Below are positions 1 to 64,000 of a stretch of DNA of 64,000 bases, piece by piece (the stretch's first letter is position 1; each line of letters starts with the position of its first letter). The translations under genes and the position numbers were made by a program. Under the pieces are notes generated by a model. The model saw only the letters and a list, made by a program, of their open reading frames with translations, made no database searches and was not told the origin of the DNA. This DNA is from a virus. Taxonomy: Duplodnaviria; Caudoviricetes. The DNA lies in the IMG/VR virus record IMGVR_UViG_2767802241_000002, positions 64,001 through 128,000 of that record, one strand, 5' to 3'.

Positions 1-211
1 CGATGCGGTTGTGTTAATCAATGGCGATGACAACACACTTTATGAGTTCTCGAAAGTAAATACTGTTCTAAATGCAAAGTGTTACATCACCAAGCCATGC
101 AAAGCAAAAATGTTATCCGTTTGGATCAGTGATATCCGCCATGCGACTACCGCCGAAATTACTGCACGGCGCCGTTTAGACATTTCAACAAATGGGGTGT
201 TGATCGCATGA
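1..211 (+). CDS. Small phage protein, 5' end outside window
   Basis: C-terminus IRHATTAEITARRRLDISTNGVLIA identical to that of 40836-41096. Confidence 0.7.
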   Translation, partial: DAVVLINGDDNTLYEFSKVNTVLNAKCYITKPCKAKMLSVWISDIRHATTAEITARRRLDISTNGVLIA

Positions 212-500
212 ATACACAAATTCACGCACCGTCAGTGGACCACTGGCAACAGCAGAATATCCAATCTTTCCATGAGCCAGCACTAAGAATGCTGAATGAC
301 ATGCTGGAGCGCAAGAAAGAAAATCTTAGACGCCGTGGTTATAACGAAAACAATGCTGCAGTGACGAAAGAGGAGTTAGCACGTTCGATGGAGCGTTATT
401 TTCGTATTGCCAATTTTTTAGCGCAGCGGATTGTTAAAAGCATGGTGAATGCCGGGGTTGTTGAATCATTTGGTAGCTATGTAAAGCCTAAGGTGGTGTT
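131..500 (+). repeat. Near-identical direct repeat A, copy 1 (copy 2 about 41017-41385)
   Basis: DNA and encoded proteins (208-504 vs 41093-41392) almost identical. Confidence 0.9.
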
Positions 501-504
501 ATGA
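208..504 (+). CDS. Conserved phage early protein
   Basis: ATGA-coupled ORF; near-identical paralog at 41093-41392. Confidence 0.85.
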   Translation: MNTQIHAPSVDHWQQQNIQSFHEPALRMLNDMLERKKENLRRRGYNENNAAVTKEELARSMERYFRIANFLAQRIVKSMVNAGVVESFGSYVKPKVVL

Positions 505-1448
505 GTTTAGATGCAACCAATTGGGCTTGGCGAGTTCAGCTACAGCAAAAGAAAGGCGGCAGTTCAAAGCCACTTAAAAAATTACTTTTACTCTCACTTG
601 CAGATCGTGCAGGTGAGGATCATTGCTGTTATCCAAGCGTGGGGCGTCTGGTAGAAGATACGGAGATGGATCGTAAAACCGTGCTTAAAATAATCGATGA
701 GTTAATCGAAGACGGATTAATTTTAGATACCGGTGAGCGAAAAGGTCGCACGAAACAAGTAAAAGTTTATCGCTTAATGGGGGTAAATGGTCGTGAAACT
801 GTCCCAACATTGGTACACCTTGACACTAAAAATAATGAATTAAAGAGTCCCAATAATGGAACAGTTCCAACAATGGAACCGTCCCAACAATCCGATGAAA
901 GAGTCCCAACGTTCCGCGGAAAGAGTCCCAACGTTGGGACACGGAATCTTTTAAAGAATCTTTCAGATGAATCTAAAAATAAAAAAGACTGGCTTTGTTT
1001 TAAAAAACTTGAAAATGAAATTCGAGAAGCTGATGGCAGTATCGATTTTGCAGTTATCGCGAAATCAACATGGGCTGGTCGTGAAAAACGAGCATTCGAG
1101 ATTTACAACGCAGAAAAGAACCTTTGTGATGACTTGATGAATTTCTATTTTGCTGACTGGCTGATCAATGCATATCGAAGTAAATATTCAGATTCGGCCA
1201 AGAGTCAAGGATCTAAATTCTCTACTGCAGCGAAAGCCAACCAACTCTCTGAAAAACAAATTCATGTATTTGCGACCAAGCTTGCACATCATCCCGAGTT
1301 TGCAGGCCGATACAGCGAACCAGGTGATTCATACGAGAAACTAGCGGCAAAGATCGCCGTGAAGCTTGAAGATCCAGCACAGGCGAAGAAATGGGAAGGG
1401 TATTTAAAACAAGTCGGCTTCACAGGTGTGTTGGAGGGTTCAGCATGA
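501..1448 (+). CDS. Phage replication initiator (N-terminal HTH, O-like)
   Basis: LLLSLADRAG..CYPSVGRLVEDTEMDRKTV HTH motif; internal iterons. Confidence 0.85.
   Translation: MSLDATNWAWRVQLQQKKGGSSKPLKKLLLLSLADRAGEDHCCYPSVGRLVEDTEMDRKTVLKIIDELIEDGLILDTGERKGRTKQVKVYRLMGVNGRETVPTLVHLDTKNNELKSPNNGTVPTMEPSQQSDERVPTFRGKSPNVGTRNLLKNLSDESKNKKDWLCFKKLENEIREADGSIDFAVIAKSTWAGREKRAFEIYNAEKNLCDDLMNFYFADWLINAYRSKYSDSAKSQGSKFSTAAKANQLSEKQIHVFATKLAHHPEFAGRYSEPGDSYEKLAAKIAVKLEDPAQAKKWEGYLKQVGFTGVLEGSA
801..940. repeat. Replication origin iterons of prophage 1: six 16-bp units, GTCCCAAC-N2-TGG(A/G)AC-like
   Basis: Units at 801, 847, 864, 881, 903, 925; last is the perfect palindrome GTCCCAACGTTGGGAC; followed by AT-rich DNA. 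Confidence 0.8.
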
Positions 1449-2707
1449 AATATGGATCAGTTTGTTCTGGTGTCGAAGCTGCAAGTGTTGCATGGCAATC
1501 ACTGGGTTGGACTCCAACATGGTTTGCAGAAATTGAAAAATTTCCTTCACAAGTTTTAGCGCATCACTATCCAGATATTCCGAACTTAGGTGATATGAAA
1601 AAAATCGCAGAAATGGTTAGGAGTGAAAAAATCGAAGCACCAGATGTCTTGGTCGGTGGCACGCCATGTCAAGCTTTCTCTGTTGCTGGTTTAAGAAACT
1701 CGTTAGAAGACGATCGAGGGCAATTAAGCCTTGAGTTCGTGAGATTAGCAAATGAAATTGATTCAGCAAGACTTATTCAAGGATTCAAGCCATCCATTAT
1801 TGTTTGGGAAAATGTCCCCGGTGTGCTCAGCACAAAAGACAACGCTTTCGGCTGTTTTTTGGGAGCGCTTTCGGGTGAAGGGAGTGAATTGCAGCCGACA
1901 GGGAAAAAATGGACGAACGCAGGTTGTGTGTTTGGACCACAACGACAAATTGCTTGGAGAGTCCTTGATGCTCAATATTTCGGACTCGCCCAACGACGTA
2001 AACGAGTGTTTGTTGTCGCAAGTGCTCGAACAGAATGTATCGCAGAAGTACTTTTTGAGCGCAAAAGCGTGCTTGGGGATTTTAAGACGAGCAAAAGCAA
2101 GGGGGAAGATTTTACCAGAAGTGGTGGTAATTACATTGGAGCTACAGGCCAGACTCTTAGCGGTAAAAGAATAACACCTCCACCCTTAGCATCACATGGC
2201 GAAAAAATGTGGCTTGGCAATCAAGAAGCATTTAGCGGTGACTATTACATTGGGCATGCAATTGGCGTTGGTGGGTGCAATTCAAATGCGGCTGTTACTG
2301 AGGAAAAATCTGCAACTTTACTAAGCAATAATGATCGAGGCTACGTGATTCATTCTTGTGGTATTCAAAGAAATATCATTGGTTTAAGTTCAGAACAGGC
2401 ACCAACACTCACAATGTCTGATAGACACGGCGTAGTTATTCACGGGACACAAGACCCGATTTTATCCAGTAAATATGCCCACTGTTTAGGGCGAAATAGT
2501 GGACAAGAGAATGTCTATATTTCTTATTTAGCCAGATATTTAACTGAAATTGAATGTGAGCGACTACAGGGGTTCCCAGACAACTATACGAATATACCAG
2601 GCGCATCAAAAGTAGCTCGATATAAAGCAATGGGTAATTCTATGGCGGTACCCGTTATGCATTGGATCGGACAGAGAATCGAGAAAGTACAGGGGGCTGC
2701 AGCATGA
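1445..2707 (+). CDS. DNA (cytosine-5) methyltransferase
   Basis: Motif I SVCSGVEA, IV GGTPCQAFS, VI WENV, VIII QRRKR, IX ECERLQGFPD, X YKAMGNS. Confidence 0.92.
   Translation: MKYGSVCSGVEAASVAWQSLGWTPTWFAEIEKFPSQVLAHHYPDIPNLGDMKKIAEMVRSEKIEAPDVLVGGTPCQAFSVAGLRNSLEDDRGQLSLEFVRLANEIDSARLIQGFKPSIIVWENVPGVLSTKDNAFGCFLGALSGEGSELQPTGKKWTNAGCVFGPQRQIAWRVLDAQYFGLAQRRKRVFVVASARTECIAEVLFERKSVLGDFKTSKSKGEDFTRSGGNYIGATGQTLSGKRITPPPLASHGEKMWLGNQEAFSGDYYIGHAIGVGGCNSNAAVTEEKSATLLSNNDRGYVIHSCGIQRNIIGLSSEQAPTLTMSDRHGVVIHGTQDPILSSKYAHCLGRNSGQENVYISYLARYLTEIECERLQGFPDNYTNIPGASKVARYKAMGNSMAVPVMHWIGQRIEKVQGAAA
1752..2174 (+). CDS. Overlapping alternative-frame ORF inside the MTase, EcoHK31I beta-like
   Basis: 140-codon +1-frame ORF; ECLLSQVLE..KYFLSAKACLGILRRAKARGKILPE resembles the beta polypeptide of split C5 MTases (recalled). 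Confidence 0.65.
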   Translation: MKLIQQDLFKDSSHPLLFGKMSPVCSAQKTTLSAVFWERFRVKGVNCSRQGKNGRTQVVCLDHNDKLLGESLMLNISDSPNDVNECLLSQVLEQNVSQKYFLSAKACLGILRRAKARGKILPEVVVITLELQARLLAVKE

Positions 2708-3000
2708 CCATAACATCACAAAAATCATTTGAGAAACGCTTAGATATCATTATTTACGCCGTGCATGCGACTAAGCCATTCATGCGTAAAGACATTGCTT
2801 TACATGTAATCAATGCAAGTTTGCATACAGCTTCAAACTGTTTAACTGATCTCGTTGAGTTGGGTTATTTAAAGCGCGTATCGATTTATCACTATGAAGC
2901 AACGGAAATGGCTAGAGCATTGTTTTCAACGTCTAAAACTATTGATGGACCTAAATATCAAACAGGCACACCAAAAGTCATTCTTGAGGCATCACGATGA
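2704..3000 (+). CDS. Small putative winged-helix protein
   Basis: ATGA-coupled; TASNCLTDLVELGYLKR wHTH-like pattern. Confidence 0.65.
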   Translation: MTITSQKSFEKRLDIIIYAVHATKPFMRKDIALHVINASLHTASNCLTDLVELGYLKRVSIYHYEATEMARALFSTSKTIDGPKYQTGTPKVILEASR

Positions 3001-3116
3001 AAGACCAGGATAAATTTGCATTGCTCATTTTACTGATACTTACGTTTTCAGTGTGGGCAACTGCGACTAGTGGCAATGGCAGCAATTCAACACATCATGC
3101 GTTGGCATATCTATGA
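2997..3116 (+). CDS. 39-aa membrane peptide (not in ORF track)
   Basis: MKDQDKFALLILLILTFSVWA..HALAYL; GAGG RBS; ATGA overlaps at both ends; homolog at 45096-45200. Confidence 0.7.
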   Translation: MKDQDKFALLILLILTFSVWATATSGNGSNSTHHALAYL

Positions 3117-3485
3117 GCAGCATTCCATTAGCTGAGTATCGAAAGATGATCAAAGCTAAACCTAAGGCTAAATCACGGCGTCCAGTGCGCCGTGGTGCCA
3201 AAGTTGAAAGCGAAGGTGAGGCAACACTTGCACAGCATTTAAAAGCCCACGGCATTGCGTTTGATCAAGAGTTCAAATTCTGTGAAACGCGAAAATGGCG
3301 GGCTGATTTTCATATCGTTGGGCATAAATTGCTTGTCGAAGTGGAAGGTGGGATTTGGTCAGGTGGCAGGCATACACGCGGTAAGGGGTATCAGGCAGAT
3401 ATAGAGAAGTACAACGCGGCAACAATACTGGGTTATACGGTACTAAGGTTTAGCACGGCTGATGTGAAGAGTGGTGGGGCGATTA
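3113..3485 (+). repeat. Near-identical direct repeat B, copy 1 (copy 2 about 45424-45793)
   Basis: The two endonuclease genes match over most of their length. Confidence 0.85.
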
Positions 3486-3514
3486 AAGGCATTTTAGAAT
3501 TGGTGGAGAAGTAA
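3113..3514 (+). CDS. PD-(D/E)XK endonuclease (DUF559/Vsr-like)
   Basis: RKWRADF..LLVEVEGG..RHTRGKGY..D.EKYN. Confidence 0.85.
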   Translation: MSSIPLAEYRKMIKAKPKAKSRRPVRRGAKVESEGEATLAQHLKAHGIAFDQEFKFCETRKWRADFHIVGHKLLVEVEGGIWSGGRHTRGKGYQADIEKYNAATILGYTVLRFSTADVKSGGAIKGILELVEK

Positions 3515-3517
3515 GGT

Positions 3518-4045
3518 ATGAATGCAGCTGTAACGATTATGCAGGCTACGGATTGGGGTAAATACGATTTAGAAGGATGGCTATATCAATTCGGGGCGTG
3601 GCAGAACACAGTGCAGGGAACTTGTGGAAAATCATTAAATCCTATTGCTGCTGCCATGGATCAGGCTGTTGTAAAACGGAAAAAACTTAAATTGGGTATT
3701 AGAAAAAAACGCCAAATAACCGCAGACGCTATGTTGAGCGATATTGATTTCATGCCAATTAAGAAGCAAACCCCTAAAGATATAGTTTGTGAAATAACAG
3801 ACAATGAAGCGCGCGCCGTGCAGCGTCTAGTTTTGGATTTACGGGGGCAGTCGGATGTGATGGATGAATGGCTTGATGCAATTGTCGATCGCTATTTTTA
3901 TTTTAATAGTTGGTCGGAAATGGTGATTAAAGTTGGATATGTTGATAACCCAACAATCATCCGTTCTAAATATGGAGCGGAGCAAGATGTTAAGTGTGGT
4001 CTAGCTGTTCTGCACTCTCGGTATAAATTCATTGCATACAAGTGA
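3518..4045 (+). CDS. Late-gene antiterminator (Q-like)
   Basis: Last early gene before promoter/terminator; CEITDNEARAVQRL and C-terminal HTH-like segment. Confidence 0.7.
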   Translation: MNAAVTIMQATDWGKYDLEGWLYQFGAWQNTVQGTCGKSLNPIAAAMDQAVVKRKKLKLGIRKKRQITADAMLSDIDFMPIKKQTPKDIVCEITDNEARAVQRLVLDLRGQSDVMDEWLDAIVDRYFYFNSWSEMVIKVGYVDNPTIIRSKYGAEQDVKCGLAVLHSRYKFIAYK

Positions 4046-4052
4046 TTGAGAC

Positions 4053-4081
4053 TTGACCCTCAGGAAAGCAAACGCTATATT
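4053..4081 (+). promoter_or_regulatory. Late promoter (pR'-like)
   Basis: TTGACC-17 bp-TATATT right after the Q-like gene; same layout at 46497-46525. Confidence 0.7.
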
Positions 4082-4119
4082 TATGGCATAGTGGACGAAG
4101 TTATAGTAATTCACTGGAT

Positions 4120-4143
4120 AAGCCTCGCAATTGCGGGGTTTTG
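4120..4143 (+). terminator. Intrinsic terminator (tR'-like)
   Basis: GCCTCGC-AATT-GCGGGGT followed by T run. Confidence 0.75.
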
Positions 4144-4430
4144 TTGTTTTTGCAGGTGTCGATATTCCGTGAGGTCATTAGACTTAATGGAAAAAATTAC
4201 TAAATCAATGGGTGTAATAAATAACCAAACGGTTTCAACTGATCTTGAAAGGAAAGTCAAATAGTGCTGTACTACACACGTTTAATTTTTGGTATATAAC
4301 TTATTAATTTCTAATCAATTATATTTTTCACTTAGGTCCCCGTTCGGGTACTTAGAAAAGGTGAGCAAGCTAGCCTTACATTTGGGACGCGCGCGACCTA
4401 TAAGAAGAAAATATAAAAGAAAGGAAAATA

Positions 4431-4565
4431 ATGAATAGTATATTAAAATTAAAAACACTTATTAAGAAGACAATCAAGCCAATTCAAAACACTATTAAGG
4501 TGGGGATCATTCTCTACAAAGTATATGATGTTTTGGTTTTGCTATTTGAGAATATTCCGTTTTAA
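4431..4565 (+). CDS. 44-aa basic/hydrophobic small protein (moron)
   Basis: AAGGA RBS; MNSILKLKTLIKKTIKP..VGIILYKVYDVLVLLFENIPF; own terminator. Confidence 0.55.
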   Translation: MNSILKLKTLIKKTIKPIQNTIKVGIILYKVYDVLVLLFENIPF

Positions 4566-4569
4566 GTGG

Positions 4570-4590
4570 GCCCACTTCGGTGGGTTTTTT
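4570..4590 (+). terminator. Intrinsic terminator
   Basis: GCCCAC-TTCG-GTGGGT followed by T run. Confidence 0.8.
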
Positions 4591-4603
4591 AATGGAAAAA
4601 TTA

Positions 4604-5224
4604 ATGAAAAGACCACAACCACCTGAATCGATCACAGGGATCTATGATGCTGCATTTGTTCCTGCGCCTGAGGTGTGGGGGTGGATCAAAGCAGTATTTT
4701 TAAACCCAGATCATCAACTTTTTAATCCAGATCATGCACATTTAGGTGCTTTTAACTTCCAGCATATCGCCGTGCTATGGGCGAATGGCGGATTTAAAAA
4801 ACAGGGCCGTATTGTTGTTGGCCAAGCTGAGAGAATTATGATCAACGCATCGGGATGGAAAAAGGATCGGCAAGAAGTTCAATTGATTGATTGGTTTGGA
4901 ACCGTACCGGATTACCTAATTACCTTGGATGCTCAGTTTTGTGCTGAGTGTGACGATATAAGCTTTTGCGCCCTAATAGAACATGAGCTGTATCACATTG
5001 CTCACAAGCGCGATCGATTTGGTTTTTTGTCGTATAACCGAGAAACTGGAAAGCCCAACTTAGAAATACGCGGACATGATGTTGAAGAGTTTACAGGCGT
5101 TGTACGCCGTTACGGTGCCAGTGAAGAGGTTAAACGAATGGTAGAGGCTGCTAATCAGAAACCTGAGCTATCAAGGGCCAATGTTCATCATGCTTGCGGC
5201 ACTTGCTTTTTAAGAGTGGTTTAA
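4604..5224 (+). CDS. Putative phage metallopeptidase
   Basis: IEHELYH HEXXH motif, HDVEEF and terminal CxxC; paralog at 49470-50111. Confidence 0.85.
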   Translation: MKRPQPPESITGIYDAAFVPAPEVWGWIKAVFLNPDHQLFNPDHAHLGAFNFQHIAVLWANGGFKKQGRIVVGQAERIMINASGWKKDRQEVQLIDWFGTVPDYLITLDAQFCAECDDISFCALIEHELYHIAHKRDRFGFLSYNRETGKPNLEIRGHDVEEFTGVVRRYGASEEVKRMVEAANQKPELSRANVHHACGTCFLRVV

Positions 5225-5270
5225 ATTTTTTTGCCATTCTTCTTGGATGTACTTGGATGGAATGGTGGAA

Positions 5271-5747
5271 ATGGCACGTATTACTAAAAAGGTGAAATTG
5301 TTCATCGTTCGAATGCTTGCTGAATTTGAATCCCCGACACAGACATCAAAAACCGCAAAAGAAGTTTTTAATGTTGATGTAACACCACAGCAATGCGAAG
5401 CATATGATCCAACCAAACGAACTGGTCAGGACCTCAGCCAAGAACTACGAGATTTATTTTTTGAGTACCGCCGTAAGGCCAATGATGAGCTGGAAGCAAT
5501 CCCGATCGCCAATAAACGGTACCGCTTACAGCTGCTGCAAAATCTTGTTGATGCCTATCCGAATAACCCCGTATTCACCCCAAAATGGGCAGAACAGGCG
5601 GCCAAAGAAATGGGCAATCAATATACCAATAAGCAGGAAATAACCGGTGCAGGTGGTGGACCACTACAAAGTGAAAATACAACCTATGTAAAAGCAACGC
5701 CTGAAGATATCAAGCAGGTGTGGGATGAACTCGAAAGCAAATACTAG
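5271..5747 (+). CDS. terS: Terminase small subunit (DUF2280-like)
   Basis: VKLFIVRMLAEFESP..QQCEAYDPTK..PIANKRYRL; directly upstream of TerL. Confidence 0.8.
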   Translation: MARITKKVKLFIVRMLAEFESPTQTSKTAKEVFNVDVTPQQCEAYDPTKRTGQDLSQELRDLFFEYRRKANDELEAIPIANKRYRLQLLQNLVDAYPNNPVFTPKWAEQAAKEMGNQYTNKQEITGAGGGPLQSENTTYVKATPEDIKQVWDELESKY

Positions 5748-7251
5748 CCTGCTTGAAGTGCAGATTGAACAAGAACGCTGTGAGAAAGAACATTTATTCT
5801 TTACACGGCGTTTTTTTATGCCCCGCATGGGCTTTAAGTTCTCGGTCAATTGGCATCATGAATATATTGCTTGGGCCATTGATGAAGTCATTGCCGGACG
5901 AATAGAAAACCTTGTTATTAATGTTCCACCCGGATCAGGAAAGACCGAGTTACTGACCAATTTAATCGCACGTGGTATTGCACGTAATGCTCGATCGCGA
6001 TTCTTATATTTATCATTTTCGCAGTCACTGGTTGAGGATGTATCGAGTACAGCGCGTAATATCGTTAAGTCTGAGGATTTCCAAGGGCTTTGGCCGGTTA
6101 GTATTTCAACTAGTACAGACGCTAAAGCCAGTTGGAAAACGACCGTAGACGGCTATGAAGCGGGGCATGTCTATTCTGCATCGATGGGCGGTCAGGTTAC
6201 CGGTCGCCGTGCAGGAACATTAGCGGATAATGGCTTTACTGGTGCCATTATTCTAGATGACCCATTAAAGCCAGAGGATGCTTTTAGTCAGTCAGCACGT
6301 AAGAAAGCCAATCGTAAAATCCTAAACACGGTCAACTCGCGTAAAGCCAAGTCATCTACACCGATTATTCTGATCATGCAGCGTTTGCATGTTGAAGATC
6401 CGACCAATTTTGTGATGACCGGCAATGTACCTGGTCAATGGCACCAAATCACGGTACCAGCATTAATTGATGATGCTTATATTGCTAAGTTACCTGAGCA
6501 TATCCGCAAAAAAGTGCCACGTGATGTAGAGCGTGATGAAAGAGGTCGCCAAAGTTATTGGCCACTAAAAGAATCATTACAGTCTCTACTGCAGCTTGAG
6601 CAAGGTGGTCAAGATAAAGACGGCGCCACAGTATCGCGCTATACATTCAGCAGCCAGTACCAACAGCAGCCGAAAAAGCTCGGTGGTGATCTGGTTAAAG
6701 CTGAATGGTTCGGTCGTTATGTTGAACTACCAGTCCTGAAGTGGCGGGCGATCTGGGCTGATACGGCGCAGAAAACCAAAGAGCACAACGACTATTCAGT
6801 GTTCTTATGTGCGGGGCTAGGTCATGACAATCGGCTTTATATCATCGACGTACGCCGTGGTAAGTGGGAATCGCCAGAGCTGATTAAGGAAGCCAAGGCA
6901 TTTATCAATAAGCACAAGGATAGTAATACCAAGATTGGCAAACTGCGCTATATGGCAATTGAAGATAAATCATCTGGTACCACCTTGATTCAAACTGTAT
7001 CACGGCAGACCACATTACCAATCAGAGCTGTTCAACGCGGTATAGACAAGCTGACACGGACCATGGATGTGGTGTTTTACGTTGAGGATGGCAATGTGTT
7101 GCTACCTGTATCTGCGCCGTGGTTATTGAACTATATCGAAGAAATCGAAGGGCTCACGGCGGATATGACTCATGATCATGATGACCAGTGGGACCCGACC
7201 ATTGATGCTATTAATGACACCTTGGCGAAAAAGCCAACCGTATTTGATTAG
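5725..7251 (+). CDS. terL: Terminase large subunit
   Basis: INVPPGSGKT Walker A, IILDDP Walker B, C-terminal nuclease with HDDQWD. Confidence 0.95.
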   Translation: MNSKANTSLLEVQIEQERCEKEHLFFTRRFFMPRMGFKFSVNWHHEYIAWAIDEVIAGRIENLVINVPPGSGKTELLTNLIARGIARNARSRFLYLSFSQSLVEDVSSTARNIVKSEDFQGLWPVSISTSTDAKASWKTTVDGYEAGHVYSASMGGQVTGRRAGTLADNGFTGAIILDDPLKPEDAFSQSARKKANRKILNTVNSRKAKSSTPIILIMQRLHVEDPTNFVMTGNVPGQWHQITVPALIDDAYIAKLPEHIRKKVPRDVERDERGRQSYWPLKESLQSLLQLEQGGQDKDGATVSRYTFSSQYQQQPKKLGGDLVKAEWFGRYVELPVLKWRAIWADTAQKTKEHNDYSVFLCAGLGHDNRLYIIDVRRGKWESPELIKEAKAFINKHKDSNTKIGKLRYMAIEDKSSGTTLIQTVSRQTTLPIRAVQRGIDKLTRTMDVVFYVEDGNVLLPVSAPWLLNYIEEIEGLTADMTHDHDDQWDPTIDAINDTLAKKPTVFD

Positions 7252-7259
7252 GAAAACTT

Positions 7260-8567
7260 ATGGCTAAATCGAAGAAGCCCGACGCCATTGGTGATGCGGG
7301 CGCATATACAAACTTTGTCTCTAATATTGGTACCGGGCGTGACAAAGCATCGCATGGGCATTTTGTGCGTCGTGATATCCCAGATGATCAGCTTGAGGCG
7401 GTGTATCAGCATTGGCTGGCCAAACGTATTGTCAATCGACCAGCTTCGGATATGTTGCGTGCTGGTTGGTACTACGAGGGCATTCAAGATAGTGATCTAT
7501 CCAAGCTTGAAGAGGCTTGTAAGCATTATCACTTAAACCACGTGCTTATGTCTGGTTTGATACTGTCACGCCTCTATGGTGAAGTTTATGTATTACTTGG
7601 CACGGCGGATGGTAAGGCTTTAGATGAACCTTTGGAGTTGGATAAATTAGGCCAAGGGCGCTTAGAGTTCTTTACTGTGATTAAGAAGAAATATCTTAAG
7701 GCTGATAAAAATACTTATATGCCCCCATCAGCATGCTGTGGTTTGCTTAAACAGCCTGAATTTTACGATTTGCAAATGAATGATGGTAAAGGGCGTCAAA
7801 GAATCCACTACAGTCGTTTAATCCCATTTCGCTATGCAGATGTCGTGAATGAGGAACCACAAAGCATTTTGCAGGAAGTGTATGAAGATCTACTTGATCA
7901 TGCCAGTGTCAAGAAAGGATCCGCCAGTCTGGTACATGAATCTAAGATCGATGTGATTCGTACACCAGATCTAGTTGCAAAGATCAAAGATGATATGAAA
8001 GCTGTTGTAGAGCGTTTTATGAGTGTTGGTTTGCTCAAAGGTCTAAATGGCTTATTGGTACTTGATAAAGATGAAGAGTACGACTCTAAGACTTACAACT
8101 TTGCTGGTTTACCAGATCTAATGCGTGAATATTCTATTCAAGCAGCTGGGGCGGCAGAGATTCCATACACCATATTGTTCGGTCAAGCACCTGCAGGTTT
8201 AAATGCAACTGGTGAGCATGATACGCGAAACTATTATGACTCCATTGCAACTAAGCAGGTCTGGCAATTGAAGCCGATTTTAATGCGGTTTCTTGCGGTG
8301 ATTTGCCAGTCTACCTTTGGTCGGCAAATCCCTAAGCTTGATATTGTATTTAATCCATTGTGGCAATTAGACGCCAAGGTACGTGCGGAAGTAGAAAAGG
8401 CAAACTCTGAGCGTGATGCCAAGTATTTAGAAATGGCCATTGTTACTGAGCCTCAGATCGCACGGCAATTACAGATAGATGGTGTTTACTCAGTGATTGA
8501 TGAGCAACATATCAAAGAGTTGGAAATGATGGTGAAACTGCATGACGACGATATTCCAATTACTTAA
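7260..8567 (+). CDS. Portal protein (DUF1073-like)
   Basis: Position after TerL; IPYTILFGQAPAGLNATGEHD.RNYYD motif. Confidence 0.9.
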   Translation: MAKSKKPDAIGDAGAYTNFVSNIGTGRDKASHGHFVRRDIPDDQLEAVYQHWLAKRIVNRPASDMLRAGWYYEGIQDSDLSKLEEACKHYHLNHVLMSGLILSRLYGEVYVLLGTADGKALDEPLELDKLGQGRLEFFTVIKKKYLKADKNTYMPPSACCGLLKQPEFYDLQMNDGKGRQRIHYSRLIPFRYADVVNEEPQSILQEVYEDLLDHASVKKGSASLVHESKIDVIRTPDLVAKIKDDMKAVVERFMSVGLLKGLNGLLVLDKDEEYDSKTYNFAGLPDLMREYSIQAAGAAEIPYTILFGQAPAGLNATGEHDTRNYYDSIATKQVWQLKPILMRFLAVICQSTFGRQIPKLDIVFNPLWQLDAKVRAEVEKANSERDAKYLEMAIVTEPQIARQLQIDGVYSVIDEQHIKELEMMVKLHDDDIPIT

Positions 8568-9351
8568 ACCACAGCTACAGCAGATTAAAAAATCAAAACG
8601 TGGGCGTAAGGCCAAGTTAAAGCCTGTAAAAGTTAATCGCCGTGTAGAGCTTTATTACACACGGCAGTTATTGGCTATATCCAAATACTGTCAGGAACAG
8701 GCTGATGAGTTGGTATTGCCAGTTGTAGGCCAAAACATTGGTGACAGTTGGTTTTCTGAATTATTTGCGAAGCTAAAAGATCGGATCGTTCGGTATACGG
8801 TTAAATCTGCTGAGCCATTGGCCACCAAAGTTGTAGTTGATGTGCGTGCTGATGTTGATGGACAGATCGCCAAGCACACTAAGTCTATTATTGGTGTGGA
8901 TTTGACTCCATTCTACCGTGCTGCAGATATTCAGGATGTGGTTGATCGTAATATTGCTGCCAACGTATCTTTGATTAAGTCTATCCCGAATCAATATGTG
9001 GATAAGCTTGAAGCATTGGTTATGCATGCTTATCAGACAGGGCAGACCAATGAAGAGTTAGCTCAAGCAATTAAGCAGTTAGGTGTATCAACAGACTATC
9101 GTTGTCGACTCATAGCCAGTGATCAAATGGGTAAGATTAATGGCCAGATCAATCAAGCTCGTCAGGTTTCTATGGGTGTTGAGACTTATGTGTGGCAATC
9201 GGCTAAAGATGAGCGAGTGCGAACGGACCATCGGAATAAACAGGGTAAAACATTTCGTTGGAATGATCCACCAAGTGGCGGTCATCCTGGTGAGCCGATT
9301 CGATGTCGTTGCACGGCGTTGCCGAATTATTATGGTTTAGCACTTGAATAA
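8542..9351 (+). CDS. Head morphogenesis protein (Mu gpF/SPP1 gp7-like)
   Basis: YVWQSAKDERVRTDH..HPGEPIRCRC. Confidence 0.9.
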   Translation: MTTIFQLLKPQLQQIKKSKRGRKAKLKPVKVNRRVELYYTRQLLAISKYCQEQADELVLPVVGQNIGDSWFSELFAKLKDRIVRYTVKSAEPLATKVVVDVRADVDGQIAKHTKSIIGVDLTPFYRAADIQDVVDRNIAANVSLIKSIPNQYVDKLEALVMHAYQTGQTNEELAQAIKQLGVSTDYRCRLIASDQMGKINGQINQARQVSMGVETYVWQSAKDERVRTDHRNKQGKTFRWNDPPSGGHPGEPIRCRCTALPNYYGLALE

Positions 9352-9394
9352 TATTGATTTATAATGATAAATATAATGGTTTTAGGTGTTGCAT

Positions 9395-10336
9395 ATGTTG
9401 AAATTTGATGGTGTTTCCAGTTTCTATGCGAATTATTTAGAAGTAATGAATCCCCGAATATCCTTACATCAAGATAAACCAGATACGGTTTTGATTTCAT
9501 ATGATGGTAAGGGTGAAAAAAAAATAAAGCACGAAGCTTTTTGCCCAACTTTGTCAGCTAACAATGTTAGAACACCACATAGAGATGTTGAAATTAATTT
9601 TAAAGTTGAATCGGCATTTCATTGTTTGGTATCAAAATTTTATGCTGATTATCCTCATTTAAGTAATGTAAGTTTTTTTAAATTGGGTCAGAAGATAAGG
9701 GGGCAAGATGACGCAACTAAAGTCCTGATAGAGATTTATAATATTTTAAGACTTATACGAAATAAATTTCATCATGATAAATTTGGTGGATTAAGTTGGG
9801 ATGATCACAGAAATTTGACCGTTAAAGGTGATGAAAATCTTGTAATTACTGAAAATGGGGTCAGGCTGAGTATTTATATCGTATGGTATTGTCTTAAAAA
9901 TAACATGAAGCATTTATATAACAGAATTGTTTTAAATTATCTGTATGCTGATTTGGTTAAGAATGTTAAAAAAATTTCTTATGGTTTTGATAATAAAAAA
10001 ACAACTAGTTTAAAATCACTGAACAACCAATGGAAAACAATTACACATTCTAATAGAAATATAGTTCAAGGTGAAATTATAGAGATTTGTAATAATGGAT
10101 ATATGATTGATAGGCAAAAATGTTTCATTTCTGATTTTGTACCTGATACAAATGGAGAGGAGAAGTTAATGGAGTGTTTGTATCGTAGATTAGATTATCA
10201 ATTTCAAATAAATGGAACTGAATACCTTATCCCTGATGAATATTTTTTTAATAAAGGGGATGGCATTAAAGCATTTATAAGTGAGGATGATTTAAAGAAA
10301 TTTATTTACTATCCCTTAGAAATTGCAAATTTTTAA
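9395..10336 (+). CDS. AT-rich moron, putative HEPN-domain RNase
   Basis: Very AT-rich insert between head genes; LRLIRNKFHH RxxxxH motif; ATG 9395 follows an AGGTG RBS. Confidence 0.6.
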   Translation: MLKFDGVSSFYANYLEVMNPRISLHQDKPDTVLISYDGKGEKKIKHEAFCPTLSANNVRTPHRDVEINFKVESAFHCLVSKFYADYPHLSNVSFFKLGQKIRGQDDATKVLIEIYNILRLIRNKFHHDKFGGLSWDDHRNLTVKGDENLVITENGVRLSIYIVWYCLKNNMKHLYNRIVLNYLYADLVKNVKKISYGFDNKKTTSLKSLNNQWKTITHSNRNIVQGEIIEICNNGYMIDRQKCFISDFVPDTNGEEKLMECLYRRLDYQFQINGTEYLIPDEYFFNKGDGIKAFISEDDLKKFIYYPLEIANF

Positions 10337-10431
10337 AAAATAGGGCCCGTTAGGCAAACAAAACCCTGTGAGTCGTAAGGCACAACTTATGGGGTTTTGT
10401 GCTTTTTGGGTTTTTTTATTGAGCGCAATTT

Positions 10432-11622
10432 ATGAAAATACTCTACCAACTCAAAATCGGAGACTTTGCTCCGAGTGAATCATCACGCTCATTTACCAAA
10501 GAAGGGTATCTGAAGTGCGTGAATGTTCGTTTGGCCAAAGCGCCACAAGTACGTCAGTACTACGCTTATGAATTTCCAAGTCTAACAGGATTCACGGCGG
10601 ATCAGATCATTAATGTCTACACACCTGCAGAGGAGCTGTTTAAGCCCGAAGTGGTGCTGAGCTTTAACGGTGTGGATACCACGGATTATCACCCACCCAA
10701 GAACGAGATCAATGCCTCGAACTGGAAGGAGTACCACACAGGAACATGCGAGAACGTGCGTGTGGAAGAAGGCTATCTAGTTGGTGATCTTCTGATTAAA
10801 GACAAGAACAGCATTGACTTGATCCAGAGCAATGAGCGCATTGAAATCTCACTCGGCTATGGCGCAGATCTGATGCTTGAAAATGGCACGGCGCCAGATG
10901 GTACACCGTATCAGGCTAAGTTCATTAATTTTAAGGGCAATCACGTGGCACTGGTCAAATATGGTCGCTGTGGCGGTGACTGTCGTATCGGTGATGAAAA
11001 ACCAAACCCAAAGGGGGAAACCATGGAAGTACTTGTAAACGGCATTCGTTTTGATATTGGCGATAACAAGCCATTGGCGGATGCCCTCAAGCTGCAGCAA
11101 GAGCAGTTAGAGAATCTTAAAGCCGCAAAACTCAAAGTGGGTGATCAGCAATTTGCGATCGGAGACGAACTGCCGGCAGTACAAGCGGTGGTCAATACCT
11201 TGCAGGCTGAAAATGCTCAACTTAAGCAGCAAGTCGGGGATTTGGAAAAGAATCAGATTACCCCTGAAAAGTTGGATCAAGTTGTGGCAGAACGTGCCGC
11301 CGTGGTTGCTGATGCGAAAGCTATTGCACCAGGTGTAAAAACCGAAGGCTGTAGCTGTGAGCAGATCAAGCGTGATGTGATTGCCACCAAAGCTGGCGAT
11401 GCTTTGGTCGCGGCGGTGCTTGGTGGGGTCGCTGTGGGTGACGCCAAGCCGGATCAGATCGATACGGTGTTTCGTGCATTGTCAGCAGTGAAAGCAACCA
11501 CGCCCACCAACGCCGTGGGTGATGCACTGCAAACATTCCAAAAACAACAGGTCGGTGATGCTGATCCAAGTGCCAATCAACAGCAAGGCTATAACAAAGC
11601 CGATGCTTATAAAACCATTTAA
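10432..11622 (+). CDS. Prohead protease/scaffold (DUF2213-like)
   Basis: EISLGY..NHVALVKYGRCG; coiled-coil C-terminus. Confidence 0.88.
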   Translation: MKILYQLKIGDFAPSESSRSFTKEGYLKCVNVRLAKAPQVRQYYAYEFPSLTGFTADQIINVYTPAEELFKPEVVLSFNGVDTTDYHPPKNEINASNWKEYHTGTCENVRVEEGYLVGDLLIKDKNSIDLIQSNERIEISLGYGADLMLENGTAPDGTPYQAKFINFKGNHVALVKYGRCGGDCRIGDEKPNPKGETMEVLVNGIRFDIGDNKPLADALKLQQEQLENLKAAKLKVGDQQFAIGDELPAVQAVVNTLQAENAQLKQQVGDLEKNQITPEKLDQVVAERAAVVADAKAIAPGVKTEGCSCEQIKRDVIATKAGDALVAAVLGGVAVGDAKPDQIDTVFRALSAVKATTPTNAVGDALQTFQKQQVGDADPSANQQQGYNKADAYKTI

Positions 11623-11633
11623 GGGGGCAGTCT

Positions 11634-12104
11634 ATGGTTAAGCAAATTGATCAATTACCGGGTATGCGTGCCCGGATCAGTGGTCCAGAGGACGTATTGT
11701 CCATTCATGTATCGGGAGATGGTGTATTTACCGATGGTGAGGTGGTGATTCGTAATGCTGATGGTAAAACGGTTTCAACCGTGACTGATGCGACTAACAC
11801 CAAGTTTGGGATCTGTTTACGTCACGGCGTAGGCAAGTCCGGTCGTAACGCTGCAGGCAAAGAAGCCTATCAGCAAGGTGATGTAGCGCCAATCATGACC
11901 ATTGGTTCTATTTGGGTGAAAACCACGGCACCTGTGACGGATATTAACGCCAAGGTGTATGTGAAAACGGCGAATGCTACTGATGTTGCGCCGTTAGGAT
12001 CTTTATCATCCACTGACACGGATGGCACTGAATTCCCAAATGCATCTTGGGAAAGTATTTCAAATGAACAAGGTCTTGCCATTGTTCGCTTATTAGGGGC
12101 TTAA
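11634..12104 (+). CDS. Capsid decoration/cement protein
   Basis: Position between scaffold and capsid genes; beta-rich. Confidence 0.7.
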   Translation: MVKQIDQLPGMRARISGPEDVLSIHVSGDGVFTDGEVVIRNADGKTVSTVTDATNTKFGICLRHGVGKSGRNAAGKEAYQQGDVAPIMTIGSIWVKTTAPVTDINAKVYVKTANATDVAPLGSLSSTDTDGTEFPNASWESISNEQGLAIVRLLGA

Positions 12105-12109
12105 CAAAC

Positions 12110-13084
12110 ATGAGTAAAATTGCTCACATGAAGCTACGCTTAACACCCGTAGCACAAATCGTTCAGGCACAAGTGGGTGATGCATTCAATATTGATGCAT
12201 TAGCGCAGCTCTTCGTTAAGCTTGAAGAAATTAACGAAATAACCCCTCAGCTTGAGCAGGTTATGGATTATGCCAAGTATATTCCTGTCACTGGTGTAAA
12301 CGGCGTATTTGGTGGTGGTGAAGTCTTATCACGTAAACGTGGCGTGGGGATGGGGAAAGACTATTCAGGTACAGGGAATGACGTGCCACTGGCTGAAGTT
12401 GAATTTGATACCGTGTCATTACCGATTAAAGTAGGTGTGATTGGTTATCGCTATTCAATTATGGAATTGGCGGCAGCACAAAAGCTCAATATTCAGCTTG
12501 AATCAGATAAAGTTCAGGCAGCACGCTTGGCGGCAGAAAAGCATCTATCGCAAATTGCTTGGTATGGTAATCCATTGGCAGGCATCACTGGCTTTCTTAA
12601 CCAAACCGGTGTAACGGTCGTATCGGCACAGCATAATTGGGCAACGGCGACCATTGAACAGGTCTTGGCTGATTTTAACGCCAGTTTAGCTGACGCAGAT
12701 GAAATCTTTGATAACGATGCATCAGTACAACCCGATACTTATTTGATGGCCTCCAACCAGTACATGCACTTATCTACACGTGTGGTACCTGACTCAGGTG
12801 GTAAAACCTTCCTGAAGTTTATTGAAGAAAATAATATCTTTGCCACGCAATCTAAACCTTTAACTATTCGCGGTTTAGGTCGTTCCAATAAACAAGGTAC
12901 AGCTGGTAGTGATCGTTCTATTATCTATCGCCGTGATCCAAGCTGCATCCAGATGAAAGCCGATGATGTGCAGTTCTTGGCAGCTCAGCCTGTGGACTTG
13001 GACATTAAGGTACCAGGTCATTATAAATATCAAGGCGTATGGTTAAAGCGCGTTGATTCACTACGTTACTTGGACCATCAATAA
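12110..13084 (+). CDS. Major capsid protein (DUF2184-like)
   Basis: GYRYSIMELAAA..IAWYGN..ITGFLN pattern, size and position. Confidence 0.88.
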   Translation: MSKIAHMKLRLTPVAQIVQAQVGDAFNIDALAQLFVKLEEINEITPQLEQVMDYAKYIPVTGVNGVFGGGEVLSRKRGVGMGKDYSGTGNDVPLAEVEFDTVSLPIKVGVIGYRYSIMELAAAQKLNIQLESDKVQAARLAAEKHLSQIAWYGNPLAGITGFLNQTGVTVVSAQHNWATATIEQVLADFNASLADADEIFDNDASVQPDTYLMASNQYMHLSTRVVPDSGGKTFLKFIEENNIFATQSKPLTIRGLGRSNKQGTAGSDRSIIYRRDPSCIQMKADDVQFLAAQPVDLDIKVPGHYKYQGVWLKRVDSLRYLDHQ

Positions 13085-13097
13085 GGATTAAAACAAC

Positions 13098-13454
13098 ATG
13101 CGTTATTCATATACCTACAGCGGCCCACAAGCCGCTTTTATTTTGTCTGGTGTTTGTGTTTTACCTGCAGGTGTCGCCGTGATGCTTGAAGATAAAGAAC
13201 ATAAATCTTTGGCGAAAAACAAGTTTGTAGAGCATTTGCTGGAAGTGGGTGAGTTGACTATTACCGAAGTGGAAGAACCTAAGGCAACTGGTGGTCGCCG
13301 TGGATCAGGTAACACCAAAGGTGCTAAGCCAGCAGATGCCGCAGGCACAGAGCTGAACGAGGTACGTGCTGCACTTAAAGATCTAGACATCATGTATGCC
13401 GATGATGAAGCATTGGAGCAACTGCAAGCCAAGCTCGCACAAGCAACTGAATAG
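13098..13454 (+). CDS. Phage head-associated hypothetical protein
   Basis: AAGGA RBS; position after capsid gene. Confidence 0.7.
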   Translation: MRYSYTYSGPQAAFILSGVCVLPAGVAVMLEDKEHKSLAKNKFVEHLLEVGELTITEVEEPKATGGRRGSGNTKGAKPADAAGTELNEVRAALKDLDIMYADDEALEQLQAKLAQATE

Positions 13455-13461
13455 GTGATGT

Positions 13462-13845
13462 ATGGATCCACAGGCATTCCGGCAAAAATTCAAATACGAC
13501 ACGGCGCTTCTCAACTTGCCAGACGCAGAAATTGCAGATGCCTTGGAGGAAGCCGACCTTGTTGTATCAACACTGCAATTTGGCGCATTAAAAGAACGTG
13601 CTGTGGGTCTATATGCAGCACATATTTTAAAAGTCGCAATCAAATCAAAAAACGGCGCTGGCTTTAACGATGCTGCATCGATGTCTATTGCGGGGCAATC
13701 GGTGAGCTATTCACGATCCAACACAGAATCTTTTTACAGCCACAGTATTTATGGTCAGCGCTATTTAGCCCTTAAAAACTCTATCCCCATTGATGAGCAA
13801 GGTACTAATCCCAATCGCTTGGGTGTAAGTGCCTTTGTTGTGTAG
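13462..13845 (+). CDS. Head-tail adaptor (DUF4054-like)
   Basis: LYAAHIL..SIAGQSVSY..SIYGQRYL. Confidence 0.8.
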   Translation: MDPQAFRQKFKYDTALLNLPDAEIADALEEADLVVSTLQFGALKERAVGLYAAHILKVAIKSKNGAGFNDAASMSIAGQSVSYSRSNTESFYSHSIYGQRYLALKNSIPIDEQGTNPNRLGVSAFVV

Positions 13846-13854
13846 GAGCACATC

Positions 13855-14043
13855 ATGTCATTTAAATATCAAGCACCAGTGCATTACAAAGCTAAAACTT
13901 TGGTTATCGCTGGTAAAGCCCATCAAGTTACAGATGGTGTCATTGAATCAGTCGATGATATCTATCCATTGTTGGTCCCTTTGGGCTTTAGTCGTTATAA
14001 CGGGTCTGTAGCCAAGAAGCCTACAGCTGCAGTTAAAAACTAA
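13855..14043 (+). CDS. Small virion-region protein
   Basis: AGGAG RBS; fills the operon gap. Confidence 0.65.
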   Translation: MSFKYQAPVHYKAKTLVIAGKAHQVTDGVIESVDDIYPLLVPLGFSRYNGSVAKKPTAAVKN

Positions 14044-14051
14044 GGTGTATT

Positions 14052-14531
14052 ATGAGCGATATCCGTGTAAATGCTGATGTTGACTTTAATGCGATGAACG
14101 ATCGGGTACGATTTGAAATACGCCGTACAGTGAATGCTTTAACACTTAAGCTACAGCGAACAGTGCAGGAAGATATGCTGACCGGTCAACGTCTCAATGT
14201 GCAGTCTGGTCGGTTACGTGGCTCGATCTCTTCTAAAGTTGATGAAACGGCGGATTCGATAGAGGGGACAGTGGGGGCTGGTGGCGCACTGGTACCTTAT
14301 GCACCAGCCCATGAGTTTGGCTTTAAAGGAGCTGTCACGGTAAAAGCTCATTTGCGCAATATTAAAAAAGCATTTGGTCGACCGATTACGCCAAAGCAGA
14401 TCATGGTGGGAAGTTTTAGTCGAACAATGAATCTGCGTGAACGCTGTTTCATGCGCGATTCATTGGATCAGATCGCCAAGATCGTACCTAAGAATATTGA
14501 TAATGCCATTCAGCGAGGTATTCATGGATAG
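14052..14531 (+). CDS. Neck/tail completion protein
   Basis: SGRLRGSI..YAPAHEFG motif. Confidence 0.75.
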   Translation: MSDIRVNADVDFNAMNDRVRFEIRRTVNALTLKLQRTVQEDMLTGQRLNVQSGRLRGSISSKVDETADSIEGTVGAGGALVPYAPAHEFGFKGAVTVKAHLRNIKKAFGRPITPKQIMVGSFSRTMNLRERCFMRDSLDQIAKIVPKNIDNAIQRGIHG

Positions 14532-14964
14532 TGAAGCAATATACCAAGCACTTTATCAGCGCCTTTCTCAGATAGACGGCGTAGTAACAACCAGTCGCCG
14601 TCTACGGCATTTTAATCAGGTACCTTCTGAGCAACGTCCGGCATTGTTTATTACGCAAGGCAATCAACAGGAAGCACCGGTAAAAGGTTTAAATGCCAAG
14701 GTGCAGTTGGAAGCTGAGGTTTACTTGTATATTCATGAATCAGATCCAGCGATTGCGCCATCCATACAGTTGAATCGCATGATTGATAAGGTTCGTGATG
14801 CGATTGCGCCAGATTATCCCGAAGTGTGTGAATATCAAACCTTAGGTGGTTTGGTGGAACATTGCTGGATCGAGGGGACGATTGAAGTGTATGAGGCAGC
14901 AGAGAATATGCTGGATGACCAAGGCATTGCCATTATTCCGGTGCGAATTTTAACAACCAATTAA
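14524..14964 (+). CDS. Tail terminator-like protein
   Basis: Position before tail tube; QTLGGLV motif. Confidence 0.7.
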   Translation: MDSEAIYQALYQRLSQIDGVVTTSRRLRHFNQVPSEQRPALFITQGNQQEAPVKGLNAKVQLEAEVYLYIHESDPAIAPSIQLNRMIDKVRDAIAPDYPEVCEYQTLGGLVEHCWIEGTIEVYEAAENMLDDQGIAIIPVRILTTN

Positions 14965-14981
14965 TCACAAACATTTAAATG

Positions 14982-15002
14982 ACCGCCATCACGGCGGTTT
15001 TC
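14982..15002 (+). terminator. Intrinsic terminator
   Basis: ACCGCC-ATCAC-GGCGGT + T run; identical copy at 17560. Confidence 0.7.
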
Positions 15003-15024
15003 TCATTTTAAGAGGCTTAAAAAT

Positions 15025-15789
15025 ATGGCTCAATATTTATTTGGCGCTGGCAAAGTGTTTGCTACGCCGTTGCAAGATATATATGGTCAGCCGATTAGTG
15101 ATGCAACACCGGTTGAAGTGGGTGTATTACAGTCAGTATCGGTTGATATCAGTTATGACTTAAAAGAGCTCTATGGTCGTGGCCAGTTTGCTGTTGATGC
15201 AGCACGCGGCAAGGGCTCAATCAAGTGTAAAGCCACGATGGGGCGTATTAACGGCGCTTTACTCAATTCTATTTTCTTTGGGGGCGTGGTATCTGAAGGC
15301 GGTGTTGAAACCATTGCTCAAACCATGAATGGTGAAGTGATTGCCTCTGGTGGAATCGTTAAGCCCACTGTTCCTAATTCCGGTACCTTTGTTCGTGATC
15401 TTGGCGTAACCAATACTAAAGCGGTGCCGTTGGTACGTGTGTCTGGTACACCAGAAGCAGGGCAATATGCAGTTGATGCTACAGGTTCATATACTTTTGC
15501 CACGGCGGATGTTGGAAAAACCGTATTTATCAGCTTTAAATATTCGGCAACGGTTGCTGGTGCTAAATCTGGTTTAGTGACCAACCTAGATATGGGTTAT
15601 ACACCGGAGTTCGCAGTGGATCTGATGCGTGATTATAAGGGTAAGATCATGCAAATGGATTTCTTCCGCTGCACCAGTAATAAGCTTGCTTTTAACTCTA
15701 AGCAAGATGATTACGATCTACCAGAGTTTGAGTTTCAGCCGATGGCTGATGATTTGGGTCGTGTGTTCAATTGGACTACTTCGGAGTAA
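15025..15789 (+). CDS. Major tail tube protein
   Basis: Position before chaperones and TMP; size; beta-rich. Confidence 0.8.
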   Translation: MAQYLFGAGKVFATPLQDIYGQPISDATPVEVGVLQSVSVDISYDLKELYGRGQFAVDAARGKGSIKCKATMGRINGALLNSIFFGGVVSEGGVETIAQTMNGEVIASGGIVKPTVPNSGTFVRDLGVTNTKAVPLVRVSGTPEAGQYAVDATGSYTFATADVGKTVFISFKYSATVAGAKSGLVTNLDMGYTPEFAVDLMRDYKGKIMQMDFFRCTSNKLAFNSKQDDYDLPEFEFQPMADDLGRVFNWTTSE

Positions 15790-15795
15790 TAACGC

Positions 15796-16110
15796 ATGGA
15801 ATTAAAGCAAGTTGATTATCCGCGTGGCAATGAAAAAGTAATTGCTGGTCATAAACTAGTGTTTGCGCCGTTACCATTGGGTGCCATTGAAAAATATCAA
15901 GATCAATTGAGTTCGGCGAGTGTACCGATCACGACAATTATTGATGTGGCACATATTTCCTTAAAGCGCAATTATCCTGATATTCAGCGAGAATTTATTG
16001 CTGATGAAATTCTAGATATGGCAAACATGGAAGAGGTGTTGGGCTTAATCATCAATAGTTCAGGTCTAACTCATAACGGCGAAAAGACTGGTGAACAGTC
16101 GGGGGAATAG
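15796..16110 (+). CDS. Tail assembly chaperone (gpG-like)
   Basis: Between tail tube and TMP; ends in GGGGGAA-TAG. Confidence 0.8.
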   Translation: MELKQVDYPRGNEKVIAGHKLVFAPLPLGAIEKYQDQLSSASVPITTIIDVAHISLKRNYPDIQREFIADEILDMANMEEVLGLIINSSGLTHNGEKTGEQSGE

Positions 16111-16373
16111 ACTGGGAGGAGCTATACGCGCATTTGGTGCTCACAACGGGGAGAGATTTTGAATATATCCGCAGTGATTTTGATATTCCCCGTTTAAATG
16201 CATTAACGGCGTGCAATCGTAGAATACCTCCCGTGCCTATCAATATTCATCGCATTCGATTATTAATAGAGGCATTTATGGGCATTGAAGATGATGAACA
16301 AGATAATGTAGAAAATAATGATGATGACGATGAATTGTTAAATGATCTAAGAAACTTTCCGCAGGGTGGTTAA
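16101..16373 (+). CDS. Tail assembly chaperone -1 frameshift extension (gpT-like)
   Basis: GGGGGAA at 16101-16107; -1 frame open (IDWEELYAHLVLTTG...) to 16373. Confidence 0.72.
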   Translation, partial: GGIDWEELYAHLVLTTGRDFEYIRSDFDIPRLNALTACNRRIPPVPINIHRIRLLIEAFMGIEDDEQDNVENNDDDDELLNDLRNFPQGG

Positions 16374-16457
16374 GGCTACTGGCGGGAAGTGGTATTCTTC
16401 AATAGATTATTTTATATTTTATTGTTATTTTATAAACCCTTATTTGAGGTGTTCATA

Positions 16458-16895
16458 ATGAAGAAATTAATACTTACACTTTTGGTGTTGAGTTTGGTTA
16501 GTGCTTGTAGCAAATCTCAAGAAGAAATTGATTTGGAAAAAAAATCTGAAACTGAAGCCCAATTAAAAGCTGAGAAAGAGGCGGATTTAAAAAAAGTAGA
16601 AGATGCCGTTAAGTATATGTTGAAGGATGGGGAATCAGCTAGATTTAGGAATGTTATTGGTAATTGTGGTGAGGTGAACTCTAAGAACTCATACGGAGCA
16701 TATGCTGGCTTTTCAAGGTTCGTGTTTAAGCGAGATAATGGAAAAGTGGTATTTGATAATCCTGATAATCAATATTTTAATGCTGTCGTAGCCTCGTTTT
16801 GCGATAAAGCATATTTGGACAAATTCCCAGTGGATGATTCGTCTAACAATACTAATTCTGCTGCTCCGATTGATGTTGCGCCTATAGATAATTAA
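16458..16895 (+). CDS. Moron lipoprotein
   Basis: MKKLILTLLVLSLVSAC lipobox; CGEVNSKNSYGAYAGF motif. Confidence 0.8.
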   Translation: MKKLILTLLVLSLVSACSKSQEEIDLEKKSETEAQLKAEKEADLKKVEDAVKYMLKDGESARFRNVIGNCGEVNSKNSYGAYAGFSRFVFKRDNGKVVFDNPDNQYFNAVVASFCDKAYLDKFPVDDSSNNTNSAAPIDVAPIDN

Positions 16896-16990
16896 TTTAG
16901 GGTCTGATAGTGGATTGCGACCCCATGCTCTCTGATAATTAAAATACCCCTGAAGATTAACTAACTCCGAGTTAGTACAAGTGTGACGAT

Positions 16991-17509
16991 ATGAAAAAAT
17001 TGAAAGTATTAGGATTTTTAACTCTCTTCTTATCTGCATGTGCAACAACTCCCAAAGAGGCAACTTTTAACCTTCCTGATGGTTGGCGATTACCAACAAG
17101 TGAGGATGCAATAGATGATTGGGCGAGATTTAATTCACCGAGTCGTGTTGAGGCAGATTTTAATGGTGATGGTAAAACTGATAGAGCGCAAATATTATTA
17201 AAAAATAATTCCTCTACGGGATATCGGCTTATTGTCGATATTTCAGATGGAGATAATATAAAGCGATTTAACCTCGATCAAAATGATTCAATTTCTGCCC
17301 AAAGCATGGCAATAGAATTATTAGATCCATCTAATGAGGTATGGGATAGCGCTTGTGAAAAAGGTTATTGGGAATGCCAACAGAATGAAATTCGGAAGTT
17401 TAAGATATCCAAGCCTAGTATCCAATTTTGCTACATAGAGTCAGCTTGCGTAATCTACATGTGGTCAGATCGTAATAAAAACTTCACGAAGATTCCATTG
17501 TCTGATTAG
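16991..17509 (+). CDS. Moron lipoprotein
   Basis: MKKLKVLGFLTLFLSAC lipobox; ADFNGDGKTD loop. Confidence 0.8.
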   Translation: MKKLKVLGFLTLFLSACATTPKEATFNLPDGWRLPTSEDAIDDWARFNSPSRVEADFNGDGKTDRAQILLKNNSSTGYRLIVDISDGDNIKRFNLDQNDSISAQSMAIELLDPSNEVWDSACEKGYWECQQNEIRKFKISKPSIQFCYIESACVIYMWSDRNKNFTKIPLSD

Positions 17510-17559
17510 TTGCTTAGGTAAGACTTAAATATTTTAAGAATACTCAAAAAGATTTTATC

Positions 17560-17582
17560 ACCGCCATCACGGCGGTTTTTTT
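17560..17582 (+). terminator. Intrinsic terminator closing the lipoprotein moron
   Basis: ACCGCC-ATCAC-GGCGGT + T run. Confidence 0.75.
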
Positions 17583-17599
17583 ATGCCTGCGAGGTAGTT

Positions 17600-20500
17600 A
17601 TGGCGAATGGTAATAAGGTAGAAGTAAGTATTGGTGCTAACACTTCCGAGCTTAAAACTGGCATGAAAGAGTCAGGTGAGGTTGTTAGTAAAACTGTAAA
17701 AGAAATGGAGAATGCTGGTAAAAGCCTGAAAATTAATATTGATACATCTATTATTGAAAAAAGTTTTACAGATATGTCTCGTAATGTGCAGGGCAATATG
17801 CAAAAACTTAGCACGAATATTAGTGATTCATTTAATAAAAGCTTTGCTTCGATTTCCAGCTCATTTAAATCTGTGAGTACGCTTTTAGCTGGTACCCTAA
17901 CTGTTAGTAATGTCATTGATATGGCAGATAGCTATGGGCAAATGGGTGCGCAGATTCGTAAAGCTTCTACTGATATGGTTGAATACAATAAAGTCCAAGA
18001 TCATTTACTAGAAACAGCAAATACAACATATCGCTCACTTGAAGAAGCACAACAGGTTTACCTTGATGTGGGTGGTGCTTTAAAGGCGTTTGGATCCACC
18101 ACAGAAGAAGCTTTGCGTATTACTGACAGCTTATCGTTTAGTTTTACCCATAACGCAACAGCATCAGATAAAGCGGCATCAGCAACCAACGCTTTTATGA
18201 AAAGTATTTATAGCAATAAGGTTTCTGGTGATGCCTTTGTCACTATGCTATCAGCTATACCAAGCATTGTTGATGATTTATCTACAAGCATGGGGGAATC
18301 TAAAGATAAAATTCTTGAAATGGGGAATGCAGGCAAGATCACAGGCAACCAGCTCAAGAAAGCTTTTAATGATAGTCGCGAGGCAAATGAGGGCTTTGCT
18401 AATGATATGGAAAACAGTGTTAATGATGGCTTGCGCGTACTAAAGACTGAATTGACCGTATTTATTGGTAAGGCCAATGAGGCGCATGCAGTTACCGGAA
18501 AAATAGCTGCCGTGCTTGTTGCTCTAGGTAAAAATATTAGTACTGTTGTTGCGGGAGTCAGTGCTGTAGCTGCAGTGTTGGCGACTAAATATATTACACA
18601 GATGGCACTATCGATCAAGACGACAGTTGCTGCTACTATCGAAAATATTAGAAATCAGGCGAGTTTGGCCGGTTTATCCGCCCAAGCAACGTTAACAACA
18701 CGTAGTCTAGCTGTATTACGTGGTGCAATGGCGGTGCTCGGCGGTCCTGCTGGCTTAGGTATGTTGGCGGTGCAAGGTATTGCAGCTGGCGCTGCATTCT
18801 TATATCTGAAAAAAAGTAGCGATCAAGTAGAACCATCGCTTGAAAGTCAGGGTAAATCTGTTGCTGAGCTAAAGGCAGAATATGATCGCTTAGATGCCGC
18901 CCAACAGCGCGTACTGACGCGTCAGACCAAGGCTGATCTTACAACTGCAGAAGAAGGTTTTAAAAAGCAAGAGATTGCTTTATTGGGCTTAGTACGCGCC
19001 GTGATCAACCATTCTGATGCTACATATGAGGATAAGAAAAAGGCCAAAGAACTATATGACCAGTATCTTGATGGCAAGATCAAAGCTGATCAGCTTGCAA
19101 CCGGTATCAATAATCTTAAGTCGGTCGAAGAAAAGCATAAATCTACTATTGATGAAAAATCAAAATCTTTGACTAAAGAGCAAGAAGCAGTCTTTAAAGC
19201 ATTGGATGTACTGAAGTCATATAGCAATGTGACGCGTCAATCAACGATTGATAATAAAGCACATACCAATTCAGTCAATGAAAAAGCTAACGCTTATGCA
19301 AATTTAACTGAGAAACAGCGTCAATATGTAGATGGTGTTAATAAGACAGCTGGGCGTGAACGTTATGTACAGACTAATATGGCAGTTACTGGCATATCGC
19401 GTGAGCGTGCAGAACATCGTGCTGATGCGCGTGAAGCTGCTGGTATGGGATTTACCAATAAAGATGGTGTGATGCCAAAGGAGCTTCTGGATGCCGAGCA
19501 AGCCTCATGGGACCTTAAGCAGCAGGAAAAAGCACGGCAAGAGGCGGAAAAAAAAGCCTTAGATGCAAAAAAGAAAAGTGAGGCGGCAAATAATAAGCAG
19601 ACCGGTAATCGTCTAGTTGGTCTTGTTGGGAGTACTGGGCGTAGCACGGGTAACCATCTTCATTTGCAATACCCCAAAGGATCAGGGAAAGGCGGTGTTA
19701 CTGCACAAGACATGGCTTTGTTACAGTTAGGGGGGCAGACGCTTAAACCAAGTATGTCTAAACACCCATACGGTGAAGACAGGGGGAGCCGAGGAAAGCA
19801 CGGGGGCTGGGATTTTTCTGCACCAGCTGGTACAGAAATTACGACGAATGCCGCCGTGAAAGATGTACAAAAAATGGTGTCTGAAACAGGTGGTTATACT
19901 TCAAGGGTATTTTTTGAGAATGGTGTGGTGCTTGATTTAATGCATCAGATCCCAGCAATGATGCAAAAAGTTAAAGGTGGTGCTAGTAAAGGGAGTAATA
20001 CCTCATCAAGTAAAGATAGCTATCAAGCATTCGTTGATGCTGAAAAAAACAAGCTAAACCTACAGCACAAATACGCTTCACAGAGAAAACAGGTCGAGCT
20101 TGATTTAGAGGAGGAATTGGCGGCGATTCGAGAGTCAACTTTAAGCAAAAGCGAAAAAGAAGACTTTGCTGTAAAAGCTAAAAAAGAAGCTGCCGACAAG
20201 ATCAAGGCGATCGAGCTGGAGGAGTTGGAAAATACTCAAGATATGTCTGAACAGATTATTGAGGGTAAAGAGCTACTGGCACAGCGGATCTACGAGCTGG
20301 AAATGGCACAGACTCAGGCTTTATTTGAAGCTAAGCAAATCTCCAATTCGCAGAGACTGCAGCTTGAGAAGCAGCTGGAAGATAAGCTTTATCAAACTAA
20401 GCGGAATGCCTTGGAAGATCGCTTATCACTGGAAATGAGCAAGAGTGCTTTTAGTGGTAAGAGTGACGGCGTACATAATGCCAATGAAAGCATAGCGGCT

Positions 20501-21349
20501 CTAGATAATGAAAAGACCATTTCTGACACCTTAATGCCTGGTCTGATTAATGATGCTCAAATGAAAGATTTTGAAGATAAATTTGGTGGCTTAACCAATC
20601 GGATCTCTGGTCTTTGGGATAAAGGCATTCAAGCCATGATGAATGGTACCTTGACTTGGAGCAATGCGACTAACGCCGTTTTAACAGATATGGCTGGATT
20701 CTTTCTTCAGAAGATGGTGACTGAACCATTGCGCGTCTATATGACAGGTTTAGCTCAACGTATGGCGATAAAGCTAGGTTTTATTAAAACTGAAACGGCG
20801 GCTGAAGTTGGTGGGCAAGCAGCTCAAACAACTGCAGTAGTTGCAGGTGAAGGAGTTAAAACGGCAGCTACGGCGACTGGTGTATTGGCACGTTTGGCGC
20901 TTAAGGCTGGCGAAGCAATTAAATCGATCATGATGTATGCATGGGAAGCAATGGCTGGGGCATTCAAAGCGATGGTATCAATCCCATATATTGGGCCATT
21001 TCTCGCCGTAGGTGCTGGCGCTGCAGCATTAGCATTGGTTGGTGGTTTAGCCGGTAAAATTAAGTCTGCTCGCGGTGGTTATGATATTCCTGCGGGTGTG
21101 AATCCAGTAACCCAATTGCATGAAGAAGAAATGGTGTTGCCCAAACAACATGCCAACACCATTCGTGCTTTAGGGCGATCAATGCGTAATGGCGGAATGG
21201 AACAACCTGCAATGGCTGGTGATGGTGGTGGTATGTCTACGATTAATATTCAAGCATGGGATTCTAGCGATATTCGCCGTTTTATGCGTAAGCATGGGCG
21301 TGAGTTGGCTGGTGGTCTAAAGGGGTATGGTCGTAACTTTGGTAAATGA
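17600..21349 (+). CDS. Tape measure protein with internal M23-like peptidase motifs
   Basis: 1249 aa, helical and Ala-rich; GSTGRSTGNHLH and HGGWD motifs; ARGGYDIPAG..TQLHEEEMVLP C-terminus. Confidence 0.92.
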   Translation: MANGNKVEVSIGANTSELKTGMKESGEVVSKTVKEMENAGKSLKINIDTSIIEKSFTDMSRNVQGNMQKLSTNISDSFNKSFASISSSFKSVSTLLAGTLTVSNVIDMADSYGQMGAQIRKASTDMVEYNKVQDHLLETANTTYRSLEEAQQVYLDVGGALKAFGSTTEEALRITDSLSFSFTHNATASDKAASATNAFMKSIYSNKVSGDAFVTMLSAIPSIVDDLSTSMGESKDKILEMGNAGKITGNQLKKAFNDSREANEGFANDMENSVNDGLRVLKTELTVFIGKANEAHAVTGKIAAVLVALGKNISTVVAGVSAVAAVLATKYITQMALSIKTTVAATIENIRNQASLAGLSAQATLTTRSLAVLRGAMAVLGGPAGLGMLAVQGIAAGAAFLYLKKSSDQVEPSLESQGKSVAELKAEYDRLDAAQQRVLTRQTKADLTTAEEGFKKQEIALLGLVRAVINHSDATYEDKKKAKELYDQYLDGKIKADQLATGINNLKSVEEKHKSTIDEKSKSLTKEQEAVFKALDVLKSYSNVTRQSTIDNKAHTNSVNEKANAYANLTEKQRQYVDGVNKTAGRERYVQTNMAVTGISRERAEHRADAREAAGMGFTNKDGVMPKELLDAEQASWDLKQQEKARQEAEKKALDAKKKSEAANNKQTGNRLVGLVGSTGRSTGNHLHLQYPKGSGKGGVTAQDMALLQLGGQTLKPSMSKHPYGEDRGSRGKHGGWDFSAPAGTEITTNAAVKDVQKMVSETGGYTSRVFFENGVVLDLMHQIPAMMQKVKGGASKGSNTSSSKDSYQAFVDAEKNKLNLQHKYASQRKQVELDLEEELAAIRESTLSKSEKEDFAVKAKKEAADKIKAIELEELENTQDMSEQIIEGKELLAQRIYELEMAQTQALFEAKQISNSQRLQLEKQLEDKLYQTKRNALEDRLSLEMSKSAFSGKSDGVHNANESIAALDNEKTISDTLMPGLINDAQMKDFEDKFGGLTNRISGLWDKGIQAMMNGTLTWSNATNAVLTDMAGFFLQKMVTEPLRVYMTGLAQRMAIKLGFIKTETAAEVGGQAAQTTAVVAGEGVKTAATATGVLARLALKAGEAIKSIMMYAWEAMAGAFKAMVSIPYIGPFLAVGAGAAALALVGGLAGKIKSARGGYDIPAGVNPVTQLHEEEMVLPKQHANTIRALGRSMRNGGMEQPAMAGDGGGMSTINIQAWDSSDIRRFMRKHGRELAGGLKGYGRNFGK

Positions 21350-21359
21350 GGAGTGAGAT

Positions 21360-22010
21360 GTGTCTGATGTATTGTTTCCTGAATTGCCGGGGTTGGAATG
21401 GGACTTAACCAAAGCCCCAAGCTTTAATACTAAAATCATGACCTCGATCAATGGTCGTGAACTTAGAGCAAGTTATCAGGCCATCCCTAAATATGACATT
21501 ACTTTGTCCTTTGGGTTCCTGCGGGAGTCCAAAGGGCGAACTGAGCTGCAGCAACTTGAAGGCTTCTTTTTAGAACGCCGTGGTGCTTTTGATTCATTCT
21601 TGCTGAAGATGCCAGATGATCATCAATTTGACTGTACCTATATTGGCGATGGCTACACAAGCATTTTTCAGCTTTATAAAAACATGCATACGGCGCAAAT
21701 CCCATTGAGTCATAGCCAGTCTTTTTCACGACCAGTAAACCCATTGATGTGGAATAAGAGACCAGTGAAATCGATGTGGGATGGTAATGCTCAAAAGCCA
21801 ATGTGGAATAAAGCCACGGCGGGTGTCACCAAAAATGGTCAGGTCATATTGTCTGAGCCGCTAGAAGATGGACAAACGATGTCGATCAGCGGCACTTATT
21901 ACTATCGCTGCCGCTTTAAAGATGATGAGCAGCAATATACCAATTTCATGTATAAGCTCTGGAAAGCCAATAAGGTGCAATTGGTAGGATCATTGGGGAA
22001 TAAGCTATGA
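21360..22010 (+). CDS. Distal tail protein (DUF2460-like)
   Basis: FFLERRGAFDSFLLKMPDD; YYYRCRF. Confidence 0.8.
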   Translation: MSDVLFPELPGLEWDLTKAPSFNTKIMTSINGRELRASYQAIPKYDITLSFGFLRESKGRTELQQLEGFFLERRGAFDSFLLKMPDDHQFDCTYIGDGYTSIFQLYKNMHTAQIPLSHSQSFSRPVNPLMWNKRPVKSMWDGNAQKPMWNKATAGVTKNGQVILSEPLEDGQTMSISGTYYYRCRFKDDEQQYTNFMYKLWKANKVQLVGSLGNKL

Positions 22011-22864
22011 GAAAAGCCTCAGCAAAACTTATTGCATTATTAGATGCTGATCAGTTCTTGATGGCTGATCTATACACGATTACGACCATTCAGGGTGATG
22101 TTTATCGTTATACCAATTTTGATACACATTTAACGGTGAGTGGTTTGCTCTATCGCGCAGATGGTCCAATCATTAGCCGTGAAGGCATATCACTGTCATT
22201 AGGTGTGGAAGTAGACTCGCTATCTATTTCGATTCAAGTTACCGGTGAAGAATCATTAGATCAAATTCGCATGGTACAGGCATTTCATAACGGCGTATTG
22301 GATGGTGCGCGCTTCAAGTTGGAGCGTGTATTTTTAAATTATATGAATCCCGGTGATACCAGCGCCGGAACTATTAAGTTATTTGAGGGGCGCATCATTG
22401 AGCCTGAATTTGATCGTAATAGTATTGATGCGCATGTGGCATCGGATACCGATGTTTTAAATGTGCAGATGCCGCGTAATCTTTACCAGCCAAGCTGCTT
22501 AAACACCTTATTTGACGGTGGCTGTGGATTATTGCGATCAGAATACGCCGTGAATGCAACGCTTGAGACTGGTAGTACGGAATATCGATTGCTATGTCAG
22601 CTAAGTCAGCCGCAAGGTTGGTTTACGCAAGGTGTTGTTGAATTTACCCAAGGTGTAAATAAAGGTCTTAAACGTACAGTGCGACTACATGAGTCGGGCG
22701 CATTGTTATTGACTCTACCCTTGCTAGATATGCCTGCGGTGGGTGAGCTTATTAAGGTTTATCCAGGATGTGATAAGCGGCTTGATACCTGCATGAATCG
22801 ATTTAACAACCGTGATCATTTTCGTGGGCAACCTTTTATACCAGTACCGGAGACCGCAGTTTAA
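22007..22864 (+). CDS. Tail tip hub protein (DUF2163/BR0599-like)
   Basis: CLNTLFDGGCGL..YPGCDK..C..RFNN..FRGQPFIP. Confidence 0.85.
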   Translation: MRKASAKLIALLDADQFLMADLYTITTIQGDVYRYTNFDTHLTVSGLLYRADGPIISREGISLSLGVEVDSLSISIQVTGEESLDQIRMVQAFHNGVLDGARFKLERVFLNYMNPGDTSAGTIKLFEGRIIEPEFDRNSIDAHVASDTDVLNVQMPRNLYQPSCLNTLFDGGCGLLRSEYAVNATLETGSTEYRLLCQLSQPQGWFTQGVVEFTQGVNKGLKRTVRLHESGALLLTLPLLDMPAVGELIKVYPGCDKRLDTCMNRFNNRDHFRGQPFIPVPETAV

Positions 22865-23286
22865 TGAGAAACCTAGATGCAGTAGCTGAGGCTATGACTT
22901 GGCTGGGTACGCCGTATCACCATCAAGGGCGGGTGAAAGGTGTTGGTGTGGATTGCGGAACTTTAATTTGTGAAGTGTATGAGCGTGTTGGGCTAATGGA
23001 TCATTTAGATCCGCGCCCATATCCACCAGACTGGCATATGCATCAACTTGGTCAACGCTATCTTGAGCATGTGAAAAGTGTCTGCTTTGAAGTTACTGAG
23101 CCGCAGCCGGGTGATATTGTTTTATACCATTTTGGCAAGTGCATTAGCCACGGCGCAATTGTTGTTGAATGGCCCACGATCATTCATTCGTATATCCATC
23201 AAGGTGTCATTCTCCAAGATGGTACCAAAGGAAGTTTAGCCCGGCGAATAGCTGGGTTTTTTCGTATGAAGAGGCTAAAAGAATAA
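22864..23286 (+). CDS. Tail-associated NlpC/P60 peptidase
   Basis: WLGTPYHHQGRVKGVGVDC..SHGAIV. Confidence 0.88.
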   Translation: MRNLDAVAEAMTWLGTPYHHQGRVKGVGVDCGTLICEVYERVGLMDHLDPRPYPPDWHMHQLGQRYLEHVKSVCFEVTEPQPGDIVLYHFGKCISHGAIVVEWPTIIHSYIHQGVILQDGTKGSLARRIAGFFRMKRLKE

Positions 23287-25775
23287 TGGGCGGACTTTTT
23301 AAAGGTGCAACGATCAGCATGTCTGATACCCGCATTAACTCGATGCGGATTCAGCAATCAGCCTATGGTCTATGTCAGCCACTGGTGTATGGTAAGACAC
23401 GCATCACGGCTAATATGTTTTGGTACGGCGATTTCACTGCCATAGCACATACTACAACCACTAAATCGGGCGGTAAGGGCGGTAAAACCAAAACACGTAA
23501 TACCACCTATACCTATAGCGCATCATTAATGCTGGGGCTATGTGAGAATCCAATTAAAGATATTGGTATCGTGTGGCGTAATAAAGAACAATTGGTTGAA
23601 AAGCAAGAAAATGGAATTAAATTGCAGCCGATCGATCAACTTGGTTTTGAGTTGTTTGATGGCAAGAATAATTCTCGATGGGGTTATTTACAGACCAAAC
23701 ACCCCGATGAAGCACTGAATTATCCATATCTTGGCTATGTGGCCAGTGCCAATTACGACCTAGGTGATAGTGCAAGCCTCTCAAATCACACCTTTGAAGT
23801 GATTAGTACTATTACGCTTTCAGATACGATCCATGATGCTAATCCAGCTGATGTGATCAAAGACTTTATAACAAATCCGCAGTACGGCGCAGCGCCCAAT
23901 ATTAACATTGAAGATTTATCGGAATTTCGCACCTACTGTCGGGCTGCTAATTTATTGATTAGTCCTGCGTTTACGGAGCAGAACAAAGCAGCAGAAACCA
24001 TTGATGAAATTGTTAATGCGGTAAATTGCGCCGTAGTGCCAAGCCCAGATGGTCTAAAAATTAAATCGTTTGGAGATAGCGCAATCACGGGAAATGGTGT
24101 GACATTCACGCCAGATCTAGCACCGGTCTATCACCTTACCGACGATGATTTTATCGGTGAAGACGAACCAATTAGAGTGCGCCGTAGCCGTGATACCGAT
24201 GCTTATAACCACACTCAGATTGAGTATGTGAATCGTTACAACCAATACAACACTGAAACTGTAGAGGCTAAAGATCAGGCAAATATAGAAATGTTTGGCT
24301 TACGCACTGAAGATCCGGTGAAGCAAGCATTCTTTTGTGAGCCTAAGATCGCTAGACATGCCTGCCAGCTCCGCCTGCAGCGTTTGCTGTATGTGCGCAA
24401 TGAGTACGAGTTTAAATTGGGGTGGAAATATTGCCGTCTTGAGCCAATGGATATCGTAACGCTCACAGATTGGGACATAGGGCTTAATCGCTTTCCTGTT
24501 CGCATAACTCGCGTAGAAGAAGATGATGAAGGCTTGCTGACAGTCACGGCTGAAGAATTAGCTATCGGCTCCAGATCTGCTGTTGAATACGATTTGCAAT
24601 CGTCAAATGGATACCAAGGCGGTAATGAAGAGCCGGGAAATGTAAATGCGCCAGTAATCTTTGAGCCACCATTAGAGTTAACCGGCGGCCAAAATGCGAT
24701 TTATGTGGCTGTATCTGGTGGTATCAATTGGGGTGGTTGTAATGTTTGGGCCAGCTTAGATAATGCGACCTATGAAATGATTGGCACTGTATACGGATCA
24801 GCACGTTACGGGTATCTCAAAGATGGGGTTGATGCTGAAGCAACCTCAATGCAAGTACAGTTAAATACTTCAGGACAGATATTTGGTGGGACTTTGGCTG
24901 ATGCTCAAGTCGATGCAACGCTGTGCAAGCTCGGTGATGAGTATGTCAATTATCAACAGGCAACTTTAAATGGAGCGGGTTTATATACGCTAGATGGACT
25001 ACTGCGTGGTCGTTTTGATGATGCGCAGGCACATAATACCGGTGAGTCATTTGTGCGTATCGATCGGGCCATCTTTGAGTATTCAATCAATAGTAATTTA
25101 ATTGGTAAGCGTATTTACTTGAAATTCACCAGCTTCAATGGTCTACAGCAAAAAGAGCAATCACTAGATGAGGTATCAGCATATAGCTATACGGTTAAGG
25201 GTGGAAAACCTGCAGGTGTCAAAGGTTTATCCCTACAGTCGCCGTTTCTCGGTACGAGCTTTAAAGTGCAGTGGCTCAGTGCAACGGGTGCGATTGGTTA
25301 CGCCGTGCAAGTCTGGTCGAATGGCCGGATGCTGCGAGAAGTGGACGCAGCAAACTTGGACTATAGCTACTCTATTGAGGAAGCGAAAGTCGACGGCATT
25401 GAGCGTTCATATGATATTCGTGTCGCCAGTAAGAATAGGGATGGCATAAGCAGCTACGCTGAGCTTTCAATTAGCAACCCAGTGCCAGATAAACTATTAA
25501 ATGTTTATAGCTCGGCAACTAAGGATTCAGTAACTATAAGTTGGGTGCCAAGCGATGCACCGGATTTAAAGGATTATGAGGTTTGGATTAGTACAGATGC
25601 AAACTTTAATCCTGAACGAACTGCATCCGCGTGGATCGGTACTGCGACTACATGCACGATCAGCAATCTGCAATCAACCACAACGTACTATGTGCGTGTA
25701 GCTGCACGTGACGTATGGAAAGCAACAACTTGGAATTATTCAGATCGGATTACACAATCTACAGCTGAGGCTTAG
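23286..25775 (+). CDS. Tail tip/central fibre protein with C-terminal FN3-like domain
   Basis: SAYGLCQPLVYG; LEPMDIV; TTTYYVRVAARD. Confidence 0.85.
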   Translation: MGGLFKGATISMSDTRINSMRIQQSAYGLCQPLVYGKTRITANMFWYGDFTAIAHTTTTKSGGKGGKTKTRNTTYTYSASLMLGLCENPIKDIGIVWRNKEQLVEKQENGIKLQPIDQLGFELFDGKNNSRWGYLQTKHPDEALNYPYLGYVASANYDLGDSASLSNHTFEVISTITLSDTIHDANPADVIKDFITNPQYGAAPNINIEDLSEFRTYCRAANLLISPAFTEQNKAAETIDEIVNAVNCAVVPSPDGLKIKSFGDSAITGNGVTFTPDLAPVYHLTDDDFIGEDEPIRVRRSRDTDAYNHTQIEYVNRYNQYNTETVEAKDQANIEMFGLRTEDPVKQAFFCEPKIARHACQLRLQRLLYVRNEYEFKLGWKYCRLEPMDIVTLTDWDIGLNRFPVRITRVEEDDEGLLTVTAEELAIGSRSAVEYDLQSSNGYQGGNEEPGNVNAPVIFEPPLELTGGQNAIYVAVSGGINWGGCNVWASLDNATYEMIGTVYGSARYGYLKDGVDAEATSMQVQLNTSGQIFGGTLADAQVDATLCKLGDEYVNYQQATLNGAGLYTLDGLLRGRFDDAQAHNTGESFVRIDRAIFEYSINSNLIGKRIYLKFTSFNGLQQKEQSLDEVSAYSYTVKGGKPAGVKGLSLQSPFLGTSFKVQWLSATGAIGYAVQVWSNGRMLREVDAANLDYSYSIEEAKVDGIERSYDIRVASKNRDGISSYAELSISNPVPDKLLNVYSSATKDSVTISWVPSDAPDLKDYEVWISTDANFNPERTASAWIGTATTCTISNLQSTTTYYVRVAARDVWKATTWNYSDRITQSTAEA

Positions 25776-25791
25776 ATTTTTAGTTTCAACC

Positions 25792-25818
25792 AAAACCCAC
25801 CACACGGTGGGTTTTTTT
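25792..25818 (+). terminator. Intrinsic terminator
   Basis: AAAACCCACC-ACAC-GGTGGGTTTT followed by T run. Confidence 0.75.
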
Positions 25819-25831
25819 ATGGGGTAATGAA

Positions 25832-28318
25832 ATGCCAATACCATCAAAAGAGCAAATGACTGGAAGCAATGTTTCCGAATCGCAGTTTAAAAGTGGAATG
25901 GATAATATTGTTGATTATCTAAAAGATGCCGAACAAGAGAGTTTAATTCTAGATGAAGAAAGTCAGCTGAAGCTATTTAAGCCTACAGTTGGACGCCACG
26001 CCAAAACTTTAGATAGTGGAAAGGTCTGGCGCTGGGACGGCGCACGCTGGAATGATGCGGGGCTGAGTGATTTAGATTTGGCGAAAGATATTATCAACAA
26101 CCCTGTTTTAGTATTTACAACATCAATTTCAGTTGACAGCGATGGCGTTGTAACTATTCCGTCTTTCTATGCAATGAAAGTCGGTGCTATGAAACTATAT
26201 GATAGTGAATTCATTTTTGCACCAGAGGGATACGGATATGCTTATACTCTTTATTATAATTTCGATACGCATGAAATAACATTCTCGCAAGCAAGTGTTC
26301 GCCCGAAAAGTGGTAGTGAAACTTTGATCGGTGTTGCGTATCATGGCCGCTTCGCATCTGAATATGCTGTTAAGTATAAGAATGAAACAAATGTAATTCC
26401 CAAGCTATCTAATGAAGTGCTTAATGCACGTTTAGTTCCTGAGTTACCACTTGACTTTCTTTATGCATTTAATAGTCCAGACAGTCCAGATTCCGCACCA
26501 GTTGTTGCTATTAACGACACAACGTTGCAGAGCCTTGGTATTCGACATGCTCAAAAGTTAGATCCGCTTGGAAAGCGTGGTGGTTTTGCACAAGTATCTT
26601 TGTTTGATCGCAAAATAAGAAACAGTATGCACTATATACTAGCTATTCTAGTTTGCGATCCTACGGGTGTATTTGACTTCGGTACGGGTGGTGGTGCAAG
26701 GGCGTATTTCGGAAAAGCAAGCGCAAACAACTCAGATTATGCAAACTTTAAAACATTAGATGCTAGAGAATTTGACTTCAATCAGCTTAGCTCAACTGTA
26801 CGATTATACTTTTCAGAGCAACGTAATGTTGTTCTAGATCAAGCTAAGTACCCTGACTCTTATATAAATAATAGTCTGATTGGCGCACGTGTAGGCGCTG
26901 ATGCTCCAAATGTAATGTACATCAGCGGGTACTGGATCTCATATACTGCTGACATTAAAGGCTACAAGTCTCAGATTTCACTATCAGATACTTACTACCC
27001 GTCTTTTGAGCGCGTGAGTGATGCAACAATTCTGAGTTATTTGTATTTACGCAGTGTAAAAAATACTGCTGATGTATCAAAGATAAATAGTGAATTAAGA
27101 GGGTTAGAAGAGAAAAAGCAAGATAAGTTTACATCAACATTGCAAAGTCTTTATGCTGATTTACACAATCCATTGATGTCTGTGAATATTAAGTTAGTTG
27201 GTGACTCAATCACATGGGGGACAGGTGCAAGCAATGTTTCTGCATCATCCCCACGAACAGGGAGGTTAACTGATCCACGAAATACCACAGACCCAAAAAG
27301 CCCAACTTGGGCTAACTTATTGCGCCAGTATTTGGTAACCACGTTTACAGATGGGCAGTTGATAGAAGATGCACCAGGTAGTGCGTATGGTGAAAGTGAA
27401 AATATAATTATTCTCTCTAAAGATGCAAATCTATTCAAATTTGCAAATCCTAATAAAACTGTAAAATTTACAACGGAATATATAAGAACGTTAATCAAAG
27501 GTGCAGCAGTAGATAGCAAGGAATATTTAGATATTGTTCCACCAACTTATCCATCAAATTATCCTTCTGAATTTTCATTTGAAATGAATGGTTCGGGTTT
27601 TAAGATTGTTTTGGCTAAATTCGCAACAGGTACACCAGAGACATATTTTGCGAATGTTTATATTGATGGCGTTCTGCATAAAAAGATTGAGCTTACTGCT
27701 GATACAACTGCATTTAATTATGAAGAAGTTATAACACTACCAAATAACGGTAAGCATTTAATTACGATCAAAAATGAAAGTTCAATAATGAGTGCTATGC
27801 GTATTCAGAATATAGTTGTCAAAAAATCTGTAAAAGTAAGTAATGACGGAATTATTGGAAGTACGACAAAATCCTGGTTAGAACGTGTCAAGTTATCTGA
27901 GTCAATTAAACATAATGATGATTATGTATTTGTGCAGCTTGGTACAAATAACCGTGGATATGGTAGTGCTAATGATTATTCACTAAACTCTTTTTCAACT
28001 GAACTTCGAAAAATTGTTGATGATATAGATACATTATCAAACGGCAATGCAAAAGTTATTCTAATGTGTGCTAACGCGGTCACATTAAATGACTATCCGA
28101 CGTCAGAAAATAATCAACATAGTTCAATGAAAACAATCAACTCAGCAATTAAGCAAATCGCTGATGAAAAGAAATTAAGCTTTATTAGTAATTATGAAGC
28201 AACCCAGCAATTGAAGCTTGATAAAGTTGATTTCTTAAAAGATGGATTGCATCCGAATGATTACGGCTATCGAGTGATGTTTGAGAATATAAAGCGAAAT
28301 ATTGTTGATCAAAAATAG
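25832..28318 (+). CDS. Tail spike/receptor-binding protein with SGNH hydrolase domain
   Basis: GDSITWG, QLGTNN and DGLHPN blocks; N-terminal GKVWRWDG anchor-like segment; last tail gene. Confidence 0.82.
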   Translation: MPIPSKEQMTGSNVSESQFKSGMDNIVDYLKDAEQESLILDEESQLKLFKPTVGRHAKTLDSGKVWRWDGARWNDAGLSDLDLAKDIINNPVLVFTTSISVDSDGVVTIPSFYAMKVGAMKLYDSEFIFAPEGYGYAYTLYYNFDTHEITFSQASVRPKSGSETLIGVAYHGRFASEYAVKYKNETNVIPKLSNEVLNARLVPELPLDFLYAFNSPDSPDSAPVVAINDTTLQSLGIRHAQKLDPLGKRGGFAQVSLFDRKIRNSMHYILAILVCDPTGVFDFGTGGGARAYFGKASANNSDYANFKTLDAREFDFNQLSSTVRLYFSEQRNVVLDQAKYPDSYINNSLIGARVGADAPNVMYISGYWISYTADIKGYKSQISLSDTYYPSFERVSDATILSYLYLRSVKNTADVSKINSELRGLEEKKQDKFTSTLQSLYADLHNPLMSVNIKLVGDSITWGTGASNVSASSPRTGRLTDPRNTTDPKSPTWANLLRQYLVTTFTDGQLIEDAPGSAYGESENIIILSKDANLFKFANPNKTVKFTTEYIRTLIKGAAVDSKEYLDIVPPTYPSNYPSEFSFEMNGSGFKIVLAKFATGTPETYFANVYIDGVLHKKIELTADTTAFNYEEVITLPNNGKHLITIKNESSIMSAMRIQNIVVKKSVKVSNDGIIGSTTKSWLERVKLSESIKHNDDYVFVQLGTNNRGYGSANDYSLNSFSTELRKIVDDIDTLSNGNAKVILMCANAVTLNDYPTSENNQHSSMKTINSAIKQIADEKKLSFISNYEATQQLKLDKVDFLKDGLHPNDYGYRVMFENIKRNIVDQK

Positions 28319-28365
28319 TATGGCGCATATAGCGTCTTTTTTTACGTCTAAATTCAGGAAAGATC

Positions 28366-28650
28366 ATGTCTGAAAACAGTAGTGTTGTCGTCGAAACGGC
28401 GTCAGCAGCAGTAACTTCTTTGTCCTCAAAAACTGCAATGGTCGGCGGCAGTGTCGGCTTTGTTGCATGGTTTGCATCACTTGATTGGATTGCAATAGTC
28501 AGTATCTGCGTTGCAGTTGTTGGTGGTGTAATCAGCGTTTGCAATTTCTTTGTAAATCTCAAATATCAACGTCAAAAAAATAAACGTGAGCAGGAGATTC
28601 ATGAGCTCACAAAGCGAAAACTGGAAGGGGATTGCAATGTCAAAAAGTAA
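28366..28650 (+). CDS. Holin
   Basis: Two hydrophobic segments and basic tail; upstream of endolysin. Confidence 0.8.
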   Translation: MSENSSVVVETASAAVTSLSSKTAMVGGSVGFVAWFASLDWIAIVSICVAVVGGVISVCNFFVNLKYQRQKNKREQEIHELTKRKLEGDCNVKK

Positions 28651-29182
28651 ATATCTCATTGCTGGAACACTAGCCGCCTCGCTTACCGCAGGCGGTTTTT
28701 TTATATCTGGTGTAAGTGATCAGCAGGTGCAAGAGACTGCAAAAGCAGAAGGGTTCACAGCAAAGCCAATTATTCCAGTAAAAGGGGATGTGCCCACGAT
28801 TGGTCACGGCACGACAAAATACCCTAATGGGGTACGAGTTAAAATGTCAGATCCAGAAATTACACGTAAGCAAGCGCATGAATACTTGAAAACACATATA
28901 AATCAGGAAGCCAGAGGGTTTAACAATTCATTAAATGGGGTGAAGGTGTCTCAGGCAGAGTACGACCTTTATATGGACTTTGTTTACAACTTCGGTATTG
29001 GTAACTGGCAATCATCATCAATGCTTCGCAACTTGAAAGCAGGACAATATACGCAAGCCTGTAAGTCGCTTTTGCTATACAAGTTTTCGTCTGGTCGTAA
29101 CTGTTCTATTCGCTCGAATGGCTGCTATGGCGTCTGGACCCGACAAGTCGATCGGCATAAGAAATGCTTGGAGGCACAATGA
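28637..29182 (+). CDS. Endolysin, GH24 lysozyme with SAR-like N-terminus
   Basis: EGF..GDVPTIGHGTT; DFVYNFG; Gly/Ala-rich N-terminal anchor. Confidence 0.9.
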   Translation: MSKSKYLIAGTLAASLTAGGFFISGVSDQQVQETAKAEGFTAKPIIPVKGDVPTIGHGTTKYPNGVRVKMSDPEITRKQAHEYLKTHINQEARGFNNSLNGVKVSQAEYDLYMDFVYNFGIGNWQSSSMLRNLKAGQYTQACKSLLLYKFSSGRNCSIRSNGCYGVWTRQVDRHKKCLEAQ

Positions 29183-29664
29183 ACTGGTACCTGATTTGGA
29201 AATACAAACACTGGATCGCAATCGCGGTCCTTTCTTTTATGTACCTTGGGCAAGTGGCTTATACCAATCATTTAGGTGGTGAGTTGCGTACGGCCGAGGC
29301 AAAACATCAAGCTTATATCGATAACCAAGAAAAACTGTTAGTGCTGGCACGGGCCGATGCTGCTGTTAAAGAAAAGCAATGGTCTGAACAACTGTTAAAA
29401 GCGGAGAGAAATTACAATGTTCGAATTAAACAAATCGCTGCTGATGCTGCTAGTGCTCAGTCCGCTGCTGACAGCTTGTCAAAGCAACTCGATACAGCCA
29501 AAAGCCGTATGTCCACAGCTCCCCGTGAGACCATCATTAAGTACGTCAATACCAGCTCAGACATACTTAAAGAGTGTGTCGCTGAATATCGAACGCTGGC
29601 AGAAGCAGCTGACGGGCACGCAGCTGATGCAAAGCGATTAATCGATGCTTGGCCTTCGGAGTAA
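29179..29664 (+). CDS. Inner-membrane spanin (Rz-like)
   Basis: N-terminal TM and coiled coil; follows endolysin. Confidence 0.82.
   Translation: MNWYLIWKYKHWIAIAVLSFMYLGQVAYTNHLGGELRTAEAKHQAYIDNQEKLLVLARADAAVKEKQWSEQLLKAERNYNVRIKQIAADAASAQSAADSLSKQLDTAKSRMSTAPRETIIKYVNTSSDILKECVAEYRTLAEAADGHAADAKRLIDAWPSE
29417..29641 (+). CDS. Outer-membrane spanin lipoprotein (Rz1-like), embedded in Rz
   Basis: LLMLLVLSPLLTAC lipobox; Pro-rich; +1 frame inside Rz. Confidence 0.8.
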   Translation: MFELNKSLLMLLVLSPLLTACQSNSIQPKAVCPQLPVRPSLSTSIPAQTYLKSVSLNIERWQKQLTGTQLMQSD

Positions 29665-29677
29665 TGGTTTTGATTAT

Positions 29678-30856
29678 TTAGTATTTCTGCAAAGTTAATA
29701 ACCATTGTGATATTGATGTTTTAGCGATCCCTAACATTAATTCGTATGTAGGGGTCACTAATTTCTCAATGGTTTTATCCTGAGTTTCAGAAAATTGTAT
29801 AGTTTCAAAAAATTTATTGTAAATTGATTGTGGGTCTGTATGGGGTGGTTGTTTACCTGCGTGCACAAAGCCGCTTCTATAAGCATATGTCTTTTTGATG
29901 ATAGATATCAGATCATTTTTTTGCATTTTTGAAGGGTGAAATTCAGATGATGAGTCATATGGATATTCATTCCAATCATATCTTGAGATAACTATATTCT
30001 CCCAAATTTCAGGGGGAGCAAATTCAAAAATAAAATCAGTAAAGATATCAGTCAAAGCTTTCTTGTCATTTGCATGTCTAATTCTTTTATATTCTGCAAA
30101 TAATTCCTCGAGTGATGGATCGCCTTTAGTTAGTTCTTGCCAGTGACTTTCTTTAAGCCTTGTATCAATGTTACGTTCAACTTTTAGACTGTTTTTGTTG
30201 TTCTGAGCAACAGCCTCAATAGCTGAAATCAATAATAAATATGCTAAACCAAAATCGTCTCTTTTAAAAACCAGAGATAATTGAAGTAACCGTATAGACT
30301 GAAGAAAAATTACATAGTTCTTTTCGCTAATGGTTTTTAAATTTTCAATAAGTTCATTTAATTCGAGTATAAAACAATCCTCTTCATCTGTTTTAAGTAA
30401 GCTGATATGAGCTCCTGGGCCAGCTGCTAAGAATGGAAGAGTTAATGCAACTTCATCGATACAGTGCTGTGGAATATTATTAATGTCATTAAACTCTAAT
30501 CCGTAGCCATTTCGTGGGCTTTTAACTGGGGTTAGCGTCACAAAACTGACTAATGTACTAAGAATTTCTCCAAACAGATGTGGTTGTGTGGATAGTTTAT
30601 TTAATATCCAATTAGGATTTTCAAGAAAACTAAAAAGCGATTTATAAGAAGCAGGAAGACTAATACTTATACTTGGTTGAATGGTGAAATCCGCAAGTTT
30701 CCAAGGTTTACTTATTTCAAAAGTTGTGCTTATACAACTAAATGATGGTTGTTTTTCACCAAATTGGAATTCCTGATTCTTGTTGTATAAATCTGATCGC
30801 AAGTAGTATAAACACTCTTCGAACAAAACATGGTCTGCTAATACAAATCTAGGCAT
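29678..30856 (-). CDS. HEPN-domain protein (ApeA/MAE_28990-like), candidate anti-phage RNase
   Basis: AYLLLISAIEA and YAYRSGFVHAG (RxxxxH); AT-rich; convergent to lysis genes. Confidence 0.72.
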   Translation of the reverse strand: MPRFVLADHVLFEECLYYLRSDLYNKNQEFQFGEKQPSFSCISTTFEISKPWKLADFTIQPSISISLPASYKSLFSFLENPNWILNKLSTQPHLFGEILSTLVSFVTLTPVKSPRNGYGLEFNDINNIPQHCIDEVALTLPFLAAGPGAHISLLKTDEEDCFILELNELIENLKTISEKNYVIFLQSIRLLQLSLVFKRDDFGLAYLLLISAIEAVAQNNKNSLKVERNIDTRLKESHWQELTKGDPSLEELFAEYKRIRHANDKKALTDIFTDFIFEFAPPEIWENIVISRYDWNEYPYDSSSEFHPSKMQKNDLISIIKKTYAYRSGFVHAGKQPPHTDPQSIYNKFFETIQFSETQDKTIEKLVTPTYELMLGIAKTSISQWLLTLQKY

Positions 30857-31096
30857 ATTCTAACTAACCTTAATTAAAACAATCAGAAGGGTAACATGAT
30901 AATTTAAAATATGTATGACGGTTTGAGATTAGCGTACGATGTTGTCACCTAATTTTGTTGTTGTAAATAATGTGGTAGTTTACGACAGGTTTCTTGACAG
31001 CTTATAATTCTAGATAGTGATACACTATCAAAAATAAAACATAACATATTGAAAAACATGAATATAAAAATAATAGAGTTTAATAGCAATTCATTG

Positions 31097-31120
31097 AAAC
31101 GGGTTCAACTCCCATCACCC
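31097..31120 (+). other. Degenerate tmRNA/tRNA T-arm fragment (relic att site)
   Basis: GGG-TTCAACT-CCC T-arm; no full cloverleaf or CCA. Confidence 0.45.
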
Positions 31121-31264
31121 CTTAAATTTATCCCTGCATCTTTCCTGGTTAGGATTCATTTTTAATATTCCGCATTTTTCCACATGTATTAACCTAACTA
31201 TATGATATTTATTTTAATAATTTCCCCGACCCTCGGGACCAAGATTCAGAATCTTAGATTCTAT

Positions 31265-31300
31265 AAAAAACCCCAAGCATATAAGCCTTGGGGTTTTTTT
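31265..31300. terminator. Bidirectional intrinsic terminator
   Basis: A6-CCCCAAG..CTTGGGG-T7. Confidence 0.75.
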
Positions 31301-31338
31301 ATTGTCTAAATTTAAAGGCAGTGAAAAGCAGTCTACGT

Positions 31339-31537
31339 TGCTGACAGCTTGTCAAAGCAACTCAGTGAAGCCCAACGCCGTGTGCCCACAGCTACCACCA
31401 AAACCATCGTTGAATACATCGATGCCAGCGCAGACGTACTCAAAGCGTGCGTCGCTGAATATCGAACAGTGGCAGAAGCAGCTGACGGACACGCAGCTGA
31501 TGCACGGCGATTGAGTGAGGGGTGGCCAATAGATTAG
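31339..31537 (+). pseudogene. 5'-truncated second copy of Rz/Rz1 spanin 3' end
   Basis: TGCTGACAGCTTGTCAAAGCAACTC matches 29466 onward; both overlapping frames kept but no TM or signal peptide. Confidence 0.85.
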
Positions 31538-31620
31538 GCCACTCTAAATTTACACAACAAAATTGAGACTTGTATTTGATTATGATAAAAATATGCAAAA
31601 TATTTTAGAAAAGAAGAACG

Positions 31621-32139
31621 ATGAAAGGTTTTGCAATTCATAATGCCCCAACGGATCACGGCGGTTTAATTCCATCGACTCAGGTTAGAAGCTCACAGCA
31701 AGGCAATTTATTTGTACGTGCTGGTGATGGTCATTTTTGCCCTAAGTGTAAATGCTGGTCTACAGTAATCAAAAGCCACGATCTCATAATCTTTGATGGT
31801 AAGGCTGTGGCTTATGCAGGGGACAAGTTAACTTGCGGTGCAACTATTCAACCACAGCAATCTCATGTTGTGGGAGATAGTGGAGGGGTTAATTATACTG
31901 GTGTTGACAATTTAAAAGTGGAAATTTTAAGTTACTCTGATAAATATCAGCTTTTAGATGAAAGTACATCTGAGCCACTTATTAATCAGCATTATAAAAT
32001 TTATAGAGAAAGTGGGGATATTATAGAAGGAAAGACTGATAATAATGGTTATACACAAAATATTTTAAATGACAACAATGCTGAGGTGGTTACAATTGAG
32101 GTTGTTGGGGGTGATGTGGATTTAAAGGATTTATTATAA
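31621..32139 (+). CDS. PAAR-family T6SS spike protein with C-terminal extension
   Basis: TDHGG..RAGDGHFCPKC..GKAVAYAGDKLTCGATI; C-terminal EPLINQHYKI..EGKTDNNGYT transthyretin-like tail. Confidence 0.85.
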   Translation: MKGFAIHNAPTDHGGLIPSTQVRSSQQGNLFVRAGDGHFCPKCKCWSTVIKSHDLIIFDGKAVAYAGDKLTCGATIQPQQSHVVGDSGGVNYTGVDNLKVEILSYSDKYQLLDESTSEPLINQHYKIYRESGDIIEGKTDNNGYTQNILNDNNAEVVTIEVVGGDVDLKDLL

Positions 32140-32678
32140 TGAAAATATCGAGAACTTTAAGGCCGGATAATAGAGAAAAAGAACCTGTTAAAATTTTAGT
32201 TAAAACAAGATACCGAATATACATTATTTTAAATAATAATTTTATAATTACTGGTACTCATGCAGGAATGTTATTAATAAGCCCAAAAGGATATGAGCTA
32301 TATGACCCAAACGGTAATTTTCACTATGAAGGTATTGCAGAAGGCACAATGCGCGTTTTCCCAGTAGATATCACTGACCATAAAACTCAAAAAGACATTT
32401 TTAAAAAATATTTAGATTTTCAGCATGTTGAAGGTGAAGACGTTTATATCTATACATTTCATGTAAGTAAAAATGAGTTTGATGAGGTACAAAAAAGAAT
32501 TTATGATCAAGTGAGATGTGGAGGTTCTTTTAGTTGTACCAAATGTGTATCAAATGCCGTTGCTGGGATTGGTGTGTTTAAGAGTATAGATCAAGATGTT
32601 TTTTTACCATCCTCACTCAAAAGACAGCTGGATAAAATATCAACACCCATAAGAATTGCAAGGAATACAAATGAATAA
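32139..32678 (+). CDS. Putative T6SS effector, permuted NlpC/P60 (papain-like)
   Basis: His (THAGM), Asp (YDPNG), then Cys (SCTKCVS); TAATG-coupled to PAAR. Confidence 0.55.
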   Translation: MKISRTLRPDNREKEPVKILVKTRYRIYIILNNNFIITGTHAGMLLISPKGYELYDPNGNFHYEGIAEGTMRVFPVDITDHKTQKDIFKKYLDFQHVEGEDVYIYTFHVSKNEFDEVQKRIYDQVRCGGSFSCTKCVSNAVAGIGVFKSIDQDVFLPSSLKRQLDKISTPIRIARNTNE

Positions 32679-33066
32679 GAAGCTACTAATTTTGGATTTT
32701 ATATTATTGAATTTGCAGATTAGTATTGGTTTAATTTTAAGTTTTTCAACGATAAAATATTTTTATATTGGTGAGGGCTATATAGGCTACATATGGGCGG
32801 TAGTTATAATATGTAATATACTTTTTATAATATTTATGAAATTTCAGAAAGTGCTTACTCTAAAAAATTTTATTATTATTTCGCTGTCTGCAAGCTTGGT
32901 TGGATTTTTTACCCAAATATCAAATAAGCCAACTGCCAATATTTCATTAGAGAATTTTGTTTATATGTATATTGGAAGCATATTTGTATTGTATTTGATT
33001 ATAAGTAGTCCTATATCTTTGATTATTGAGTGTATTTATAAGAAAAGATTTTTAAAAGCGAGATGA
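32671..33066 (+). CDS. Putative immunity protein, about 4 TM helices
   Basis: Very hydrophobic; overlaps effector stop; AAGGA RBS. Confidence 0.6.
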   Translation: MNKKLLILDFILLNLQISIGLILSFSTIKYFYIGEGYIGYIWAVVIICNILFIIFMKFQKVLTLKNFIIISLSASLVGFFTQISNKPTANISLENFVYMYIGSIFVLYLIISSPISLIIECIYKKRFLKAR

Positions 33067-33273
33067 CATTGTTATTTCTATTCTAATAAATGATGGATTC
33101 TCATAAATTAAAATCAACAGAAGTTTTACGCTGACCTAATGTTGGTATTGCCGACATCAATTTACTCGGAAATTTGATACTAAAACCTGAATTAAGGCTA
33201 AATCCCCAATTTGTCAACCAAGATTTATGGCTAAAAAGGGGATTTGTCAACTAAGTGAATTTGCCTTAAAGAG

Positions 33274-34287
33274 TTATTGGGCATCTAGCATATCTGCAAT
33301 ATCATCAATATCAGGGTTGTAGTAAGTATTGACTAACATTTTTATATTTCGATGACCGGTGACTTTTGCTAAAACCTCAACAGGGAGTTTCTGATTATTC
33401 ACAAATCTAGTAATTGCTTCGTGCCGGGTGTCGTGAAAGTGAAGATCACTAAGTCCTACTTTACTTTTCCTTCTTTCCCACATTAAACGAAAAGCATTTT
33501 CTGATTGAGGGATAAGCCTTTCATTATCATGTTGAATTAGGCTGAGAAGAGCTAAAGCTTTTTTGGTCAGGGGCACATTTCTAGAGTCGCCATTTTTTGT
33601 TTCCGAAAGGTGAATATGCCGATCAAAAATATCAGTCATCTTAATATTTAGAATTTCCCCACGGCGCATAGCAGTTTCAAGTGCAAATAAAAATGCCCAT
33701 GCAACATAATGCTCTGGATCACTAGGGATTTGATCAAATTGATAATTAAGAGCCTCTAAAATTTTCTTAATCTCATCATCTCTAATTCTGCGATTCCTTG
33801 CTTTGGGCTTGGTTGGTTTTTTTATCAGCAGCCAAGGGTTGGAATCAATTAGAAATAGCTCTTTCACGGCATATGAAAAAACTGCACTATATAATGCTAT
33901 TTCTCTTAATACGGTATTTGGTCCAACCACTTTTAATCTTGTGTTGCGCCAGTTTGTTAAATGGCGTGGCGTGATATCGTAAATGGACATGTTTGCCAAC
34001 TCACCAAATTTATCCTCAAAAGATTTTAACTGCTCTTTGACATAGATCGCACCGCGTAGGCTTTTCCCTACATTTTCATAATATTTATAAAATAGGGTTT
34101 TAAAAGGGTAGTGAGGTTTTATGTCAGATTCTTTATCAGAGAGTCTTGCCTTGCTTTCAAGAATTTTCTGAGCAGCCCATTGTTCGCATTCTTTAATCGT
34201 GTCTCTGGTGCACGACAGTCTTTCACCATTGATCATGATCTTTATGCGGTACGAACTACCACGTTTTTCTGGCTTTGGAATTTTCAT
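33274..34287 (-). CDS. int: Tyrosine integrase of prophage 1
   Basis: AMRRGEI, HFHDTRH, GHRNIKML..YY catalytic motifs; next to the tRNA fragment. Confidence 0.95.
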   Translation of the reverse strand: MKIPKPEKRGSSYRIKIMINGERLSCTRDTIKECEQWAAQKILESKARLSDKESDIKPHYPFKTLFYKYYENVGKSLRGAIYVKEQLKSFEDKFGELANMSIYDITPRHLTNWRNTRLKVVGPNTVLREIALYSAVFSYAVKELFLIDSNPWLLIKKPTKPKARNRRIRDDEIKKILEALNYQFDQIPSDPEHYVAWAFLFALETAMRRGEILNIKMTDIFDRHIHLSETKNGDSRNVPLTKKALALLSLIQHDNERLIPQSENAFRLMWERRKSKVGLSDLHFHDTRHEAITRFVNNQKLPVEVLAKVTGHRNIKMLVNTYYNPDIDDIADMLDAQ

Positions 34288-34314
34288 AGATTACCCCCTG
34301 AAAAGCAGGATAAC

Positions 34315-34336
34315 CTTGGGGCAATCTTGGGACAAT
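34315..34336. promoter_or_regulatory. Candidate arm-type integrase sites (left arm)
   Basis: Tandem 11-mers CTTGGGGCAAT/CTTGGGACAAT. Confidence 0.55.
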
Positions 34337-34410
34337 TTATTCCCCAATTTCCCAATAAATTGGGGAAAACAAGGAAATTGAGGAAATAGGGTGATGTAAT
34401 AGCAGGCATT

Positions 34411-34450
34411 AAAAAAGGCTCCAAGCTATTGATATAACTTGAAACCTTTT
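34411..34450 (-). terminator. Terminator after the tRNA 3' fragment, containing an IHF consensus site
   Basis: 16-bp stem with G-U pairs and U run on minus strand; TATCAATAGCTTG (34422-34434) fits WATCAANNNNTTR. Confidence 0.7.
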
Positions 34451-34469
34451 AGCCGTAAGGCTTTAAACT

Positions 34470-34514
34470 TGGTAGGCATATCCAGATTTGAACTGGAGAC
34501 CTCTACGATGTCAA
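34470..34514 (-). tRNA. 3' half of tRNA-Val(GAC) = att core between the tandem prophages (not a functional tRNA)
   Basis: Minus strand TTGACAT CGTAG AGGTC TCCAG TTCAAAT CTGGA TATGCCT ACCA; 5' half absent. Confidence 0.88.
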
Positions 34515-34553
34515 GGAATGAGAATTGCAATTAAAACAATTACTTATGTTTAA

Positions 34554-34590
34554 TTGGCGTAATTTTGGCGTAAATGTGAAGTTATCCACA
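34554..34590. promoter_or_regulatory. Candidate arm-type sites (right arm) plus a DnaA-box 9-mer
   Basis: TTGGCGTAA at 34554 and 34565; TTATCCACA at 34582-34590. Confidence 0.5.
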
Positions 34591-34647
34591 ATATTATTTA
34601 TTAGTTTGTAGTGTATTTTATCATATTAAAGATATTAAAAAAGAGAG

Positions 34648-34947
34648 CTAACTTGCTCTCTTTCTTCCTCGCTTAGATGAGGCTCCTTGAAGTATTCCAG
34701 AAGCCAGTTCTGGATCGTATAAAGCCTTTCCTATGGTCCCTTGATTAATAGATGATAGTTTTCGGCGAATAGTATCAACTGAGATATTATGCATCTTTGC
34801 TAACTGAGCCGCAGTAACTAACTCTTGTTTAGCTTTCTCTAGTTTAGTGACAGTCGCACCGCAGATATTCTGCCCCAACGTAATTTGTGGTGGAGTATTC
34901 GCCTCTAAAATAACAATATATTGTTGTACGCCCATCACTCTCTCCAC
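34648..34947 (-). CDS. Excisionase-like HTH protein
   Basis: LVTAAQLAKMHNISVDTIRRKL HTH; last leftward early gene before att. Confidence 0.65.
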   Translation of the reverse strand: MERVMGVQQYIVILEANTPPQITLGQNICGATVTKLEKAKQELVTAAQLAKMHNISVDTIRRKLSSINQGTIGKALYDPELASGILQGASSKRGRKRAS

Positions 34948-35067
34948 ATCGCTTCTTTAAATTTCGATTCAGTTATTAATTCTTCAATTTCATATAAATA
35001 AACATTATGAAATATATGGGTCATTTTGTTGCCGAACACAGTAAGTGTCCGGCTGATCGATGAATAG

Positions 35068-36342
35068 CTAAACTTCATGTTCACGCTCCAGTGCTGCACG
35101 GCGTTTATAAACCTCAGCCATCAACTTCTTCTGCATATCCGGTGCTCTGGCACTGATATCTATTTCAAGTGCATCAAGTGCCGTGAGATCTGCTGCATTT
35201 TGAATATCACGCATAAGGCTTGGAGCTTCGGAACTTACTGACTGCTCGAACTGTGATAAACGTTTACTAATAGCAACCAATAATGGTTTACGTTGCTCTT
35301 CGCTCCATGCAGTTGTATAGCGAACTGGCGCATTGGCTTCTGTCGGTGTTTGTGCATTTACTACATCAACAAGCAGATCATCGAGTTTGATTTGATATTC
35401 GCGTTCGTCAAATGCATCCTCTAAATCTTTCAGAATGCTGTTGGTAAACATGCGGGATTGCGCAACAGAGTTCTTTAAGCGTTCCAGTTCATCTTTGCTT
35501 GATGCCTTTGCCACATCAGCTTTAATTTGCTTAGCAATGTTCAAAGGGTTTAATTCATCTGAAATTGAAGCCAGTACTTTCTTACGTTCATCGTATGTGG
35601 TCATTAACAAATGACCTTGTTCGCCGTGTAAATTACGAAGATCAGGCAGCAGGGCTTCTAGTTCTTCAACTGAAGTGGCTGCAGCAATACGTTCACGTAG
35701 AATCTTGATTTCATCTTTATTGTTGCTGAAATCAATCAAGTTATCCGTCTTAACAACGGTATCGCCGACAGCTGTGATGGTTACGGCATCAGGTTCAGCT
35801 GCCTTTAATGACTCAATGGCAGCATCGGTCGAGGTTGTATCTTGAGCATCACTAATTGCAGTTTGTGCCGCTTCCTTTTTAACTCTTGGTTTTCGAGTCT
35901 GCTTGGGTTTTTCGTCATCTAATCGGACAACAGGGCAGTCGCCAACCAGCTCGCGACCTAAAACCCTACTAAATGCCTGTAACTGCCGTTTAGCATTATC
36001 TTCATCTCGTTGCGCAAAACCGCTATTAATTGCTTTAACTAGCTTTGAGAAAGTAGCTTTATTAAACTCACTAATGTGAATAGATGTATCATGCGTATTA
36101 ACGATATAGATTTCCTGACCTTCAACAATTTCATCAAAGGTCAATGGCTTAGTGAAAGTAATACCAGCGATTTCAATTGTTTCAATCTTGATGCAAAATT
36201 CATAACCAGACTTGGCAAAAATGGTCGCAGGGAATTGGTCCAAATCATCAAATTCAAGCATTTCACCTGCAGCACGGCAAAGCACATGCTTGCCGGACAT
36301 TACTGCGTTAAAAGCTTCTTGAGCAGAAATTAGATTGTTCAT
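35068..36342 (-). CDS. Phage early hypothetical protein with repeated helical units
   Basis: 424-aa ORF in the leftward operon. Confidence 0.8.
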   Translation of the reverse strand: MNNLISAQEAFNAVMSGKHVLCRAAGEMLEFDDLDQFPATIFAKSGYEFCIKIETIEIAGITFTKPLTFDEIVEGQEIYIVNTHDTSIHISEFNKATFSKLVKAINSGFAQRDEDNAKRQLQAFSRVLGRELVGDCPVVRLDDEKPKQTRKPRVKKEAAQTAISDAQDTTSTDAAIESLKAAEPDAVTITAVGDTVVKTDNLIDFSNNKDEIKILRERIAAATSVEELEALLPDLRNLHGEQGHLLMTTYDERKKVLASISDELNPLNIAKQIKADVAKASSKDELERLKNSVAQSRMFTNSILKDLEDAFDEREYQIKLDDLLVDVVNAQTPTEANAPVRYTTAWSEEQRKPLLVAISKRLSQFEQSVSSEAPSLMRDIQNAADLTALDALEIDISARAPDMQKKLMAEVYKRRAALEREHEV

Positions 36343-37448
36343 GCCACATTTACCTCGCGTGCATATTTTTCAATATCAGCTATAACTTCAGATAGGCGTG
36401 ATGGGTGGATCTGCATCAGTGAATCAATTCCCAAGTATTCGCATGTTGATTTAACATCAAGACCGCGTGATGCAATTAGCTGTTGCAACTCGTTACGCTG
36501 CTCAACTGTCATTGCTTCCGTTTCATTTGCAGGTTGGTAATTCTGCTGGTGTAACTGAGCCTCATGCTCTCGATTAGCTTGCTCTCTTTTTTGAATAATA
36601 GAGATTAGGCTGTTGCGAGTTTCTTCGAATTTCTGCTGCTGTAGGTCTAGCAAGCTGTTCATTTGGCGCTTAGCGCAATAATTATCAATATTCACACCGG
36701 CTTGAATCATTAGGTTTTCAATTTCTAGGTATTGATCGCCGTTTATTGTTGCGTCGGCAGATCCTGACTCAAGCCATTGCTTTAAGCGGATGCCAGTTTG
36801 CTCTGTAATTTGTTCTGGTTGAACGAATAGTCCGGTACGATCTTTTGTTGCATTTGCATAGTAGTCGCCGTGAGTAATATCTAGAACGGTAGTGAACTCA
36901 TATTCGATACCATCACGTTGCTCTGATTTGAGTCCAAGCTTTTCAACTTTCTTTTTACCGTTGGTATCATTGGTTTGCACGGTGTCCATTTTGCTGCGCA
37001 TAGTGACAATGATGTTGATACTTGAGTGCAGCATTGCATCAATAAATTTACGATGGCGCGGAGTAACCTCACTCCATGCACCCCACGTATTACCTTTAAA
37101 CTTTCCTTTGCCAAGTGCATCTACGATTTCTAAACAACCGCCAACACCCGACCATTCATGTGTAATACTGTCTAAAATAACAGTTGAATATCCAGCGTGT
37201 TCAGCAGCTTGAATTGCGGAAATAAACTTCTCTGGTGAATAAGGTGGTTGAATATTTGCTGTATCGAACTCAACAACATCGGCATAAAGTTCAGCACTAC
37301 TATTTTCTGTATCTACTACAGCAATCTTACCCCCAATGCCTTTAGCAATGAGTAGTGCACCCATTGTTTTACCTGAACCAGTAGGGCCAGAGAGTGCGAG
37401 GCGCAATTTAGCGTTTTTACGTTCTGCTTTTTTGAAAAATACTGACAT
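36339..37448 (-). CDS. Sak4-like AAA ATPase (recombination)
   Basis: GPTGSGKT Walker A, VILDSITHEW Walker B, QRDGIEYEF. Confidence 0.88.
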   Translation of the reverse strand: MSVFFKKAERKNAKLRLALSGPTGSGKTMGALLIAKGIGGKIAVVDTENSSAELYADVVEFDTANIQPPYSPEKFISAIQAAEHAGYSTVILDSITHEWSGVGGCLEIVDALGKGKFKGNTWGAWSEVTPRHRKFIDAMLHSSINIIVTMRSKMDTVQTNDTNGKKKVEKLGLKSEQRDGIEYEFTTVLDITHGDYYANATKDRTGLFVQPEQITEQTGIRLKQWLESGSADATINGDQYLEIENLMIQAGVNIDNYCAKRQMNSLLDLQQQKFEETRNSLISIIQKREQANREHEAQLHQQNYQPANETEAMTVEQRNELQQLIASRGLDVKSTCEYLGIDSLMQIHPSRLSEVIADIEKYAREVNVA

Positions 37449-37909
37449 TACGCATCCTCCCCAAGACGGTTTTTCATCATGTAACCAGCTATCAAAGCAT
37501 TGATATTGCGGTGATCGTTGTAGTCAGTGAAATCGCTGAACTGGTTGCCATCGCGTGTGGTTACTGTATTCACGCTAAGCTGGGTCACATCGATAGCAGT
37601 GAACTCAGAACCTGGTACGCCGTAACTGTCTGGAATAGCTTCAAAGTCGAAAGACACATTCAAAGCAAAGTCATCGAGCAGAATATTCGCCGTGCCAGAG
37701 TTGTCACCAGTTAAGACAAGGGACTGCAATTCGTAGGTAGAAGGAATCGCAGCAGGGGAAGCCACTGGAGCCACGGCGTCGGATTTAACGGTACTAAAGC
37801 CGACAGCACCCAATGCGCTACATAGAACAAGCGCGCTAAATGGTCGACGGCGTACAAGAGTTGTAACACCCGATAAACCGGGATTGAAAGAAATGGGTTT
37901 TGCGTTCAT
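37448..37909 (-). CDS. Phage hypothetical protein with N-terminal hydrophobic segment
   Basis: AGGTGG RBS; first gene of the leftward early operon. Confidence 0.75.
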   Translation of the reverse strand: MNAKPISFNPGLSGVTTLVRRRPFSALVLCSALGAVGFSTVKSDAVAPVASPAAIPSTYELQSLVLTGDNSGTANILLDDFALNVSFDFEAIPDSYGVPGSEFTAIDVTQLSVNTVTTRDGNQFSDFTDYNDHRNINALIAGYMMKNRLGEDA

Positions 37910-37979
37910 AATCCACCTGTTGTTGTGAAAAGCCCCGCGTCCGTCCAAAGAGTGGGGCTTTTTGTTGTTTGATGGGCTT

Positions 37980-38032
37980 ATTATTCACTATTGAATAGGA
38001 TTATTCAATATTAAATAATTCATTAGTGAATT
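37980..38032 (-). promoter_or_regulatory. OL operators/pL of prophage 2
   Basis: (T/A)ATTCA-N4-T(G/A)AAT(A/T) at 37982, 38002, 38017; TTGAAT-17-AATAAT on minus strand. Confidence 0.72.
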
Positions 38033-38127
38033 ATTTGTCTATTTATTGATCTTTTTTTATTCTTGGATAAATAAAAACCCACTGCAAGAGTGGGTGTTGA
38101 GGTATAAAAATATATTTTTAATAGACT

Positions 38128-39294
38128 TTACGAAGAGCTGCGTTTAAAATTTTCGTCATTCATACAATATTCTAAAGAATCCCTTAATATGCCAACTGCA
38201 CGATAGATATATTCAGGTTTATCTAAAAATATGGAGCCATTGGCTTGAACCTCAAGTCCAGCCCGATCTAGCTCAGAACGCTTAATCTGATCTATAGGTA
38301 TATTAAAATGTATTGTTGGTCGTTTTCTATTCACATCGTATCTAAAAAGCCATCGATTATTTTTGCCTTGATATAGCATTGAAAAATAGCTTTCTGTATC
38401 TTTTGCAACCAGATCCACATCGGGGAAAAGTTCGGTGACGATTTTTTGCAAATCTAATTCATCCTTAGTTGTGATGATTTTATCATTATCAGGATTTACA
38501 ATATAATCCACATGATCAACAACATTGGAGTCTGTTTCATCTACTTGCTGTTTTTGTTCAATTGGTTGAGCTGTAATAATCGTCGGGGAAGATAATCCCT
38601 TAACAACAGTATCACTAATTACTTGTTGCACAGCTTGCTTAACAAATGGCTGAATGGATTCTAAAAACTTAGTATTAAGTTGGCGAGGAATGCTGGCTTG
38701 TTGGGCAACATAACGTACAAAATCTATATCAGCCTCATTAATACATTTTCTAATAACAGCTTTAAATTGTTGGATATATTGGTTTTCTTCTGCAAAAAAA
38801 CGTAACTTTTCTGCATGAAAGTTATCATGTCTAAATTCTGCTAGCTGTATTAAATCTTCTGGTCTCGACTTAGTGAAATCGATAGTTAAAAATGGTTTCT
38901 CGTCCATTACATTTGTATTAATTAAATCGGTAAAGAATCTCCATTCTCGCCCATTAGTAATAGCCCCAATAGTTACACCAAGACTACTATTAAAATATCT
39001 AGACAGTTGAGGTGCGTGATTAGTTAAATCAGCAGAATAGGATTTTGCCTCAATAAACATAACAGGTTGATTGTTACAATATAGAGCATAATCAACCCTT
39101 TCTGTAGCTTTAACTCCAGGAAAGTCTGCTGCAAATTCTGCTAAAACTTTGGTTGGGTCATAAGGGCTAAACCCCAATATATCAAGAAGTGGCAAGATTA
39201 AAGCTTGCTTAGTAGTTTCCTCTGTAGTGCAGTGTGTACCAACTTTTTTAACATGCTCAATATGATTCTTTAATCTTTCGACAAAATTATCCAT
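38128..39294 (-). CDS. HsdR N-terminal-like PD-(D/E)XK nuclease protein
   Basis: TEETTKQALILPLL..RVDYAL..FIEAK..QLSRYF..TNGREWRFF. Confidence 0.82.
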   Translation of the reverse strand: MDNFVERLKNHIEHVKKVGTHCTTEETTKQALILPLLDILGFSPYDPTKVLAEFAADFPGVKATERVDYALYCNNQPVMFIEAKSYSADLTNHAPQLSRYFNSSLGVTIGAITNGREWRFFTDLINTNVMDEKPFLTIDFTKSRPEDLIQLAEFRHDNFHAEKLRFFAEENQYIQQFKAVIRKCINEADIDFVRYVAQQASIPRQLNTKFLESIQPFVKQAVQQVISDTVVKGLSSPTIITAQPIEQKQQVDETDSNVVDHVDYIVNPDNDKIITTKDELDLQKIVTELFPDVDLVAKDTESYFSMLYQGKNNRWLFRYDVNRKRPTIHFNIPIDQIKRSELDRAGLEVQANGSIFLDKPEYIYRAVGILRDSLEYCMNDENFKRSSS

Positions 39295-39433
39295 TTTTAC
39301 CCCAAATAAATTAACAGTTAAGATTTCACTATATTTGTTTTGCTGAACGACTTAATGTGGTTTCCAGACAAATATTAGTTTCAGTTTTGCAATTACTCAA
39401 CAATAAGAGCTTGCTTGTATTTAATGCATGCTT

Positions 39434-40150
39434 TTACCATTTCTCTATTCTAGCAATCTGCCAAACCCAGCCAATAACCTCAAACTGCTGGCTTGCAATT
39501 TCATTGGCTGTTAGTGTGATCTCTGGGAATTCGGCATCATTATCAGAAACAATTCGAACCCCACCAAAAGGCAGGTTGTATAGGCGTTTGGCATAGTGAA
39601 GCCCACCAATGCATACTGCGAAAATCTTGCCATCTTTAATAGTTTTGCGTCCCAGATCAACATGAATCGTATCGCCATCACTAATAGTTGGGCTCATTGA
39701 ATCGCCTGAGGCTGTTGCAGCTACAGCATTTTCTTTTGTGATGGATAGATTTCTTAGAGTTGCTTTAGGTATTCTTAATTTGCGTGTTTCGTTTGCAATA
39801 TATTCGTTAATACACCCAGAACCACATGCAAAGGAAAAATCCTTAAAGAAGGGAATCTCTACCTCATCATCATCCAAAGGTGTTGTTTCATCCCAAGATT
39901 CTACACGAACAAATTCTTTTTGCTTGCCGCCTGTTTTTTCAAGTAATTGAATATCAATATCAAGTAAATCACCAGGCGTATATCCAGACCAAGCTGAAAG
40001 AGCTTCTAGTGTGCTTCTTCTTGGGTTTTCCGTAAGACCTTGTTGAATCCGAAAGACTGTAGCTTGAGGAATATTATGCTCTTTACTCAACTCATTCGGA
40101 TTGGTCTTATGTTTTTCTAGCAAGTACTCAATATTGGATTTAAGAAACAT
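39434..40150 (-). CDS. cI: CI-like repressor (HTH + S24 peptidase)
   Basis: HTH N-terminus; ACGSG cleavage site; GDSMSPT and AKRL catalytic motifs. Confidence 0.92.
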   Translation of the reverse strand: MFLKSNIEYLLEKHKTNPNELSKEHNIPQATVFRIQQGLTENPRRSTLEALSAWSGYTPGDLLDIDIQLLEKTGGKQKEFVRVESWDETTPLDDDEVEIPFFKDFSFACGSGCINEYIANETRKLRIPKATLRNLSITKENAVAATASGDSMSPTISDGDTIHVDLGRKTIKDGKIFAVCIGGLHYAKRLYNLPFGGVRIVSDNDAEFPEITLTANEIASQQFEVIGWVWQIARIEKW

Positions 40151-40181
40151 AAAGCAAGAACTCCAAATCAATAATTCATTT

Positions 40182-40253
40182 TATTCAAAAAAGAATATTT
40201 CATAAAGATATAATTCACTTATGCATTGACTTCTATTCACTAATGAATAAAAT
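40182..40253. promoter_or_regulatory. OR operators/pR
   Basis: Palindromes at 40182, 40212, 40234 (TATTCACTAATGAATA); TTGACT-16-TAAAAT. Confidence 0.75.
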
Positions 40254-40273
40254 AGGTGTAAAGGAGGAATCTT

Positions 40274-40483
40274 ATGAATATTCAAGAAAAAATTTTGTTT
40301 TTAAGAGGTCGGGGATTAACCCAGTCTCAGATCTGTGCATTCACAGGAATTTCCCAAAGCTCAGTTTCTAAAATAGAAAATGGTGAGCAATCTGATGTGA
40401 CATACCGAAAAGGCATTGCTCTAGATATTCTTGTCAGTAGTGAACAAACAAAAAACCAAAGTGATAGCAAATTAATTGCATAG
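40274..40483 (+). CDS. cro: Cro-like HTH protein
   Basis: GLTQSQICAFTGISQSSVSKIENG; divergent from cI. Confidence 0.88.
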   Translation: MNIQEKILFLRGRGLTQSQICAFTGISQSSVSKIENGEQSDVTYRKGIALDILVSSEQTKNQSDSKLIA

Positions 40484-40492
40484 GAGAATCCA

Positions 40493-40777
40493 ATGCCTAA
40501 ATCTACTGGTCGCTTCCGACCAAAAAGAAATGAAAAGAAAACTATCTGCATGTCAACACACTTGGATGATGAGGTTGCAGAGCATATTGCTACTAAGGCG
40601 TATGAGCGTGAATGGTCAAATAGCCAGTATTTAAGATGGTTAGCCATACAAGATAAGAAGCGTTGTGAAGATGACGATGATCTTACGGCGTATGTATCTG
40701 GTACACCAAGAGAACAGATAAATCCGTTCAGACGAACTGAACTTTGCGAACACTGCGAACGGAAATTGGACAAATAA
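40493..40777 (+). CDS. CII-position regulator (RHH-like)
   Basis: After cro; WSNSQYLRWL; AGGAG RBS. Confidence 0.65.
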   Translation: MPKSTGRFRPKRNEKKTICMSTHLDDEVAEHIATKAYEREWSNSQYLRWLAIQDKKRCEDDDDLTAYVSGTPREQINPFRRTELCEHCERKLDK

Positions 40778-40835
40778 AAACCGCTTCCAGCGGGAACTGG
40801 AAAGCGGTCAGTAACTTAAATCGTGAGATTCAAAT

Positions 40836-41096
40836 ATGAAATCAAATATATCAAAACCATCCGTAGCAAGCAATGACACGGCGACAGATTACATTGTTGG
40901 TGATGTGGTTGTTTATGAGGATGGGATTATCGGCTTATCCTCTCTTCAAACAATTGAAGCTTACCAGCCAGATGATCATTACTGGCTTGCAGGTGGTCAG
41001 TTAGTTCATGCAACCCACATCCGCCACGCGACCACGGCTGAAATTACCGCACGGCGCCGTTTAGACATTTCAACAAATGGGGTGTTGATCGCATGA
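40836..41096 (+). CDS. Small phage protein
   Basis: VGDVVV..IRHATTAEI family; paralogs at <1-211 and 44192-44410. Confidence 0.75.
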   Translation: MKSNISKPSVASNDTATDYIVGDVVVYEDGIIGLSSLQTIEAYQPDDHYWLAGGQLVHATHIRHATTAEITARRRLDISTNGVLIA

Positions 41097-41385
41097 ATAC
41101 ACAATTTCAAGCACCGTCGGTGGACCACTGGCAACAGCAGAATATCCAATCTTTCCATGAGCCAGCATTAAGAATGCTGAATGACATGCTGGAGCGCAAG
41201 AAAGAAAATCTTAGACGCCGTGGTTATAACGAAAACAATGCTGCAGTGACGAAAGAGGAGTTAGCACGTTCGATGGAGCGTTATTTTCGTATTGCCAATT
41301 TTTTAGCGCAGCGGATTGTTAAAAGCATGGTGAATGCCGGGGTTGTTGAATCATTTGGTAGCTATGTAAAGCCCAAGGTGGTGCG
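41017..41385 (+). repeat. Near-identical direct repeat A, copy 2
   Basis: Matches about 131-500. Confidence 0.9.
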
Positions 41386-41392
41386 GGTATGA
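41093..41392 (+). CDS. Conserved phage early protein
   Basis: Near-identical to 208-504. Confidence 0.85.
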   Translation: MNTQFQAPSVDHWQQQNIQSFHEPALRMLNDMLERKKENLRRRGYNENNAAVTKEELARSMERYFRIANFLAQRIVKSMVNAGVVESFGSYVKPKVVRV

Positions 41393-42249
41393 GCCACTAT
41401 GCAACGCTAGCTAGCTTGGGGAGAGCGATCGCTTACTTCCCCCAGCTTGGCATTTATTTAGGTAATCCATTGGCAGGTATTTTCTTAAGCCAGTTAATTT
41501 ATTGGCATGATAAAACTGAGAATGAACTTGGGGTTTATAAGACTTCAGAGGAGTGGACAGAGGAAACAGGACTGTCTTACAGACAGCAGGCAACAGCACG
41601 CACATTGCTCAAAAAATTAGGTCTTATAACTGAAACTGAAAAACGTTTAGAACATAAATTGTACTTCAAACTCAACATAAATAAGTTTGATCTGTGGTTT
41701 GAAAACTGTACTAATTTTAAGCGAATTGGCGAACAACAAAAATGTAATTCGCGAGATGCGGATAGTGAAACTCCCGAACGACGAAAACGCAATTCGGGGG
41801 AATACGAAAGCGCAGTTCGGGGGGATACGGATGCGCAATTCGTTATACACAAGATTACTACAGAGAATACTTCAAATATATCTCTCTTAGCGAATGAGCA
41901 AAATTCGACTGAGTCAGATTCGCGTTTTGCAATAGATTTAACCACTGCGAATACAAGATTAAAAATGCGAGGTTTGCAAGAAATCACTCAGGCTGAGCTC
42001 AGTGAGCTTTTGGATGCGATGTATTTGGAATATGGGCATCGTGGTGAGATGGTAAAAAACCAAGTACTAGGGAAGTTGGTGCAATGGGTAGATCGTAAGC
42101 AAAACACACCTCTGATTACTGGGACTAGGAAAAGCCAAACATCACGATCAACAGGCGCATTGAACCGCAATGTCAATGATGCATGGGCTAATCAACCACG
42201 GTATCAAGGACCAGTTGAGCACACTGAAATACCGGAGGATTTTATCTGA
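41389..42249 (+). CDS. Phage replication initiator
   Basis: AGIFLSQLIYW..YKTSEEWTEETGLS wHTH; internal repeats; followed by DnaC-like gene. Confidence 0.82.
   Translation: MSHYATLASLGRAIAYFPQLGIYLGNPLAGIFLSQLIYWHDKTENELGVYKTSEEWTEETGLSYRQQATARTLLKKLGLITETEKRLEHKLYFKLNINKFDLWFENCTNFKRIGEQQKCNSRDADSETPERRKRNSGEYESAVRGDTDAQFVIHKITTENTSNISLLANEQNSTESDSRFAIDLTTANTRLKMRGLQEITQAELSELLDAMYLEYGHRGEMVKNQVLGKLVQWVDRKQNTPLITGTRKSQTSRSTGALNRNVNDAWANQPRYQGPVEHTEIPEDFI
41736..41846. repeat. Origin iterons of prophage 2 (about 23-bp period)
   Basis: ACGAAAACGCAATTCGGGGGAAT at 41781, variants at 41804 and 41827, degenerate unit at 41736. Confidence 0.65.
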
Positions 42250-43004
42250 TGAATGCAATCTCTCTAATTAACCAAGGTTTTCAACAAACCCAAGAATATT
42301 GCGCAACACATCAAGTTGCAAAGGTTCAAGCTGGATCACATCAAATTTGCCCTAAGTGCGCCGTGATTGAAGTTGAATCAAATAACAGAAATCGTCAGGC
42401 GGAAATTGATCGCATGGTTCGTGAAAAACATTTCTCAGGTGCCATGCTTCCAGTGCGTCATGCCGACTCTGGTTTTAAGAATTACATAATTAACCCAAAC
42501 AACCTTGGTCAGGCGAATGCAAGAAGCCAATGTGTGAATTATACGAAATCGATTGCTGCAGGCGTTAAATCGAATTTAATCATGGTTGGTAGTACTGGGA
42601 CGGGTAAAACCCATTTGGCGGTTGCCACGGCGCGCACATTGCTCAACAAAGGCATGTTTGTACGCTACATCACAAGTGAAGAGCTAGCCCAGCGAATCAT
42701 GAATGCTTGGGATAGGGACAGCAAAGGTCAATCAGAGGAATCAATAATCCATGATTTCACACAGTATCACTTACTTATCTTGGATGAATATGGGTTACAT
42801 GATCGTGAAAAACGTCTAGAGCTGGTTCATAAAGTTTTGTATGCACGCTATGACGCTGGTAAGCCAACGATGTTGATTTCAAATTTCACCATGGCTGATT
42901 TACAGAAAGACTTAGGCGACCGTCTTTGGTCTCGTTTTCAGCATGACGGTTTGACGGTGGTTGAGTGTAATTGGGCTGATCAGCGAGTGGGGGAAGTGGC
43001 GTGA
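42249..43004 (+). CDS. DnaC/IstB-like helicase loader
   Basis: GSTGTGKTHL, LLILDEYG, PTMLISN, LGDRLWSR. Confidence 0.9.
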   Translation: MNAISLINQGFQQTQEYCATHQVAKVQAGSHQICPKCAVIEVESNNRNRQAEIDRMVREKHFSGAMLPVRHADSGFKNYIINPNNLGQANARSQCVNYTKSIAAGVKSNLIMVGSTGTGKTHLAVATARTLLNKGMFVRYITSEELAQRIMNAWDRDSKGQSEESIIHDFTQYHLLILDEYGLHDREKRLELVHKVLYARYDAGKPTMLISNFTMADLQKDLGDRLWSRFQHDGLTVVECNWADQRVGEVA

Positions 43005-43974
43005 AAGATCCTTTAGATAATAAAACTCTCGATTGGTGTGAAGAAATTACAAAAGGTGGTTTGAATGAGTTGGCTCTTTTCGCAGGCGCTGGTGGTGGAA
43101 TACTCGGATCGCATCTCATGGGATGGAACACAGTCTGCGCAGTTGAACGTGATGCCTACGCCGCACAAGTTCTGGCGCAACGACAAAACGATGGAATTCT
43201 CAAGCCTTTCCCGATTTGGTCTGACGTTACAACTTTTGACGGAAAGCCGTGGCGAGGAATTATTGACGTTATATCTGGCGGATTTCCATGCCAGGACATC
43301 AGTTCGGCCGGAAAGGGTGCTGGAATCGATGGGGAGCGCTCAGGACTTTGGTTGGAGATGGCGCGAATTATCAGTGAAGTACGACCGGCATTCGTGTTCG
43401 TGGAAAACTCACCAATGCTTGTGGGAAGAGGACTTACCAGAGTCATTGGTGATCTTACCCAAATGGGGTATGACGCAAAATGGGCTCGTCTTTCAGCATC
43501 CAACTTTGGAGCGCCCCATCAACGCGATCGGCTCTGGATTGTTGCCCACACCCAAGGCGTCAGATCACAAGAACAGAACATCACCAGCAGATTTCAATCG
43601 CAAATCGCCCGGACTAAGCGCAATAGTTCATACATGGCCGACACCCAAAGCATCAGATTGGAACAAACGCGGCAAAGTCAGTGCAGATCCACGCAATGGT
43701 TTACCGGGTGCGGTGATGAATTTTCCTACTCCAACAGCATCGGATGCAAACAAGTGGAGCAACGAGTCTCTGGAGGAACGCAAAGCCAAGGGCAGACAAG
43801 TGCGACTCAATACAGCGGTATCACCCCAAGGGGGAGCTGGTGGCATGTTGAACCCGACTGGGTCGAGTGGCTAATGGGGTGGCCCATCGGGTGGACAGAC
43901 TTAAAGCCATTGGCAATGGGCAAGTTTCAGAAGTGGCAAGAAGCGCATTTGAAATATTAGGCGGTGCAGCATGA
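43001..43974 (+). CDS. DNA (cytosine-5) methyltransferase alpha chain; apparent 1-nt deletion near 43858
   Basis: LFAGAGG, GGFPCQD, VENS, HQRDR; motif X (RLKAIGNGQV) lies in the -1 frame ending 43974, coupled to the next ATG. Confidence 0.85.
43065..43960 (+). CDS. Overlapping alternative-frame MTase partner (beta-like); shifted by the same indel
   Basis: 269-codon ORF with three PTPxASD repeats; restoring one base joins LNPT to WVEWLMGWPIGWT (motif IX-like). Confidence 0.7.
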
Positions 43975-44195
43975 TCCATCAAAAACAATTAGAAAGCGCG
44001 GCATTGGCGGCGGAAGTTGAAAAGTTTTTAGCGAAGGGTGGGAAGGTCAAGCAGATCGTCAATGAGCCTGTCAAGGTTAAACATGGCACAAGCGATCAGT
44101 ATAAAAAGCGCAGTTGTCGTTGTGAAAAATGTATGGCTTGGGCGTTGAAAACTGGCGTTATTAAGACGACAAAATTAAAAGGGACTAAGGCATGA
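43971..44195 (+). CDS. Small phage protein
   Basis: FLAKGGKV and HGT..Y..CRCEKC zinc-like motif; coupled starts. Confidence 0.7.
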   Translation: MIHQKQLESAALAAEVEKFLAKGGKVKQIVNEPVKVKHGTSDQYKKRSCRCEKCMAWALKTGVIKTTKLKGTKA

Positions 44196-44410
44196 CTATG
44201 ACTGACTTTAAAGTGGGGGATTTGGTGGTTGCTGTTCATCCAATGGATAGAAGTTTATGTACTGTTGAGCGAGTTAGCAGTAATGCATTAAGAGCAATAA
44301 CGGCAGATAGGAGTTTTGCGTTAATTGGCCTTCCATGTGATTTCAGGCCTGCAACACCAGAAGAAATCGCAGCAGGACGTCGTTTGGAGGTGATCAATGA
44401 AAGCGAATGA
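44192..44410 (+). CDS. Small phage protein
   Basis: FKVGDLVV..FRPATPEEIAAGRRL. Confidence 0.7.
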   Translation: MTMTDFKVGDLVVAVHPMDRSLCTVERVSSNALRAITADRSFALIGLPCDFRPATPEEIAAGRRLEVINESE

Positions 44411-44717
44411 GTTTGTTAAGCAGCTTGGCTGGTTAAAAGCGTGCTCGGTCGTAAATCACTATTCTGGTGTTGTTGAGTACAAGTCGAGGGATGGGGATTT
44501 GCTGTTTAAATTTCACGTTAATGATCTTAAGCGCCTCGTTGAGTCGCATGAGATTGTTGCGATTCACGGGCTGGAGAAGTCTAAGGAAATCGTAGCCAAT
44601 GCACCTAGTGATGATCATTACTATTCATGGGTATTGGGTGGTTCTGGTGTTCACGATAAGACTGTCAACATCGGAGAGTTGCGAAAAGCCATTGCCGACG
44701 TGGAGAGCTGCCAGTGA
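44397..44717 (+). CDS. Phage hypothetical protein
   Basis: GGAGG RBS; coupled ORF. Confidence 0.7.
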   Translation: MKANEFVKQLGWLKACSVVNHYSGVVEYKSRDGDLLFKFHVNDLKRLVESHEIVAIHGLEKSKEIVANAPSDDHYYSWVLGGSGVHDKTVNIGELRKAIADVESCQ

Positions 44718-45106
44718 AATTAACAAAAGAACAACGCGAACAGCTTAAGCAAAAGTACGGCGGTCATTGTGCTTATTGTGGGTGCACATTAAGCGACAAG
44801 TGGCATGCTGATCATTTTGAACCTATACGCCGTAATAACGATGGTACATGTTTAAATCCTGAGCTTGATGTATTTCAAAACCTTATGCCAGCTTGTCCTG
44901 TATGCAATAAAAATAAGCATTCATATCCTTTGGAGTACTGGCGAAAAACACTCGAGGATGCAAATAGAAAATTAACCAAATATGTAGCTAATTATCGTTT
45001 GGCCCTCATGTTTGGGCAAGTCAAGGAGACAACTCAACCAGTAGTTTTTTATTTTGAAAGGTATGGCACACCTGATGTTATTCGGGAGGCATCAAATGAA
45101 AGATAA
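44714..45106 (+). CDS. HNH endonuclease
   Basis: CAYCG..ADHFEP..NLMPACPVCNKNK. Confidence 0.88.
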   Translation: MKLTKEQREQLKQKYGGHCAYCGCTLSDKWHADHFEPIRRNNDGTCLNPELDVFQNLMPACPVCNKNKHSYPLEYWRKTLEDANRKLTKYVANYRLALMFGQVKETTQPVVFYFERYGTPDVIREASNER

Positions 45107-45200
45107 AAACATTCTAGCGCTGGCGATCGTTGTGTATTTGGTGCTGTGCGCCGTGGCTAATGGGTCTGAGTCGGTTAATCATGCTGTGGCGTATCTATGA
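45096..45200 (+). CDS. 34-aa membrane peptide (not in ORF track)
   Basis: MKDKNILALAIVVYLVLCAVA..HAVAYL; homolog of 2997-3116. Confidence 0.68.
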   Translation: MKDKNILALAIVVYLVLCAVANGSESVNHAVAYL

Positions 45201-45424
45201 ACATGACGACAGATCGAGATTTACAGAGCGAGTTCAATGAATTACTTGCATTCAATGAGCGCATTGATCGTGAGCGAAATATGTATCGAGATCAAGCAAG
45301 GATGTATAAACAGCGTAATGCTAGCGCTAAATCGCTTGTAGATAGTCATTTTCGGTTTAATAAAGACAATCCTGAAATGACATTGAAAGCTATTCAGCGC
45401 GCACTTATTGGGACTGGTGATTAG
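45197..45424 (+). CDS. Phage hypothetical protein
   Basis: ATGA-coupled helical ORF. Confidence 0.65.
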   Translation: MNMTTDRDLQSEFNELLAFNERIDRERNMYRDQARMYKQRNASAKSLVDSHFRFNKDNPEMTLKAIQRALIGTGD

Positions 45425-45828
45425 TGAGCAGCATTCCATTAGCTGAATATCGAAAGATGATCAAAGCCAGACCTAAGGTTAAATCACGGCGTCCGGTGCG
45501 CCGTGGTACTAAGACTGTTAGTGAAGGTGAAGCAACACTGGCTCAGCATCTAAAGGCCCATGGCATTGAGTTTGTTCAAGAGTTTAAATTCTGCGAGACG
45601 CGAAAATGGCGGGCTGATTTTCATATCGTTGGGCATAAATTGCTTGTCGAAGTGGAAGGTGGGATTTGGTCAGGTGGCAGGCATACACGCGGTAAGGGTT
45701 ATCAGGCAGATATGGAGAAGTACAACGCGGCAACGATGCTGGGCTATACGGTACTAAGGTTTAGCACGGCGGATGTGAAGAGTGGTGGAGCGATAGAAAG
45801 TATTAAGGGGATGGTGGGTAATGCGTAG
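45424..45828 (+). CDS. PD-(D/E)XK endonuclease (DUF559/Vsr-like); repeat B copy 2
   Basis: Near-identical to 3113-3514. Confidence 0.85.
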   Translation: MSSIPLAEYRKMIKARPKVKSRRPVRRGTKTVSEGEATLAQHLKAHGIEFVQEFKFCETRKWRADFHIVGHKLLVEVEGGIWSGGRHTRGKGYQADMEKYNAATMLGYTVLRFSTADVKSGGAIESIKGMVGNA

Positions 45829-45979
45829 GAATAATAACCAATGGCTGCATATCTTGGTATTTATTGTATTTGCGATTTGTGCTGTGGCATTCGATGCATA
45901 CAACACGATTCAAGTCTGTAAAACGCAGGATGTGTATTGGGTTAGTGGTACGCAGCATACGTGTAAATGGTTTAAGTGA
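45821..45979 (+). CDS. 52-aa single-TM protein (not in ORF track)
   Basis: MRRNNNQWLHILVFIVFAICAVAFDAY..CKWFK; fills the gap before Q. Confidence 0.6.
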   Translation: MRRNNNQWLHILVFIVFAICAVAFDAYNTIQVCKTQDVYWVSGTQHTCKWFK

Positions 45980-45989
45980 GGTGGTGGCG

Positions 45990-46482
45990 ATGGGTGCAGC
46001 AGTAACGATTATGCAAGCAACAGATTGGAAGAAATACAGTTTTGAAGAATGGTGCCGACAGCTAGGTGCATGGATCAATGGTGATAACGAAACCATGGTG
46101 CGTGTCGTAAAAACCATGCCGCTAAAACGGAATTACTCAAAAACATAGAGAAAAGTTACTGGCCATGTATATGAGTGATGAAGACTTAAAAGACCGATTA
46201 TGCGTGCGCCGTAGGGGTACATGTTGTCAATTGGATAGTAATGAAGCGCGTGCAATTCAAAAGCTTTTAATTGACCTTCAGTCGGTTGATGATGAAATTG
46301 TTCAAGAGTGGATTGGGGCAATCTGGTGGCATTATGTTATGGGTGAGTCGATTCGTGACATCGCAAGCAGTAATAACACTTATGTGGCCCAAATACAGCA
46401 GGATATTAGATGCGGCTTGGCATTTATTAAATCCCGTTACCCTAATTTTGAGATTGAGAAATTTACCAAGACTAAAAGTTAA
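45990..46482 (+). CDS. Q-like antiterminator, split by a +1 indel near 46130
   Basis: N-terminus AAVTIMQATDW matches prophage 1 Q; continuation ITQKHREKLLAMYMS in the shifted frame. Confidence 0.7.
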
Positions 46483-46496
46483 AATATTTAACACTC

Positions 46497-46525
46497 TTGA
46501 CTGTATATACAGGGTATGGCATATT
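46497..46525 (+). promoter_or_regulatory. Late promoter (pR'-like)
   Basis: TTGACT-17 bp-CATATT after Q. Confidence 0.65.
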
Positions 46526-46563
46526 TGTGTTAAGTTGGCGATTTATGTATTTAACGCCGTTTA

Positions 46564-46588
46564 AAGCCTCGCACTTGCGGGGGTTTTT
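46564..46588 (+). terminator. Intrinsic terminator (tR'-like)
   Basis: GCCTCGC-ACTT-GCGGGGG + T run; homologous to 4120-4143. Confidence 0.72.
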
Positions 46589-46604
46589 ATATGCGGGAGT
46601 ATGT

Positions 46605-47613
46605 ATGTTTGAGAATACGACAAAAAACCAACATTATGTTTCTCAATGTGAGCAAGATTAATGCGATCGATAGTAATGTAAATAAGGAAAATCGTCGTAT
46701 TTTCAGTTTAACATTACAAATAAATATACTTTGGAGTTTGATCTTGTAAGCCTCAGTGGAATTAAAATTGAGAAAAATCTAGCATTGATGACTTATATAG
46801 TTTTTTTATTAAAGACGATCGTACCAGGGAGAATTATGAAAATTTCTTTAAGCGTTACGAAGATAAGATATATGCGACAACAAATAACCTGCTGAATACT
46901 AATGATTTTCCTGCTAAGGAGTTTTTAGACTTAATTACAGCAAAGTTTATGAATTTATTACGTAACCCTTGGAGTATTCGTTTTGTTGTCGAAAATTTCG
47001 GATTTGTGCTTAGATACGATAATCCAGTTCACGGTTACGAAGCTGAATATGCGAAAATTGATGAACTAAGTGTTTTGCCTAAAATTTTAGATGAATTTTC
47101 TGTGAGTGAAGATGATTATAAAAAATGGCTGAAAATAATATTCTATTTTATAGTAGTGGATAATAATCATGGAAGCAATTCAACATTTTTAGATAAGTTA
47201 TTGAAAACTTTCTAAACACTAATAATAAAAACTATATTTATACTTATTTATTTATTTATGATGATGAAATTTGTTTGTTATCAGATAAAAGTTTAATTAT
47301 GTATAGCAATAACGAAGAAGAAGATTTATCAATTTCATTTAACCTTTCAAAAAATGCATTTTTAATGATTGAGTCAAGAAAGTACAAGCATCATTATGAG
47401 CATGATAATAACTTCACTGAACTTGAGACTGGTGAAGTGATCATTGATCCTACATTTAAGCTTAATAATGTTCAGTTGATTAAAAATAGATATGATTCAG
47501 GGTGGTTTGAGTATTGGAAGAAATATAATGCAAGGGTAATTTCTCAGAGTTCAAAGACGTTTTATGCAGCTGAAGAAAAATTTGAATTTGAGGAAACAAG
47601 TAAAGCCAAATAG
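46605..47613 (+). pseudogene. DUF4238-like moron, fragmented by homopolymer indels
   Basis: MFENTTKNQHYVSQCEQ start motif; fragments rejoin into one frame by restoring single A/T bases. Confidence 0.65.
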
Positions 47614-47645
47614 CTATAAATTTCTTCTTATTTTTTGAAATGAAT

Positions 47646-47722
47646 ATACCTATAGCTCAGTTGGATAGAGCATCCGCCTTCTAAGTGGGTGGTCACAGGT
47701 TTGAATCCTGTTAGGCGCGCCA
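47646..47722 (+). tRNA. Degenerate tRNA-Arg(UCU), probable pseudogene
   Basis: 77-nt cloverleaf with CTTCTAA loop and CCA; acceptor A1:C72 and A3:C70 mismatches; T-loop TTTGAAT. Confidence 0.8.
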
Positions 47723-47764
47723 TATTCTAATCAGGTGTAATCACACCATTTTAAACCTATCGAA

Positions 47765-47798
47765 TTCGATACCTTTACCCGCCGTGAGCGGGTTTTTG
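47765..47798 (+). terminator. Intrinsic terminator
   Basis: ACCCGC-CGTGA-GCGGGT + T run. Confidence 0.65.
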
Positions 47799-47817
47799 CA
47801 TTCTAGGAGTCTGAGAA

Positions 47818-48039
47818 TTGAAATTGAAAATTTTAGCAGTTGGGATTCTAGGTGCTGCAGCACTTGTAGGTTGTGCACGTGATGCACAGATGGCATCTAA
47901 AAACCTTTCTTATGCAGCTGATAACTTTCAACTTGATCGCCGTGTGGTTTTTTATAATGGCATTACGGGTGAGTATATTCTCACGATTGAAGGTAAGTGC
48001 TCGTTTGATGCTGTAAGCGAACGTACGCGAGATTGTTGA
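47818..48039 (+). pseudogene. Phage lipoprotein, apparently C-terminally truncated
   Basis: LVGC lipobox; ADNFQLDRRVVFYNGITGEYILTIEGKCS family motif, then abrupt stop. Confidence 0.6.
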
Positions 48040-48047
48040 TAAGGCTC

Positions 48048-48518
48048 ATGGCATTAACCGAGAAAATGAAAAAGTTTGCTCGCGCCATTGTTGATGGTGC
48101 AACAAACAAAGAAGCAGCTATTTCAGCAGGTTACGCAGAAAAGACAGCATCTCAACAGGGGTCGAAACTCAAAAATGATTCTGAAATTATTATCTACATC
48201 GAAAAGTTAAAGGCCGAAAAAGAAGGTCGTTCTTTAACTCCAAGTAAGCTGCAAGTTAAACCTGAATCAAGTTGTGAAAATGATAATCCCTTTGAAGGCA
48301 ATTATGCCCAAGATGATCCACTTCAATTTCTAATTGACGTTATGAACGACAAAGAGAATGAAATGGGCTTGCGGCTTCATGCTGCCAAATCAGCACTCCC
48401 ATACGTCCACGGCAAAGTAGCTGAAAAGGGCAAGAAAGAAACTAAAGAAGATGCAGCTAAAAGTACTGCAAATGGTGGCGGGAAATTTGGAACATTAGGC
48501 TCGCAACTGAAAAGTTAA
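48048..48518 (+). CDS. Orphan terminase small subunit-like protein
   Basis: ATNKEAAISAGYAEKTASQQGSKL HTH; DPLQFLIDVMND..RLHAAKSALPYVH. Confidence 0.78.
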   Translation: MALTEKMKKFARAIVDGATNKEAAISAGYAEKTASQQGSKLKNDSEIIIYIEKLKAEKEGRSLTPSKLQVKPESSCENDNPFEGNYAQDDPLQFLIDVMNDKENEMGLRLHAAKSALPYVHGKVAEKGKKETKEDAAKSTANGGGKFGTLGSQLKS

Positions 48519-48587
48519 TAATTAAAATTTGGGTAGTTTATTTTCACACTCTAAATTAATATCCCTTTGAAACTGTATGGGGGATGT

Positions 48588-49247
48588 ATGATTAGAGTTT
48601 CATTAAAAACAAAACTGATCAGAGCAATTAAAAATGTAGCATTTGCATCAGTTGCATTTTTTGTAATTGGAGCGCTGTTAAAAAGCGATGGGCCAAAGCT
48701 GGATTTGTCTAAAATTTACGAGCTGGTCAAAGATACAGTTGCATTCTTTTCTGCTTTTTTGGGTCCTGTCTTTGCCTATGTTCTTTTTAATGACTGGCGT
48801 GGAGAGCATATTGAAAAAAAACTAGAAGCAGATAGTGAATCAATCTTTAAAGCGATACAGGAAATTTACCTAAAACTATACGAAGTTAGAATGAGTATAT
48901 GTACAAAAGCTACGCTAGAAGAGACTGAGGGATTGAGGGTTAATATGTCTATGGAATTGTTAACTGTAGATATGATGAGGGTAAGAAACTACATTAAACT
49001 CCTCAAGGAAGAAAATGATTGTGCTTTAAATTTTATTCAACAAGCAAATGATATCGTAGATTCATTAAACAAAGTAAATAATGAGTTTTATGACATTCAG
49101 GGTGCATTTACGATGAATCATAAATCTAAAAGAGAATACGAATTTCTCAGTCCAATATTTGAAAATACAAAAGAGCTTACTAAAAACGCTAGCAAAATAG
49201 ATCAGTTAAACGATGTTTGTAAAGAATTACAGGTAAAAAACGCATAA
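48588..49247 (+). CDS. AT-rich membrane-anchored moron protein
   Basis: Two N-terminal TM segments, YVLFNDWRGEH, helical C-terminus. Confidence 0.7.
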   Translation: MIRVSLKTKLIRAIKNVAFASVAFFVIGALLKSDGPKLDLSKIYELVKDTVAFFSAFLGPVFAYVLFNDWRGEHIEKKLEADSESIFKAIQEIYLKLYEVRMSICTKATLEETEGLRVNMSMELLTVDMMRVRNYIKLLKEENDCALNFIQQANDIVDSLNKVNNEFYDIQGAFTMNHKSKREYEFLSPIFENTKELTKNASKIDQLNDVCKELQVKNA

Positions 49248-49278
49248 ACTCACAACAATGGTTTTTTTATTTCCCAAT

Positions 49279-49422
49279 ATTGTCTGAATACGTGGGCGAC
49301 ACGGTGAGAGAGAAAGCAATGTCCTGAACCAGAATGGGGATGCGTAGCAAGGTTTTCGAATGTACCAGTAAACATCGGCTTATCTCAGCCATTCATGCAG
49401 GGTTCGCATCCTGCCAGATAAT
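49279..49422 (+). ncRNA. Candidate structured tRNA-like RNA
   Basis: Closing stem ATTGTCTG/CAGATAAT, T-arm-like GCAGG-GTTCGCAT-CCTGC, internal hairpins. Confidence 0.35.
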
Positions 49423-49469
49423 TTATATTTACATGCCACCTTCGGAGGGTTTTTTAATGGGTGAGATTT

Positions 49470-50111
49470 ATGGACCAGATCCGACCATTCCCCCCGACTG
49501 ACTTCATTGATCAGGCGGAGGAAGAAGAAGCAATACGATTGGTACCCGCCGTGGATTTAAAACAGTGGGTAGTCGATAACTTTTTAACGCTTGGTGGCGC
49601 GCTACATAATCCAGACCATGACCACATTGCTGAGTTATTACATGATGATGAAACATTTTTAGCTTTTGCGTGGGCATCATCTGCCGCCGTGGCTAAAAAG
49701 CGTATGGTGTTAGGTCAATGTGAAAAGGTGATGTTTAATCAGGGCGGATGGAAGAAAGCACGACAGGAACAACAGATGCGCGACTGGTTCGGCGCCGTAC
49801 CGGTCTATTTAATCACTGTAGACGCTTCATTCTGTGAACAAGCTTCTGACCGTGATTTTTGCGCCCTGATCGATCATGAGCTATATCACATCGGCGTAGA
49901 ACGTGATGAAGACGGCGAAATCATTTACAGCGATCATACTGGGTTACCCAAACATTACTTAGCAGGCCATGATGTCGAAGATTTATCGGTGTGGTCAAAC
50001 GATGGGGAGCAAGCGAAAGCGTTAAACGATTAGTCGAGGTCGCACAGAATCCGCCGTTTGTACCAGATTTAGACATAGCAAAAATGCTGCGGAAACTGCG
50101 TAATCAATTGA
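49470..50111 (+). CDS. Putative phage metallopeptidase with two indels
   Basis: IDHELYH; HDVE then FIGVVKRWGA and CCGNC in shifted frames; paralog of 4604-5224. Confidence 0.78.
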
Positions 50112-50169
50112 GCCGAAAGGCTCTTTTTTTTGCCTATTTTGTTGGACGTAGCAGGACAAAGGTGAGTTT

Positions 50170-50626
50170 ATGGCGGCACTTAAAGAGCCTGTAAAAATCT
50201 TTATAGTTCAGTCTCTTGCTTGCTTTGAAACCCCTCAACAGGTAGCAGATGCTGTCAAACAAGAATATGGCATAGAAATTGATCGCAGACAGTGTGAGGG
50301 CTATGACCCACTAAATACTCGGGTCGAAATCTTAGTAAGAAATTAAAGGACTTATTCGACCGCACTCGCAAGGATTTCCGAGAAATATTGAAGACATTGC
50401 AATTGCGAACAAGGCTTTTCGTTTGCGTGAACTGCAAAAGATGTATGACGATTCAGGTAAAAATAAGCGAGCTAAGCAGAATTTACTAAAGCAAGCTTTT
50501 CAAGAGACCGATGGGCGAGTGACCAAGCATGACGTCACAACAAACGGCGAGTCTATCAATAGCATCAAGCCTACTTTAATCGAACTGGTGGCACCCAATG
50601 TCAAAACAACAGAAGGTACAGATTGA
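50170..50626 (+). CDS. terS: Terminase small subunit (DUF2280-like) with two indels
   Basis: MAALKEPVKIFIVQSLACFETP..CEGYDP; IAIANKAFRLRELQ in shifted frame. Confidence 0.78.
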
Positions 50627-51881
50627 GCTACCACCCAAAATTAATACCAATCTTCAGCACGGCGAACGTCCGATATAGATCATCATGGGGCGGCCGTGGA
50701 TCAGCTAAAACGAGAACGTTTGCACTCATGACGGCGATTAAGGGTTATATGTTTGCTGAGGCGGGGATAAGCGGTTTAATCCTTGGTGCACGTGAGTTTA
50801 TGAATACGCTGTCTGAATCTTCTATGGAGGAGATTAAGCAAGCCATTCGCTCAGTCCCTTTTCTTAAAGCTTATTACGAGAATGGGCGAGAACTATATAC
50901 GGACGAAGAATCGCCGTGTGAGTTATGGTTTTGCTGGTCTGCGGCATAACTTGGATAGTATCAAGTCCAAAAGCACGCATTTTACTATGTTGGGTCGATG
51001 AAGCTGAAACCGTCAGCGAAATTGCTTGGCGTAAGCTTTTGCCGACGGTACGTGAGGATGGCTCAGAGGTCTGGGTGACATGGAACCCTGAACGCCGTGA
51101 TAGTGCCACAAGCAAGCGATTTCGGCATGAGCAGATATTCGATGAGCTGACCGGTGAACTAATCGGCGTCGGCTGTGAGATGAATTACAGCGATAACCCA
51201 TGGTTCCCTGAAGTCTTAGAAATTGAACGGCGGCAAGATCAAGCCAACCAAGACGATGCAACCTATCGCTGGATCTGGGAAGGTGATTATCTTGAGTTAT
51301 CGGAAGCGCAGATATTTAGGAATAAGTTCGAGATTAAGGATTTTGAACCTGACCCACAAACGTGGGATGGACCATATCAGGGCTTAGACTTCGGCTTTGC
51401 GAAAGATCCAACCGCGGCCACAAGATCATGGATACATGATGATTGCCTATGGATTGAGTATGAAGCAGGTGCGGTGGGATTGGAGCTTGATGATACCAAG
51501 CCTTTTATCTGTAATAAGATTCCTGACTTTGAGAAATACCCGACCTATGCTGATAACGCGAGGCCTGAATCTATTAGCCATTTACGTGGTAAAGGTTTAA
51601 TACGCATGCGGGCTTGTGAAAAGGGTAAGGGCTCTGTTGAGGATGGTATCGAACACATTAAGTCATTTAAATGTGTTTATATCCATTCGCGATGCAAAGA
51701 AACACTTAAAGAATTTCGCAATTACTCATATAAAAAAGATCGCCTCACAGATGAAGTGCTGCCGATTATTGTTGATGACTGGAACCACTATATTGATTCA
51801 TTACGTTATGCACTTGAAAAAGTCATGAAGCGTAAGACTGGTTTAAAAATCAATCCATCCATTTTGAACGGACTGCGTTAA
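50598..51881 (+). CDS. terL: Terminase large subunit (PBSX-type) with three apparent indels
   Basis: GGRGSAKT, WVDEAE, TWNP, GLDFGFAKDP, NHYIDSLRY. Confidence 0.9.
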
Positions 51882-51883
51882 AT

Positions 51884-53382
51884 ATGAAAAAACATAAAAA
51901 TCTGCTCGAAAGAATGGGCTGAGTTTAAAAGCTAGAGAGGTTGCAGCACTCGAAAAGCAAAATAAGATTAATCAGCAAATGGTGAGTTTGATTAGTCAAT
52001 TGAATAGTAATCAACCAACGTCAAATGCTGGTTATTCATTGCCTGAGATTCACCCCCCGTGGTACCTAAAGGTAAGACGGCGGCGATTGCGCAAGATAGT
52101 TGTGGTTTTGATGCTTATGCCAACAGGACCACAATTTTATAGCGGATTTTTAGGCTATCAACGCCTTGCACTAATGTCACAGTCTAGTGACTATCGCGCC
52201 GTTCCTGAAACCACGGCGAACGAGATGACGCGTGCATGGGGCAAGGTTAAAATCAAAGGGGACGGCGATGATCAATTAGCTGATCGAATTGTATTGATTG
52301 AGAAAAGATTAAAGAAACTTAAAGTTCGTGAACTGATGCGAAAACATATCGAGTGTGAGATGACTTTTGGTCGCTCACAATTGGCGATCAGTATCAAAGG
52401 GCATGAAAATAAAGCCGATGTACCATTAGTAATTTCTCCATCAGGTGTACCGAAGGGAAGTCTACAAAGTTTTAGCCATATTGAACCAATTTGGTCAACA
52501 CCGAGTGCTTACAATGCAAGTAACCTATAGCTGATGATTTCTTCAAGCCCAGTAAATGGTTTTGTACTTGGCAAGGAGATTCATGATGATCGGTTATTGA
52601 CGTTGATTACTCGACCAGTGCCGGACATGCTGAAGCCTGCTTATAACTTTAGCGGCGTATCAATGTTGCAGTTGATGCAGCCCTATGTTGAGCGCTGGCA
52701 GCGGACGGTCGATAGTGTGAGCGCTTTAATTAAGGCATTTTCAATCACTGGGTTAAAAACCAGCATGGATAACGTTCTATCTGGTGGTGAGGGAAGCAGT
52801 GCGCAACTTGTCATGCGTGCACAACTATTCTCAATGCTGCGCGAAAACCTCAATACGATGTTAATTGATAAAGAAAGTGAAGAACTTTTTCAGATTAATA
52901 CGCCGTTGACGACGTTAGATTCACTTATTCAAAAGTCACAGGAACAAATGGCAGGACCATCACATACGCCGCTGGTTAAATTACTAGGGATTACCCCTAG
53001 CGGTCTAAATGCGAATAGTGACGGCGAGATACGCGTCTATAACGATTATATTTCATCGTTACAAGAGTCGTTTATGCGACCGCAGCTTGAAGTGATCTTG
53101 AATCTTGTTCAGCTGGATTTATTTGGTGAAATTGATGAAAACATCTTCTTTGAGTTTGCATCACTACATCAACTGAATGATGAACAACAAGCAACAGTGA
53201 ATAAAACCAAAGCTGAGGCAGCACAAATTCTTATCAGTTCGGGTGTGATTGGTCAGGATGAGGTACGCGATACATTGTCGAAAGATGAATCGGGTGATTA
53301 CAGCGGTATAGATAAAGATAAGTTGCCTGATCCTATGGATTTAGATTATGAAGGTAATCAAGAAACCGTTAACGCTGCCTGA
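51884..53382 (+). CDS. Portal protein (DUF1073-like) with several indels
   Basis: FLGYQRLALMSQ..LKPAYNFSG..KLLGITPSGLNA; fragments 51979-52530 and 52534-53382. Confidence 0.85.
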
Positions 53383-54142
53383 GATAATACCTAATGCTGG
53401 AGTTGAGCGAGCTTATCAACGGGCAATTTTCGCCGTAATACGCGATATGCAGGAAGATGTAAGGATAACACTGCTTAAAGAGTTTAAGGATTCTGCACGG
53501 CGCGAGAAGATAGCCATGGATGGCATATCAGACTGGGCAGCTCATGTTATTGACTTGCTTGTTGACCGATGGACTAGAAAGCTCGATTTGCTTGGACCAA
53601 AGATAGCAGAGCTTTTCTTAAACAAAAGCTTAGTTAATTATGATGTCCAGTTTAAGCGGCATTTGCGCAGTGCTGGCTTTACGGTTCGTATACAGTTATC
53701 ACTAATGCAAGAAGAAGCACTAAAGGCTGTGCTTGCAGAGAATATCGGACTGATTAAATCGATTGGCACACAGTATTTAGCAAACGTGCAAACACATGTT
53801 TGGCAATGTGTAACCAGTGGCTATGATCTTGGTACTTTGTCTAAAAATCTGCAAAAAGATTTTGGCGTGTCAGAGCGCCGTGCCGCATTTATTGCACGAG
53901 ATCAAGGTGCTAAAGCCCATGCCGTTATTGAACAGGCACGGCGTAAAGAATTGGGCATCACAGAAGCAATTTGGCTACATAGCCATGCAGGCAAGAAACC
54001 TAGACCATCACACTTGGCGGCGCATGGTAAAGCATTTGATATATCGAAAGGTATGTATTTGGATGGTAAGTGGGTATTACCGGGACAAGAAATAAATTGT
54101 CGTTGTGGCAGTAAAGCAATTATTGAGGGGATTGTTGGATGA
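53348..54142 (+). CDS. Head morphogenesis protein (Mu gpF-like)
   Basis: WLHSHAGKKPRPSH..PGQEINCRC. Confidence 0.88.
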   Translation: MKVIKKPLTLPEIIPNAGVERAYQRAIFAVIRDMQEDVRITLLKEFKDSARREKIAMDGISDWAAHVIDLLVDRWTRKLDLLGPKIAELFLNKSLVNYDVQFKRHLRSAGFTVRIQLSLMQEEALKAVLAENIGLIKSIGTQYLANVQTHVWQCVTSGYDLGTLSKNLQKDFGVSERRAAFIARDQGAKAHAVIEQARRKELGITEAIWLHSHAGKKPRPSHLAAHGKAFDISKGMYLDGKWVLPGQEINCRCGSKAIIEGIVG

Positions 54143-54321
54143 TGCTGGATCATAGTTTTACGGGGAAAGAAAATTTAGAAAAACAAGATATCAGGCTTCA
54201 GCTTGTTATTGAGTTTAAACACTTGCTTATAGATCAGTATGGTGGTGATGCTTTGGCATATTTAGCTGACATTGATAAAATAACCAAGTATATTGCTGAT
54301 GGTAAATTGCAAAAAACCTAA
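54139..54321 (+). CDS. Small hypothetical protein
   Basis: ATGA-coupled 60-aa ORF. Confidence 0.55.
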   Translation: MMLDHSFTGKENLEKQDIRLQLVIEFKHLLIDQYGGDALAYLADIDKITKYIADGKLQKT

Positions 54322-54322
54322 A

Positions 54323-54511
54323 TTAATTAACCCTCTTATTCTCATCAAAAAATTGAATTGCTTGGATAAGCAATTCATTGTGACTTAAGTTGTGACGTTT
54401 TGCCACATCTTCAATGTATGCGATATCATCGAGTTTAAGTTTGAAGCCTTTAACTTTGACATTGCGTTTTAAGTCACTGGCGTGCTGAATTTCTGATCTT
54501 GATTTAGTCAT
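54323..54511 (-). CDS. Ribbon-helix-helix-like DNA-binding protein
   Basis: VKVKGFKL strand, then DDIAYIEDVAKRHNLSHNELLIQAIQFF helices; AGGA RBS. Confidence 0.75.
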   Translation of the reverse strand: MTKSRSEIQHASDLKRNVKVKGFKLKLDDIAYIEDVAKRHNLSHNELLIQAIQFFDENKRVN

Positions 54512-54527
54512 AGTTTTGTCCTATAGT
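54499..54527 (+). promoter_or_regulatory. Candidate antisense-RNA promoter
   Basis: TTGATT-17 bp-TATAGT pointing into the peptide gene. Confidence 0.55.
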
Positions 54528-54581
54528 TGATATTACTTGGAGGAGAGGCTAGATAGCTGGAACTATCTAACCCTTGTTGTC

Positions 54582-54647
54582 TTAGTTAGCTGATCTTGAG
54601 ATCAAAACTAAGAGAACAATAACGATGATCTTGATAAGGTGTTTCAT
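54582..54647 (-). CDS. 21-aa hydrophobic Ibs-like peptide (candidate type I toxin; not in ORF track)
   Basis: MKHLIKIIVIVLLVLISRSAN; GGAGAG RBS. Confidence 0.7.
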   Translation of the reverse strand: MKHLIKIIVIVLLVLISRSAN

Positions 54648-54717
54648 CGTATCTCTCCAAGGCATTTGTAACATTAAGCTGTTACGGTCATCATTGCTTA
54701 ATTGCGTTGATAGACTC

Positions 54718-54746
54718 ATTGTAGGTTAACCTACAATTTGAGTCAA
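54718..54746 (-). promoter_or_regulatory. Promoter with overlapping 18-bp palindromic operator
   Basis: TTGACT-17-TACAAT on minus strand; TTGTAGGTTAACCTACAA at 54719-54736. Confidence 0.78.
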
Positions 54747-54759
54747 TAGAATTCTTTGA

Positions 54760-54826
54760 AAAAGCTCACTTTTGTGGGCTTTTTTATTATCTAAATTTTA
54801 CTTAACCACCTTCGGGTGGTTTTTTT
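54760..54826 (+). terminator. Two tandem intrinsic terminators
   Basis: AGCTCAC-TTTT-GTGGGCT + T run; ACCACC-TTCG-GGTGGT + T run. Confidence 0.75.
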
Positions 54827-54845
54827 ATGCCTGAACGGTGAGTAA

Positions 54846-55961
54846 ATGAATATAAAAATCGCCATGGATAAATCGATGCGCCGTTACGATGGCAACGGTC
54901 ATTTGATTGTAGAAAAGACCATCATTTCAAAAGCTGCGATTAATCCATACAAAGGTAAAGAAATCCCCAACTTTGAGCAGCTAGGGCTTGACCCTAAAAA
55001 AACTTATATGCTGCTTCGAGATCCAGCGGAATTACAAAATGCTTTAGATACATTCAAGGGTATTCAATTGCTGATTAAGCACATCCCTGTTAATGCGGAT
55101 GAGCCAAGTAAGACGCTAACAGTGGGTGCAATTGGCACCGATGTAGCCATGGAAGGTGATGATGTCGTTGCATCAATGCGGATATGGGATCAAGAAGCAA
55201 TAGACTTGATTGAATCTAAAAAATTGCAAGAGTTGTCAGCGGGTTACGCATATGCCGCTGACATGACTTCTGGTGATTACAACGGCGAACACTATGACGG
55301 TGTGATGCGAAGTATTCACGGAAATCACGTAGCGCTAGTCGAGTATGGTCGCATTGGTCGTGACGCGATTATTGCTGACCACTTACCACCTGAACTAAGG
55401 GAAAAAAACATGAAGTTAAAAAAAGGCTCAACGCCGAAAATTCTAGCTTTGCTACAGCGCATTGCTCAAGACTCGGACATTACCGAGGATACAGTCGAGG
55501 AAGTTGTGAAAACCGTCGGCGATAGCATCGAAGATGAACCGAAGGCTAAAGATAATGATCCAGCCGACCCTGATGCGAATGATGAAGATAGCAAAAAAGC
55601 TCAAGACAAAGACGACGATAAAAAAGCGGCTAACTCTGATGAAAGTAAAAAGCCTGCGATGGATTCTGTGCAAATCGCATTAGATGCTGAAAATCGCGCT
55701 GTAGCGCGTGTAACAGCATTATTCGAAGCGCGTAAACAAGTTGAACCATTAGTGGGTGTAGTGGCAATGGATAGTGCCGAAGCCGTGTATGAATTTGCAT
55801 TAAAAAAACATGGCATTGATACGGCTGGTGTCCATCCAAGTGCGTACAAGTCTATGGCTGGTTTATTGTTAAAGCAAACAACATCACCAACAGTCGCATT
55901 AGATTCAGCATTCACTGAGCTTGATGAGCGTACAAACAAACTGGTAAGCCGTTTCGGCTAA
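54846..55961 (+). CDS. Prohead protease/scaffold (DUF2213-like)
   Basis: ELSAGY..GNHVALVEYGRIG; repeated AMD/ALD motifs. Confidence 0.88.
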   Translation: MNIKIAMDKSMRRYDGNGHLIVEKTIISKAAINPYKGKEIPNFEQLGLDPKKTYMLLRDPAELQNALDTFKGIQLLIKHIPVNADEPSKTLTVGAIGTDVAMEGDDVVASMRIWDQEAIDLIESKKLQELSAGYAYAADMTSGDYNGEHYDGVMRSIHGNHVALVEYGRIGRDAIIADHLPPELREKNMKLKKGSTPKILALLQRIAQDSDITEDTVEEVVKTVGDSIEDEPKAKDNDPADPDANDEDSKKAQDKDDDKKAANSDESKKPAMDSVQIALDAENRAVARVTALFEARKQVEPLVGVVAMDSAEAVYEFALKKHGIDTAGVHPSAYKSMAGLLLKQTTSPTVALDSAFTELDERTNKLVSRFG

Positions 55962-55971
55962 AGGGGAATAT

Positions 55972-56445
55972 ATGTCATTTCAACAAACATTAAATCGCGA
56001 TTTACCTCTCGGTGTTGAAGGCGATTTCGCATCAACCAATCCTTATCATTCTGTATTAGCTGGAGAGGGAGCCTTAACTGCAGGTGAGGCAAGTGTAACA
56101 GTAGGGCGTTTTGCTTGGGCAGATCCAGAAACAGGGATGGTGAGCAATAAAAAAATTGAAGGAGGCGTAATTGGTTTTGTACGCCGTGAGCAGACAGCAA
56201 TCATTGTCGAATATCTTGCTGAATCATCACTAAAAGTGCCGAAAGGTTTTGGTGTAACTTTGTACGACGGTGGTGATTTTTGGGCACGTTTTGAAGAAGG
56301 TGCAACCATTGGTCAAAGCGTATTTGCAAGCGATACAGATGGTACCGTGCAAGCTGCAGACTCTGCGCCTGCTGGGCACACAGATACGGGCTTTAAAGTA
56401 GCATCAAATGCTGCTGTGGGCAATCTGGCTAAAATCACAAAATAA
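55972..56445 (+). CDS. Capsid decoration/cement protein
   Basis: GVEGDFASTNP..VTVGRFAW..GDFWA. Confidence 0.75.
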   Translation: MSFQQTLNRDLPLGVEGDFASTNPYHSVLAGEGALTAGEASVTVGRFAWADPETGMVSNKKIEGGVIGFVRREQTAIIVEYLAESSLKVPKGFGVTLYDGGDFWARFEEGATIGQSVFASDTDGTVQAADSAPAGHTDTGFKVASNAAVGNLAKITK

Positions 56446-56456
56446 GGGAAGTAAAA

Positions 56457-57458
56457 ATGCCACAACCTTTAAATATTCAAGCGTTACAGCGAAGCGCTGG
56501 TATCGTCTTTTCAACAGGACATCAAGTACAAGAGCTTGATGCTCGCGTACGCCATAGTATGGCTATGGACAGCGGTTTAATTACAACACCGAATGCCGGT
56601 ATTCCTGCATTATTTACGCAGTGGGTAGATCCGCATGTTATTGAAGTACTTGTTGAGCCAATGAAAATGGCTGAAGCATTTACGGAAGTAAAAAAAGGTG
56701 ATTGGACTACAAGTTCGGCAATGTTCCCGATGGTTGAGTCAGTTGGTGAAACCTCAGGTTACGGCGATTTCAATGAAAACGGTATGAGTGATGCGAACAC
56801 CTCGTTTCCATCTCGTCAGCCATACCACTACCAGACCATTATCCGCGTTGGTGAACGTGAAATGGAAATTATGGGTGCGGCTAAAATTGACTGGGCAAGT
56901 CGTAAACAGATTTCCGCCGTACTAACTTTGAATAAGTTTCAAAATAAATCGTATATCTATGGCGTTAAAGGTCTAGAGAACTACGGCATGATCAATGATC
57001 CTAATTTATTGCCATCTATTACCGACACTGATTGGACTACCAAGGATGGTGGTGAAATTTACGAATCAATTCAAAAACTGTTTAAGCAATTGGTTAAGCA
57101 AACTGGTGGTCTAATTGATCGTAGTGAAAAGATGACCTTAATTCTTTCACCTGATATGGATACTGAATTCACTAAAACCAATCAGTACAACGTGAACGTC
57201 ACTGACCAGCTCAAAAAGAACTTTCCAAACCTTAGTATTGTCACCGTACCTGAATACTCAACAGGTGCAGGGGAGTTGCTACAACTGATCGTTGATGAAT
57301 ATCAAGGTCAAAAAACGGCGGAACTTGCATTTACTGAAAAAATGCGTGTGCATCCGCTTATTCAAGGCAAATCTGGTTGGGAGCAAAAACGTTCGCAAGG
57401 TACTTTTGGTGCAATTATTTACCGTCCATTGTTTATTGCATCTGCCTTAGTTGGTTAG
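56457..57458 (+). CDS. Major capsid protein (DUF2184-like)
   Basis: KKGDWT..LNKFQNKSYIYGV..YGMINDPNL..GAIIYRP. Confidence 0.88.
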   Translation: MPQPLNIQALQRSAGIVFSTGHQVQELDARVRHSMAMDSGLITTPNAGIPALFTQWVDPHVIEVLVEPMKMAEAFTEVKKGDWTTSSAMFPMVESVGETSGYGDFNENGMSDANTSFPSRQPYHYQTIIRVGEREMEIMGAAKIDWASRKQISAVLTLNKFQNKSYIYGVKGLENYGMINDPNLLPSITDTDWTTKDGGEIYESIQKLFKQLVKQTGGLIDRSEKMTLILSPDMDTEFTKTNQYNVNVTDQLKKNFPNLSIVTVPEYSTGAGELLQLIVDEYQGQKTAELAFTEKMRVHPLIQGKSGWEQKRSQGTFGAIIYRPLFIASALVG

Positions 57459-57518
57459 GTTGATCTATAAGTAAAATGCCGCCGTTATGGCGGCTTAATC
57501 ATTTTTGGAGATTATAAA

Positions 57519-57869
57519 ATGGCGTCACAACCACGCACACGCACGAAAGCAGTAGAAACAGTAACAGTGGGATGTAAATTAGCTAACGGTTTCATTATGC
57601 AGGTCGACAATACCACTCTAACCATTAACGGCTTTAATAAAAGCACGGTTATTGGTAGTCATGGCATTACAGAGAAAGTGCCAAAAGATTTTTGGGAAGC
57701 TTGGCTTGCTGAAAATAAAGATCGGAAACTTTGCACTGGTGGTTTTGTCTTTGCGCATGAATCAGCGAAATCAACTGCAGCTGAAGCGAAAGAAAAGTCT
57801 GATAATAACTCAGGCACTGAACCTTTGGACCCCAAAGATAAATCTACAGGTGTGGAAGAGGTGGATTAG
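57519..57869 (+). CDS. Head-associated protein
   Basis: VTVGCKLANG..HGITEKVPKDFWEAWL. Confidence 0.72.
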   Translation: MASQPRTRTKAVETVTVGCKLANGFIMQVDNTTLTINGFNKSTVIGSHGITEKVPKDFWEAWLAENKDRKLCTGGFVFAHESAKSTAAEAKEKSDNNSGTEPLDPKDKSTGVEEVD

Positions 57870-57870
57870 C

Positions 57871-58278
57871 ATGGACGGCGTAGTTGTTTTTGATAAAGAC
57901 AAATTTAGGCAGCTTTATCCAAAATTGGATTTTAATGACGCGCAGCTCGATATGTTTTTCTTGGAAGCAACTATGCTTTTGAATAACACACCATGCAGTT
58001 GTGTCAAAAGCTTAGTCGAGCGTGAATTATTGCTTTTCTTACTGGTTGCACATCTCGCCACACTACAAGCCCGACTAGATTCTGGTAATGAGGCAGTTGG
58101 TCGTGTGGGGAGTGCGTCGGAAGGTAGTGTGTCGGTATCAATGGACTATGGTCAAACTACGCCTGGTGAAAAATGGTATGTGCAAACGCCGTATGGTGCA
58201 AAGTACTGGCAGCTGACGGCACGCTATCGTTCTGCTTTGTATGTTGTGACAAATTATCCAATGCCAGTGAGGCGTTAA
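57871..58278 (+). CDS. Head-tail adaptor (DUF4054-like)
   Basis: LLVAHLA..SASEGSVSVS..QTPYGAKYW. Confidence 0.82.
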   Translation: MDGVVVFDKDKFRQLYPKLDFNDAQLDMFFLEATMLLNNTPCSCVKSLVERELLLFLLVAHLATLQARLDSGNEAVGRVGSASEGSVSVSMDYGQTTPGEKWYVQTPYGAKYWQLTARYRSALYVVTNYPMPVRR

Positions 58279-58704
58279 ATGGTTAAGAAAACAGGTAATT
58301 TGGCGGCTGCTTTAGCCAAGTACGCCAAACCTAGTGTGTCGATGCGTGTTGGCGTGCTGGAGGAAGCAACTTATCCTGATGGCTTGCCAGTTGCTCAGGT
58401 GGCTTTTTGGAATGAGTACGGCACAAAGCGAGCGCCACCACGACCATTCTTTCGGACATTAGTACATGCACAAAAAGACAACTGGATTAAAAGTATTGGT
58501 AATCTGGTTCAGCAAACTGGTGATCCACGGCGCTCTATGTTATTGGTTGGCGAGCAGATCAAAGGTCAATTGGTTGAATCTGTACTGAGTTGGAGTGATC
58601 CACCTAATGCGCCATACACTATTGCTAAAAAAGGATTTGATGCACCGCTGCGCGATAGCGGGCAGTTATCAAGATCATTCAGTGTTGAGGTGAATGATGA
58701 TTAA
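58279..58704 (+). CDS. Neck protein
   Basis: VAFWNEYGT..PPRPFFR..PPNAPYTIAKKG..PLRDSG. Confidence 0.78.
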   Translation: MVKKTGNLAAALAKYAKPSVSMRVGVLEEATYPDGLPVAQVAFWNEYGTKRAPPRPFFRTLVHAQKDNWIKSIGNLVQQTGDPRRSMLLVGEQIKGQLVESVLSWSDPPNAPYTIAKKGFDAPLRDSGQLSRSFSVEVNDD

Positions 58705-59077
58705 TTTACGCGGTATAGCCAATAGTATTATCACTGCAGTAAATCCGAATATTTCAGCCGTGCTCAAAGTAAATGACGGGTACGATGTCAATGATTGTGG
58801 TGATCAAGTGCCCAAGTATTCAGAGCATAAAATCATTATTCAAACGCAAAGTCTCGAGACAAAAGATCTAGAGCATCTCAACTTAGTTAATCAGCAAGGT
58901 CAGTTTATTTACGCTTATGCAAATGGGTGTATCTCTGCACTACGCCGTGCGCTCGGTAAAGGCTCAGAGCAATTGATATTTAAACCGTATGGCGAGGATG
59001 ATGATGTGGTTTGGAATGTAACCAAGGTGATTGAGTCTTATCCAACATGGGTCAAGGTACTTTTATGGCGACAATGA
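58694..59077 (+). CDS. Head closure/neck protein
   Basis: MINLRGIAN..WNVTKVIESYPTW; position. Confidence 0.7.
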   Translation: MMINLRGIANSIITAVNPNISAVLKVNDGYDVNDCGDQVPKYSEHKIIIQTQSLETKDLEHLNLVNQQGQFIYAYANGCISALRRALGKGSEQLIFKPYGEDDDVVWNVTKVIESYPTWVKVLLWRQ

Positions 59078-59556
59078 ATAACATTGACTATCACAATGCA
59101 ATCTACAAAGAAGTCCGGTCATATTTGATCGGGCTTTTTTCATGTGAAGTTATTAAAGGCTATCAGAATGATTCGCCGTTGCCGCAGAACGGCGTTGTTA
59201 TGACGATTATCAGTGAACGTGATACAGATCAAGCAGCTAGTTATTACCAAGAAGAAGAGGGTACTGCTTACGTGCAGAACTCTGTTGAAGTCATGCTGCA
59301 GCTTGATTTTTACGGGGATTGGGCTGCAAGCCGAGCCAGACAAATTGCCAATTTTTGGCGGAGCGAATACACAACTTCAGCACTGAACACTTGCCAACCA
59401 CTGTATAGCAAACAACCTGTGCGATTGCCATTTGTGAATGAACAAAACCAAAATGAACAGCGTTGGCTGTTAGAAGTTTATCTGCAATACAACCCTGAAT
59501 TTAAACAGGATCAAGCTTTTCTTGATCTACCAATAATTAGTACAGAGAGGGCTTAA
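59065..59556 (+). CDS. Tail terminator-like protein
   Basis: QLDFYG..EQRW..LQYNP; before the sheath gene; start approximate. Confidence 0.7.
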   Translation: MATMNNIDYHNAIYKEVRSYLIGLFSCEVIKGYQNDSPLPQNGVVMTIISERDTDQAASYYQEEEGTAYVQNSVEVMLQLDFYGDWAASRARQIANFWRSEYTTSALNTCQPLYSKQPVRLPFVNEQNQNEQRWLLEVYLQYNPEFKQDQAFLDLPIISTERA

Positions 59557-59557
59557 G

Positions 59558-61024
59558 ATGCTTCCATCAATTCCTGCAAGTAATATCGTCAACATTAATC
59601 CCGCCGTTGTCGGCACAGGGGGAACACCATTAGCACTCAATGCGGTGGTATTAAGCGATAGCAGTATTTACCCCATTCGTGAATACAATAATGCCGATGC
59701 TGTTGCAGATGCGTTTGGTATTAATAGTCACGAACATCGTTTCGCTCAGATTTATTTCAATGGTATTGAAAATGCCACACTGGTTCCAGAGTCATTATTT
59801 ATTGCTAAATATAATACTGGTGATGTTGCTGCAAAATTAATTGGCGCAAGCTTGCGAACGCGAGAGCTTGCGGATATCCAAAAAATTAAAGGTCAGCTCA
59901 ATATTTCAGTTGATGGTGTTGTTATGGCTGCCGCGATTGATCTATCTAGAGCAACAAGCTTTAGCAATGCAGCAGAGGTGATTACGACGCTAGTAGGCGT
60001 GCTTTGTTATTTTGATACGCAAATTCAAGCCTTTATTATCAAGTCGACCAGTACAGGGGGAAGCTCTGCATTATCCTTCGCAACTGGTGATGTGGCTGAC
60101 AGTCTAGGATTATCGAAACAATCTGGTGCTATTGTTGATAATGCATCAACAACGGACACGGTTGAGTCTACTGTAAAACGAATTACAGGCTATACCCTAA
60201 ATTTTGCTTCCATTACTTATATTGGTCACTATTTTAATATTGATCTATGTAAGCAGATTGCTAAATGGAATAGCCAGCAAAATAGTCGTTATTGGTTTGT
60301 TTATTACAATGAAGAACCTACGGCGCTTATGCCAAATAATGACACTTGTTTTGGTGCATGGCTCAAAGAATATGAAATCGATGGTACTACGCCAATTTAT
60401 GGTGGTTTAGAGCAAGCTGCCCTAGCTTGCAGTTATGCTGCTTCGATCAATTTTAATGAAATCAACGGTCGTGCGACCATGGATTTTAAAGGTCAATCAG
60501 GCATGGCTGCCACAATTACCGATCAAGATGATGCTAAAGCACTAGAAAGCAATGGATATGCTTATTATGGCGCATGGGCTACAGCCAATGATCGTTTTGT
60601 CTTTTTCCGTCATACCGTAGTGTCAGGCAAGTTTAAATGGGTGGATGCTTATTTAAATCAAGTTTACTTCAACTCACAGCTACAACTGGCTTATGTGACG
60701 ATGCTAAAAAACTATAAGTCAGTCCCTTATAACGCTGAAGGCAAAGCCATTCACCGCGCAGCCGCCAAGGATCCAATCGATCAGATGTTTAATTTTGGTG
60801 GGATTCAGGCAGGTGTCACCTTATCGAGTCAACAAAAAGCACTGATCAATCGTGAAGCGGGATTTGATGCAGCAAGTCAACTCTATTCAAACGGCGTAGC
60901 AATGTCAGTTGGCGATGCGACACCACAAATTCGCGGAAAACGTGCATCGCTACCGCTTAAGCTTTGGTACACCGACGGCGGTAGTGTTCACACGGTTAAC
61001 CTTGCTTCAATTAACGTGCAATAA
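59558..61024 (+). CDS. Tail sheath protein (DUF3383-like)
   Basis: SIPASNIVNINP..NGYAYYGAWATAND..WYTDGGSV. Confidence 0.85.
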   Translation: MLPSIPASNIVNINPAVVGTGGTPLALNAVVLSDSSIYPIREYNNADAVADAFGINSHEHRFAQIYFNGIENATLVPESLFIAKYNTGDVAAKLIGASLRTRELADIQKIKGQLNISVDGVVMAAAIDLSRATSFSNAAEVITTLVGVLCYFDTQIQAFIIKSTSTGGSSALSFATGDVADSLGLSKQSGAIVDNASTTDTVESTVKRITGYTLNFASITYIGHYFNIDLCKQIAKWNSQQNSRYWFVYYNEEPTALMPNNDTCFGAWLKEYEIDGTTPIYGGLEQAALACSYAASINFNEINGRATMDFKGQSGMAATITDQDDAKALESNGYAYYGAWATANDRFVFFRHTVVSGKFKWVDAYLNQVYFNSQLQLAYVTMLKNYKSVPYNAEGKAIHRAAAKDPIDQMFNFGGIQAGVTLSSQQKALINREAGFDAASQLYSNGVAMSVGDATPQIRGKRASLPLKLWYTDGGSVHTVNLASINVQ

Positions 61025-61035
61025 GGAGAAGAATC

Positions 61036-61482
61036 ATGGGAATGGGCCATAATCCAAAAACATTAACATCCGCTAATGCTGTGGTGATGATTCGCTGCAA
61101 AGGTGTTTATGACAGCTTTACTCGATTACAGGGATTTCAGGCAGACAATGCTTGGGCATTTGGTGAGGCGACTATCGGTGAAACACGCATGGGTGTGGAT
61201 GGACAGCAATCTGGTGGTTATACACCACATGAAACGCCGTGGACTTTGTACTTAGAGGCAAATAGTCCATCTGTTGCTGTGATGGAAAATATCCGCAAGG
61301 ATTTTAACCAAAATATGGAAACACGTTTGATTGATATCGTAGTTGAGATTCCATCTATTGGCAGTCGTCATGAAGCATCTGGTTTCTGGGTGAATCTCAC
61401 TGGTGGTCCATCAGGGCAGAAAATTTTAGCGGGCAGTCAATATAACTTCCGCCTGGTAGATAACGGCGGAGAACAGATGTAA
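61036..61482 (+). CDS. Tail tube protein
   Basis: LQGFQADNAW..ETRMGVDG..LEANSPS. Confidence 0.82.
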   Translation: MGMGHNPKTLTSANAVVMIRCKGVYDSFTRLQGFQADNAWAFGEATIGETRMGVDGQQSGGYTPHETPWTLYLEANSPSVAVMENIRKDFNQNMETRLIDIVVEIPSIGSRHEASGFWVNLTGGPSGQKILAGSQYNFRLVDNGGEQM

Positions 61483-61892
61483 TGGCACGTAAAGAAAAAG
61501 TTGTAAAAATTGAAAAAGGTCGTGATGTAGGTAAATCATTTCTAATCACTGAAATGCCAATTATGAAGGCAGATCAATGGGCAATGCGCGCATTATTCGC
61601 CTTAGCCAAAGGCGGTACTGATATCGATGGCATTGATCCAAGCGGTGGAATGCTTGAGATGGCGAAAGTCGCTACGTCTGCAATCAAGGGACTAAATAGT
61701 GATGAAGGCATTGAGCTGCTCAATGAATTACTTGAATGCATCAAGATTGTGCCGAGTGGTGGTGTATCCCGCGATGTGCTCTGGGATGATGATGTTGAAG
61801 ATATTTCAACGTTATTTGTGCTGCGAAAAGAAGCCTTAATGTTGCATATCGATTTTTTAACTTCAGGCAGTTCCCAAGATTCGAGCAACTAA
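61482..61892 (+). CDS. Tail assembly chaperone
   Basis: GRDVGKSFLITEMP; slippery T TTT TTA near the end. Confidence 0.8.
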   Translation: MARKEKVVKIEKGRDVGKSFLITEMPIMKADQWAMRALFALAKGGTDIDGIDPSGGMLEMAKVATSAIKGLNSDEGIELLNELLECIKIVPSGGVSRDVLWDDDVEDISTLFVLRKEALMLHIDFLTSGSSQDSSN

Positions 61893-62095
61893 AAGCTGGA
61901 CTGCCAATCCGTGACGATGTCCTTGCTAAAACCATCAATGTAAGCACCACAGCCAGTCAAGCTTTACAGACTGGCATGGTGACTTATGTTGAATTAGATA
62001 GCGTGTTAGGGCTTGAGGATGTACTCAATGTAATTGAAGTGCATCAAGTTGCTGAATTTAACAAACAAATTATTAGAGGTGCTGCTCATGAGTAA
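61853..62095 (+). CDS. Tail chaperone -1 frameshift extension
   Basis: TTTTTTA at 61853-61859 in X XXY YYZ register; -1 frame open to TAA 62093-62095. Confidence 0.72.
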   Translation, partial: FFNFRQFPRFEQLKAGLPIRDDVLAKTINVSTTASQALQTGMVTYVELDSVLGLEDVLNVIEVHQVAEFNKQIIRGAAHE

Positions 62096-64000
62096 TATTG
62101 TAGAGGCTCTTTTTGTTCAGCTTGGTTTAGACACCAATGGTTATACAGAAGATGCAAAAAAGGCTGTAGATCAAAATAATAAACTTGAAAAGTCTCTCGA
62201 TAAAGTTGAGCAGCAATCTATTACCGCAGGAAAGGCACTGGATGGCTTAAAAGGTGTTTTGTCAGCAGTCACTAAAACAGTGGCAGGAATGGCCGCCGTG
62301 ATTGTGGCAGGTACTGGTCTTGCTAAACTCGCCCAAGAGGCACGCCAAGCCAATGATGAACTGTATTTCTTAGAAAAAAACCTCAATATGTCGGCTCAAT
62401 CTATATCTGCATGGCGTGGTGCTGCTGATGCGATGGGTGGTTCAGCTGAGGGAATGACGGCGACATTAAAAGGTCTTTCTCGTTCAATCAACGATTTTGT
62501 TGTGATGGGCGATGCCTCAATGCTTCCATACTTCAATGCCATGGGCGTGAGTATGGTTGATGCGAATGGTAAAGCGAGAGATATGAACGATGTACTGCTT
62601 GATATGTCTGAATCATTATCTGGTATGAACCAGCAACAAGCCTATAGTCTTGCCTCTAGCATGGGTTTTGATGAGGGTACAATTAACATGCTGTTGCAAG
62701 GTCGAGATGCGTTAAAGGAAACGCTGGATCTGCAAAATAGCATGTACAGTTCCAGCAAAGAAGATTTAGAGAACAGCCGCGAGCTAACGAAGCAACAAGC
62801 CATCATGAATGCGCACTGGAATTCCATGAAGCTGATGATTGGTAATGCTTTGACGCCAGTTTTAACAAAGCTTGTAAAACTGTTTAATCAAATGTTCGAG
62901 TTTTTTCAGAAGCATCAAAATACCATTAAGCATGTCTTTGAAGGGATTGCTGTTGTCATTGGCGCGGTATTAATTCCTGTTTTATATGCCGCAGCTACAG
63001 CGGCGTGGGCTTTGATGGCGCCGTTCATGCCTATGATTCTACTAGTCGGTGCATTGGGTGCTGCATTTATCTTGTTATACGACGACTATAAAACTTGGGC
63101 TGAAGGTGGTGAGTCGCTTTTAGACTGGGGTAAGTTTAAAAAGTTCTTTACGACGACTGTTGAAACCGTTGATAAACTCAAAAAAGGTTTCCATGATCTT
63201 AAAAATGGCTATCAAGACTGGGTTGCGAGCGCGACCAGTAAATCAACAGAATGGTTACGTTTGAAGGGCTTTATTGATGAAAATGGTTTGTCGGTTGATT
63301 CATTGATTAAGGGGTTTAAAAATCTTGCTAGAGAAATGTTAGATAAAGTTATCCCAACTTTGAAAGGCTATGCGTCGATCATCACCAAAATCTTTAGCGG
63401 TGATTTTAAAGGCGCGATGGAAGAAGCTGGGCAGATGATGGAAAACTTTGCTGAGCGTGTTGATTCCACATTTAACGCTGTGAAAGATAAGGTACTTGAG
63501 GTTACGGACACGATTGCGGGTAACGACCCTAATGCAGAAAATTCGCTTACATCTACGGTCGGTAAATACAACCTTGATACTAAATCAGCTGTTTCTGAGG
63601 CAAGAAAAGTCCAGTTGCCTAATCCAAAACTACCAGAATTGGTGAGTGGTGGAAGCTCGCCAGTGCTTGAAAAAGCATCTAAAGAAACAGTTGCAGCTGC
63701 TGATTATGCAGTTGCCCATGCGCTAAAAGCGAGTGAAGGAAAATGCGCAAAATATGTGAATGATTCTTTACGCTCACAAGGCTTTAAAATCTGGGGGCAC
63801 GGTAAAGAAGTTGCGGGCAACTTAATTAAAAGTAATCAAGGGTTTAAAAAAGTCGAATACAACAAAGACTATGTGCCACAAATCGGGGATGTAATGTCGA
63901 TGGGCGCTTATAGTCCTGCGCACAAAGCGCAACAAATCAAAAAGCATAAAGTTGAGGCGGGTCATGTTGCTATTTACACAGAAAAAGGTTGGGTGTCAGA
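62088..64000 (+). CDS. Tape measure protein (runs off window) with CHAP/NlpC-like amidase motifs
   Basis: ATG 62088 after GAGG; helical and Ala-rich; in-frame GKCAKYV..PQIGDV..GHVAIY..GWVS near the window end. Confidence 0.85.
   Translation, partial: MSNIVEALFVQLGLDTNGYTEDAKKAVDQNNKLEKSLDKVEQQSITAGKALDGLKGVLSAVTKTVAGMAAVIVAGTGLAKLAQEARQANDELYFLEKNLNMSAQSISAWRGAADAMGGSAEGMTATLKGLSRSINDFVVMGDASMLPYFNAMGVSMVDANGKARDMNDVLLDMSESLSGMNQQQAYSLASSMGFDEGTINMLLQGRDALKETLDLQNSMYSSSKEDLENSRELTKQQAIMNAHWNSMKLMIGNALTPVLTKLVKLFNQMFEFFQKHQNTIKHVFEGIAVVIGAVLIPVLYAAATAAWALMAPFMPMILLVGALGAAFILLYDDYKTWAEGGESLLDWGKFKKFFTTTVETVDKLKKGFHDLKNGYQDWVASATSKSTEWLRLKGFIDENGLSVDSLIKGFKNLAREMLDKVIPTLKGYASIITKIFSGDFKGAMEEAGQMMENFAERVDSTFNAVKDKVLEVTDTIAGNDPNAENSLTSTVGKYNLDTKSAVSEARKVQLPNPKLPELVSGGSSPVLEKASKETVAAADYAVAHALKASEGKCAKYVNDSLRSQGFKIWGHGKEVAGNLIKSNQGFKKVEYNKDYVPQIGDVMSMGAYSPAHKAQQIKKHKVEAGHVAIYTEKGWVS

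Follow-up and report, generated by a model that had tools for sequence, protein, structure and literature searches.

A locus in the 64,000-nucleotide stretch of viral DNA analyzed here (the window) is probably a divergent type I toxin-antitoxin system of the Ibs/Sib family that carries its own co-transcribed ribbon-helix-helix (RHH) autorepressor. Comparison of related loci across four bacterial families indicates that the RHH protein would switch off the toxin's own promoter. The elements of the locus, their conservation and covariation, and the association between a promoter dyad and the RHH gene are read directly from the sequences. The original prediction had placed a promoter, a palindrome, a 21-aa ORF, a hairpin, an anti-SD sequence and a 62-aa gene on the minus strand, and located all of them correctly.

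Organization of the locus

The features are given below by window position and strand.

54139..54845, no strand assigned: whole insertion (moron), flanked by the MuF-like gene and the head protease gene
54139-54321, plus: 60-aa ORF inside the insertion, function not assigned
54323..54511, minus: gene for the 62-aa RHH protein, a putative autorepressor (phrog_3887, E 2.2e-20)
54499..54527, plus: antisense (Sib-like) promoter TTGATT-17-TATAGT, 9 of 12 matches, its -35 overlapping RHH codons 3-5
54534..54662, plus: predicted Sib-like antisense RNA, covering the entire peptide ORF and the SD, with a predicted 5' end
54536-54546, minus: anti-SD TCTCCTCCAAG, pairing with the SD region 54652-54661 with a 2-nt bulge
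54572-54547, minus: post-stop hairpin of 10-11 pairs
54582..54647, minus: gene for the Ibs-like 21-aa hydrophobic peptide, MKHLIKIIVIVLLVLISRSAN, an ORF with GGAG 7 nt upstream
54648..54711, minus: predicted 5' UTR, from a predicted transcription start, containing the SD GGAG (54658-54655) and two hairpins at about 54707-54686 and 54686-54668
54718..54737, no strand assigned: putative operator, a perfect dyad with core TAGG-TTAA-CCTA that overlaps the promoter spacer and -10
54718..54746, minus: toxin-operon promoter TTGACT-17-TACAAT (TTGACT 54746-54741, TACAAT 54723-54718), 10 of 12 matches
54759..54785, no strand assigned: hairpin resembling a bidirectional terminator, its 7-bp stem set between an A run and a T run, immediately upstream of the toxin promoter
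54804..54828, plus: intrinsic terminator separating the cassette from the head protease gene, with a 7-bp G+C stem, a 4-nt loop and a T run

The cassette is a self-contained insertion among prophage head genes; in genome G230 the end of the homologous MuF gene and the start of the protease gene are about 20 nt apart. No other copy of the module was found in the 3.74-Mb source genome. The phage genes of this genome resemble those of Acinetobacter phages.

The toxin-operon promoter is the sole minus-strand promoter-like site returned by a scan of positions 54000-55000, and relatives have near-consensus promoters at the same distance from the ATG. Between the peptide and RHH genes the scan found no minus-strand promoter-like or terminator-like site, and we infer that both genes lie on one co-transcribed message. 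Plus-strand terminators had been predicted at 54760-54826; the scan returns one of them (listed as 54804-54821 plus the T run), and the hairpin at 54759-54785 was read by eye. The former is considered generic because many genomes of the genus contain the same hairpin sequence. The latter is kept upstream of the -35 in five of six same-genus loci, with similar hairpins upstream in Neisseria and Pasteurellaceae loci, and could both insulate the toxin promoter and end a long antisense transcript.

The peptide and its predicted antisense RNA

In an alignment of annotated E. coli IbsC with 15 relatives, the window peptide is 37% identical to IbsC, within a range for the relatives of 35% to 63%. The peptides have in common a basic start, a run of about 12 I, L or V residues, and then S-x-x-A-(Y/F); the C-terminal residue of the window peptide is N, and that of IbsC and most relatives is aromatic. 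A Pfam search with the window's own peptide and its own RHH protein gave no match for either. Antisense to the peptide ORF, the Rfam SIB_RNA model matches over its full length at 54499-54657 with 25 bits, which is less than half of its gathering score of 56 bits. Antisense matches of 31.1-51.3 bits are found in 10 of the 16 related loci searched, none of which reaches the gathering score, and the locus is therefore named an Ibs/Sib-like divergent relative and not a curated member of the family. Two further weak SIB_RNA matches, of 18.3 and 16 bits, lie elsewhere in the genome. A covariance model built from six same-genus loci matches Pasteurellaceae loci with 34-39 bits, the same loci that are matched by the Rfam model, and gives no match to E. 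coli sibC at E <= 1, so that the link to the Ibs/Sib family is a transitive one.

The predicted plus-strand promoter TTGATT-17-TATAGT is present here and at the same place in most relatives. Taken alone, the copy in the window locus is weak and no better than shuffles (p about 0.09). Its position across loci is fixed and falls into two classes: in 11 loci it lies 12 nt within the RHH ORF, and in 10 loci 10-11 nt upstream of it. It also aligns with the promoter part of the Rfam SIB_RNA model. Candidate 3' ends of the predicted antisense RNA are at about 54662, at about 54690, or at the terminator near 54785. The SIB_RNA matches antisense to the peptide ORF here and in relatives, together with the IbsC alignment, uphold the proposed anatomy of an Ibs-like toxin with a Sib-like antisense RNA and support placing both the 21-aa peptide and the promoter on the opposite strand in a type I locus that is Ibs/Sib-like but divergent.

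Alternatively, the small ORF might not encode a toxin at all, and could instead tune expression of the RHH gene, either as a leader or upstream ORF or as a harmless membrane peptide, the plus-strand promoter then being a chance match. The missing C-terminal aromatic residue, the Rfam score under the cut-off and the 9 of 12 matches of the antisense promoter would all fit such an explanation, which we nevertheless consider quite improbable: peptide sequence, length, SD context, hairpins and antisense match are common to a set of loci that grade into E. coli ibsC/sibC, and three Ibs-like loci without any RHH gene (L006, L009 and L049) retain the same peptide and RNA features, so that the peptide would not exist to serve the RHH gene.

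Predicted fold of the toxin message

The post-stop hairpin and the anti-SD close a four-helix mRNA fold, predicted with RNAalifold, in which both the SD and the AUG are paired. A 22-locus RNA alignment was misaligned between clades near the ATG, and covariation was taken instead from six same-genus loci, for which RNAalifold gives 44 pairs, 10 of them with compensatory changes. Pairing in the second UTR hairpin is kept despite two-sided changes, GTAACA/TGTTAC versus CTAGCA/TGCTAG in L008. The SD/anti-SD duplex of the window locus (dG -13.2, z -1.3, p about 0.11) is no better than shuffles, and the per-locus duplex energies are likewise weak against shuffles (z +1.0 to -2.3). Because of these weak energies the pairing is argued from its conservation: it is kept in relatives with compensatory changes, UA to CG in two of six.

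The minimum free energy of the mRNA fold has a z-score of -8.0, and that of the mirror (antisense) fold -6.3; the RNAalifold energy is -45.0 on the sense strand compared with -34.9 on the antisense strand, and the sense strand has an excess of G-U pairs that is partly owing to prediction from that strand. In the mirror-image Sib-like RNA the SD/anti-SD helix doubles as the closing stem, and since the Rfam SIB_RNA consensus has a matching closing stem, this pairing is a feature of the Ibs/Sib family and not a locus-specific layer. The locus had been described as a three-layer system; the regulatory logic of that description is supported by the sequence comparison, but the SD/anti-SD pairing would not count as an extra layer peculiar to this locus.

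The ribbon-helix-helix protein

Judged by profile and model comparison, the 62-aa protein is a small RHH protein with a predicted β-α-α fold. A HMMER search with the protein returned 11 proteins at E <= 1e-3 (best 1.1e-8), and a simpler homology search returned nothing but the protein itself. A profile of the family matches CopG-family chains with E 0.005-0.013; Pfam RHH_1 matches two of 14 family members (best E 9.3e-5), and the L050 protein gives E 0.0028 against RHH_1, below the cut-off. The AF2 monomer model has a pLDDT of 87.5 with no β-strand called, and its residues 22-62 superpose on CopG, Arc, PutA, MazE6 and TacA1 with modest Z values of 4.0-4.5 and rmsd of 1.7-2.1 Å over 39-41 residues; for RHH domains overall Z is 4-5. 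Foldseek with this model gave no match at E <= 1e-3, and RHH proteins dominate its list.

Many of the RHH structural matches are type II antitoxins (MazE6, TacA1, CopA_SO, ParD), and the protein might accordingly be an antitoxin of type II style that neutralizes a protein toxin, or binds the peptide, besides or instead of repressing transcription. This is highly improbable. The protein extends no further than the second RHH helix and thus would have no C-terminal toxin-binding extension, and no conserved gene comes after the RHH gene, which is followed by a convergent gene in the window and by an annotated terminator in Mannheimia phage PHL101.

Linkage of the peptide and RHH genes

A pairing of peptide and RHH genes had been proposed as a check in Moraxellaceae, Pasteurellaceae and Neisseriaceae; it was found in all three families and also in Orbaceae. 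An Ibs-like ORF lies upstream in 19 of 21 RHH homologues from genomes of Moraxella, Orbaceae, Neisseria and Pasteurellaceae and in 38 of 46 from viral contigs, as well as in the three phage or plasmid records inspected (Mannheimia phage PHL101, Moraxella phage Mcat28 and a Kingella plasmid). Within the same genus, six of ten Ibs-like loci have an RHH homologue 69-89 nt past the stop, and one more has a different small protein there. The partner protein at L052 has no homology to the RHH family and no Pfam match, and its single-sequence AF2 model is all-helical (pLDDT 73.8). The lineage is widespread among temperate phages and prophages, and on one plasmid, in Moraxellaceae, Pasteurellaceae, Neisseriaceae and Orbaceae, and its toxin gene is unannotated in the PHL101, Mcat28 and Kingella plasmid records.

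The putative operator dyad and its covariation with the RHH protein

The palindrome in the toxin promoter is perfect over 16 bp (54720-54735), or 20 bp when extended (54718-54737). In the 3.74-Mb genome it has a single occurrence, versus 0.0014 expected; with up to two mismatches there are two sites versus 1.5 expected. Most loci with the RHH gene have a dyad at the corresponding position. A small protein is encoded downstream at 26 loci; 14 of these have 7-8 symmetric pairs out of 8, and in 17 the perfect arms have a length of at least 5, whereas the four RHH-less loci scored (three of the same genus and E. coli ibsC) have 4-6 of 8, no better than shuffles. At a fifth RHH-less locus, the second Gilliamella copy, no dyad was seen by eye. 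The RHH-bearing exceptions with a poor dyad or none are Mcat28, the Kingella plasmid and L051, at 5 of 8, and the Moraxella MAG L024 and L042, at 6 of 8 with imperfect arms. Automatic promoter picking missed L031, L037, L041 and L043 in one scoring, in which dyads are under-reported for these loci; those of L031, L041 and L043 were seen in other comparisons, and that of L008, missed in the first scoring, was scored in the second.

The center of the dyad varies together with one variable position of the RHH β-strand, V20 in the window protein. Across 29 loci, V, I or L at this position goes with a TTAA center in 18 of 18 cases and other residues go with TTAA in 0 of 11, counts that, like those for the linkage and the dyad, overstate independence in that related loci are kin. 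Residue and center switch together within each of three groups, the window's genus, Gilliamella and Pasteurellaceae. The presence of the dyad alongside the RHH gene and its covariation with the β-strand residue support binding of the RHH protein to the promoter dyad TAGG-N4-CCTA as its putative operator, and agree with the autorepression that had been proposed for the palindrome. The covariation also suggests that the protein would act as a homodimer reading the symmetric operator by its paired β-strands. For studies of RHH specificity, the lineage provides naturally matched pairs of repressor and operator, for example V with TTAA and N or Q with ATAC.

It is unlikely that the RHH protein is instead an independent phage regulator, with other targets or with its own unrecognized promoter, that merely travels with the Ibs/Sib genes while the dyad is bound by some other factor. 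The annotation of phrog_3887 goes no further than generic transcriptional regulator, and the decayed loci L034, L072, L085 and L087 keep the RHH gene after losing an intact peptide gene, both of which would be expected of such a regulator. The dyad, however, is the sole such site in the genome and lies within the promoter of the RHH gene's own operon, it is not seen at the five loci examined that lack the RHH gene, its center covaries with the RHH β-strand residue, and the scan shows no separate RHH promoter.

Proposed mechanism

From the arrangement of these elements we infer both transcripts, their co-transcribed genes, DNA binding, toxicity and a biological role as follows. The near-consensus promoter would give a bicistronic message with the 21-aa Ibs-like membrane peptide first and the 62-aa RHH protein 70 nt downstream. 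The toxin part of this message would fold into four helices, with the SD paired to the downstream anti-SD and the AUG to codons 7-9, and the toxin would be poorly translated because the fold pairs both SD and AUG; the RHH start site would lie outside the four-helix fold. An RHH dimer on the TAGG-TTAA-CCTA dyad, across the spacer and -10 of its own promoter, would shut the promoter off, and toxin mRNA would therefore stay low whatever the copy number. The opposite-strand promoter over the first RHH codons would produce the Sib-like RNA, complementary to the entire toxin ORF and SD, which would neutralize whatever toxin mRNA gets made. In the original prediction the module would serve prophage maintenance or abortive infection, and late plus-strand transcription would silence it as well.

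A more speculative extension, which we regard as doubtful, is that the module is a self-contained switch in which loss, dilution or titration of the RHH protein leads to a burst of toxin transcription, making it a phage-borne exclusion, abortive-infection or addiction device. The toxin promoter and the Sib-like promoter, the latter located over the RHH start codons, face each other; titration, for example by incoming related DNA with the same operator, or loss of the element could set off a burst that raises toxin mRNA and also runs over the antisense promoter, suppressing it, with membrane poisoning as the outcome. If true, the trigger would be transcriptional, which has not been described for type I systems.

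Comparison with known systems

The locus resembles E. coli ibsC/sibC (Rfam RF00113) in a hydrophobic peptide that has a short polar tail and is about 19-21 aa long, in two hairpins, one directly preceding the SD and one, rich in G+C, directly following the stop, and in a predicted antisense RNA gene across the entire ORF with its promoter just beyond the anti-SD. It differs in its SIB_RNA score of 25 bits against the 56-bit cut-off and in a peptide that ends in N and not Y; furthermore, unlike at the annotated E. coli ibsC locus, the window message would continue into an RHH gene and its promoter has a dyad. The original prediction had held that E. coli ibs/sib loci have no such regulator, and the annotated ibsC/sibC locus, with neighbors fau and serA, indeed has neither RHH gene nor dyad. 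Ibs peptides are described in Enterobacteria and Pasteurellales, with apparent homologues in Helicobacter pylori, in the portions consulted of Fozo et al. (2010; PMC2887945), in which no mention of Acinetobacter, Neisseria or RHH was found.

The window RHH protein, phrog_3887 and ORF49 ("transcriptional regulator") of Mannheimia phage PHL101 belong to the same protein family, and the same module lies upstream in PHL101; the phrog_3887 and PHL101 records annotate the protein alone and leave the Ibs-like ORF, antisense RNA and operator unannotated. The consulted portions of a study of Mannheimia phages (PMC4553209) describe type II systems only, confined to lambda-like phages, and do not mention the module. 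A search of the openly accessible literature found no paper on Ibs/Sib with RHH or on Ibs/Sib in Acinetobacter. A toxin message that runs on into its own RHH repressor gene is an arrangement found in no paper searched.

Other systems combine similar parts. On plasmid pMV158 the RHH repressor CopG and the antisense RNA II act on the copG-repB operon. As proposed here, transcription of a bicistronic operon is repressed by the small RHH protein that it encodes, and a countertranscript prevents the other cistron from being translated; in pMV158, however, the controlled product is a replication initiator and not a toxin, and the gene order is reversed, with the repressor first. The CopG structures 1b01 and 2cpg are matched by the 62-aa protein with profile E of only 0.011-0.013, and therefore no sequence-level membership is implied. 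The immI region of phage P22 contains the RHH repressors Arc and Mnt, the ant gene and the sar antisense RNA, so that there too, as proposed for this locus, a phage-borne RHH autorepressor and a small antisense RNA restrain a harmful gene; in P22 the harmful gene encodes an antirepressor, the intercistronic region is what the antisense RNA acts on, and no hydrophobic toxin is involved.

The type I loci tisB/istR-1 and symE/symR are under LexA, and thus share with the proposed arrangement a toxin promoter under protein repression. Their repressor is global and host-encoded elsewhere, whereas here it would be dedicated and encoded on the toxin's own transcript. To our knowledge, host repressors such as LexA are the sole protein control known for type I toxins. 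A toxin mRNA that encodes its own promoter-specific repressor would add a layer of transcriptional feedback to a type I system, as is found in type II systems and in plasmid copy control.

Layout and prophage setting of the cassette

The cassette sits within the head module of the prophage, and the elements listed in the original prediction (promoters, palindrome, 21-aa ORF, hairpin, 62-aa ORF, and the anti-SD, a stretch complementary to the peptide's SD region) are all present in the sequence, arranged with their neighbors as follows.

51979–53382, plus: portal gene in two pieces, the two ORFs matching Phage_portal_3 positions 2–116 and 140–356
53348–54142: Mu F-like gene
54139–54321, plus: 60-aa ORF overlapping the MuF stop (ATGA)
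54511–54323, minus: 62-aa ribbon-helix-helix (RHH) ORF
54499–54527, plus: promoter-like TTGATT-17-TATAGT, pointing across the peptide ORF
54546–54536, minus: TCTCCTCCAAG, complementary to the SD region
54572–54547, minus: hairpin of 10–11 bp
54647–54582, minus: 21-aa ORF with GGAG ahead
Between promoter and GGAG, minus: leader of ∼64 nt with two hairpins
54720–54735: perfect palindrome, extending to 20 bp and spanning spacer and −10
54746–54718, minus: promoter TTGACT-17-TACAAT, 10 of 12 matches, the sole minus-strand promoter-like site in 54000–55000
54785–54759, read on the minus strand: bidirectional terminator-like hairpin, identified by eye
54804–54821, plus: terminator-like site beyond the peptide ORF, with a T run to 54828
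54846–55961: DUF2213 head protease or scaffold gene, with ∼66% DNA identity to genes of AB1-type Acinetobacter phages
In the same head module: minor head protein gene

The 3.74-Mb genome has a single copy of the 16-bp palindrome (0.0014 copies expected), and two sites are found when up to two mismatches are allowed (1.5 expected). Because ∼20 nt separate the end of the MuF homologue from the start of the protease homologue in another genome of the genus (G230), the segment 54139–54845 is an insertion that brings a promoter and terminators of its own, comprising the cassette and the 60-aa plus-strand ORF. This ORF, part of what the related G230 prophage lacks, has no match in Pfam or PHROG. The portal gene is broken by one in-frame TAG (52528–52530, plus strand); this could mean a defective prophage, or a stop that is suppressed or read through. 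The hairpin AACCACC-TTCG-GGTGGTT with its T run (54804–54828, plus strand) is a widespread terminator sequence, recurring across most of the genus's genomes at 92–100% identity over ∼30 nt. Within the final 20 codons of the RHH ORF lies a 10-bp hairpin with a T run after it (54354–54377, minus strand); should it terminate transcription, the stop codon would be missing from some RHH messages. Matches above Rfam cut-offs to C4 antisense RNA, isrK and Aggregatibacter sRNA 82 lie within 1.5 kb of the module in three homologous loci (L008 2827–2914; L026 3853–4038; L040 1908–2098), suggesting that prophage immunity regions are a common setting for the module.

Linkage of the peptide and RHH genes

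Linkage of the two genes beyond the window, for which a tblastn check had been proposed, was found in Moraxella, Neisseria and Pasteurellaceae, and in Orbaceae as well. In the same genus, five other loci with a shared core were found by DNA search in 247 genomes and four more, in two further genomes, by a model search in a sample of 151, giving ten Ibs-like loci with the window's own included. An RHH homologue lies 69–89 nt past the peptide stop in six of the ten (the window, L005, L007, L008, L050 and L051), no RHH or other small protein is found downstream in three (L006, L009 and L049), and a different 65-aa protein takes the place of RHH in the last (L052). L052, the third Ibs-like module of one genome (G185), has a different promoter dyad, TGTATTCTAGTATACA; the 65-aa protein is unrelated to the RHH family and may act as a non-homologous repressor in place of RHH.

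Beyond the genus, scanning one genome per species by pattern plus tblastn returned 21 RHH homologues (one in a Moraxella MAG, nine in Gilliamella, one in other Orbaceae, one in Neisseria perflava and nine loci in Pasteurellaceae). An Ibs-like ORF is located upstream of 19 of these, 18 by automatic detection. The 19 include the Moraxella locus L024, where loss of the stop codon extends the ORF to 48 aa; the remaining two of the 21 have a decayed peptide remnant (L034) and a truncated RHH gene (L039). Among viral contigs the ORF is present at 38 of 46 RHH loci, and the eight ORF-less loci include one without any upstream sequence, two with 184 nt only, and two with truncated RHH genes. The RHH gene was also found by tblastn in 10 Mannheimia phage records, 2 Moraxella phage records and one Kingella potus plasmid. 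In three inspected phage or plasmid records its product is annotated as hypothetical protein, transcriptional regulator or RHH protein, and the peptide ORF is present in all three and annotated in none.

Tandem modules occur in the Kingella potus plasmid (L047, 868–1003 and 1360–1490), with an RHH gene in both copies, and in Gilliamella L031 (2362–2686 and 3525–3578), where the second copy has neither RHH gene nor dyad; these duplications resemble the E. coli ibs/sib arrays. In L024, L097, L099 and L100, which may be decaying copies, loss of the stop or a frameshift extends the peptide ORF to 48 aa, in some cases so that it overlaps the RHH start.

The RHH protein and its putative operator

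The 62-aa protein of the window has no Pfam match, and it matches phrog_3887 ('transcriptional regulator') over its full length at E 2.2e-20. An exhaustive HMMER search gave 11 representatives at E ≤ 1e-3 (best 1.1e-8), most of 61–99 aa, and a 14-sequence alignment displays a conserved S-D-x-K-R-G-V-K-x-K-G-F-K-L followed by two helices. The family profile reaches CopG-family chains in the PDB at E 0.005–0.013, and Pfam RHH_1 matches two of the 14 members, as well as L050 and L051 below cut-off. In the AF2 model (pLDDT 87.5), residues 22–62 superpose on CopG, Arc, PutA, MazE6, TacA1 and StnY over 39–41 residues (Z 4.0–4.5, rmsd 1.7–2.1 Å); the list of structural matches consists almost wholly of RHH domains, though the Z values are modest. 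The protein lacks a C-terminal extension of the type by which RHH antitoxins bind protein toxins.

In most RHH-bearing loci a dyad of general form TAGG-N4-CCTA is located between −35 and −10 of the toxin promoter. Symmetry was scored as symmetric pairs out of 8 in a 16–17 nt window of the best promoter, for which shuffles average 4.2–5.7. Among 26 loci with a downstream small protein the score is 8 in six, 7 in eight, 6 in seven and 5 in five, one of these five being a mis-picked promoter, and the four RHH-less loci (three of the genus and E. coli ibsC) score 6, 5, 5 and 4. By a second score, perfect arms with a spacer of at most 6 nt, arms of at least 5 are found in 17 of the 26, four being unscored for lack of a promoter passing the filter; scores in the RHH-less loci are 0, 0, 0 and 3, three of these four being likewise unscored. 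The second Ibs copy of Gilliamella L031, which lacks an RHH gene, has no dyad by eye. Symmetry is poor despite an RHH gene in Moraxella phage Mcat28, the Kingella plasmid and L051, and partly so in L024 and the Haemophilus locus L042.

The strongest evidence for the dyad as a putative operator is protein–DNA covariation across 29 loci, between the residue flanked by two lysines of the predicted β-strand (V20 in the window) and the dyad center. The four central base pairs are TTAA in 18 of 18 loci with V, I or L at this position and in 0 of 11 with N, Q, A, P, S or T, counts that are not independent events because the tabulated loci are kin. Centers in the 11 are ATAC, ATTC, ATGT, TACA, TGCA, TATA, AAAA, a 5-nt center, or no dyad. 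The switch occurs inside the window's genus (V/TTAA, N/ATAC, A/TACA, P/TGCA) and also inside Gilliamella and inside Pasteurellaceae, and such repeated switches are hard to explain unless the RHH protein reads the dyad center.

Predicted RNA structure and the putative antisense promoter

RNAalifold analysis of six same-genus loci predicts four helices on the peptide-sense strand: the SD with the anti-SD, ACGAUGA with UCAUCGU (pairing the start codon to codons 7–9), a long hairpin within the peptide ORF, and a post-stop hairpin. The SD/anti-SD pairing is no better than shuffles in the window locus alone (z −1.3); the originally predicted anti-SD is nevertheless real and conserved because this four-helix fold carries compensatory changes across the six loci, in 10 of 44 pairs. 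The anti-SD helix also closes the predicted Sib-like RNA, and this stem has a counterpart closing the Rfam SIB_RNA consensus. The window sequence folds at −49.1 kcal/mol in the sense direction (z −8.0) and its antisense mirror at −47.4 (z −6.3), and the alignment energy favors the sense strand (−45.0 versus −34.9). G-U pairs are more frequent in the sense strand (21 versus 4), a count biased by the use of that strand for the structure prediction; with the antisense strand used instead, the counts are approximately equal.

The best sigma-70-like site on the antisense strand has a fixed place across loci, with the −35 (TTGATT or TTGACA) over RHH codons 3–5 in 11 loci and the site 10–11 nt upstream of the RHH ATG in 10. 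Its scores are not significant against shuffles in the AT-rich loci taken one by one (p 0.06–0.18) and significant in the Pasteurellaceae loci (11.5–12 of 12.5).

Relationship to Ibs/Sib

An E-value-mode Rfam scan matches SIB_RNA (RF00113) to 54499–54657 of the plus strand over the full model (1–147), aligning the promoter segment to TTGATT-17-TATAGT and the model center to the complement of the peptide ORF. At 25 bits, below the gathering score of 56, this match is weak by itself; it is strengthened by higher-scoring homologous loci, matches of a covariance model of our own, and the IbsC alignment. Ten of 16 homologous loci searched, all found by other routes, have an antisense full-length match at 31.1–51.3 bits, each below 56 (Orbaceae L026 51.3, Neisseria L033 41.8, L027 41.6, Haemophilus L042 39.1, minimum L025 31.1). 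The covariance model made from the six same-genus loci matches Pasteurellaceae loci L037, L035, L042 and L043 at 34–39 bits and gives weaker matches in Moraxella, Neisseria, Kingella and Orbaceae loci and none to E. coli sibC. Annotated E. coli IbsC is 37% identical to the window peptide (35–63% for 15 aligned relatives). The E. coli ibsC locus is laid out as in the window, with a hairpin directly 5′ of the SD, a G+C hairpin directly 3′ of the stop, an anti-SD-like stretch next, and the Sib promoter beyond on the opposite strand. We conclude that this is probably a divergent Ibs/Sib-like locus, its tie to the curated family being transitive and its Rfam score below the threshold.

The available portion of Fozo et al. 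(2010, PMC2887945) places Ibs homologues in Enterobacteria and Pasteurellales, with apparent homologues in Helicobacter pylori, and does not contain the words Acinetobacter or Neisseria. In the portions available, the Mannheimia phage paper (PMC4553209) places type II systems in lambda-like phages only, and the T1TAdb paper (PMC8594479) presents Ibs/Sib as mRNA plus antisense RNA without the word 'repressor'. Searches of the open-access full-text literature turned up neither an Ibs/Sib locus described as having a co-transcribed repressor nor any account of Ibs/Sib in Acinetobacter.

Proposed mechanism

A sequence scan between the peptide and RHH cistrons found no minus-strand promoter-like or terminator-like site, and we infer that the two are co-transcribed. 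In the proposed mechanism the peptide–RHH message would be made from the near-consensus promoter, the peptide cistron would be locked by its own fold and by the Sib-like RNA, and the RHH cistron would lie outside the fold, its product closing the promoter via the dyad. The cassette may serve prophage maintenance, exclusion or abortive infection, and late plus-strand transcription, as originally proposed, may silence it. The same logic is found in CopG plus RNA II of pMV158 and in Arc plus sar of P22, and would here be applied to a type I toxin.
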